From the NCBI GenBank assembly GCA_023701365.1, contig JAMPXD010000006.1, positions 1 through 32,000 of the forward strand: 32,000 nt of DNA, written 5' to 3'. A program made the position numbers and the translations under genes. This document shows, piece by piece, positions 1-32,000 of the stretch (position 1 is its first letter; the number at the start of each line of letters is the position of its first letter). A model generated the notes under the pieces. That model did not search any database and was not told the DNA's origin. It was given only the letters and a program-made list of their open reading frames with translations. The DNA comes from Geobacteraceae bacterium. Lineage in GTDB: Bacteria > Desulfobacterota > Desulfuromonadia > Geobacterales > Geobacteraceae.

Positions 1-45
1 GGGGGGGGGTTGGGGAGGGGGTGAAGTTGGACTTTTGCAAGAGGC

Positions 46-1086
46 TCAATCGTTATACTTTTTCAAGAAAGCCCTGGCATCATTCAAGAGCGCCTTGCCG
101 TTGCCCCCCTTGGCGTTAACCTCTTTGACCCATTCGTCATCAACACCTTCGGTCGCTTTGAGCCAGCGCCTGTATTCGGCATCGCTCAGGGTATTGATGG
201 TGTTTTTGCGATCGACAGAAACCTTGCGTGATGCCAGCACTCCTTCGTCCCAGATCTTCCCCACCCACCTGGATGTCTCGATGCCGCTGTTCTGGTCGAT
301 GACCTTCTTCAAATCCGGCGGCAGGCTGTTGTACCTGGCCTGATTCATCGCAAACACGAAGATGGCGTTGGCGTGTTTGGCCTGGTTCGGGCCGGTCTCG
401 GTACTGGATTTGCAGACTTCATTCAATTTGAGTGACGGTGTTACCTCCCAGGGTAAACTGGCGCCATCGATCACGGCCTTAGCCAATGATTCCGGCACAA
501 CCGGTATCGGCATCTGCACCGGGACCGCTCCGAGCGCCGCCAGGGTCTTGGAGCCGATACGGTTCGGGGCGCGGACCTTCAAGCCTTTGAGGTCTTCCAG
601 GGTCTTGACCGACTTGCTGCCGAAGTGCAGCTGTGAACCGTCGTGCACATGGGTAAAGATCAGCCTGACCCCCTTGAACTCGTCCATGGCGTTTTTATGG
701 ACGTAGTCCCACATGGCCTGGCTCCCCTTTTCCGCACTCTTGACCATGAACGGCAGCTCGAACACCTCGGACCTGGTAAAGCGTCCCGCCTGATAGGTCG
801 GCACTGTCCAGACGATATCGGCCACCCCGTCCCGCGCCTGGTCGAACAGCTGCGCCGGGGTACCCCCCAGCTGCATGGACGGGTAGATCTGGCACTTGAG
901 CCGGCCGTTGGACTCCTTGTTGATCTTGTCACACCATGGTATGGCATTTTTTTGATTGAAAGATGAAGTGGCAGGGAGGAAGTGGGCGACCTTGAGGGTT
1001 ATCACCTCCGGGGCAGCGCCGGCAACGCCGGCTCCGAACGCTATGGCGGCTACGGTAAACATCATGCACACCTTGAACAGTTTCAT
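46..1086 (-). CDS. TRAP transporter periplasmic solute-binding protein (DctP family)
   Basis: 346-aa ORF with an N-terminal signal peptide (MKLFKVCMMFTVAAIAFGAGVAGA) and a DctP-like sequence pattern throughout. GGAGGAGG Shine-Dalgarno (SD) just upstream of the ATG at 1086. The membrane partners dctQ/dctM are not in the window; they would lie left of position 1. Confidence 0.9.
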   Translation of the reverse strand: MKLFKVCMMFTVAAIAFGAGVAGAAPEVITLKVAHFLPATSSFNQKNAIPWCDKINKESNGRLKCQIYPSMQLGGTPAQLFDQARDGVADIVWTVPTYQAGRFTRSEVFELPFMVKSAEKGSQAMWDYVHKNAMDEFKGVRLIFTHVHDGSQLHFGSKSVKTLEDLKGLKVRAPNRIGSKTLAALGAVPVQMPIPVVPESLAKAVIDGASLPWEVTPSLKLNEVCKSSTETGPNQAKHANAIFVFAMNQARYNSLPPDLKKVIDQNSGIETSRWVGKIWDEGVLASRKVSVDRKNTINTLSDAEYRRWLKATEGVDDEWVKEVNAKGGNGKALLNDARAFLKKYND

Positions 1087-1157
1087 GTTACGCCTCCTCC
1101 TCTGTGGTTAGGGTTAGCTTCCTTCTTTCGACAACGCAGCCGATGTCGCCACTTGGT

Positions 1158-2102
1158 TCATTTGGGCTCCAGGGCCTTCACCAGGCCGCGGATCATGGTG
1201 TTGTAGGGGGTGGCCATCCCGGCCTGGGCGCCGTATTCGACGATTTTGCCGTTGATGTAATCGATTTCGGTCCTGCGCCCCGCCTCGATGTCCTGCAGCA
1301 TGGAGGGTTTGTGGTTGCCGGCGTTCCTGATGTAGTTGATGCAGTAAGGGTAGAAGTCGGAGCCCAGGGTAAATTCGTTGGCCCGCGCCACGGCGACCCC
1401 CTCCTTGATGAGACCGTCCACCAGGTTGAAGAGGATCGGGTCGATGATGATCTCGATCATGGTCTTGCCGGTTACCGCGCAGATGGCGTTCATGCAGGAG
1501 TTCATCACCGACTTGCGCCAGACCATGTCGGTGATCTGCTCGGTGTGCCGGGTATCGAGGCCGCAGGAGGTGAGCGCGGCGCAGATCCCGATGGCCGCCT
1601 CGCGGGAGCCCGGATCGAGCTCCTGAAGAAAGTGGGGGCGGTGGTGGAAGGCGACCCGGACATGGGCGGGACCGACCGGGACGCAGCCGTAGTTGACCAC
1701 CCCCCGCATCACGGCCGCTCGCCCCAGGTGCTCCGCCAGGACCAGCTCGGTGTCGATGCCGTTTTGCCAGCTGACCACGTAGCGCCCCGGGGCGACGAAC
1801 CCCTCCAGGGCCGAGGCGATCAGGGGGAGCGCGGTCGCCTTGACGGTGACGAAAATGACGTCGGGCGGCTCCGCGAGGAGGTCGTCGACGCAGGTGGTGA
1901 CCCTGGCGACTCTCGCCCGCAGGTTGTCGACCCCTTCGATCTCGATCCCCGGATCGAGGGCCGGCTCCAGCAGAGCGGGCACCACGTCGCAGAGCGTGAC
2001 CTCGAAGCCCCCCCCGGCAAGAAAGGCGGCGACGATAGCCCCGACCGGGCCGGCGCCGATGACCGCGAATTTGGTTGGCCGGTAACTGCTTTCTTCCTGC
2101 AT
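1158..2102 (-). CDS. Ketopantoate reductase (ApbA/PanE) family NAD(P)-dependent oxidoreductase
   Basis: 314 aa with an N-terminal Rossmann motif (FAVIGAGPVGAIVAAFLAGGGFEV) and family-typical length. GGGGGAG SD overlaps the stop of the upstream ACT gene. The substrate cannot be assigned from sequence. Confidence 0.85.
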   Translation of the reverse strand: MQEESSYRPTKFAVIGAGPVGAIVAAFLAGGGFEVTLCDVVPALLEPALDPGIEIEGVDNLRARVARVTTCVDDLLAEPPDVIFVTVKATALPLIASALEGFVAPGRYVVSWQNGIDTELVLAEHLGRAAVMRGVVNYGCVPVGPAHVRVAFHHRPHFLQELDPGSREAAIGICAALTSCGLDTRHTEQITDMVWRKSVMNSCMNAICAVTGKTMIEIIIDPILFNLVDGLIKEGVAVARANEFTLGSDFYPYCINYIRNAGNHKPSMLQDIEAGRRTEIDYINGKIVEYGAQAGMATPYNTMIRGLVKALEPK

Positions 2103-2113
2103 ATGGGCTCCCC

Positions 2114-2557
2114 CTATTCCAGCATGCCGAAGCTCTCGGCATCGAGTATTCTGATGTTGCTCCCCCTGAGGATCTCCAGGGCGCGGTCGTTGTCGCTGAA
2201 GCGAAAGACCATCACCGCCTTCCCGGAGCTGCTGCCGGTACCCGCCAGGGCGTACATGTAGTCAACGTTCACCTGGTGCGGGAGAAACAGCTTGAGCACG
2301 TTGTTGGCCAGGCTTCCGGGGGTGTCCTCGATCTCGATGGCGATCACGTCGTCCACGCGCGCCGGGAACTGCCTTTCCATGATGACCCGGCGCGCCCTGG
2401 CCACGTCCGAGACCAGGATGCGCAAGACCCCGAAGCCGCCGGTATCGCAGATGGTGAGGGACCTCAGGTTTAGCCCCGCCTCCCCCAGGGCGTTGGTGGC
2501 GTTGTAGAGGCGACCGGGGGCGTTTTCAAGGAATACGGACAATTGCTTCAGTTTCAT
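2114..2557 (-). CDS. ACT domain-containing (small-molecule binding) protein
   Basis: 147 aa. Two ACT-like halves (SVFLENAPGRLYNATNALGEAGLNLRSL... and IEIEDTPGSLANNVLKLF...). GGGAGG SD. Only 11 nt downstream of the PaaK-like gene, a pairing common in anaerobes. Confidence 0.8.
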   Translation of the reverse strand: MKLKQLSVFLENAPGRLYNATNALGEAGLNLRSLTICDTGGFGVLRILVSDVARARRVIMERQFPARVDDVIAIEIEDTPGSLANNVLKLFLPHQVNVDYMYALAGTGSSSGKAVMVFRFSDNDRALEILRGSNIRILDAESFGMLE

Positions 2558-2568
2558 GAAACCTCCCT

Positions 2569-3912
2569 TTACCTGGGGCGCCGGTCATCGACCCGCTTGG
2601 CCTTCCCTTCACTGCGCGGGATCGTGCCGGGGGGCACTAGGGTCACAGCCACGGTGATGCCGACCACCTCCTTGATGTCCCGGCGGATACGGTCGACCTT
2701 CTGCCGCGCCACTTCCACATCGGCCAGGATGTTGCCGGCGCTGCCGGCCAGCACGTCGGCCGCGGCCCTGACCATGAAATCCTCGGTCACCTCGATCTGC
2801 ACATTGACCTCGTCCATGCTCCCGATGCGCTCCACCACGATCAGGTAGTGGGGCGCGACCCCCTGGCGATTGAGGATGATCGACTCGATCTGCGAGGGGA
2901 AGAAGTTGACCCCGCGGATGATCAGCATATCGTCGGTGCGGCCGGAGAGCCGGTCCATCTTGACCAGGGTGCGGCCGCAGGCGCATGGTTCGAGGCTCAG
3001 CCGGGTGATGTCCCGGGTGCGGAAGCGCAGGAGCGGCTGCCCCTCGTTGCCGATGGTGGTGATCACCAGCTCCCCGGTCGCGCCGCAGGGGAGCACCTCG
3101 CCGGTATCGGGGTCGATGATCTCGGGATAGAAGAAGTCCTCGTTGATGTGCAGGCCGTTGCGGGCCTCGTGGCACTCGAAGGAGACCCCCGGGCCGATGA
3201 TCTCCGAAAGGCCGTAGATGTCGCAGGCGGTGATGCCGAGCTTCTCCTGGATCGCCTGGCGCATCGACTCGCTCCAGGGCTCGGCGCCGAACAGCCCGGT
3301 CCTGAGCTTGAGCTTCCTGAAGTCCACCCCCATCTGCTCCCCCACCTCGCAGACGTGCATCAGGAACGAGGGGGTGGAGGTAATCGCGGTGGTGCCGAAG
3401 TCCTGCATCAGCATGATCTGCCGCTGGGTGCTGCCGCCGGAGATCGGGATCACCGCGGCCCCGACCCGGATGGTGCCGTAGTGGGCTCCCAGGCCGCCGG
3501 TAAAGAGACCGTAGCCGTACATGTTCTGCACCACGTCCTTGCTGGTGATGCCGGCGCCGGTGCAGGCCCTGGCCATGACCTCGTTCCAGAGCTCCAGGTC
3601 CTTCCTGGTATAGCCCACCACGACCGGCTTGCCGGTGGTGCCGGAGGTGGCGTGATATTCGACGATCTCCTCCTGGGGGGCGGTAAAGAGGTTGAAGGGG
3701 TAGTTGTCCCGAATCTGCATCTTGGTGGTGAAGGGAAGTCTCCGGACATCGTCCAGCGACTTGATGTCGCCCGGTTTCACCCCCGCTTCGTCGAGTTTGT
3801 TTCGGTAAAAGGGGTTTTTCCCGTAGACGTAAGCGACCGTTTTCTGCATCTTGGCCAACTGGATGTCCCGCATCTCGCCGCGACTTACCGTCTCCTCTCT
3901 GCTCCACGCCAT
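2569..3912 (-). CDS. paaK: Phenylacetate-CoA ligase family (PaaK-like aryl/arylacetate-CoA ligase)
   Basis: 447 aa. N-terminal PaaK signature region (FYRNKLDEAGV...LPFTTK...RDNYPF...) and the adenylate-forming motif ATSGTTGKP. GAGAGGTGAGG SD upstream of the ATG at 3912. The true substrate is unknown. Confidence 0.9.
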   Translation of the reverse strand: MAWSREETVSRGEMRDIQLAKMQKTVAYVYGKNPFYRNKLDEAGVKPGDIKSLDDVRRLPFTTKMQIRDNYPFNLFTAPQEEIVEYHATSGTTGKPVVVGYTRKDLELWNEVMARACTGAGITSKDVVQNMYGYGLFTGGLGAHYGTIRVGAAVIPISGGSTQRQIMLMQDFGTTAITSTPSFLMHVCEVGEQMGVDFRKLKLRTGLFGAEPWSESMRQAIQEKLGITACDIYGLSEIIGPGVSFECHEARNGLHINEDFFYPEIIDPDTGEVLPCGATGELVITTIGNEGQPLLRFRTRDITRLSLEPCACGRTLVKMDRLSGRTDDMLIIRGVNFFPSQIESIILNRQGVAPHYLIVVERIGSMDEVNVQIEVTEDFMVRAAADVLAGSAGNILADVEVARQKVDRIRRDIKEVVGITVAVTLVPPGTIPRSEGKAKRVDDRRPR

Positions 3913-3956
3913 GGCCTCACCTCTCTTTTTCTGGATTCGTCAATAAAATATTGTTT

Positions 3957-3972
3957 TGCATTCAGTATGCCA
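3957..3972 (-). promoter_or_regulatory. Candidate sigma54 (-24/-12) promoter for the paaK-ACT-oxidoreductase-dctP operon
   Basis: The minus strand reads TGGCATactgaATGCA. GG and GC are separated by exactly 10 nt, against the consensus TGGCAC-N5-TTGCA. It lies about 45-60 nt upstream of the paaK ATG. Confidence 0.6.
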
Positions 3973-4190
3973 TTTACGAATAGCTCATTGGCAATTGCGT
4001 AACATGCTGTTATTTATAATATTAATGATATAATATTGTCTTTTTTCAGATGAGCTCAAAAAATATGCGGCGATATTTCGTCGGCTGCCGCGACCGTCGA
4101 ACCATTCGGGCCGACATGTTCAAGCGATAACGGGCGGGATTTTCACGGAAATACTAGGGAAGAGCTTTCCGGAACCGGCGTCGGGAGATA

Positions 4191-4223
4191 GACGATATAT
4201 CGTCGCACTGACGATATATCGTC
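4191..4223. promoter_or_regulatory. Two identical 14-bp perfect palindromes (GACGATATATCGTC) spaced by 5 bp; candidate dimer-binding operator or enhancer (UAS)
   Basis: GACGATATATCGTC at 4191-4204 and again at 4210-4223, each its own reverse complement. They lie about 220-250 bp upstream of the sigma54 promoter and about 175 bp upstream of the small plus-strand ORF. Confidence 0.5.
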
Positions 4224-4398
4224 TCTCCGAGGAACATCTCACGGGTCAGCCCCGCCGGGGGCCTTGAGCCACGGCGGTTTTTCTTGACACTGGGGGTGGA
4301 AAAAAGTACTTTTCGTTAACGGATCTTCAGGAGAGGACACATGGTAATTGCATTCTTCAGCGGTAGAAAACGGGACCGAAGGGGAAGCGGAATTAAGT

Positions 4399-4548
4399 AT
4401 GTCCCCGGAATTCCTGCCCAAAACGGCGTTGCGTGAGCAACTGAAAGCCGCCGGGGGGCGCTGGAATCCGGAGGAACGTGTCTGGCGGGTCTGTTTTGGT
4501 GCGATTCGGGGTGACACGACACTGGTGGAACGGATCGTGAGGGAGTAG
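4399..4548 (+). CDS. Small hypothetical protein with a DUF5710-like motif (possible mobile-element remnant)
   Basis: 49 aa from the ATG at 4399; the ORF track extends it to a TTG at 4348. It contains LKAAGGRWNPEERVWRV, which resembles the K-x-x-G-A-R-W-D/N-x-x-x-K/R-x-W-y-V motif I associate with DUF5710 domains of plasmid/ICE primase-type proteins. GGAAGCGGA is a possible SD. Confidence 0.4.
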   Translation: MSPEFLPKTALREQLKAAGGRWNPEERVWRVCFGAIRGDTTLVERIVRE

Positions 4549-4589
4549 GAGGCAAACCGGGGTACGATGCGAGCAGACCGAACCGGCAG

Positions 4590-4746
4590 GTCAGGTATAC
4601 GGAGAATAAGTCACCTATACCGGTTACCAGCTCTTACCAAGGAAAAGCGGGATAAAGCCACGTATATAGGTGACTGTCAGGTTCCTTATATACGGCACTG
4701 TTTACGTATATAGGTGACAAGTCACTTATATACGGATACCGGTGAC
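4590..4746. repeat. Iteron/operator-like array: about 7 copies of GTCAC(C/T)TATATACGG in both orientations
   Basis: Forward copies at 4590-4602, 4610-4623, 4676-4695 (with an internal insertion) and 4721-4735. Inverted copies at 4661-4674 and 4705-4718, plus a partial copy at 4736-4746. An exact 15-nt repeat (acgtatataggtgac) occurs at 4660-4674 and 4704-4718. Copies 4705-4718 and 4721-4735 form a 14-bp-arm palindrome with one mismatch, 38 nt upstream of the next ATG. Confidence 0.6.
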
Positions 4747-4773
4747 TAACGAGTTGTGCAAGGAAGTTTAAAA

Positions 4774-5565
4774 ATGACGCTACTAATAAACCAGATACAT
4801 GTTGATGCTGAGAAAAACGATCACTTTTGGATAGCGGCGGCAGACGAATGGCTATCAAATTCGAAGGGGTTTCACTCAATAAAAAGGAAAATATTTCCGT
4901 TCAAGAGACTTAACTGCTGCATTTCATACTTTGGACTTGCTGCATACAAGATAAATGGAAAGGATATTTATATTGGTGATTTAATACAAAAATTTATTGC
5001 CAATGACTCTCTTTCGCAAACCATAAGAGATTTTTCGTGCAATATTAAAACCCACCTAAACTCGAAGGTTCCTAACACAGTGCTCTCCCAGGAAGGTTCT
5101 GGTTTTCATATTTGTGGTTTTGAATCGAATGGTCTTCCAGTTCTTTATCATTTTTCCAATATTAGCGGGATGAATGACATTTTCTATGGAACTAATTCAA
5201 GCACATATAACGATGTAACTGAGGACTTTATTGGAAGAGACGCTAATAATTTTGGCTATGATCCGAACAATTTAACTTTTTCTAAAAGTGGCACCTTCGA
5301 ATATAGAAATGGCGATTTGTCTATACATGTCAATCTCTCGAAAGATTTGTTGAGTACTTTGAAAAAAATCCCTGAATACGGGAACTATGTCATTTTAAAA
5401 GGGCCTTATCACTATGCCAAAATGATTGATATGCTTTATAAAATCATTATCAAGATTCAGAAAGAGTGGGCGAAGAAACAACGTATCGGCGGGAAAAATA
5501 CTATTTTGATAATAAAGAAAACTGGCATCGAAGTGAAGAAACGAGGGAAATGGAGCCGTCTTTAG
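4774..5565 (+). CDS. Hypothetical protein, AT-rich; possible divergent proteasome-beta/HslV-like N-terminal-nucleophile (Ntn) hydrolase
   Basis: 263 aa from the ATG at 4774, with AAGGAAG SD 6 nt upstream (the track start at 4756 is less likely). A roughly 790-nt open frame in visibly AT-rich DNA is unlikely by chance. Motif order resembles proteasome beta subunits: M-T at the N-terminus, FWIAAAD, KIFPF, ISYFGLAA, GSGFHICGFESNGLPVLYHFSNISG, and IGGKNTILIIKKTGIEV near the C-terminus. Confidence 0.75.
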   Translation: MTLLINQIHVDAEKNDHFWIAAADEWLSNSKGFHSIKRKIFPFKRLNCCISYFGLAAYKINGKDIYIGDLIQKFIANDSLSQTIRDFSCNIKTHLNSKVPNTVLSQEGSGFHICGFESNGLPVLYHFSNISGMNDIFYGTNSSTYNDVTEDFIGRDANNFGYDPNNLTFSKSGTFEYRNGDLSIHVNLSKDLLSTLKKIPEYGNYVILKGPYHYAKMIDMLYKIIIKIQKEWAKKQRIGGKNTILIIKKTGIEVKKRGKWSRL

Positions 5566-5732
5566 CCCAACCCGCGGCGGCACTCGGTCTCCGCTTCGCT
5601 CCGCCGGTGCGCCTTGTGACGTTCGACAGAAGACAGAAAAATGAAGACATATGACCAGCGGTGAGGGAAAAAGGCAAAGGAACTGTTCAGCGGGAGAAAG
5701 TTTCCAGAGTAGAGGCGGTATTGCAGGAACCG

Positions 5733-6071
5733 CTAATGGCCGTGTGCTACGCATTCCGACAGCAGGTCGATGATCCAGGCGTTGATGCTTTTGCCATGCG
5801 CGGCAGCTTGAGCGGCAAGCCGTTCATGCAAGGCAGGGGGCACTCGCAAGTTGAATTTTCCAGAGAAATGCTTGCGAGGCTCAACTCCCTCCTCGGCGCA
5901 CATTTCCAGGAAAGCTTTCAGCGAAATCTCACCCTCTTTCCGAAGTTCATCAACCGTGGTAGCATAGAAATCCGCTCCACCGTTAATTCCGACGAACTCA
6001 CCTCGGAACATGTTGATCTCCGGATCAAAGGAAATGACTGCCTGGTAACCGTTAATTTCCATATTGTTCAT
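5733..6071 (-). CDS. hicB: Type II antitoxin, HicB family (C-terminal ribbon-helix-helix)
   Basis: 112 aa. The HicB-like N-terminal fold pattern (YQAVISFDPEINMFRGEFVGINGGADFYATTVDEL) is followed by a RHH-like tail (FNLRVPPALHERLAAQAAAHGKSINAWIIDLL). It overlaps hicA by 4 nt (ATGA). Confidence 0.85.
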   Translation of the reverse strand: MNNMEINGYQAVISFDPEINMFRGEFVGINGGADFYATTVDELRKEGEISLKAFLEMCAEEGVEPRKHFSGKFNLRVPPALHERLAAQAAAHGKSINAWIIDLLSECVAHGH

Positions 6072-6322
6072 GGTTTCACCCCATTATCTTCAAGCCACTT
6101 GCGGATGGAGGTCACTGCCCCTTTATCGGTATCTGGCGATGGATGTGGGCGATGAAATACCCGTCGATCACCAAAAAGCCGAACGCCGACGCGGGACCCC
6201 TCCCGCTCGGTGGTCTCTGCCCCAAGCTCCCGAAAGAGAGCCACGATATCCGGCCATTGAATATTGCCGGGGACAGGATGGGCAAAGATCGATTCAAGTG
6301 TTTTATGATGCTTTCGTTTCAC
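6068..6322 (-). CDS. hicA: Type II toxin, HicA family (mRNA interferase)
   Basis: 84 aa with a GTG start at 6322 and an in-frame TAA 9 nt upstream. Pattern KTLESIF...W.DI..L...LG....EG.GSRV......FHRPHP...DKGAV..IRK.L as in the longer HicA subgroup. Toxin-first order with a 4-nt overlap onto hicB. Confidence 0.8.
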   Translation of the reverse strand: MKRKHHKTLESIFAHPVPGNIQWPDIVALFRELGAETTEREGSRVGVRLFGDRRVFHRPHPSPDTDKGAVTSIRKWLEDNGVKP

Positions 6323-6328
6323 AAGATA

Positions 6329-6357
6329 TTAGTACCACATTGCGGTACCATCGTCAA
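6329..6357 (-). promoter_or_regulatory. Possible sigma70-type promoter with GTACC-N8-GTACC operator-like repeat for hicAB
   Basis: The minus strand reads TTGACG-N17-TACTAA ending about 6 nt before the GTG, which would imply a very short or absent leader. The spacer contains GGTACCGCAATGTGGTAC. No SD is visible. Weak call. Confidence 0.3.
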
Positions 6358-6700
6358 CATAAAAACTGTCAAACTACTCGCGACAGACGGTCGGCTTCGC
6401 CGCCGCTGCGCTCTCCCCAGTTGGCGTGAAAGGGGGGTTTCTGGGGTGGGGTTTCTGGGGTCGGACCAAGCTAACGGGCTGTAATTATAGAATTAACTTG
6501 CATTTTAAGCCTCCTTTTTCGCCTTAAAGCCACGTTTTTGATGGTAAAAAGGAGCCTTTAAGAGTTTCGGGGCAAATGAAGTTACCGACCAAATAGTTGG
6601 ACAACCACCGGGCGATAATGCCGCCCGAACGGGTCAACTGCTGGCTCGTTGGCGTGAAAGTGAATGAGAAAATAAATCTGTACATTTTGAGGTATTTCAA

Positions 6701-14167: not shown

Positions 14168-15020
14168 ACCTGTTCAGCCGCGGGTCGAGGGCGTCCCTGA
14201 TCCCCTCCCCCAGCAGGTTGTAGGAGAGGACCGTGACCAGGATGGCCAGGCCGGGAAAGAGGGAGAGCCACCAGGCGAACTCGATGTAATCCTTGCCGGA
14301 GGTGAGGATGTTCCCCCAGCTCGGGGTCGGCGGCTGGACGCCGATGCCGAGGAACGACAGGGCCGATTCGGTCAGGATCGCTCCGGCCACCCCGAGGGAG
14401 GCGGAGACGAGAACCGGGGACATGGCGTTGGGGAGGACGTGGCGGAAGATGATGCGCAGATCCGATGCGCCGATGGCCCGCGCCGCCATGATATAGTCCC
14501 GTTCCCGGATCGACAGAACCTCGGCCCGCACCAGCCGGGCCACCCCCATCCAGCCGGTCAGGCCGATGATGATCATGATGTACCAGATGGACGGCTCCAG
14601 CATGGCAATCACCGCCAGGATCAGGAAAAAGGTGGGGAAGCAGAGCATGATGTCGACGAAGCGCATGAAGACGTTATCGACCCAGCCGCCGTAGTAGGCG
14701 GAAACCAGCCCGATCACGGTGCCGACCAGGACCGCGATCCCCACCGCCACAAAGCCGACCTTCAGGGAGATCTTGGCGCCGAAAATCACCCTGGTGAAGA
14801 CGTCCCGCCCCAGCTCGTCGGTGCCGAACCAGTGGTCGGCTGACGGCGGCATCAGCACCTGGTAGAGGTCGAGGGAGTCCGGATCGTACGGGGTGATCCA
14901 TGGAGCCAGCAGGGAGACCAGGAAGAGGATGAGGACCACGATCCCCCCCGCCACGGCAAAGCGGTTGCCGCGGAATCTGCGCCAGAAAACCTGGTAGATG
15001 TAACTCTCTTTGATCGGCAT
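14166..15020 (-). CDS. ABC peptide/nickel-type importer permease (OppC/DppC-like)
   Basis: 284 aa, 6 TM segments. N-terminal pattern WRRFRGNRFAVAGGIVVLILF and the binding-protein-dependent transport signature region (...ARAIGASDLRIIFRHVLPN...). AGAGGT SD. Confidence 0.9.
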   Translation of the reverse strand: MPIKESYIYQVFWRRFRGNRFAVAGGIVVLILFLVSLLAPWITPYDPDSLDLYQVLMPPSADHWFGTDELGRDVFTRVIFGAKISLKVGFVAVGIAVLVGTVIGLVSAYYGGWVDNVFMRFVDIMLCFPTFFLILAVIAMLEPSIWYIMIIIGLTGWMGVARLVRAEVLSIRERDYIMAARAIGASDLRIIFRHVLPNAMSPVLVSASLGVAGAILTESALSFLGIGVQPPTPSWGNILTSGKDYIEFAWWLSLFPGLAILVTVLSYNLLGEGIRDALDPRLNR

Positions 15021-15102
15021 GCAGCGATACCTCTATACAAAAAAGAAGCAATGGGAAAGGTGGATTTTGTGCAAGGTCAAGGCGATCGAGGGATGACGCG
15101 GA

Positions 15103-15121
15103 GGCGTGGCAGCGCCACGCC
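15103..15121. other. Perfect 8-bp GC hairpin in the oppB-oppC spacer
   Basis: GGCGTGGC-AGC-GCCACGCC inside the 152-nt intercistronic spacer. No T-run follows, so this may be an mRNA processing or stability element. Confidence 0.6.
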
Positions 15122-15172
15122 GCACAAGGAATCCCGAAGATCAACGCAGAGATTGCGCAAAAGCCGCGTTTC

Positions 15173-16144
15173 CTAGTGGCGGATGCGGGGGTCGGCCAGG
15201 GCGTAGCCTATGTCGGCCAGCAGGTTCCCCACCAGGGTGAGGCATGCCCCGATCACCAGTATCCCCATGACCAGCGGATAATCGCGCGCCATCACCCCCA
15301 TGTAGAAGAGCTGCCCCATCCCGGGAAGGGCGTAGATGGTCTCGAAGATCACGCTCCCGCCGATCAGCCCGGGCACCGAGAAGCCGAGCAGCGTTATCAC
15401 CGGCAGGAGGGCGTTGCGCAGGGCGTGCCGGTAGATGACCGTCCGCTCGGAAAGCCCCTTGGCCCTGGCGGTGGTAATGTAGTCCTGGCCGATCACCTCC
15501 AGCATGGTGGAGCGCATGTAGCGGGAGAGCCCGGCCAGGCTCGAGAAGGTGGCAACGGAAACGGGGAGGATCAGGTGTCTGGCCATATCGAGCAGCCAAG
15601 CCACGGTACCCATCCCCTCGCTCCCCATCGAATGCAGCCCGGAGATCGGAAGCCAGCCAAGCTTGACGCCGAAGACGTACATCAGGAGGAGCGCCAGCCA
15701 GAAGGTGGGGACCGCAAAGCCGAGAAAAACGAAGACCGTGATCCCCTTGTCCAGCGGGGTGTCGCGCCTGGTCGCGGCAAAGATCCCGATCGGCACGGCG
15801 ATGCCGAACTGGAGGACGAGGGCGATGATGTTGAGGGAAAGGGTCACCGGGATCCGTTCCCTGATCTTGTCCACCACCTTCCGCCCGTCCGGGGCGAACG
15901 AGCGGCCGAAATCGAGGCGCGAGAGCCGCCCGACCCATTTGACATACTGGACATGGAGCGGCTTGTCCAGCTCGTAGAACTTCCGCAGCCGCTCCCGCGC
16001 CTCGGCGGTCACCTTCGGGTTCATGGCGACCTGCATCTCCACCGGCTCGCCGGGGGCGAGGTGGATCACCGTGAAGGTGATGAGGGTGATCCCGAACAGG
16101 AGGGGGATCATCAGCAGCAGACGTTTTATCAGATATTGGGCCAT
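15173..16144 (-). CDS. ABC peptide/nickel-type importer permease (OppB/DppB-like)
   Basis: 323 aa. N-terminus [24 protein letters not shown] is typical of OppB/DppB. EAA-loop region [23 protein letters not shown]. No SD: the ATG is immediately preceded by the CTCAAAA repeat array. Confidence 0.9.
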
Positions 16145-16227
16145 TTTGAGTTTTGAGTTTTGAGTTTTGAGTTTTGAGTTTTGAGTTTTGAGTTTTGAGT
16201 TTTGAGTTTTGAGTTTTGAGTTTTGAG
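16144..16227. repeat. Heptanucleotide tandem array (TTTTGAG)12, which is (CTCAAAA)12 on the coding strand
   Basis: 12 perfect units counted from 16144 to 16227. The last minus-strand unit contributes the A of the oppB-like ATG. The array fills most of the SBP-permease spacer. Confidence 0.95.
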
Positions 16228-16256
16228 ATTCAGCCTTTAACTAAGAACTCAAAACT
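16219..16256 (-). promoter_or_regulatory. Hairpin between a single inverted repeat unit and the heptamer array (post-SBP mRNA stem-loop)
   Basis: CTCAAAACT (16248-16256, just after the SBP stop at 16260) is complementary to AGTTTTGAG (16219-16227): 9 bp with a 20-nt loop. It could pair in register with any of the 12 units. Confidence 0.6.
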
Positions 16257-16259
16257 GCT

Positions 16260-17879
16260 TCAATAAATCTGCTCTTCCTTCGGCACGTACCAGCGGATCA
16301 GGTTGTGGGAGATACCGGCCGGAGCCGGCTCGATCCCGCGAAACCGGGCGCTCACCGCGGGGAGCGCGTCCGGGACATAGAGGAAGGTGTAGGGCTGGTC
16401 CTGCGCCAGAATCTCCTGGATCCGCCAGTAGCAGCGCCGCCTCTTCTCCTGGTCGAAGGTGCCGCGCCCCTCTTCCAGGAGCCGGTCCACTTCGGGGTTC
16501 TTGTAGCCGATGAAGTTCAGCTCCTTGGGGCCGGTCTTGCTGGAATGCCAGATGTCGAACATGTCCGGGTCGGGGGAGATTGTCCACCCCAGCATGACCG
16601 CCTCGAAGTTCCCCTTGTCGATGAACTGGGAAAGAAACGAGGCCCACTCGATCACCCTGATCTTCACGTCGATCCCGACCTTCTTCAGGCGGCGCTGGAC
16701 GATCTGGGCGGTCTTGAGCCGCTCCGTGTTCCCCTGGTTGGTCAGGATGGTGAACCGGAACGGCTTCCCCTCCCTGACCAGAATCCCCTCGCCGTTGGTT
16801 TCCCGCCACCCCGCCTCGGCCAGGAGCTGCCGGGCCCGCTCCGGGTTGTACTCGAAATCCCGCACCTGCGGGTTGTAGGCCCAGGTCCCGGGCTTGTAGG
16901 GCCCATGGGCGACCTGCCCCATCCCGAGGAGGACGCCGTGGACGATCTCCGCCTTGTTGATGGCCGCGGTGAGGGCCTGGCGCACCCGCCGGTCGGCAAA
17001 GAGCGGGTGCCGGAGGTTGTAGCCGAGATAGGTGAAGGCGGACGCCGGGTAGCGGTACTTGTTGAAGCGGGCCCGGAACTCGCTGGTTTCGGTCTGGCGC
17101 TGGTACTGGACCGGGGAGAGTCCCATCATGTCGAGGGCCCCCGCCTTCAGCTCCATGTACATGGTGGAGTTGTCAGGGATGATTCGGTAGATGTAGCGGT
17201 CGATCCAGGGCCTCCCCTCGTAATAGTCCCGGTTGGCTTCCAGGGTGATCTTCTGCCCGGCGACCCATTCCTTGAAGGTATAGGGCCCGGTCCCCACCGG
17301 CCGGCGGGCGAGCTCGCTGGTGGTGATATCCTTCCCTTCCAGGAGGTGGGCGGGCAGAATTGCCATCCCCCACGATTCCAGGGCCGGCGCGAACGGCTTG
17401 GCATAGGTGACCCGGAAGGTATGGAGGTCAGGAGCCACGGCGCTCTGTACCTGCTTGAAGGCGTCGGCATAGGCGGTGGGGGTCTTGGGATCGATGGTGA
17501 CGCGGTAGGTGTACATGACGTCGCGGGAGGTGAACTCTTGGCCGTCGTGCCATTTCACCCCCTTGCGGAGGTGGAAGGTGATGGTCAGCCCGTCGCCGGA
17601 TACGTCCCACGACTCGGCGAGCTCCCCCTCCAGGTTCAAGTTCTTGTCGTACCGGACCAGGCCGTTGTAGATCCTGCCGGCGACCTCATGGGAAGCGTTG
17701 TCGGAGGCGAGCAGGGGGAGCAGCGTCGAGGGTTCGCCGATGGAGCCGACCACCAGGGCATCGCCTTGGGCAGGCGTGCCCGGGCCGCGCTGGACGGGGG
17801 GCGCCGCCTTTCTCCCGCCATCACATGCAGCGAGGAGGAAAAGGGCGATCAGCAGGGAGGCGAGCCACCCTGTCCTCAT
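16260..17879 (-). CDS. ABC transporter substrate-binding lipoprotein, family 5 (OppA/DppA/NikA-like)
   Basis: 539 aa. Lipoprotein signal with lipobox (LFLLAAC). Family-5 SBP pattern throughout (e.g. LVRYDKNLNLEGELAESW, WHDG, GPY). The start overlaps the TPR gene stop by 4 nt (ATGA). Confidence 0.92.
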   Translation of the reverse strand: MRTGWLASLLIALFLLAACDGGRKAAPPVQRGPGTPAQGDALVVGSIGEPSTLLPLLASDNASHEVAGRIYNGLVRYDKNLNLEGELAESWDVSGDGLTITFHLRKGVKWHDGQEFTSRDVMYTYRVTIDPKTPTAYADAFKQVQSAVAPDLHTFRVTYAKPFAPALESWGMAILPAHLLEGKDITTSELARRPVGTGPYTFKEWVAGQKITLEANRDYYEGRPWIDRYIYRIIPDNSTMYMELKAGALDMMGLSPVQYQRQTETSEFRARFNKYRYPASAFTYLGYNLRHPLFADRRVRQALTAAINKAEIVHGVLLGMGQVAHGPYKPGTWAYNPQVRDFEYNPERARQLLAEAGWRETNGEGILVREGKPFRFTILTNQGNTERLKTAQIVQRRLKKVGIDVKIRVIEWASFLSQFIDKGNFEAVMLGWTISPDPDMFDIWHSSKTGPKELNFIGYKNPEVDRLLEEGRGTFDQEKRRRCYWRIQEILAQDQPYTFLYVPDALPAVSARFRGIEPAPAGISHNLIRWYVPKEEQIY

Positions 17880-19582
17880 TTATCACCGATCTCGGTCTTG
17901 ATTTTCCTGATCTTCTCCGCCACGTCCTTGCGCTCCGGATCGAGCTCCAGCGCCTTGCGGTAGAGGGGGAGGGCCTTGCGGTATTCGTGCCTGGCAAAAT
18001 AGACCTCAGCCAGGTGCGCGGCAACGGTGGCGTCATCATCGACCAGCTCCATTGCCCGCTCCAGGTTCAGGATTGCCTCGTCGTAGCGTTTCAGCTTGAA
18101 ATATACCCAGCCGAGGCTATCCCGGATGAAACCGTCGTCAGGGCGAAGGCTGGCCGCCTTCTTCAGGTACTGGAGGGCCTCGTCGAGGTTGGTCCCCATC
18201 TCGGCATAGGTGTAGCCGAGATAGTTGAGCGCCTGCGGGTCGTCCGGGGTCAGGGCGATGACCTCCTTCATCCGGGCGATCGACTCGCTTTTCTTGCCCA
18301 TCTTGTCGTACAAGATGCCGATGCGGAAGATGATCCGCGTGTCGGCGGGGAAACGTTTTTCAATGTCGGTGAGGACCCCCAGCCCCTCCTCATGCCGCTC
18401 CATCGACTCGTAGAGCGCCGCGAGGTGCAGATGAAGCTCGATCCGCTCCGGCTTTCCGGTGATGGCCTCCCTGAGGAGCGCAACACCCCGCTCCGGCTCC
18501 CCCTTGTCCTTGTAGAGGAACGCCAGATGCCCGACCGCTTCCAGGTAGTTGAAGGCTGCGGGAGGAATCTTCTGCAGTTCCTCGATGGCACGCCCCGTGT
18601 CCCCCTTCTCCTCGTAGGCAGTGCCGAGATAGAGCCTTATCTGATGAGCGTTCGGTTCCTTGCCGAGAATTTCCGTGAACTCCTTGACGGCGTCGTCGTA
18701 ACGCTCCAGTTCCATGTAGATCAGGCCGATCTTTCTGTTTGTTTCCAGCCCGCCGTAGCCGGAGGCTGCCAGCTTCCGCAGCAGGGAGAGCGCATCCGGC
18801 AGGCGCTGCTGCCGGATGTATAACTGGGCGAGGTGCTGCATCACGTTGACGTTCGCGGGATTCACCTCGATGAGCTGCTCGTACGTCCGGATCGCCTCTT
18901 CATGGAGCTCCTGGGTCTCCTGGGAGATGGCGAGGTCTATCAGTGCCTGCTCGAAATCGGGTTTGAATTCGATCGCCTTCTTGTAGTAATTGACCGCCTC
19001 CCTGGAGAGCTTCATCTGGTCGTAGGTCTTGGCCAGATAGTAATAACCGAGAGCGGAGTCCGGCACGGTCTTGATCAGCTCCTTCAGCGTGTTGACCGCC
19101 TCTTCGTATTCGAACAGCTTCACATAGGTGATCGCCAGGTGGAGAGCGACTTCTTCCTTTTCGGGATTCAGCTCCCTGGCCTTCTTGTAGTGGACGACCG
19201 CTTCCCTGTCCCTCTTCATCCCCATCAGCAGATTGCCCGCGAACATACGCGCCGCCATGTTGTCCGGGTCCAGGCTGATGGCCGCTTCAGCGGCAGCGAG
19301 GGCCTCGGTGGGCCGGTTCATCTTCAGGTAGACATTTGCCAGCGCCAGCTGGAGGTGCGGCGAGTTGGGGTCTGCCTCCACGGCAGCCTGCAGGAGCGCC
19401 AGGGCTCCCTCCAGATCGCCCTCGATCAGGTGGAGCCGGGCCTGGGAATAGAGGTAGAGGGTTCTTGAGTCGGCGATGTTCAGGGCCGGCCCGGCAGCTG
19501 GGGGATCGCTCACCCGGTTCGCGGCACAGCCGGACATCAGGGCGAATACGGAGACAATTGCCATCAGCTTCGTCAGTTTCAT
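17876..19582 (-). CDS. TPR-repeat lipoprotein
   Basis: Preferred start is the ATG at 19582 (MKLTKLMAIVSVFALMSGC with lipobox LMSGC); the track start at 19621 adds 13 residues. There are about 14 tandem 34-residue TPR-like units (A..YL..G....A...Y.KALELDP). Confidence 0.85.
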   Translation of the reverse strand: MKLTKLMAIVSVFALMSGCAANRVSDPPAAGPALNIADSRTLYLYSQARLHLIEGDLEGALALLQAAVEADPNSPHLQLALANVYLKMNRPTEALAAAEAAISLDPDNMAARMFAGNLLMGMKRDREAVVHYKKARELNPEKEEVALHLAITYVKLFEYEEAVNTLKELIKTVPDSALGYYYLAKTYDQMKLSREAVNYYKKAIEFKPDFEQALIDLAISQETQELHEEAIRTYEQLIEVNPANVNVMQHLAQLYIRQQRLPDALSLLRKLAASGYGGLETNRKIGLIYMELERYDDAVKEFTEILGKEPNAHQIRLYLGTAYEEKGDTGRAIEELQKIPPAAFNYLEAVGHLAFLYKDKGEPERGVALLREAITGKPERIELHLHLAALYESMERHEEGLGVLTDIEKRFPADTRIIFRIGILYDKMGKKSESIARMKEVIALTPDDPQALNYLGYTYAEMGTNLDEALQYLKKAASLRPDDGFIRDSLGWVYFKLKRYDEAILNLERAMELVDDDATVAAHLAEVYFARHEYRKALPLYRKALELDPERKDVAEKIRKIKTEIGDK

Positions 19583-19858
19583 GGGTTTCCCGATGCGAAA
19601 AAAACACCAGACGCATGTCAAAGATGGTTCGCGTCAGTCACGAACTCTTTGCGACGCCTGGTATTTGGGTGGTTTTCACGGTTGAGCGGGGGAGTCTGGG
19701 GGAATCACCCTCATCCGCCGTCAATCTGTTTTTATTACACGCTGTTTATCTAAAAAGCTAACACAAATCAAAAGGAGCGTCAAACAATAATCTCTGTTGT
19801 TTCTTGCGATAATCGGCCGGTATGATATCGTAAATAATAATGCCGCAAAGGATTCCGA

Positions 19859-21421
19859 ATGGAACAGAGGACTCTAAAATCACTCCTTAAACCCTCGGCA
19901 TACCCGGAAGCCACCACCTCAGTCCGCCTCGTTCAAACGCACGTCTCGTTCATCTTCATCACCGACAATTTCGTCTACAAAATCAAGAAGCCGGTCGATT
20001 TCGAATTCCTGAACTTTACCACCCTCGACCGGCGCCGCTTTTACTGTAATGAAGAGGTCCGCCTCAACCGCCGCCTCTGCCCGGATATCTATCTGGGTGT
20101 TGTGGAGGTGCGGGAATCCTCCGGCGGCGCAATGATCGACGCGGAAGGGCCGGTGATCGACTACGCGGTGAAGATGAAAAGGCTCCCCGAGGAGCGGATG
20201 CTCGACCGGCTGCTCCGCGCAGGCGAGGTGTCCGACGGCGACATCAGGCGGATTGCCGGCACCATCGCCGAGTTCCACCTGAACGCCGGCCGGAGTGAGG
20301 AGATCGACAGCTACGGCAGAGTGGAGAGGATCAGGTGGAACTGGGACGAAAATTTCCAGCAGATCGCCGGTTTCATCTCCGTCACCATCGGCAACCGGGA
20401 TCTGCTGACCATCAGGGAGTGGGTGGAAAAGTTCCTGGCGGAACAGGAAGGGCTCTTCGCCAGCCGGGTCTCCCAAGGGTTCATCAGGGAGTGCGACGGC
20501 GACATCCATACGGAAAACATCTGCCTTGCCGACCAGGTCTGGGTCTTCGACTGCATCGAGTTCAACAACCGCTTCCGTTACTCCGACACCGCAGCCGACA
20601 TCGCCTTTCTCCTGATGGATTTCGATTTCCATGGCCGGCCCGACCTTTCCGGGGTGTTTCTGAGCGAATACGTCGCCATCACCGGGGACCGGGATATCTG
20701 CCGGCTCCTCGATTTCTACAAGACTTACCGGGCCGTTATCAGGGGGAAGGTGGAGAGTTTCCGGCTGCGCGACCCGCACATACCGGAAAACGAGAAGCAG
20801 GCCGCCAGGGAGAGGGCGATCCGCTATTTCCGCCTCGCCCGGGGCTATGTCATCCGCCAGCGGCTCCCCCCCACCCTGATCATCACCTGCGGCCCGATGG
20901 GGAGCGGCAAAAGCACCGTAGCAGCCGGCCTCTCCCTTGAGCTGGGGATCGAGGCGGTCTCGTCCGACCGGGTGCGCAAGGAACTCGCAGCCGTCCCGGA
21001 ATATTCCCATGATTTCTCGGCATACGGCACAGGGATCTACAGTGCGGCGTTCACCGAGGCAACCTACGGCGAGTTGCTGGCCAGAGCGGAGCAAGCCCTG
21101 GCAGGGGGGCGGAGCGTCATCATCGATGCCACCTTCCGCAGGAGGGGAGAGCGGGACCGCTTCCGCGCCCTCGCCGGCAAATTTTCCGCCCCTTTCCGGA
21201 TCATCCGGACGACCGCCCCGGAAGATCTCCTGAGAAAGCGGCTCGAACAGCGGCTGACGAGCCCTCGCGAGGCCTCGGACGGCAGATGGGAGCTGTTCCG
21301 GAAGCAACAGGAGGAGTTTGAGCCGTTGGGACAGGATGAGCCGAATCAGATTTCTCTCGACACTTCCCTTCCGCTGCATGATACTATCAACACGATTCTG
21401 CATGCCCTGGGGATACTATGA
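19859..21421 (+). CDS. Fusion protein: kinase-fold (aminoglycoside-phosphotransferase-like) domain plus P-loop kinase (AAA_33-like) domain
   Basis: 520 aa. The N-terminal roughly 330 aa carry catalytic-loop-like DGDIHTENI and FDCIEFN. The C-terminal part has Walker A GPMGSGKST. AAAGGA SD. The stop overlaps the next gene (ATGA). Confidence 0.85.
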   Translation: MEQRTLKSLLKPSAYPEATTSVRLVQTHVSFIFITDNFVYKIKKPVDFEFLNFTTLDRRRFYCNEEVRLNRRLCPDIYLGVVEVRESSGGAMIDAEGPVIDYAVKMKRLPEERMLDRLLRAGEVSDGDIRRIAGTIAEFHLNAGRSEEIDSYGRVERIRWNWDENFQQIAGFISVTIGNRDLLTIREWVEKFLAEQEGLFASRVSQGFIRECDGDIHTENICLADQVWVFDCIEFNNRFRYSDTAADIAFLLMDFDFHGRPDLSGVFLSEYVAITGDRDICRLLDFYKTYRAVIRGKVESFRLRDPHIPENEKQAARERAIRYFRLARGYVIRQRLPPTLIITCGPMGSGKSTVAAGLSLELGIEAVSSDRVRKELAAVPEYSHDFSAYGTGIYSAAFTEATYGELLARAEQALAGGRSVIIDATFRRRGERDRFRALAGKFSAPFRIIRTTAPEDLLRKRLEQRLTSPREASDGRWELFRKQQEEFEPLGQDEPNQISLDTSLPLHDTINTILHALGIL

Positions 21422-21678
21422 AAAATGAGCTGAAACGGACATTGTTGAAGCGCTTCCATCTTACGGAAATATGGGTGATCTTCTTCATCCTCGGGATAAT
21501 CATGATGAATTATCCTTTTGTTCACATATTTTACAAACCACGCCAGATCTTCGGGATACCGGCCTTCTTTCTCTATCTCTACCTCGGCTGGCTGATCTCC
21601 ATTTGCGTAATCTACCTCTTCGTCAAAGCCACTGACCTGAATGAGGGAAAAAACAAAGACAAAGGGGAGCATCGCTGA
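21418..21678 (+). CDS. Small 2-TM membrane protein, translationally coupled on both sides
   Basis: 86 aa with two hydrophobic helices (IWVIFFILGIIMMNYPFVHIF; IPAFFLYLYLGWLISICVIYLFV). ATGA overlap with the upstream gene, and TGATG overlap (1 nt) with the downstream SSS-domain gene. Confidence 0.7.
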   Translation: MKNELKRTLLKRFHLTEIWVIFFILGIIMMNYPFVHIFYKPRQIFGIPAFFLYLYLGWLISICVIYLFVKATDLNEGKNKDKGEHR

Positions 21679-24600
21679 TGCTGAGCGTACAACTCGTCGC
21701 AGCCTGCTCCCTCTTCTATATCGCCCTCCTGTTCATGGTGGCCTACTTCGCCGACAAAAAGCAGGAACAGGGGCAAAGCATCATCTCCAACCCCCACATC
21801 TATTCGCTTTCCATAGCGGTCTATGCCACCGCCTGGACCTTTTACGGGAGCGTCGGCAAGGCCGCCACCACTGGTTTCGACTTTCTATTGATCTACCTCG
21901 GTCCCTCCCTGACCGTATTCAGCTGGTGGTTTCTCCTCCGCAAGATCGTCCGGATCAGCAAGGAAAACAACATCACCTCCATTGCCGACTTCATCAGTTC
22001 GCGTTACGGCAAATCCCAATGGCTGGGCGCCATCATCACCATCATCGCCATCCTGGGAATCATGCCGTACATCGCCCTGCAGCTCAAGGCCGTTTCCACC
22101 ACTTTCTCGATCATCACCGGCCACCCGGATATCCACCTGCTGTTTCAGGGCGGGAGCTTCCTCCCCTCCCCCCAGCCCGGTTTCCTGTCCGCCCTTCTGC
22201 TGAGTATTTTCGGGATCGTCTTCGGCGCCCGCCACCTGGTTTCTTCAGAACGGCACGAGGGGCTGGTAGCCGCCATAGCCGTCGAGTCCATCGTCAAGCT
22301 GATAGCATTCATGTCGGTCGGCGTTTTTGTCACCTACTTCGTATTCGACGGCTTCTCCGATATTTTCTCCCGCCTGCAGGCGAGGGACCCGGCCCTGCAC
22401 GACCACCTGACGACCTTCGGGGAAGCGGGGGAGGTTTCCTATTCAAACTGGTTCACCATCCTCTATCTGTCGATGGGGGCGATCATCATGCTCCCCCGCC
22501 AGTTTCACATCCTGGTCATCGAGAACTCCAGCGAGGCGCATATCAAGGATGCCATGTGGCGCTTCCCCGCCTACATGTTCCTGATCAACATTTTTGTCGT
22601 GCCGATTGCGCTGGGAGGCATCCTCCTCACCGGCAGCAATAGCGGCGCCGATTACTTCGTCCTCACCCTCCCCCTGAGCAGCGGCCATCCCTGGCTGGCG
22701 CTGCTCGCTTTCCTGGGTGGATTTTCCGCTGCCGCCGGGATGGTCATGGTCGAATCGGTAGCCATTTCCACCATGTTTCTCAACCACCTGGTGATGCCGA
22801 TCATAGTAAAGCTGAAGCCGCGTAGCTGGTTTTCCGTGCTGCTGATAAACCTGAAGCGTTTCGGCATTTTCCTGGTTGTTTTTCTCGGCTACCTCTATTA
22901 CGGCATCGTCGGTGAAACCTACATGCTGGTAAACATGGGGCTGATCTCTTTTGCCGCAGCGGCCCAATTCGGGCCGGCGCTGATCGGCGGTCTCTACTGG
23001 CGAAGGGGGAACAAGGCCGGCGCCATCACCGGCATCGTCCTCGGCTTCGTCATCTGGTTCTACACCCTGATGGTCCCCTCTTTCGTCAAATCGGGGTGGT
23101 GGCAGAGCGATATCCTGGAAAAAGGCCCGCTGGGGCTCGATCTCCTGAGGCCGACCGAGCTTTTCGGCCTGACCGGTCTGGACATCTGGACCAATGCCAT
23201 GTTCTGGAGCATGTTGTTCAATATCGGCAGCTACCTTGCCTGTTCGATCATCCTCCCCCAGGATGACACGGAAAAAGAGCAGGTAATAAAATTCGTCGAC
23301 GTATTCAAAGAAGTGCAGGAAGAGGTGCCGTGGGAGACCAAAAGGCTTACCAAGCCGGTCACCGTCATGCAATTTGTCAACCTGATGACCAAGTTCATCG
23401 GCGAAAGCCAGTCCCACTCAGCCATAGCCGAATACCTCGGGGACGGGGAGATAGATGAAAAGGGGGGGGTGTCGGAATTCGAGCTCCCCCGGCTCAAGCG
23501 TTTTATCGAGAAAACCCTGGCCGGCTCCCTCGGCGGTGCCGCGGCAGGAGCGATCGTGGAGAGTTACCTGTCTGACATCGGCTCGAAGATGGAATCTGTC
23601 TACGATATCTTCAGCACCGTCCGCTCAGAGCTGTCAGAAAGCCGCGAGGCGCTCTCCGTGCGCCTGCGGGCCTCGGAAATAATGAACCGGACCCTGGACC
23701 TCTCCATCATCATGTACGACCTCCTTGAACTTATCCGGAAGGAATTCAAGTTCGACCTTGCGGTCATCCGGCTCATCGATGCGGAGGGTAAGCTGGCCAC
23801 CCGCAGTTACAGCGGCACGCCGATCCCCTCCATAATCAAAAGGGAGATAACCCCTGACATAAATACCTACATAGGTGACGCCTTCCTGTCGAACAGGCCC
23901 GGTTTCCTGAACGATACCCGGCACCATACCAAATCTGAATCGAAGGAGCTGATAGAGCGGGAGGGGATCCGCTCGTTCGCCCATATCCCGATAGCCCGCG
24001 AAGGGGAACCACCGGTCGGGGTCCTCTCGGTATTCTCCAGCTCTATTATCGGTCTGTACACCCAGCCCTTCATCGATCTGCTCGCAAGCCTCGCCGGCCA
24101 GCTGGCCCAGGCAGTCAAGATAGATTCGGAGATGAAGGCAAAGGAGCGGGAGAGGCAGCAGAAGGAGCTGGCCCTCCTGGAAAACGCCCGGGTGGCGAAG
24201 GAGATGGAAATCGCAAAACAGATCCAGCTCTCCCTCCTCCCCTCCTCGCCGCCGGCATTGACAGGAACGTCCTTTGCCAGCCGCTGCATCCCCGCAACCC
24301 ATGTGGGGGGGGATTATTACGACTTCTTCCAGCGTGGCGACGAGATCGTTGACATCATCATTGCCGATGTCTCCGGGCACAGCGTGGGGGCGGCCCTGAT
24401 CATGGTCGAGACGCGCAGCGTCCTGCGCGCCCAGATCCCCTCCACCAACAGCACCGGCGCAATCCTCGCCATGCTCAACGAACTGCTCTACGAAGACCTG
24501 ACGAGCGCCGAGCTGTTCATCACCATGTTTTTTATCAAATACGACGCGCGCAGCCGCCTCCTCACCTACTCCAGCGCAGGGCACAACCATCCCCTGCTGT

Positions 24601-24920
24601 ACCGGCCCGGTGCGCTTTCCTGCATCGAACTGGACGCCGAAGGGCTGATCATCGGGGTAAAGAGAGGAGTGGCGTTTGAAGAAAGGAGCCTGCAGTTGCA
24701 GCAGGGAGACATCCTGCTCATGTACACCGACGGCATCACCGAGGCCCAGAATTCGGCGGGGGAATTGTTCGGAGAACGGCGGCTCTGCCAGATCCTGGCA
24801 TCTGCCCAATACGAATCTCCCGAGCTGCTGATCGACCGGATTCTCGATGAAGTGGCGGCTTTTACCGAGACCCTGCCGCTCCAGGACGATGTCTCGATCG
24901 TGATCATGAAGGTGATTTAA
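21678..24920 (+). CDS. Sodium:solute-symporter (SSS/SLC5)-like membrane domain fused to GAF and a PP2C/SpoIIE (RsbU-type) Ser phosphatase
   Basis: 1080 aa. Residues 1 to about 525 are polytopic, with an N-terminus like SSS-type sensor domains (YSLSIAVYATAWTFYGSVGKAATTGFDFLLIYLGP). A GAF-like region spans about aa 660-815. A coiled coil follows. PP2C motifs: GGDYYDFF, ADVSGHSVGAAL, YSSAGHNHPLLYR, LLMYTDGITEA, DDVSIVIMKV. AAAGGGGAG SD. Confidence 0.9.
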   Translation: MLSVQLVAACSLFYIALLFMVAYFADKKQEQGQSIISNPHIYSLSIAVYATAWTFYGSVGKAATTGFDFLLIYLGPSLTVFSWWFLLRKIVRISKENNITSIADFISSRYGKSQWLGAIITIIAILGIMPYIALQLKAVSTTFSIITGHPDIHLLFQGGSFLPSPQPGFLSALLLSIFGIVFGARHLVSSERHEGLVAAIAVESIVKLIAFMSVGVFVTYFVFDGFSDIFSRLQARDPALHDHLTTFGEAGEVSYSNWFTILYLSMGAIIMLPRQFHILVIENSSEAHIKDAMWRFPAYMFLINIFVVPIALGGILLTGSNSGADYFVLTLPLSSGHPWLALLAFLGGFSAAAGMVMVESVAISTMFLNHLVMPIIVKLKPRSWFSVLLINLKRFGIFLVVFLGYLYYGIVGETYMLVNMGLISFAAAAQFGPALIGGLYWRRGNKAGAITGIVLGFVIWFYTLMVPSFVKSGWWQSDILEKGPLGLDLLRPTELFGLTGLDIWTNAMFWSMLFNIGSYLACSIILPQDDTEKEQVIKFVDVFKEVQEEVPWETKRLTKPVTVMQFVNLMTKFIGESQSHSAIAEYLGDGEIDEKGGVSEFELPRLKRFIEKTLAGSLGGAAAGAIVESYLSDIGSKMESVYDIFSTVRSELSESREALSVRLRASEIMNRTLDLSIIMYDLLELIRKEFKFDLAVIRLIDAEGKLATRSYSGTPIPSIIKREITPDINTYIGDAFLSNRPGFLNDTRHHTKSESKELIEREGIRSFAHIPIAREGEPPVGVLSVFSSSIIGLYTQPFIDLLASLAGQLAQAVKIDSEMKAKERERQQKELALLENARVAKEMEIAKQIQLSLLPSSPPALTGTSFASRCIPATHVGGDYYDFFQRGDEIVDIIIADVSGHSVGAALIMVETRSVLRAQIPSTNSTGAILAMLNELLYEDLTSAELFITMFFIKYDARSRLLTYSSAGHNHPLLYRPGALSCIELDAEGLIIGVKRGVAFEERSLQLQQGDILLMYTDGITEAQNSAGELFGERRLCQILASAQYESPELLIDRILDEVAAFTETLPLQDDVSIVIMKVI

Positions 24921-25024
24921 CACAAAAAAGTCGAGAAATTACAGGAATTCAGGTACAATAGAATGAGAAAATAAATTCAATCGGTCCGGCCACCCGTGCC
25001 GGGCCTGTGTCAAAGGAGCACTGC

Positions 25025-25360
25025 ATGAACCTGAAAACCGAAGAAAAGAACAATATCGTGGTCATTTTCGTCAAAGAGGAACGGCTTGACGCCCACAATT
25101 CCGGCGAGTTGAAAGTGGAGATGCAGAGACTTTTCGTGGAGGGGAAGAAAAACGTCCTTGTCGATCTCTATGAGGTGCGTTTTATCGACAGCTCAGGGCT
25201 CGGCGCGCTGGTCTCCGGTTTCAAGAACGCCATTTCAAACCAGGGGAACCTGAAGCTTTCCAGCCTGCAGCCCCAGGTGAAGTCCATGTTCGAGCTGACC
25301 AGACTGCATCGGGTATTCGAAATATTCCCTTCTGCACCGGACGCATTGGAAAACTTCTGA
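25025..25360 (+). CDS. STAS-domain anti-sigma-factor antagonist (RsbV/SpoIIAA-like)
   Basis: 111 aa from the ATG at 25025, with AAAGGAG SD 7 nt upstream (the track GTG at 25007 is less likely). The conserved phospho-acceptor context FIDSSGLGALV is present. Confidence 0.88.
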   Translation: MNLKTEEKNNIVVIFVKEERLDAHNSGELKVEMQRLFVEGKKNVLVDLYEVRFIDSSGLGALVSGFKNAISNQGNLKLSSLQPQVKSMFELTRLHRVFEIFPSAPDALENF

Positions 25361-25375
25361 TAAGGCGAGGTTACC

Positions 25376-25804
25376 ATGGAGAAGAACCTGATCGAAGTGG
25401 ACATCAAGGTCCCCAACCAGACCCGCTATCTGAGCCTCATCGGTAGAATAGGTGAAGATATAGCCAAGGAGGTGGACAAGTATGCCGGTGACAGGGAGAC
25501 CCTGGCCTACCACCTGAACCTGGTCCTGACCGAGGCCATGGCAAACGCCATAAAATACGCGCGCGCCGGCGACCCGGATACGATGGTGCACATCTTCATC
25601 AATATCTCCCCGGAAGAAATCCTGATCAAGGTCTACGACAAGGGCCAGGGCTTCGACATCAACACCATCCCCGCCCCGAACTTCGAAAAGCTGGAGGACC
25701 GGGGGCGGGGAATCTTCATCATCAGGTCACTGATGGATTCCGTAAGCTACCGCAAGATCCGCTGCGGCAATGTGCTGGAGATGTCAAAAAAATTGAAAAA
25801 ATGA
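25376..25804 (+). CDS. RsbW/SpoIIAB-like anti-sigma Ser kinase (HATPase_c)
   Basis: 142 aa. N-box LTEAMANAIKYA, G1 box YDKGQGFD and G2 box GRGIFIIRSLMD. It starts 15 nt after the STAS gene. Confidence 0.85.
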   Translation: MEKNLIEVDIKVPNQTRYLSLIGRIGEDIAKEVDKYAGDRETLAYHLNLVLTEAMANAIKYARAGDPDTMVHIFINISPEEILIKVYDKGQGFDINTIPAPNFEKLEDRGRGIFIIRSLMDSVSYRKIRCGNVLEMSKKLKK

Positions 25805-25818
25805 GGAGCGGCGCCGTC

Positions 25819-26607
25819 TCAGCGCCCCTTATCCCGGCTCCAGCACCTCCGGATCATCCACATCCCCCCGACCGCCATGGGGAAACTGAGCAGCTGCCCC
25901 ATGGAAAAGCCCCCCAGAATAAATCCGAGCTGAACGTCAGGCTCCCGGAAAAATTCCACGAAAAAGCGAAACGCCCCGTACAGGGCGATAAAAGTCCAGA
26001 AGATCACCCCCTTGGGCCGCTGCTTGCGCGCCAGTGTCCATAGTACGATGAATATGACCGGCCCTTCCAGAAAGGCCTCATAGAGCTGGGAAGGATGCCG
26101 CGGCAGGTTCCCCGCCTGCGGGTCAGGGAAAACCATCCCCCACGGGACATCGGTCACCCTGCCATAGAGCTCGCCGTTTATGAAGTTCCCGATCCGCCCC
26201 AGTCCGAGCCCGATCGGGGCCGTCAGGAAGCCGACGTCCGCCATGGCGAGGAAATCGAGCTTCTTTTTCCGGACAAACCAGAGCCCCCCCAGGAGCGCCC
26301 CCACCAGGCCGCCATGAAAGGACATTCCCCCCTCCCAGACGGCGAAGACCTTCAGGGGATGGGCAAGGTAGTCGGACAGGTTATAAAAGAGCACGTAGCC
26401 TGTTCTTCCGCCGACTATCACCCCCAGTGCCACGGCGAATATCATGTCCGCAACGTCATCCCTGCTCAGGGGGATCTTCCGCCTCCTGATCTCCGCCAGG
26501 ATGACGAAATAGGCGGCGACAAAGCCGATAACGTACATGAGGCCGTACCAACGGAATTCCAGGGGTCCCAGACGGAAGAAGACCGGGTCAAGGTTCGGGA
26601 ATTGCAT
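25819..26607 (-). CDS. lgt: Prolipoprotein diacylglyceryl transferase
   Basis: 262 aa. Hallmark Lgt motifs: FRWYGLMYVIGF, GGRTGYVLFYN, WEGGMSFHGGL, GRIGNFINGELYGR, RHPSQLYEA. Confidence 0.95.
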   Translation of the reverse strand: MQFPNLDPVFFRLGPLEFRWYGLMYVIGFVAAYFVILAEIRRRKIPLSRDDVADMIFAVALGVIVGGRTGYVLFYNLSDYLAHPLKVFAVWEGGMSFHGGLVGALLGGLWFVRKKKLDFLAMADVGFLTAPIGLGLGRIGNFINGELYGRVTDVPWGMVFPDPQAGNLPRHPSQLYEAFLEGPVIFIVLWTLARKQRPKGVIFWTFIALYGAFRFFVEFFREPDVQLGFILGGFSMGQLLSFPMAVGGMWMIRRCWSRDKGR

Positions 26608-26745
26608 AAAAGTGTCTCCAGAAAGGCAGATGGTGAAAGGCGAAAAATCTGAACAGATCCCCGGTCCTTTCAGCGCCCAACGTACCAGTAAAAACAGAGG
26701 GTGTCAATCTCCGGCGGCGCTGTCGCCGGATTGCAGCCGCATCGG

Positions 26746-26792
26746 AAAATTTTTCAACTGGATGTTGACACGATTTTCACCGGGAGTATAAT
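26746..26792 (+). promoter_or_regulatory. Strong sigma70-type promoter: UP-like A/T tract, TTGACA, 16-nt spacer, TATAAT
   Basis: aaaattttt (26746-26754), consensus -35 TTGACA (26765-26770) and consensus -10 TATAAT (26787-26792). It points away from both flanking minus-strand genes. Confidence 0.7.
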
Positions 26793-26799
26793 AGGATTC

Positions 26800-27034
26800 A
26801 AAGTGCATGTTCTCTGAAAAGCTCTGGGGTACCGGTAATAACACGTTGAACAACCTGACTATTAAGTGTCCAAAGCTTAACCGGGCGCAGCCGCGGTGTG
26901 CAGACCCTCCAGGAGAGGGAAGCCTGAAGCGTCTTCCCGGTAAATGGTGAAAACAAGGTCAGTGACTCAGCTGTTATACCGTATTTCCGGAGCCCCCTCA
27001 AAAAAGCCCGGGGCTTATCGCTCCGGGCTTTTTT
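26800..27034 (+). ncRNA. Candidate independent structured small RNA of about 235 nt; identity unknown (6S-like architecture not excluded)
   Basis: Bounded by the consensus promoter and a strong terminator. There is no convincing ORF. A long-range helix pairs 26834-26843 (GGUAAUAACA) with 26972-26980 (UGUUAUACC), flanked by GGGG (26826-29) pairing with CCCC (26993-97). Internal helices include ACCGGG (26880-85) with CCCGGU (26936-41), and CCCUC (26905-09) with GAGGG (26915-19). Confidence 0.5.
27000..27034. terminator. Bidirectional rho-independent terminator
   Basis: A6 - AGCCCGGGG / loop CTTATCG / CTCCGGGCT - T6. The stem is 9 bp including one G-U. It serves the plus-strand RNA candidate and the minus-strand DUF4124 gene that ends at 27057. 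Confidence 0.85.
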
Positions 27035-27056
27035 CTTCCTCGCTCCTCACTGAGCC

Positions 27057-27608
27057 CTATTCCGTCAGCTCGGCCGGTACCCCCGCGGCTCCCGCCTCTT
27101 TTTTCAGGTCATCAAGCTTCTTCCGCCGTTCCAGGACGCTGTGTTCAATGGATTTGATGACTTGCTGAATGCCGAGATACTGGCTCCGCGACATGCTGCT
27201 GGTGTCCTTCAGGCGGTTGCGGTTCTCCACAAGTTGTTTTTCTGCAGCCTTCAGGTCCGCATCGAGGGCAGCGAACTCCGCTTTCCAGGCATCCGCATCC
27301 TTGCCGCCGTACACGGCCTTCTTATCCTGCTTGGCGGCCGGAGCGCTCTCCTTGCTCTGCTGGACAGCCTCTCCCCCGCTGCTCCCGGTCTTTTGCTGAG
27401 CGGCGGGTTGCTCTTTCCCCTCCTTCGCCTCGGCGGGGGGAGGTTCCTCTTCCCCGACAACCCTGACCTTGTTCCGGTACTTTTTCGGGACCTTGCCGAG
27501 GTCCTCGGTGAAATTGACGGTTCCCTGATCGTCTTCCCAGACATAGGTCTCAGCAAAAGCCGGCACGGAAAAAAGCACCATCGTCAACAGTAGCACCAAT
27601 GTCTTCAT
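27057..27608 (-). CDS. Secreted DUF4124-like protein with low-complexity linker and C-terminal coiled coil
   Basis: Preferred start is the ATG at 27608 (MKTLVLLLTMVLFSVPAFA signal peptide, GGAGGAAG SD). YVWEDDQGTVNFTED matches the DUF4124 pattern (Y.W.D..G...fsD). Confidence 0.8.
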   Translation of the reverse strand: MKTLVLLLTMVLFSVPAFAETYVWEDDQGTVNFTEDLGKVPKKYRNKVRVVGEEEPPPAEAKEGKEQPAAQQKTGSSGGEAVQQSKESAPAAKQDKKAVYGGKDADAWKAEFAALDADLKAAEKQLVENRNRLKDTSSMSRSQYLGIQQVIKSIEHSVLERRKKLDDLKKEAGAAGVPAELTE

Positions 27609-27643
27609 GCGATTCTTCCTCCATGACTCTGTTGTGGGAGATA

Positions 27644-27988
27644 CTACCCCGGCGGCCACCCCAACTGCCGGCCGCCGAGGAGATGGAAATGGATGTGGAA
27701 GACCGACTGGCCGGCGCCGGCGTTGTTATTGGAGACGATCCTGAAGCCGTTTTCCGCGACCCCCTTGTCCCGGGCGATCCGGGCCGCGGTCCGGTAGACA
27801 TGACCGATCAGTGCATCGTCGGCCGGGTCGAGGTCGAGGGCATTCACCAGGTGCTTTCTCGGGATGATCAGCAGATGAAGCGGCGCGACCGGCGCAATGT
27901 CTTCGATAACGACCACCAAGTCATCCTCGAAAACCTTCTTCGCGGGAATCTCTCCCTTTATTATCCTGCAAAAGATGCAGTTTTCCAT
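27644..27988 (-). CDS. HIT-family (histidine triad) nucleotide hydrolase/transferase
   Basis: 114 aa from the ATG at 27988 (MENCIFCRII..., GGGGGAG SD). Histidine triad motif HIHFHLLGG. Confidence 0.92.
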   Translation of the reverse strand: MENCIFCRIIKGEIPAKKVFEDDLVVVIEDIAPVAPLHLLIIPRKHLVNALDLDPADDALIGHVYRTAARIARDKGVAENGFRIVSNNNAGAGQSVFHIHFHLLGGRQLGWPPG

Positions 27989-28030
27989 GGACTCCCCCCT
28001 TGATTCAGTGAGCGGTGAACAGCTCACTTC

Positions 28031-28780
28031 TCACTTCTTATCGGTTTTTCTCATGCAGATCAGAAACTCCCGGTTCCCCTTCGGCCCGAGAATGGGGGAT
28101 TCGGTCACCCCCGCCACTTCCAGCCCCAGGCTCTCCGCCAGCGCGCGAACGGAATCGGTCACCTCCCGATGCTTTCTTGGGTCGCGCACGACCCCCCCCT
28201 TCCCCACTTCCCCCCGCCCCACTTCAAACTGGGGTTTGATGAGGGCGATTATCAGGCCATCCTCCCTGATCAGGGCGATCGTGCTCGGGAGGACCTTGGC
28301 AAGGGAAATGAAAGAGGCGTCGATGACCGCCATGTCGGGGATTTCCGGGAGCCGCTCCGGAGTCAGATGCCTGATGTTGGTCTTCTCCAGGCTGAGCACA
28401 CGGTCATCATTGCGGAGCTTCCAGGCCAGTTGCCCGTATCCCACATCCACGGCAAAGACCCTGCGCGCGCCACGCTGGAGAAGACAATCGGTAAAGCCGC
28501 CGGTGGAAGCGCCGACGTCGAGGACGGCAAGACCCGTGACATCTATGGCGAATTCGTCCAGCGCCTGTTGCAGCTTCAGCCCCCCGCGGCTGACAAAGGG
28601 GAGCGGTTCCCCTTTCAGGCGGATCTCCGCTGCAAGCGGCACCAGTTGCCCCGCCTTGTCCGCCAGGTGGTCATCCACCACCACCTGGCCGGCCATGATA
28701 AGCGACCGGGCCCTCTCCCGGGACGATGCCAGCCCCCGGTCCAGGATCAGTTTGTCAAGCCGCACTTTTTCGATTGCCAT
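28031..28780 (-). CDS. tlyA: TlyA-family rRNA (cytidine-2'-O)-methyltransferase
   Basis: 249 aa from the ATG at 28780 (MAIEKVRLDKLILDRGL...). N-terminal S4-like domain and FtsJ-type SAM motif LDVGASTGGFTDCLLQRGA. The longer track start (28870) adds a non-conserved extension. Confidence 0.9.
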   Translation of the reverse strand: MAIEKVRLDKLILDRGLASSRERARSLIMAGQVVVDDHLADKAGQLVPLAAEIRLKGEPLPFVSRGGLKLQQALDEFAIDVTGLAVLDVGASTGGFTDCLLQRGARRVFAVDVGYGQLAWKLRNDDRVLSLEKTNIRHLTPERLPEIPDMAVIDASFISLAKVLPSTIALIREDGLIIALIKPQFEVGRGEVGKGGVVRDPRKHREVTDSVRALAESLGLEVAGVTESPILGPKGNREFLICMRKTDKK

Positions 28781-29002
28781 ATGCCGTCTGTTCCATTGAG
28801 GCTTCCGGGGCCGCTGTTCCGGATTCGTGACATCCAAAGTCCCGGCTTCTGTTCTCCATGCGCCGTTCACCGCATGTTACCTGCATTGCCGCGCCGAATC
28901 AAGTGGCAAATAGGCGATCCTCAGCCCGGATGCAGCTGGCGGGCTGCAAGCCGTCCTTCCCTTTGCAGCGCGGGGCAACGAGAATCAGACGGTTGCGGTC
29001 GG

Positions 29003-29030
29003 TTGACTTCAGCGGAATTACGCCTATATT
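29003..29030 (+). promoter_or_regulatory. Sigma70-type promoter for the zinc-ribbon gene and rmuC
   Basis: TTGACT (29003-29008), 16-nt spacer, TATATT (29025-29030), about 50 nt upstream of the ATG at 29080. Confidence 0.55.
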
Positions 29031-29079
29031 TAACGGTAGAAGGCCAAACAGCGCTATTTTGTGAGAAGGGAGAGTCACC

Positions 29080-29379
29080 ATGAGCGACATTTGGGAAAAA
29101 CGGAAAAAGGCCCTGGAGAATCAATACATTCTCAAGCAGGAGGCGGAAAAGATCGAGAAGATGAAGACAGAGGCCCGGGAAAAGGTGATCCGGGAGCACT
29201 GCCGCAACCGCTGTCCGAAATGCGGCGACCCCATCGAGCCGATGACGTTTCGCGGCGTCCCCATGGACAAATGCCACGGTTGCGGCGGGATCTGGCTCGG
29301 CCCCAGGGACCTGCAGATATTGGCCTCCAAAGACCACCGCACATGGTTCGACAAGTGGTTCAAGGGAGAGGAGGAGTAG
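29080..29379 (+). CDS. Zinc-ribbon (TFIIB-type zf) domain protein
   Basis: 99 aa. CPKCG...CHGCGGIWL four-Cys ribbon followed by a W-rich tail, with an N-terminal Lys/Glu-rich helix. GAAGGGAGAG SD. Confidence 0.75.
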   Translation: MSDIWEKRKKALENQYILKQEAEKIEKMKTEAREKVIREHCRNRCPKCGDPIEPMTFRGVPMDKCHGCGGIWLGPRDLQILASKDHRTWFDKWFKGEEE

Positions 29380-29499
29380 TTCCCCGACACCCCGGCGGCC
29401 CCCCTGTACTTGCCCGGCGAATTCTGCTATGCTTGCCGCATTTTTACGGGGACAAATTTGAAACTGTCAGCGGTTTCAAGCAAGGGAGGCTGAACCATC

Positions 29500-30990
29500 A
29501 TGGAAGTGCTCTTTCTCATAATCGGCATCATTGCCGGCGGGACGATAATCTGGCTCTATCTCGGGAGCCGGGCGGAGCGGCAGAGAGCCGGGCTGGCAGC
29601 TGAAGCGGCGGCCCTCAATGAGCGCCTCCTGGGGAAGGAGCAGCGGCTGGAAGAATTCAGGAACGGACTCGACCGGGCCGTTGCCGACAATAACGGCCTC
29701 AGGGCCGAGCTGATGGCAGAGCGGGAAAGGAGGTCCGCGGCAGAGGAGAAATGCACCCGCATCGGCGAGCTTGAAACGCTCCTGAATGCGCGTGAGGAAC
29801 GGCTGCGCCGGCTCAATGAGGAAAACGCCGACCTCCAGGCAAAGCTTGCCGGGCTCACCGCCCGGCTTCACGAAGAACGCAAGGCGGCCGAGGAGAAGCT
29901 CGCGGTCCTCGACGTCGCCCAGGCGAAACTATCCGATGCCTTCAGGGCACTCTCCGCCGAGGCGCTCAAGAGCAACAACCAGTCTTTTCTCGACCTTGCC
30001 AGGGCCTCCATGGAAAAGTTCCAGGAAGGCGCCCGCGGTGACCTGGAGTTGAGACGGCAGGCCATCGACGAACTCGTTAAGCCGATGAAGGAGTCCCTGG
30101 CCCAGGTGGACGTCAGGATCCAGGAGATGGAAAAGATACGGGCATCAGCCTACACGAGCCTGACCGAGCAGATAAAGTCGCTCGCCTCCAGCCAGGTCCG
30201 GTTGCAGGGGGAAACCGCCAGCCTGGTGAAGGCCCTCCGCTCTCCCACCGTGCGCGGCCGCTGGGGCGAGATCCAGCTCAAGCGGGTCGTGGAAATCGCC
30301 GGGATGGTCAATTATTGCGATTTCGCCGAGCAGGAGTCGGTCTCCGGCGAAGACGGCAGGCTGCGGCCCGACATGGTGATCAAGCTGCCGAACGGCAAGA
30401 ATGTCGTGGTCGACTCCAAGGCCCCGCTCCAGGCTTACCTGGAGGCGCTGGAGGCGACAGAGGAAAAGGAGCGCCTCCACAAGCTGAAGGAACATGCCCG
30501 CCATATCCGGGTCCACCTGGCAAAGCTGAGCGCCAAGTCTTACTGGGACCAGTTCAAGGCCACCCCCGAGTTCGTTGTCCTGTTTCTCCCCGGCGAAACA
30601 TTCTTCAGCGCCGCCCTGGAGCAGGACCCTGGGCTGATCGAATTCGGCGTCGAACAGAAGGTGATCCTCGCCACCCCGACCACCCTGATCGCCCTTCTGC
30701 GGGCAGTCGCCTACGGTTGGCGCCAGGAACAGATCGCTGAAAACGCCCAGGCCATCAGCGAGCTTGGCAAGACCCTGTACGACCGGATCACGGTTCTTAC
30801 CGGGCACTTCTCCGACATGCGTAGGGGGCTGGAACGCGCGGTCGAATCCTACAACCGGGCGGTCGGCACCATGGAAACCCGGGTGCTCGTCACCGCCCGC
30901 CGCTTCAAGGAGCTCGGCGCCTCCACGGGGAAGGAGATAGAAACCATGGAAGCGCTTGACAAGGCACCGCGCCTGCTGGTGGCGGAGTAG
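29500..30990 (+). CDS. rmuC: DNA recombination protein RmuC
   Basis: 496 aa. N-terminal TM helix, long coiled coil, then the conserved RmuC nuclease-like core ([18 protein letters not shown]...[23 protein letters not shown]). CAAGGGAGG SD. Confidence 0.92.
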
Positions 30991-31034
30991 CCCGGGGACC
31001 GGGGCTTTGAACCGGTCACTGGCAACAGTTTTCG

Positions 31035-32000
31035 TTACATCTTGTGGCAGGAACGACAGAAACTGTGCATGGTGCCGGAATCTTCGTAGGCGTTGAGAAA
31101 TACCGAGGAATTGCTGCCGTGGGGGTTGTGGCAGGAGGCGCAGGTGAAATCCTTGAGCGGGTTGAATGGATCCGGACTACGTCTCAGGGGATGACCGCCT
31201 CCCCCTGAAAAAGTGGTGAGGACGTGGGGCCGGTAGAGGACATCTTCGTGGCATGAGGCGCAGAGGTCACCGGTATCCATTCTCAGGAAAAAGGGTTTGT
31301 CGGCCGCATGGGGATCATGACAGGTCGTGCAATTGCCGGCCGCCGTCGGGCCGTGCTTGAAGTTCTTGTTGCCCCAGCTAGTCTCATGACAGTCCGCGCA
31401 CGACTTGTCATCGGGTTTGATGACCGAGAGCTTCGAATTTGTCGATTTCCCGTCGTGGCAGGTAAGGCAGGACCATACGGCCGCCGGGCCATGGACGAAC
31501 CTGTAGTTGCTGAGGATCTTTTTATGACACATGTAGCAGGGGGAGCGGTCGGGACCATCCTTGGCTTGCCCGCTCTTGGTGAAGTTCAGCTCATGGCAGG
31601 GGGAACATACCTTTTCGCCGGCATCGCCATGGAACAGATATTTCCTGAAGGCCGGGGGGGCGCTGCTGGAGCTCGGTGAAAGGTCCGACCGGTAAAAAAC
31701 CTGGGCGGTTGCCTCCTCCGTCTTCCTGCCGTCCTTGAAACCGGTGACCCTTATCTTGTTCAAGCCGTATGACAGGCGGATACCGTCGTAACAGAGATAG
31801 TAGCGGCTGATCGGTTTTGAAGGCACCGCCTGTTTCCTGTCGTTAACCGATATCTGCACCCCATCGAAGGTGCTTGCCCCCCCTTGCAGGACGACGTTGA
31901 TAATCCCGCTCTCCACGAAGGACCTGTCAGGCGGAAACGCGATGGCGAGATGACCGGCGGTTGTTGCCGCTTCTCCGACTGCAGGGAGAATCGACAGGGA
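31035..32000 (-). CDS. Multihaem c-type cytochrome (at least 8 CXXCH), 5' end truncated by the window edge
   Basis: Eight CXXCH motifs: CSPCH, CYMCH, CLTCH, CADCH, CTTCH, CASCH, CASCH, CRSCH. The reading frame stays open from 31916 to position 32000, so the GTG in the ORF track is probably not the true start. Confidence 0.9.
   Translation of the reverse strand, partial: SLSILPAVGEAATTAGHLAIAFPPDRSFVESGIINVVLQGGASTFDGVQISVNDRKQAVPSKPISRYYLCYDGIRLSYGLNKIRVTGFKDGRKTEEATAQVFYRSDLSPSSSSAPPAFRKYLFHGDAGEKVCSPCHELNFTKSGQAKDGPDRSPCYMCHKKILSNYRFVHGPAAVWSCLTCHDGKSTNSKLSVIKPDDKSCADCHETSWGNKNFKHGPTAAGNCTTCHDPHAADKPFFLRMDTGDLCASCHEDVLYRPHVLTTFSGGGGHPLRRSPDPFNPLKDFTCASCHNPHGSNSSVFLNAYEDSGTMHSFCRSCHKM

Follow-up and report, generated by a model that had tools for sequence, protein, structure and literature searches.

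The 263-aa protein encoded at positions 4774–5565 (+ strand) of the window, a 32,000-nucleotide stretch of a Geobacteraceae genome, is probably a stand-alone proteasome-like Ntn hydrolase of the MEROPS T1 type, and it belongs to a family that carries no annotation. At least four other genomes carry the family gene as a bona fide integron-type cassette with attC hairpins at its flanks. Proteasome homologs without partner genes were already known (Fuchs et al. 2021), and what is new here is the mobility context, that is, the cassette. The assignment of the protein draws on the ORF itself, the family and its conservation, AF2 models, Foldseek and hhalign; the boundaries of the cassette were read from a 93%-identical relative (locus L034).

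An AT-rich gene encodes a member of an unannotated protein family

The ORF at 4774–5565 begins with ATG-ACG, giving the Met-Thr N-terminus that the first-pass annotation had singled out, and a ribosome-binding site, AAGGAAG (4760–4766, + strand), can be read directly in the sequence 8 nt upstream of it and inside the cassette. The GC content of the gene is 35.7% versus 59–61% across the rest of the window and about 60% in the genome, in agreement with the earlier description of an AT-rich gene in foreign-looking DNA. Searches of Pfam, NCBIfam, PADLOC, PHROGs and PDB sequences with phmmer or profiles returned nothing significant for the 263-aa protein. Specifically, PF00227, which had been proposed as a check, gave zero matches at E ≤ 10, and PADLOC-DB 2.0 gave 0 families at E ≤ 1.

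The protein had also been called an orphan, a label that has to be given up: eight relatives were found at 35–93% identity, and a family profile search yielded 443 clusters at 50% identity, every one of them annotated as 'hypothetical'. The family consists of single-domain proteins of about 250 aa scattered over many bacterial phyla. PF00227 was the commonest sub-threshold Pfam match among its members (2/63, best E 0.006). The 22 subfamilies of proteasome homologs described by Fuchs et al. share low pairwise sequence similarity with known proteasome-like proteins (PMC8665760), and the miss of PF00227 is therefore a limit of sensitivity and not an exclusion.

The predicted fold is that of a proteasome subunit

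AF2 models built with 9 sequences (pLDDT 86.7, pTM 0.87) and with 63 sequences (pLDDT 96.5, pTM 0.93) had the same topology, a predicted four-layer alpha-beta-beta-alpha Ntn sandwich with the topology of the proteasome. Two local proposals made from the letters were recovered in the predicted strands: TLLINQI forms strand E3–10, and the expected C-terminal strand pair lies in E242–248, E251–256 and E259–262. Foldseek against PDB gave 59 matches at E ≤ 1e-3 for the 9-sequence model (best 2.1e-6), with 20S proteasome subunits on top, and 125 at the same threshold for the 63-sequence model, of which the top 50 were 20S proteasome subunits only. 20S subunits thus made up essentially all of the top PDB matches, with E-values from 2e-6 to 1e-4 and a prob of 1.00; Anbu (5nyg, 2.6e-4) and TANGO2 came next. 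In BFVD, a viral library, a phage 'proteasome beta type-2 subunit' was matched at 1.1e-6. TM-scores of the predicted model to proteasome subunits were moderate (0.45–0.62, rmsd 6–8 Å) because the protein has about 60 extra residues, found in a hairpin at 57–66 and an insertion at 129–172.

Consistently, hhalign aligned the family with archaeal beta subunits over 96 columns (P = 2.4e-4, score 34.4, with a probability of just 44%), whereas the control scores reached at most 12.4 for the reversed profile and at most 20.2 for 30 column-shuffled ones. In this alignment, D24 fell opposite Glu/Asp17 and K39 opposite Lys33, with SGFHICG matching the LLVGG strand. HMMER against the Thermoplasma acidophilum beta subunit gave the same register and paired AADRRIT with ATERRVT and KKLF with KKLF. 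These results support the proteasome-type assignment of the first-pass annotation by structure, by profile-profile comparison and by the conservation described below.

Predicted active-site positions are conserved throughout the family

The four key residues are encoded on the + strand by codons 4777–4779 (Thr2), 4843–4845 (Asp24), 4888–4890 (Lys39) and 4933–4935 (Gly54). Among 91 full-length members, D24 was present in 87, K39 in 89 and G54 in 90, and the residue following Met was Thr in 81 and Ser in one. D24, K39, G54, N129 and G180 were invariant in the 63-sequence alignment. The conservation of T2, D24, K39 and G54 thus amounts to 89–100%, though members are just 22–40% identical overall, and the set of motifs noticed at first is completely present and conserved beyond chance. 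Both a structural match to the Ntn/T1 fold and conserved Thr, Asp and Lys positions were found, and the assignment therefore withstands the two observations, a missing match or variable positions, on which the first-pass annotation would have given it up. Some members appear to be extended at the N-terminus; in all of these, an M/V/L start codon stands immediately before the Thr, which indicates miscalled starts and the absence of a propeptide.

G110, H112, G115, P122, N129, N179 and G180 were further conserved positions in the full-length members. H112, N129, R155-D156 and N179-G180-D181 are invariant in the family and absent from proteasomes, and together with a distinctive insertion of 44 residues they give the family features of its own. 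With respect to the predicted catalytic machinery, hhalign and HMMER against Thermoplasma-type beta subunits identify D24 and K39 as the equivalents of Asp/Glu17 and Lys33. G54 closes strand E48–54, and two sequence alignments put it 2–3 residues off Gly47. Candidates for the Ser129/Asp166/Ser169 network, which orients Thr1 in proteasomes, come from a low-confidence extended alignment and are N179-G180-D181 before H3 and 'IGG' (238–240) before S9, the latter not being conserved family-wide.

Thr at P1' makes a standard substrate of methionine aminopeptidase. We infer that the protein would be made without a propeptide and that this enzyme would take off Met1, leaving Thr2 as the N-terminal nucleophile. 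Asp24 and Lys39 would then act as Asp17 and Lys33 do in proteasome beta subunits, and Gly54, which is invariant and closes strand S4, would probably provide the oxyanion hole. The most likely reaction would be the cleavage, or possibly the transfer, of a peptide or amide bond.

The gene lies in a probable integron-type mobile unit

On the left, the mobile unit is delimited by GTTGTGC (4753–4759, + strand), a GTTRRRY-like core with one mismatch that lies 14 nt before the ATG and at which the homology with L034 starts. The corresponding edge in L034 reads GTTGAGC, and the DNA upstream of it is unrelated. The right edge is a 63-nt attC-like site (5565–5627, + strand), recognized by its core motifs and by R-box pairing under RNA parameters. 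Its R'' box, GCCCAAC, overlaps the stop codon, its R' box, GTTCGAC, has one mismatch, and its L-box stem is formed by GGCGGCAC/GTGCGCC with one extra base. The R' box of the L034 copy is GTTAGGC, a perfect GTTRRRY, and the homology stops just past GACG|TT, so that GTT is found at both breakpoints. Overall, window positions 4753–5630 align with positions 27–903 of L034 at 91% nucleotide identity between flanks that are unrelated on both sides, and the ribosome-binding site is kept in L034 as AAGGATA. The family gene of the window would be carried in a unit of about 0.87 kb (4754–5623) that a GTTRRRY-like core delimits on one side and an attC-like site on the other.

We further examined the stability of the attC-like sites. 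Under DNA parameters, the site of the window was no stabler than shuffled sequences (z = +0.8; z = +0.2 for L034), and its minimum-energy fold leaves the R boxes unpaired. A second attC in the window was represented by just a weak site (6368–6426), and no tyrosine recombinase that could be an integron integrase occurred among the window proteins scanned. Strong attC hairpins were found at relatives, with z-scores of −4.3 at L002, −8.4 and −4.1 at L033, −3.4 at L015 and −2.1 at L003; L033 carries three strong attC sites within 3.1 kb. A strict census of about 250 kb revealed just seven strong attC-like hairpins, five of which abut a family gene (L002, L003, L015 and L033). When counts were anchored on the family gene, five sites were observed upstream (about 0.5 expected) and four downstream (about 0.2 expected). 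The R' core of attC-like sites ends 14–22 nt ahead of the family start codon in L003, L015, L028, L033 and L035. In addition, L003 and L035 share the left junction GTTAGTT, and their right junction falls inside an attC. Most family loci had no detected attC, and the idea that all of them are integron arrays was dropped after an unanchored scan of L006, L013, L015 and L016 showed no excess over shuffles.

Compared with integron cassettes, among them bacteriophage-resistance integron cassettes (BRiCs; Kieffer et al., 10.1101/2024.07.02.601719), the unit of the window has the same compact build, namely a single ORF with its own ribosome-binding site behind a GTTRRRY core 14 nt from the ATG and, at the other end, an RYYYAAC...GTTRRRY element into which the stop codon extends; it also occurs in two different flanking contexts and has a toxin-antitoxin neighbour of a cassette-like kind. 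Unlike typical integron cassettes, it lies in 32 kb of DNA that contain no IntI and one convincing attC, which is thermodynamically undistinctive.

The dense repeat array reported upstream of the gene is real and consists of four 15-bp repeats, GTCACYTATATACGG, arranged as two inverted pairs (4660–4735, no strand assigned), a count reached by 0 of 100 shuffles. The array lies directly upstream of the cassette edge, yet outside the cassette. It was considered as an element regulating the gene and as a part of the mobile unit; the second idea was dropped, since the array is missing upstream of the L034 copy. The repeats were also read as an attC of about 210 nt that would go with the 66-aa ORF before them, and alternatively as an attI-like site, but a branched fold and the absence of an integrase left both readings unsupported.

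Family genes have no conserved partner and recur beside defence and mobile genes

The toxin-antitoxin module noticed next to the gene is a HicAB pair on the − strand (5733–6322), with hicB at 5733–6071 and hicA at 6068–6322 (PF05534, E 1.8e-23; PF07927, E 2.1e-10; PHROGs). The pair shares a small low-GC patch with the 4774–5565 gene, with housekeeping genes on either side, and HicAB is context and not a functional partner; it is also found near the homolog in L012, yet is not conserved across loci. An all-vs-all BLAST of neighbours from about 24 independent loci found no conserved partner. HslU-like, ATP-grasp, alpha-E and transglutaminase genes were absent from the window and from the neighbourhoods of the 24 loci, which extends to the whole sample the earlier remark that HslU and Anbu-type partners are lacking. 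Two candidate associations were dropped. Upstream genes of about 300 aa in L012, L015 and L016 proved mutually unrelated. RsgA-like GTPase genes, which the window and L011 have close to the family gene, were regarded as a coincidence; the rsgA of L011 has the GC content of its host, and a weakly similar protein in L021 and L026 is SelB.

The survey of neighbourhoods proposed at the outset also showed that defence, toxin-antitoxin or mobile genes are frequent. They occurred at a distance of up to 8 kb in each of the eight loci whose neighbours had precomputed Pfam annotation, and included GmrSD (two loci), WYL/WCX, RelA_SpoT, PIN, ThsB_TIR, PycTM+AGS_C, DUF4145, HicAB, a group II intron RT and a transposase. 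Candidate neighbours in unannotated loci were type IIG and type I RM, AbiEi, MADS and PDC. Housekeeping genes (SelB, RNase E/G) were found near family genes as well, and the association with defence islands is a qualitative one. The genome and metagenome loci were gathered with a narrower alignment, so that this sample is biased toward the subclade of the window. In most loci, the GC content of the gene is lower than that of its surroundings and the hosts come from unrelated phyla, which points to horizontal transfer. Carriage by phages or plasmids was dropped as a route after tblastn gave no match in 50,697 phage records, 72,556 plasmid records or IMG/VR.

Since the family gene frequently turns up in the company of defence, toxin-antitoxin and mobile genes, its function is probably accessory and conditionally useful, possibly anti-phage, and not housekeeping proteolysis. 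The family gene would move as a single-gene unit, with no dedicated partner required.

Relation to known proteasome-like proteins

HslV (MEROPS T1B) has about 175 aa, is encoded together with HslU and depends on it, and the operon of Anbu contains ATP-grasp, alpha-E and transglutaminase genes. Like HslV, the protein of the window would be a bacterial Thr1 peptidase of the proteasome family made from a single gene; unlike HslV, it has 263 aa, and no HslU-like gene is found near any member. The family also lacks the Anbu operon, and its structural match to Anbu is weaker than that to 20S beta subunits. With the latter (PF00227, MEROPS T1A) it has in common the predicted alpha-beta-beta-alpha Ntn fold, a Thr at the N-terminus, in-register counterparts of Asp/Glu17 and Lys33, and the motifs AxDRRxT and KKLF; a 'GG..P...' S5–S6 hairpin and a C-terminal 'IG.PID' resembling 'SGGMID' are likenesses of low confidence. 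It differs from them in having no propeptide and no alpha-subunit or ATPase partner, in scoring below the Pfam threshold, and in its additional residues, which include added C-terminal strands.

The first-pass annotation considered a stand-alone proteasome homolog unusual, which it is not in itself: Fuchs, Alva and Lupas described 22 new partner-less subfamilies in 2021 (PHD, PMI-1 to PMI-6, GPH, DAH, WPH and others), for which they state neither a known function nor an informative genomic setting (PMC8665760). Like these homologs, including Anbu and BPH, the present family is divergent and prokaryotic, lacks a propeptide and an AAA+ partner, and has the Thr1, Asp17 and Lys33 positions together with a candidate for Gly47. 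By their descriptions, PMI-2 to PMI-6, PHI and connectase are set apart by S3/S4, pore-loop and H3/H4 insertions that the family does not have. The NCBI members MBM4160390.1, NMB57091.1, HLG15164.1 and MEK6301492.1 are not among the representatives of Fuchs et al. when compared by accession alone. About three 'nr'-source members were present among the 120 matches listed, fewer than any subfamily of Fuchs et al. had in 2020.

Discussion

The data bear on several possible roles. We tentatively consider that the protein may be a single-gene effector against phages or other mobile genetic elements, a Thr protease restrained by its assembly or by substrate access that, on infection, would cut a phage or host protein and so cause abortive infection or directly inactivate a phage protein. 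Such a gene would be disseminated as a 'bacteriophage resistance integron cassette', a reading that refines our best explanation without contradicting it. It is favoured by the defence, toxin-antitoxin and mobile genes in 8/8 Pfam-annotated loci and in further unannotated ones, by the cassette status of the gene in several loci, and by a precedent: cassettes of then-unknown function proved experimentally to be phage-defence systems, many of them single-gene and many also present outside integrons (Kieffer et al., 10.1101/2024.07.02.601719; PMC12614218). However, PADLOC gives no match, a literature search found no link between proteasome homologs and defence, cassettes and variable islands carry many non-defence functions too, and a single-domain protein of 250 aa has no evident sensor domain or partner. 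An unlikely role is that of a ring-forming, ATPase-free peptidase for stress or quality control, similar to HslV, BPH or Anbu, which would degrade unfolded proteins and merely hitch-hike in variable regions. The closest structural matches are indeed ring-forming 20S beta subunits and Anbu, and Fuchs et al. make the case that unstructured proteins may be the targets of homologs without partners (PMC8665760). The patchy, HGT-like spread, the foreign GC content, the cassette status and the frequent isolation of the gene nevertheless misfit a housekeeping role, and the insertions at 57–66 and 129–172 would be placed where ring contacts could suffer.

The same Thr1 chemistry could also serve a non-protease, although we regard this as quite improbable: either a sequence-specific transpeptidase or ligase of the connectase kind, or an amidohydrolase that, like other Ntn hydrolases, would attack a small molecule or a cell-wall or lipid amide. 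Connectase is a monomeric proteasome homolog able to act as a ligase (PMC7980362; PMC8665760), and the present family has invariant residues of its own and, between S6 and S8, an insertion of 44 residues that could alter the shape of the active site. On the other hand, K39 and G54 are 15 residues apart, which leaves no room for the two-helix S3–S4 insertion of connectase, and the consensus AADRRIT resembles ATERRVT, the segment of beta subunits that binds the substrate strand; a peptide substrate is therefore favoured. It is very unlikely that the protein is a dead scaffold, comparable to proteasome alpha subunits or PAC2, or that its likeness to the proteasome is an artefact of modelling. The lack of a significant PF00227 match and TM-scores of 0.45–0.62 would fit such a view, but nucleophile, acid, base and glycine are kept at 89–100% in the face of 22–40% overall identity, two MSA depths led to one fold with pLDDT up to 96.5, and the hhalign score exceeds those of the controls.

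That a proteasome-type Thr protease has become a self-contained immune or conflict effector, spread by integrons as a cassette among environmental bacteria, is a doubtful proposition as a whole. If true, it would be the first link of the proteasome fold to prokaryotic defence against phages and mobile elements and the first functional context for partner-less homologs. A family of 443 clusters (50% identity) escapes Pfam, NCBIfam and PADLOC and therefore deserves its own model. It supplies the context that Fuchs et al. found lacking, a single-gene unit that recurs beside defence and toxin-antitoxin genes, and through this recurrent setting and the cassette its function is directly testable. 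Should the defence reading fail, the family would still be a clean new subfamily in the proteasome-like superfamily.

A proteasome-like family with a conserved Met-Thr start

The gene at 4774-5565 (forward strand) encodes a 263-aa protein with an ATG-ACG (Met-Thr) start and an AAGGAAG ribosome-binding site 8 nt upstream. Conservation of the Met-Thr start across the family rules out the GTG at 4756, called by the ORF finder, as the start codon. With 35.7% GC, the gene stands apart, compared with ~60% elsewhere in the window, and it lies in a low-GC patch of ~3.9 to 7.8 kb, consistent with the foreign-looking DNA described in the first-pass annotation; across loci, the GC content of the family gene is usually below that of its surroundings. 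All motifs on which that annotation had based its proteasome-beta/HslV-type reading were found in the protein.

No significant match to the protein was obtained in Pfam, NCBIfam, PADLOC, PHROGs or, by phmmer, the PDB. The earlier description of an orphan protein had to be abandoned: a search of a 5.8-billion-protein collection retrieved eight relatives with 35-93% identity, and a profile built from these matched 443 clusters in a 1.84-billion-representative library at E<=1e-3, 206 of them at E<=1e-10, nearly all ~250 aa long and aligned from residue 1. The 323 proteins from a second profile search were all annotated as 'hypothetical', none with a Pfam domain, and their hosts included Ignavibacteria, Acidobacteriota, Blastocatellia and one Beckwithbacteria (CPR) MAG. 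Genome matches came from Bacteroidales, Saprospiraceae, Desulfobaccales, Syntrophorhabdaceae, Chloroflexota and Isosphaeraceae. The source 'nr' was rare among the members listed, and searches of sequenced phages, plasmids and IMG/VR contigs returned no relative.

As the first-pass annotation had proposed, the structure was predicted with AlphaFold2 and searched with Foldseek. Models from 9-sequence (pLDDT 86.7, pTM 0.87) and 63-sequence (pLDDT 96.5, pTM 0.93) alignments had the same order of secondary-structure elements: S1 (3-10), S2 (18-24), a hairpin (26-36), S3 (40-43) and S4 (48-54) in the N-terminal part; an extra hairpin (57-66), H1 (67-77), H2 (84-98), S5 (109-116) and S6 (122-128) in the middle; and an insertion (129-172, with a helix at 152-160), S8 (173-180), H3 (183-202), H4 (211-232) and three C-terminal strands in the remainder. 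Against the PDB (E<=1e-3), the two models gave 59 and 125 matches, respectively, and 20S proteasome subunits filled the first 34 ranks of the 59-match list and all top 50 of the 125-match list (best E 2.1e-6, prob 1.00). The TM-scores by target were moderate (0.48-0.62) because the window protein has ~60 residues more than a beta subunit. After the 20S subunits, the 59-match list contained Anbu (5nyg, 2.6e-4) and TANGO2 (9bwa, 5.5e-4), and a viral structure library yielded a Gordonia phage protein (6e-7) and a siphovirus 'proteasome beta type-2 subunit' (1.1e-6).

Sequence comparison pointed the same way. An hhalign comparison of the family with 23 database sequences of archaeal beta subunits, collected with an approximate Thermoplasma beta sequence (98% match to a database entry), scored 34.4 over 96 columns (P=E=2.4e-4, probability 44%), compared with at most 12.4 for reversed alignments and at most 20.2 for 30 column-shuffled alignments. 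It paired AAD(24) with ATE(17) and the K39 of 'KKIF/KKLF' with Lys33, and it placed SGFHICGF on the 'LLVGG' strand; the family HMMER profile picked up the T. acidophilum beta chain 3c91_H in the same register at a non-significant E=1.8. The suggested test against Pfam PF00227 gave no significant match. Among the sub-threshold Pfam matches of members, PF00227 was the most frequent (2/63). Gly54 lies at the end of S4, like Gly47, with a difference of 2-3 residues there between the hhalign and HMMER alignments; counterparts of Ser129, Asp166 and Ser169 were not assignable in this register, which was set by sequence alone.

The Thr, Asp and Lys positions proved to be conserved: among 91 full-length members, T2 was present in 81, D24 in 87, K39 in 89 and G54 in 90, as were H112 in 85, N129 in 90, N179 in 86 and G180 in 90. 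D24, K39, G54, N129 and G180 were invariant across the 63-sequence family alignment, in which identity to the window protein is mostly 22-40%. Members with 18-81 seemingly extra N-terminal residues all carry an M, V or L start codon right before the Thr, so these 'extensions' are over-called starts and the family lacks a propeptide. Methionine aminopeptidase accepts Thr at P1' and would expose Thr2 as the N-terminus. Taken with the Foldseek and hhalign results, this conservation supports the family assignment of the first-pass annotation, and the proteasome-like Ntn fold and family are assigned with high confidence. The window protein adds a new, so far unannotated member to the superfamily of proteasome homologs.

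Besides the proteasome, HslV, Anbu, BPH and connectase, at least 22 further proteasome-homolog subfamilies have been described, with Thr1/Ser1, Asp17, Lys33 and Gly47 and with neither a propeptide nor an AAA+ partner; the authors saw nothing informative in their genomic context (Fuchs, Alva & Lupas 2021, PMC8665760). The window family fits this description of partner-less homologs and thus belongs to that known kind. In a comparison by accession, four NCBI entries of family members were absent from the published representatives, and the family has none of the insertions at S3/S4, in the pore loop or at H3/H4 that characterize PMI-2..6, PHI and connectase.

The family gene as a probable mobile cassette

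The window was compared with L034, a locus from another sample encoding a 93%-identical protein. Nucleotide homology (91%) was confined to window positions 4753-5630, and the flanks outside both breakpoints were unrelated. The left breakpoint is exactly GTTGTGC (GTTGAGC in L034), 14 nt before the ATG, and the right one lies just past GACG|TT of GTTCGAC (GTTAGGC in L034). At the right edge is an attC-like site (5565-5627), with GCCCAAC right after the stop, a distal GTTRRRY box and an internal GGCGGCAC/GTGCGCC stem with one extra base, the layout of an integron attC site.

Stop-anchored searches found equivalent sites 3' of the family gene in L002 and L033, and start-anchored searches detected them in L003, L015, L028, L033 and L035, where they end 14-22 nt ahead of the start codon of the family gene. 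Based on a background density of 0.21 per kb per strand, 4 stop-anchored sites were observed vs ~0.2 expected, and 5 start-anchored sites vs ~0.5. A strict census (cores with <=2 mismatches, R boxes paired under DNA parameters, z<=-3) retained only seven sites in ~250 kb of loci, five of which abut the family gene, in L002, L003, L015 and L033 (both sides); one more is part of that L033 array. L003 and L035 have a left junction in common and no common right junction at R', and no attC was detected at most family loci. The window site and its L034 counterpart were not more stable than shuffles (z=+0.8 and +0.2), no integron integrase was found among the window genes, and a second attC-like site in the window (6368-6426) was weak, with three core mismatches.

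In at least four genomes, the family gene is thus a genuine integron-type cassette, and it is very probably a single-gene mobile unit that travels as an integron cassette in some. The window copy bears the junction signatures of such a cassette, possibly now fixed or decayed; that it is or was one is somewhat favored.

In L033, three strong attC-like hairpins (649-765, 1678-1749 and 2498-2577) within 3.1 kb make up a small cassette array at 649-2577. The family gene there is split into two overlapping ORFs (1764-2216 and 2110-2493), owing either to a sequencing error or to a frameshift that made it a pseudogene.

Elements flanking the window copy

The dense repeat array noted earlier ahead of the gene was confirmed as four copies of the 15-bp motif GTCACYTATATACGG in two inverted pairs at 4660-4735, and further, degenerate copies occur near 4610 and 4738. 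The array sits outside the unit, between the stop of a 66-aa ORF (4348-4548; no match in Pfam, PADLOC or PHROGs) and the cassette edge at 4753, and is absent upstream of the L034 copy. In appearance it resembles a set of operators, or else a portion of a long hairpin with branches. Upstream of the 66-aa ORF, two tandem copies of the palindrome GACGATATATCGTC (4187-4227, arms 94% complementary) may be an operator. The reported toxin-antitoxin neighbour is a HicB-HicA pair (5733-6322, reverse strand) directly after the attC-like site, and the weak 6368-6426 element could close a reverse-oriented HicAB cassette. A perfect tandem duplication of GGGGTTTCTGGGGT (2 x 14 nt, 6434-6461) lies between hicA and rsgA. 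The latter (6701-7783) encodes a complete ribosome-biogenesis GTPase of the RsgA type (PF03193, E 1e-48). It lies in the low-GC patch, has 43% GC in a genome of ~60%, and could be a second copy gained by horizontal transfer. Its co-occurrence with the family gene in the window and L011 looks coincidental, the L011 rsgA having normal host GC. Elsewhere in the window, a further small gene of foreign composition is an 86-aa ORF (21418-21678, 44% GC) flanked by a kinase-like AAA_33 gene of 61% GC and a gene for a SpoIIE/GAF phosphatase.

Genomic neighbourhoods

The proposed neighbourhood survey, an all-vs-all BLAST of the window and ~24 independent loci, revealed no conserved neighbour gene. Neither HslU, an Anbu-type ATP-grasp or transglutaminase gene nor an AAA+ unfoldase was found near the family gene in this set, so the view that it stands alone extends to the homologs. 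The sigma54 activator at 7803-9800 is a PAS/GAF/HTH transcription factor.

The family gene lies in variable regions in which conflict and mobile genes abound, an association that is qualitative and without a matched control. The neighbours include GmrSD_N with or without HNH (two loci), WYL/WCX, RelA_SpoT, PIN_12, ThsB_TIR with DUF4231, PycTM with AGS_C, DUF4145 (two genes in L015), HicAB (window and L012), PIN_3 and Unstab_antitox, as well as a group II intron RT and a DDE transposase. Unannotated loci contained type IIG and type I RM enzymes, AbiEi, MADS components, PDC candidates and HicB-like antitoxins, with housekeeping genes, for example SelB and RNase E/G, mixed among them.

In L013 (22-11211), L015 (384-15613), L016 (3280-8801) and L006 (3236-11321), the family gene lies within long same-strand runs of small ORFs, mostly of unknown function and including ThsB_TIR, Pycsar-like PycTM+AGS_C, GmrSD and DUF4145. 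These runs resemble cassette arrays, yet their attC signals were not above shuffles, save one strong L015 site.

Possible functions

The conservation of the catalytic positions suggests that the protein is probably an active Thr1 hydrolase using Lys39 and Asp24. The same conservation, together with the fold, makes an inactive scaffold or an artefact highly improbable. We regard a connectase-like transferase or small-molecule amidase as quite unlikely. A role as a general ATP-independent quality-control peptidase seems unlikely, if less so.

A role of this putative Thr1 hydrolase in phage or MGE conflict is raised tentatively, as a minority possibility. Integron cassettes of formerly unknown function encode phage-defence systems (Kieffer et al., 10.1101/2024.07.02.601719; PMC12614218), and our literature search found no link between proteasome homologs and integrons or defence. 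The cassette and defence-island context of a proteasome-homolog family thus appears to be new. The finding is of moderate interest mainly because this context makes the function of such a family testable for the first time.

Follow-up and report, generated by a model that had tools for sequence, protein, structure and literature searches.

A CbrA-type SLC5 sensor joined to a SpoIIE-type phosphatase in a predicted partner-switching locus of a Geobacteraceae bacterium

Gene block and domain architecture

The window analyzed here, a 32-kb stretch of DNA from a Geobacteraceae bacterium, carries on its forward strand a gene for a 1,080-aa sensor-phosphatase (21678..24920), in which an SLC5 domain is followed by a STAC-like region, a GAF domain, a helical linker, and a PP2C domain. 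Downstream on the same strand lie the genes for a single-domain STAS protein of 111 aa (25025..25360; ATG behind the ribosome-binding site AAAGGAG, with an alternative opening at GTG 25007) and an RsbW/SpoIIAB-like GHKL serine kinase of 142 aa (25376..25804), followed by the convergent lgt on the reverse strand (25819-26607; Pfam LGT, 3.9e-84). An earlier note on this DNA had listed these four genes and had described a 1,080-aa fusion of SSS, GAF, and PP2C domains, followed by a STAS protein and an RsbW-type kinase. The open reading frames were found at the positions given above, and the fusion and its two neighbors were confirmed by profile, structure-database, and alignment matches. At the level of sequence, the E-values exclude chance as the source of the domain matches.

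Immediately upstream, a gene on the forward strand (21418..21678) encodes a small membrane peptide of 86 aa, in the position held by CbrX in Pseudomonas; its two hydrophobic helices lie at about residues 17-38 and 48-70. The end of this gene and the start of the sensor-phosphatase gene share bases (TGATG, stop and ATG), and the two genes are translationally coupled. The peptide had no match in Pfam or the PDB. Its conserved motif is LG..L.NYP.L..F....GIP.LY.Y.F..W, and its similarity to Pseudomonas CbrX is weak and collinear (hhalign P=4.7e-4, probability 32%). Relatives of the peptide stand directly 5' of an SLC5-STAC sensor gene in 81 of the 90 fetched loci, including those of the histidine-kinase type. 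Neither this peptide nor the STAC domain had appeared in the earlier note.

Further upstream lies an accessory gene of 520 aa (19859..21421, forward strand), with an AAA_33 P-loop kinase-like domain (Pfam, 1.5e-30) and an N-terminal domain that matched no family. As judged from the sequence junction, where its stop overlaps the ATG of the peptide gene (ATGA), it is translationally coupled to that gene. It occurs in Geobacteraceae and some relatives and is missing from L015, L016, L017, L021, L023, L025, and L026, where the other four genes are kept; it is outside the conserved core. The block of peptide, sensor-phosphatase, STAS, and kinase genes is kept in 17 further Desulfuromonadales lineages and persists at main-protein identities down to 48%, whereas synteny downstream breaks. 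Full-length orthologues of the sensor-phosphatase share 65-82% identity across Geobacteraceae. Because proteins of the same architecture outside Desulfuromonadales (L019, L020, L003, and L008) have no adjoining STAS or kinase genes, the pairing in cis is lineage-specific.

From the SLC5 domain to the serine kinase

The SLC5/SSS domain has the LeuT fold and spans residues 1-526 (21678..23255, forward strand), with 13 predicted transmembrane helices. Residues 9-469 match the cryo-EM chain of the Pseudomonas putida CbrA SLC5-STAC region (10ED_A, E=2.4e-72). With Pfam SSF, this individual protein gave no match even when E<=10 was allowed; matches were obtained with MctP (6e-10) and VC_2705 (2.4e-9), both NCBIfam SSS models, and precomputed PF00474 matches are present in many orthologues. 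When the AlphaFold2 model (pLDDT 76.6, 13 transmembrane helices) was used in Foldseek, SGLT1/2, NIS, vSGLT, and SiaT were retrieved with target TM-scores of 0.6-0.72. Thus, the N-terminal domain is of the SSS/SLC5 type, as the earlier note had read it, and specifically of the CbrA type.

The solute site is also largely kept. Lys207 aligns with CbrA K196, the occupant of the Na2 site, and is a lysine in 120 of 120 orthologues and in 132 of 136 representatives of the histidine-kinase type; therefore, coupling is probably to H+ and not to Na+. Most of the lining of the CbrA histidine pocket is retained (Y49, W53, F69, Y73, and F425). It differs from CbrA at S53T, A56T, and F248S, all common to the whole subfamily, and the ligand is therefore probably not histidine.

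The SLC5 domain is followed by a STAC-like four-helix region at about residues 555-635 (23340..23582, forward strand; motif EKTLAGSLGGAAAGAIV), with helices at 563-574, 576-587, 602-618, and 620-633 in the AlphaFold2 model. The STAC domain and its LGPx(x)A motif have been defined previously (PMC4834066). A profile built from 26 family members matched CbrA residues 526-594, its STAC domain, weakly (E=0.17), in an alignment that pairs E..L.G..G(P/A)..A, and the signature proline of STAC is a glycine in the sensor-phosphatase. With this weak match and the predicted helices as its basis, the region is termed STAC-like here. The GAF domain (residues about 656-815; 23643..24122, forward strand; Pfam GAF_2, 1.9e-12 for residues 673-813) matches 2QYB, the crystal structure of the GAF domain of the Geobacter sulfurreducens orthologue (E=4.5e-70, about 65-70% identity, Foldseek target TM-score 0.89). 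It is linked to the phosphatase by a long continuous helix at residues 796-853 (24063..24236, forward strand; AlphaFold2 secondary structure), so that the coiled coil proposed earlier corresponds to one unbroken helix in the model. Coiled-coil linkers between GAF and PPM domains are a documented control mechanism, proposed as general for RsbU-type phosphatases (PMC12143880).

The SpoIIE/PP2C (PPM) domain occupies residues about 860-1080 (24255..24920, forward strand; Pfam SpoIIE, 1.6e-51 for residues 891-1079), and its fold was also matched by Foldseek. All four PP2C metal-binding motifs align with SpoIIE (GGD879YYD, AD897VSGH, YTD1018GITE, and QD1070D1071VS) and are invariant across a 14-sequence alignment covering 36-100% identity. 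Every metal-binding aspartate was kept when the domain was aligned to SpoIIE, RssB, Rv1364c, and SiaA. The domain is complete, with its catalytic aspartates present and conserved.

For the STAS protein, the Pfam match (4.5e-19) was accompanied by a score of 72.8 bits against NCBIfam TIGR00377, "anti-sigma factor antagonist", above its curated cutoff of 53.45 bits. Its FIDSSGLG segment lines up with FMDSSGLG in SpoIIAA and YMDSAGLG in TM1442, in agreement with the phospho-serine context noted before. Ser56 of this segment (FIDS56SGLG) is the predicted phospho-acceptor, and the DSSGLGALVSGFK block does not vary among 18 orthologues. For the kinase, assigned by HATPase_c_2 (1.9e-22), the best solved relative is Bacillus subtilis RsbW (6M36, 5.3e-6). 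The N (EAMANAIKYA), G1 (DKGQGF), and G2 (GRGIF) boxes align with those of 6M36 and are kept in 19 orthologues. Neither protein reached NCBIfam equivalog cutoffs; the kinase scored 49.6 versus 145 bits for RsbW and 38 versus 135 bits for SpoIIAB.

Exchange of the sensor between phosphatase and histidine kinase outputs

The SLC5-STAC(-GAF) sensor ends in HisKA-HATPase_c in 59 of the 90 fetched loci, and the histidine kinase fusion also occurs in most of the best 150 representatives of clusters at 50% identity. The SLC5-STAC(-GAF) sensor is joined far more often to histidine kinases than to a phosphatase. The closest nonorthologous relatives combine the common sensor module with a HisKA-HATPase_c end, in SLC5-STAC-GAF and SLC5-STAC forms. 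Because the same sensor is fused to HisKA-HATPase_c elsewhere, it is an exchangeable input module, and the suggestion that the sensor is wired here to a phosphatase rather than a histidine kinase gains direct comparative support.

Among characterized systems, the SLC5 domain is a strong homologue of that of CbrA-CbrX of Pseudomonas (SLC5-STAC-PAS-HisKA-HATPase_c; PDB 10ED), with the Na2-site lysine and most pocket aromatics kept, a four-helix STAC-like region after SLC5, and a small two-helix peptide gene overlapping the start of the sensor gene. However, the CbrA output is a histidine kinase with a sigma-54 activator as its target, whereas here it would be a PP2C serine phosphatase acting on STAS; GAF stands in place of PAS, and the peptide has 86 aa instead of 58 and resembles CbrX weakly. 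By description, CrbS/MxtR (acetate) and RpuS (pyruvate) belong to the same SLC5-STAC sensor family and use the transporter-like domain as input, but they are histidine kinases, some of them hybrid.

Proposed partner switch and its output

On balance, we favor the reading that the locus feeds a phosphoserine partner switch through a membrane-anchored input module, in which a CbrA-type "transceptor" sensor is joined to an RsbU/SpoIIE-type phosphatase. The 13-helix SLC5 domain would bind, and perhaps transport, a small solute, probably working with the cotranslated two-helix peptide. Its conformational state would be passed through the STAC four-helix bundle to the GAF domain and from there to the PP2C domain by way of the helix, which is about 58 residues long. 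The active phosphatase would strip the phosphate from Ser56 of the adjoining STAS protein, its putative substrate, and the RsbW-like kinase would restore it. Unphosphorylated STAS would then capture the kinase, freeing a kinase-held partner, or act on a target directly. That the protein senses a solute, which way the signal runs, that STAS is the phosphatase substrate, and what kind of output follows are all inferred, as is a target encoded elsewhere in the genome.

The earlier note had stressed that no sigma factor is encoded nearby. This held: a scan of 26 ORFs across the window detected no sigma-70-family domain, and in three related loci with Pfam-labeled genes no sigma factor lay within about 8-10 kb. 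Nor was a candidate output found in any lineage compared. The missing cis sigma factor is, however, less remarkable than was implied, because proteobacterial and other partner switches commonly hit distant or non-sigma targets (HsbR/HsbA, CrsR/CrsA, SypE/SypA, and BtrUVW).

The output may be that of an ordinary RsbU-RsbV-RsbW system, with the kinase as a true anti-sigma factor for one sigma factor encoded elsewhere. We regard this as a realistic possibility, though short of probable; it bears on the output alone and does not conflict with the transceptor reading of the input. Among solved structures, those nearest to the kinase belong to the anti-sigma factors RsbW and SpoIIAB, and the TIGR00377 score of the STAS protein fits. 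In addition, CrsR/HsbR-type switches control a distantly encoded RpoS, and in Chlamydia the sigma factor controlled by RsbW is the primary one. Since six sigma factors are known in reference Geobacter genomes (RpoS, FliA, RpoD, RpoH, RpoE, and RpoN; PMC2700814), RpoS, FliA, and RpoD would be plausible should the kinase hold a sigma factor. However, the kinase falls far short of both equivalog cutoffs, RsbW and SpoIIAB, sigma factors of the SigB/SigF type are absent from Geobacter (PMC2700814), and in several switches the STAS protein itself is the output on non-sigma targets (SypA, BtrV, and HsbA).

It is also conceivable, but unlikely, that GAF is the real sensor, of a cytoplasmic metabolite or nucleotide, and that SLC5-STAC mainly anchors or localizes the phosphatase or tunes its kinetics. 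CbrA without its transmembrane domains, when overproduced, still responds to carbon availability, and its cytoplasmic PAS is essential (PMC6591292; reviewed in PMC7918813). By analogy, GAF rather than SLC5 could be the main sensor here; it is well conserved relative to 2QYB, and GAF-PPM phosphatases without membrane domains, such as RsbZ, are known regulators. However, the SLC5 pocket and the Na2-site lysine are kept in orthologues and histidine-kinase-type relatives, which an anchor would not need; as a sequence feature, the kept pocket argues for a working solute site over a mere membrane anchor. Moreover, many histidine-kinase-type relatives, such as L033, are SLC5-STAC proteins with no GAF/PAS match, so that SLC5-STAC can be the only candidate sensor.

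A reversed signal, in which the protein would mainly be a transporter whose solute uptake is regulated by the cytoplasmic domains, the STAS/kinase pair among them, is very improbable: regulation of solute transport was proposed by the discoverers of STAC (PMC4834066), the CbrA SLC5 domain does transport histidine, and STAS domains regulate SLC26/SulP-family transporters, but CbrA SLC5 or SLC5-STAC alone gives no growth on histidine and the kinase domains are needed, the PP2C domain has a full catalytic set with an obvious predicted substrate in the adjoining STAS, and a sensor interchangeable with histidine kinase outputs better fits a signal output.

With the transceptor reading as the working model, the switch itself resembles RsbU-RsbV-RsbW and SpoIIE-SpoIIAA-SpoIIAB of B. 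subtilis, with a PPM domain of the SpoIIE Pfam family, a STAS protein with DS(S/T)GLG, and a GHKL serine kinase, in this order; SpoIIE is also a polytopic membrane protein. Here, however, neither operon nor window contains a sigma factor, and a transporter-like domain supplies the input instead of RsbT/stressosome or the membrane/FtsZ-binding region of SpoIIE. Chlamydia RsbU with RsbV1/2 and RsbW likewise places an RsbU-type phosphatase, membrane-bound and metabolite-linked, at the head of a partner switch in a host without SigB, with a target sigma factor that is not adjacent, but its sensor is a periplasmic ligand-binding domain and not an SLC5 transporter fold. In the Gram-negative switches HsbR-HsbA (Pseudomonas aeruginosa), CrsR-CrsA (Shewanella oneidensis), and SypE-SypA (Vibrio fischeri), the targets (where known, RpoS, FlgM, or a diguanylate cyclase) are encoded apart and the STAS protein can serve as output. 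There, a single response-regulator-type protein with phosphorelay input combines phosphatase and kinase, whereas here they are separate and under membrane-sensor input.

An SSS+GAF+PP2C(+HATPase_c) architecture has already been mentioned in passing for Actinobacteria (Henriquez et al. 2021, PMC7918813). In such a protein (SSS-GAF-PP2C_SIG-HATPase_c; P0137 / L007, genome 73% G+C), a small peptide gene likewise precedes a fusion of SSS with GAF and PP2C, but an RsbW-like kinase is fused at the C-terminus, there is no adjoining STAS gene, and the match (40% identity) covers residues 1-686 only. Closer to the present sensor are the SLC5-STAC-GAF-HisKA-HATPase_c proteins (P0126, P0127, and P0194; loci L027, L028, L031, L032, and L050), which have the same architecture through GAF, 44-48% identity over residues 1-830, and the same small peptide gene upstream, with a histidine kinase as output, unlike the PP2C domain here. 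They form a natural "control" for the domain swap. The system is best described as a domain swap between SLC5/STAC "transceptor" sensors and the phosphatases of partner switches, both of them known kinds; every part is of a known kind, and the combination is without earlier characterization.

Domain architecture of the sensor-phosphatase

In the window, which derives from an uncultured Geobacteraceae bacterium, the gene at 21678-24920 (+) encodes a sensor-phosphatase of 1,080 aa, whose N-terminal part was described in an earlier note, made from the sequence alone, as an SSS-type transporter domain. This description was supported by several lines of evidence but not by the Pfam SSF model, which gave no match to the N-terminal 528 residues even at an E value of ≤10. 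It is therefore the PDB, NCBIfam, and fold evidence that carries the SSS assignment. In a PDB sequence search, residues 9 to 469 matched chain A of 10ED (E = 2.4e-72), the cryo-EM structure of the SLC5-STAC part of the Pseudomonas putida histidine kinase (HK) CbrA complexed with its small membrane peptide CbrX (PMC13022988). The NCBIfam SSS models MctP and VC_2705 matched the same domain at about 1e-9, and precomputed PF00474 matches were present in many orthologues. The AlphaFold2 model (mean pLDDT, 76.6) contained 13 membrane helices and showed the helix breaks characteristic of the LeuT fold, and Foldseek matched it to SGLT1/2, NIS, vSGLT, SiaT, and CHT1.

Residues of the CbrA histidine pocket were retained in the window protein (Y49, W53, F69, Y73, and F425). 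The Lys of the Na2 site was retained as K207, in all 120 orthologues and in 132 of 136 HK-type representatives, while three differences from CbrA (S53T, A56T, and F248S) were consistent throughout the subfamily. Judged from these residues, the solute site appears functional. Together, K207, the retained pocket, and the three substitutions suggest that the solute bound is not histidine and that its binding is coupled to H+.

Residues ~555 to 635, which separate SLC5 from GAF, form a conserved helical region that had escaped the earlier description and that AlphaFold2 folds into four helices (563-633). When a 26-member family profile was used, the sole collinear match was the STAC domain of CbrA (residues 526-594), at a weak E value of 0.17, and the alignment paired the pattern E..L.G..G(P/A)..A. 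The STAC signature is LGPx(x)A (PMC4834066); the corresponding motif in the window protein is LGGAAA, with Gly for Pro, and relatives carry GP. Pfam returned only noise for the linker/STAC region. On this profile and motif evidence, the region is likely a STAC domain. In CbrA, the STAC bundle is docked on the cytoplasmic face of the transporter and has been proposed to relay transporter motions.

The GAF and complete SpoIIE/PP2C domains proposed previously were both recovered by Pfam. GAF_2 matched residues 673 to 813 (1.9e-12), and the domain matched 2QYB (E = 4.5e-70), of which it is the orthologue; 2QYB is a 2007 structural-genomics structure of the GAF domain of a "putative membrane protein" from G. 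sulfurreducens. For the coiled coil placed between GAF and PP2C, the AlphaFold2 monomer model predicted one continuous helix (residues 796-853) leading into the PP2C domain. Such helical linkers from GAF, PAS, or REC domains to PPM domains have been proposed as a general switch of RsbU-type phosphatases and as the basis for sensor-domain exchange among phosphatases, kinases, and cyclases (PMC12143880). SpoIIE matched residues 891 to 1079 (1.6e-51), and the domain aligned with SpoIIE, RssB, Rv1364c, and SiaA, the same four proteins that were matched by Foldseek. All four metal-binding motifs were kept (GGD879YYD, AD897VSGH, YTD1018GITE, and QD1070D1071VS), so that the catalytic Asp residues D879, D897, D1018, and D1070/D1071 are present; the metal-binding residues were invariant in an alignment reaching down to 36% identity. 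Neither HisKA nor HATPase_c was detected in the protein by Pfam, and its C terminus is the SpoIIE/PP2C domain. On the input side it would operate as the CbrA/CrbS-type sensors do, but it is no HK.

The two-helix peptide and the gene layout

Inspection of ORFs and junctions showed four plus-strand genes arranged head to tail, with a fifth gene coupled to them on the 5' side. The first of the four, missed by the earlier note, encodes an 86-aa peptide (21418-21678) with two membrane helices by hydropathy. It sits at the exact position of cbrX, and its stop codon overlaps the ATG of the sensor-phosphatase gene (TGATG). Its own ATG overlaps the stop codon (ATGA) of the fifth gene (19859-21421, +), whose 520-aa product carries an AAA_33 P-loop domain at its C-terminal end. 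When the whole AAA_33 protein was scanned with Pfam at E ≤ 0.01, its 330-residue N-terminal part had no match. Downstream, the STAS gene (25025-25360, +) begins 104 bases after the sensor-phosphatase gene, with an AAAGGAG box preceding its ATG and an alternative GTG opening at 25007. It is followed by the gene of a 142-aa GHKL kinase (25376-25804, +), and convergent lgt lies on the opposite strand 14 bases past the kinase gene.

The promoter/terminator scan gave only weak consensus matches, at 21357-21385 and 24931-24959, and these carry no weight in the conclusions. The latter is a weak sigma-70-like match (TCGAGA-17-TACAAT) within the phosphatase-STAS gap (24921-25024). Among relatives, the length of this gap varies from 14 to ~290 bases, and STAS and the kinase may therefore own a separate promoter in some lineages. 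An Rfam scan over the entire window revealed no riboswitches such as GEMM.

Of the 90 related loci fetched, 81 had a relative directly 5' of the SLC5 gene when the window peptide was the query. These included 59 HK-type loci from Beta-, Alpha-, and Gammaproteobacteria, Desulfobacterales, Actinomycetota, and others (for example, L033 at 2283-2483 and L050 at 6768-6974). Irrespective of the phylum or the output domain of the sensor, the members have 60 to 90 aa, two helices, and the motif LG..L.NYP.L..F....GIP.LY.Y.F..W. The peptide gave only noise and no family match in Pfam, and neither the peptide nor a 30-sequence profile matched anything among PDB sequences, CbrX included. CbrX was then compared by profile; as recovered from metagenomic cbrA loci, it has 58 aa, and its gene shares 17 nt with cbrA. 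Profile-profile comparison by hhalign aligned the two collinearly over 47 columns (P = 4.7e-4), with a probability of just 32%. Given this weak score, homology of the peptide and CbrX is suggested rather than established; their equivalence in position and topology is clear. Previous descriptions limit CbrX to Pseudomonadaceae. That the peptide is so widely conserved suggests that CbrX is no peculiarity of Pseudomonas, and a CbrX-like peptide may be a general subunit of SLC5-STAC sensors.

The minus-strand stretch 16260-19621, divergent from the block (the peptide, sensor-phosphatase, STAS, and kinase genes) and directly 5' of it, encodes a TPR protein of 581 aa (N terminus, MKLTKLMAIVSVFALMSGCAA); an SBP_bac_5/OppBC-type ABC transporter operon comes after this gene. 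The TPR gene adjoins the block across most Desulfuromonadales loci (L001, L002, L004, L011-L018, and L022-L026), including those that have lost downstream synteny; plain synteny or a functional link may account for this. In a separate part of the window (~4000-8000), the G+C content is ~0.46, versus ~0.6 elsewhere. This stretch holds two ORFs without family matches (4756-5565 and 5661-6155) and an RsgA-type GTPase gene (6701-7783), and it may be a foreign island.

The STAS-kinase pair and the distribution of the block

The STAS protein matched Pfam STAS (4.5e-19) and passed the curated cutoff of the NCBIfam model for the anti-sigma-factor-antagonist superfamily, TIGR00377 (72.8 versus 53.45 bits). 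Its FIDSSGLG sequence aligned with the phospho-serine loops of SpoIIAA and TM1442, which bears out the DSSGLG phospho-serine context noted before. The proposed RsbW-type Ser kinase was recognized likewise: HATPase_c_2 matched at 1.9e-22 (Pfam), and the protein aligned with Bacillus subtilis RsbW (6M36) and with SpoIIAB, including the N, G1, and G2 boxes. Its scores lay far below the NCBIfam equivalog cutoffs for RsbW (49.6 versus 145 bits) and SpoIIAB (38 versus 135 bits); it is thus a member of the family and an orthologue of neither. The STAS and kinase motifs were retained in 18 to 19 orthologues. The elements listed in the earlier note were all present and statistically secure.

The highest identity of a full-length relative of the sensor-phosphatase was 82% among metagenomes, and Geobacter sp. 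DSM 9736 had one at 72%. The block was kept in 17 further Desulfuromonadales lineages, from Geobacteraceae, Geothermobacter, Geopsychrobacteraceae, Desulfuromonas, and Desulfuromusa, according to neighborhoods fetched for related loci and annotated locally. It persisted where the main protein was as little as 48% identical, although the genes beyond it changed; lgt, for example, was missing downstream in L004, L013, L014, and L022. No lineage had a sigma factor gene, or any other invariably present additional gene, within the block. The AAA_33 gene, translationally coupled to the block here, was considered as a third partner and rejected as a core component, since it occurs only in a subset, the Geobacteraceae-type loci, and is missing in seven lineages that keep the other four genes. 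Given this patchy occurrence, it is accessory.

A search over 1.84 billion cluster representatives, with architectures judged among the best 150, returned very many relatives of residues ~6 to 650 (SLC5-STAC) at 40 to 47% identity with other C termini. The phosphatase output was rare among these 150 representatives. Three had the architecture of the window protein (P0121, P0123, and P0128, with 53, 49, and 37% identity), a fourth (P0141) had the phosphatase output with no recognizable GAF domain, and a fifth (P0137) carried an extra fused RsbW-like HATPase_c_2 domain. The last architecture was mentioned in passing for Actinobacteria in a 2021 review (PMC7918813). In these actinobacterial SSS-GAF-PP2C-HATPase_c fusions, the kinase domain is fused at the C terminus, whereas the window protein ends at PP2C and the kinase has its own gene. 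The earlier note had also proposed that the SSS domain is joined here to a phosphatase where relatives have an HK. Such relatives were indeed found, as SLC5-STAC-GAF proteins ending in HisKA-HATPase_c (P0126, P0127, and P0194; loci L027, L028, L031, L032, and L050).

Outside Desulfuromonadales, the phosphatase occurred without an adjoining STAS or kinase gene in two Desulfohalobiaceae (L019 and L020) and in P0128 and P0141; in L007, phosphatase and kinase domain form a single protein. SLC5-PP2C proteins lacking such neighbors span very different genomes, with 29% G+C in L003, 45% in L008, and 73% in L007, besides L019 and L020. In addition, a Geobacteraceae MAG ("SKOL") encodes a paralogue (L045, 7001-11127) with 58% identity over residues 1 to 848 (SLC5-STAC-GAF). 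Its C-terminal 230 residues had no Pfam match at 1e-4; H-box-, N-box-, and G2-like motifs seen by eye suggest a divergent kinase. The next gene after the paralogue encodes 294 aa with a receiver-like N terminus and no Pfam match.

Output, mechanism, and implications

In classical RsbV/RsbW and SpoIIAA/SpoIIAB modules, the kinase sequesters a cognate sigma factor whose gene lies in the same operon. The earlier remark that no sigma factor is encoded nearby was upheld: a scan of 26 ORFs of the window gave no sigma-70-family domain, and none was found near the block in L001, L002, and L004. The only sigma gene seen, of ECF type (Sigma70_r2) and lying 4 kb upstream in the actinobacterial-like locus L007, has its own downstream partner gene and was judged unrelated. 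The nearest transcription factor, and the only transcription regulator recognized in the window, is a sigma-54-dependent activator 12 kb off (7803-9800, -; PAS_4, GAF, Sigma54_activat, and HTH_8).

Among partner switches, a missing local sigma gene is not unusual. The CrsR-CrsA and HsbR-HsbA systems control RpoS, which is encoded elsewhere, and HsbA binds FlgM and a diguanylate cyclase as well. Chlamydial RsbW controls the primary sigma factor, and SypA, BtrV, and RbaV are STAS outputs whose targets are unknown or non-sigma. The block may be an ordinary anti-sigma switch whose sigma gene lies at a distance, a possibility that concerns the output alone and is compatible with the input model given below. 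Reference Geobacter genomes have only RpoD, RpoS, RpoH, RpoE, RpoN, and FliA as sigma factors (PMC2700814), so that RpoS, FliA, or RpoD would be the candidates if the kinase is an anti-sigma factor.

For the input, the best-supported reading is a CbrA-type transceptor joined to an RsbU-type phosphatase. The signal would pass from SLC5 through the STAC bundle, GAF, and helix 796-853 to PP2C, a relay with precedent in the STAC domain of CbrA and in RsbU-type linkers. By standard partner-switch logic, the phosphatase would dephosphorylate Ser56 of the STAS protein and the kinase would rephosphorylate it. Unphosphorylated STAS would then bind the kinase and free the kinase's partner, or would act on a target directly. 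Alternatively, GAF may be the main sensor and SLC5 a modulator, as suggested by truncation results for CbrA; however, the SLC5 pocket is conserved and some relatives have SLC5-STAC as their sole input. The original STAC proposal, that the cytoplasmic domains regulate transport and not the reverse (PMC4834066), may also apply but fits interchangeable outputs poorly.

All parts of this transceptor-phosphatase system belong to known families; the novelty is a partner-switching phosphatase with a transceptor-type input, SLC5-STAC plus peptide. In databases, the family has generic names ("SpoIIE family protein phosphatase," "sodium:solute symporter family transporter," and "IcfG"), and a functional study of a Geobacter orthologue was not found in the literature searched. 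How a transporter-like domain reports its substrate to a cytoplasmic enzyme is just starting to be approached structurally, with CbrA. Here, SLC5-STAC-GAF plus peptide is naturally wired to two outputs, HK and PP2C phosphatase, and therefore offers a direct test of whether STAC/linker signaling is output independent. The idea of an exchangeable toolkit has already been proposed for PPM phosphatases, kinases, and cyclases (PMC12143880).

We also put forward a joint reading, to which we assign a rather low probability: SLC5-STAC plus peptide is a general two-subunit sensor with varied outputs, and its phosphatase version is a nutrient-to-lifestyle switch of Geobacter. In the first part of this reading, the two-helix peptides would be an unrecognized, widely conserved family of distant CbrX relatives, and evolution would plug the sensor into different outputs. 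In the second, the availability of a specific carboxylate or amino acid would set the STAS phosphorylation state in Desulfuromonadales, through which a global regulator (RpoS, for instance) or a non-sigma target would be controlled. Metal-respiring Geobacter would then use Ser phosphorylation rather than two-component signaling for such a switch. The interest of the system lies in a natural output-swapping experiment, in signs of a small subunit conserved widely among SLC5-STAC sensors, and in the ligand and target of the system in Geobacteraceae. This family, important in metal reduction and bioelectrochemistry, would gain a nutrient-sensing Ser-phosphorylation pathway.
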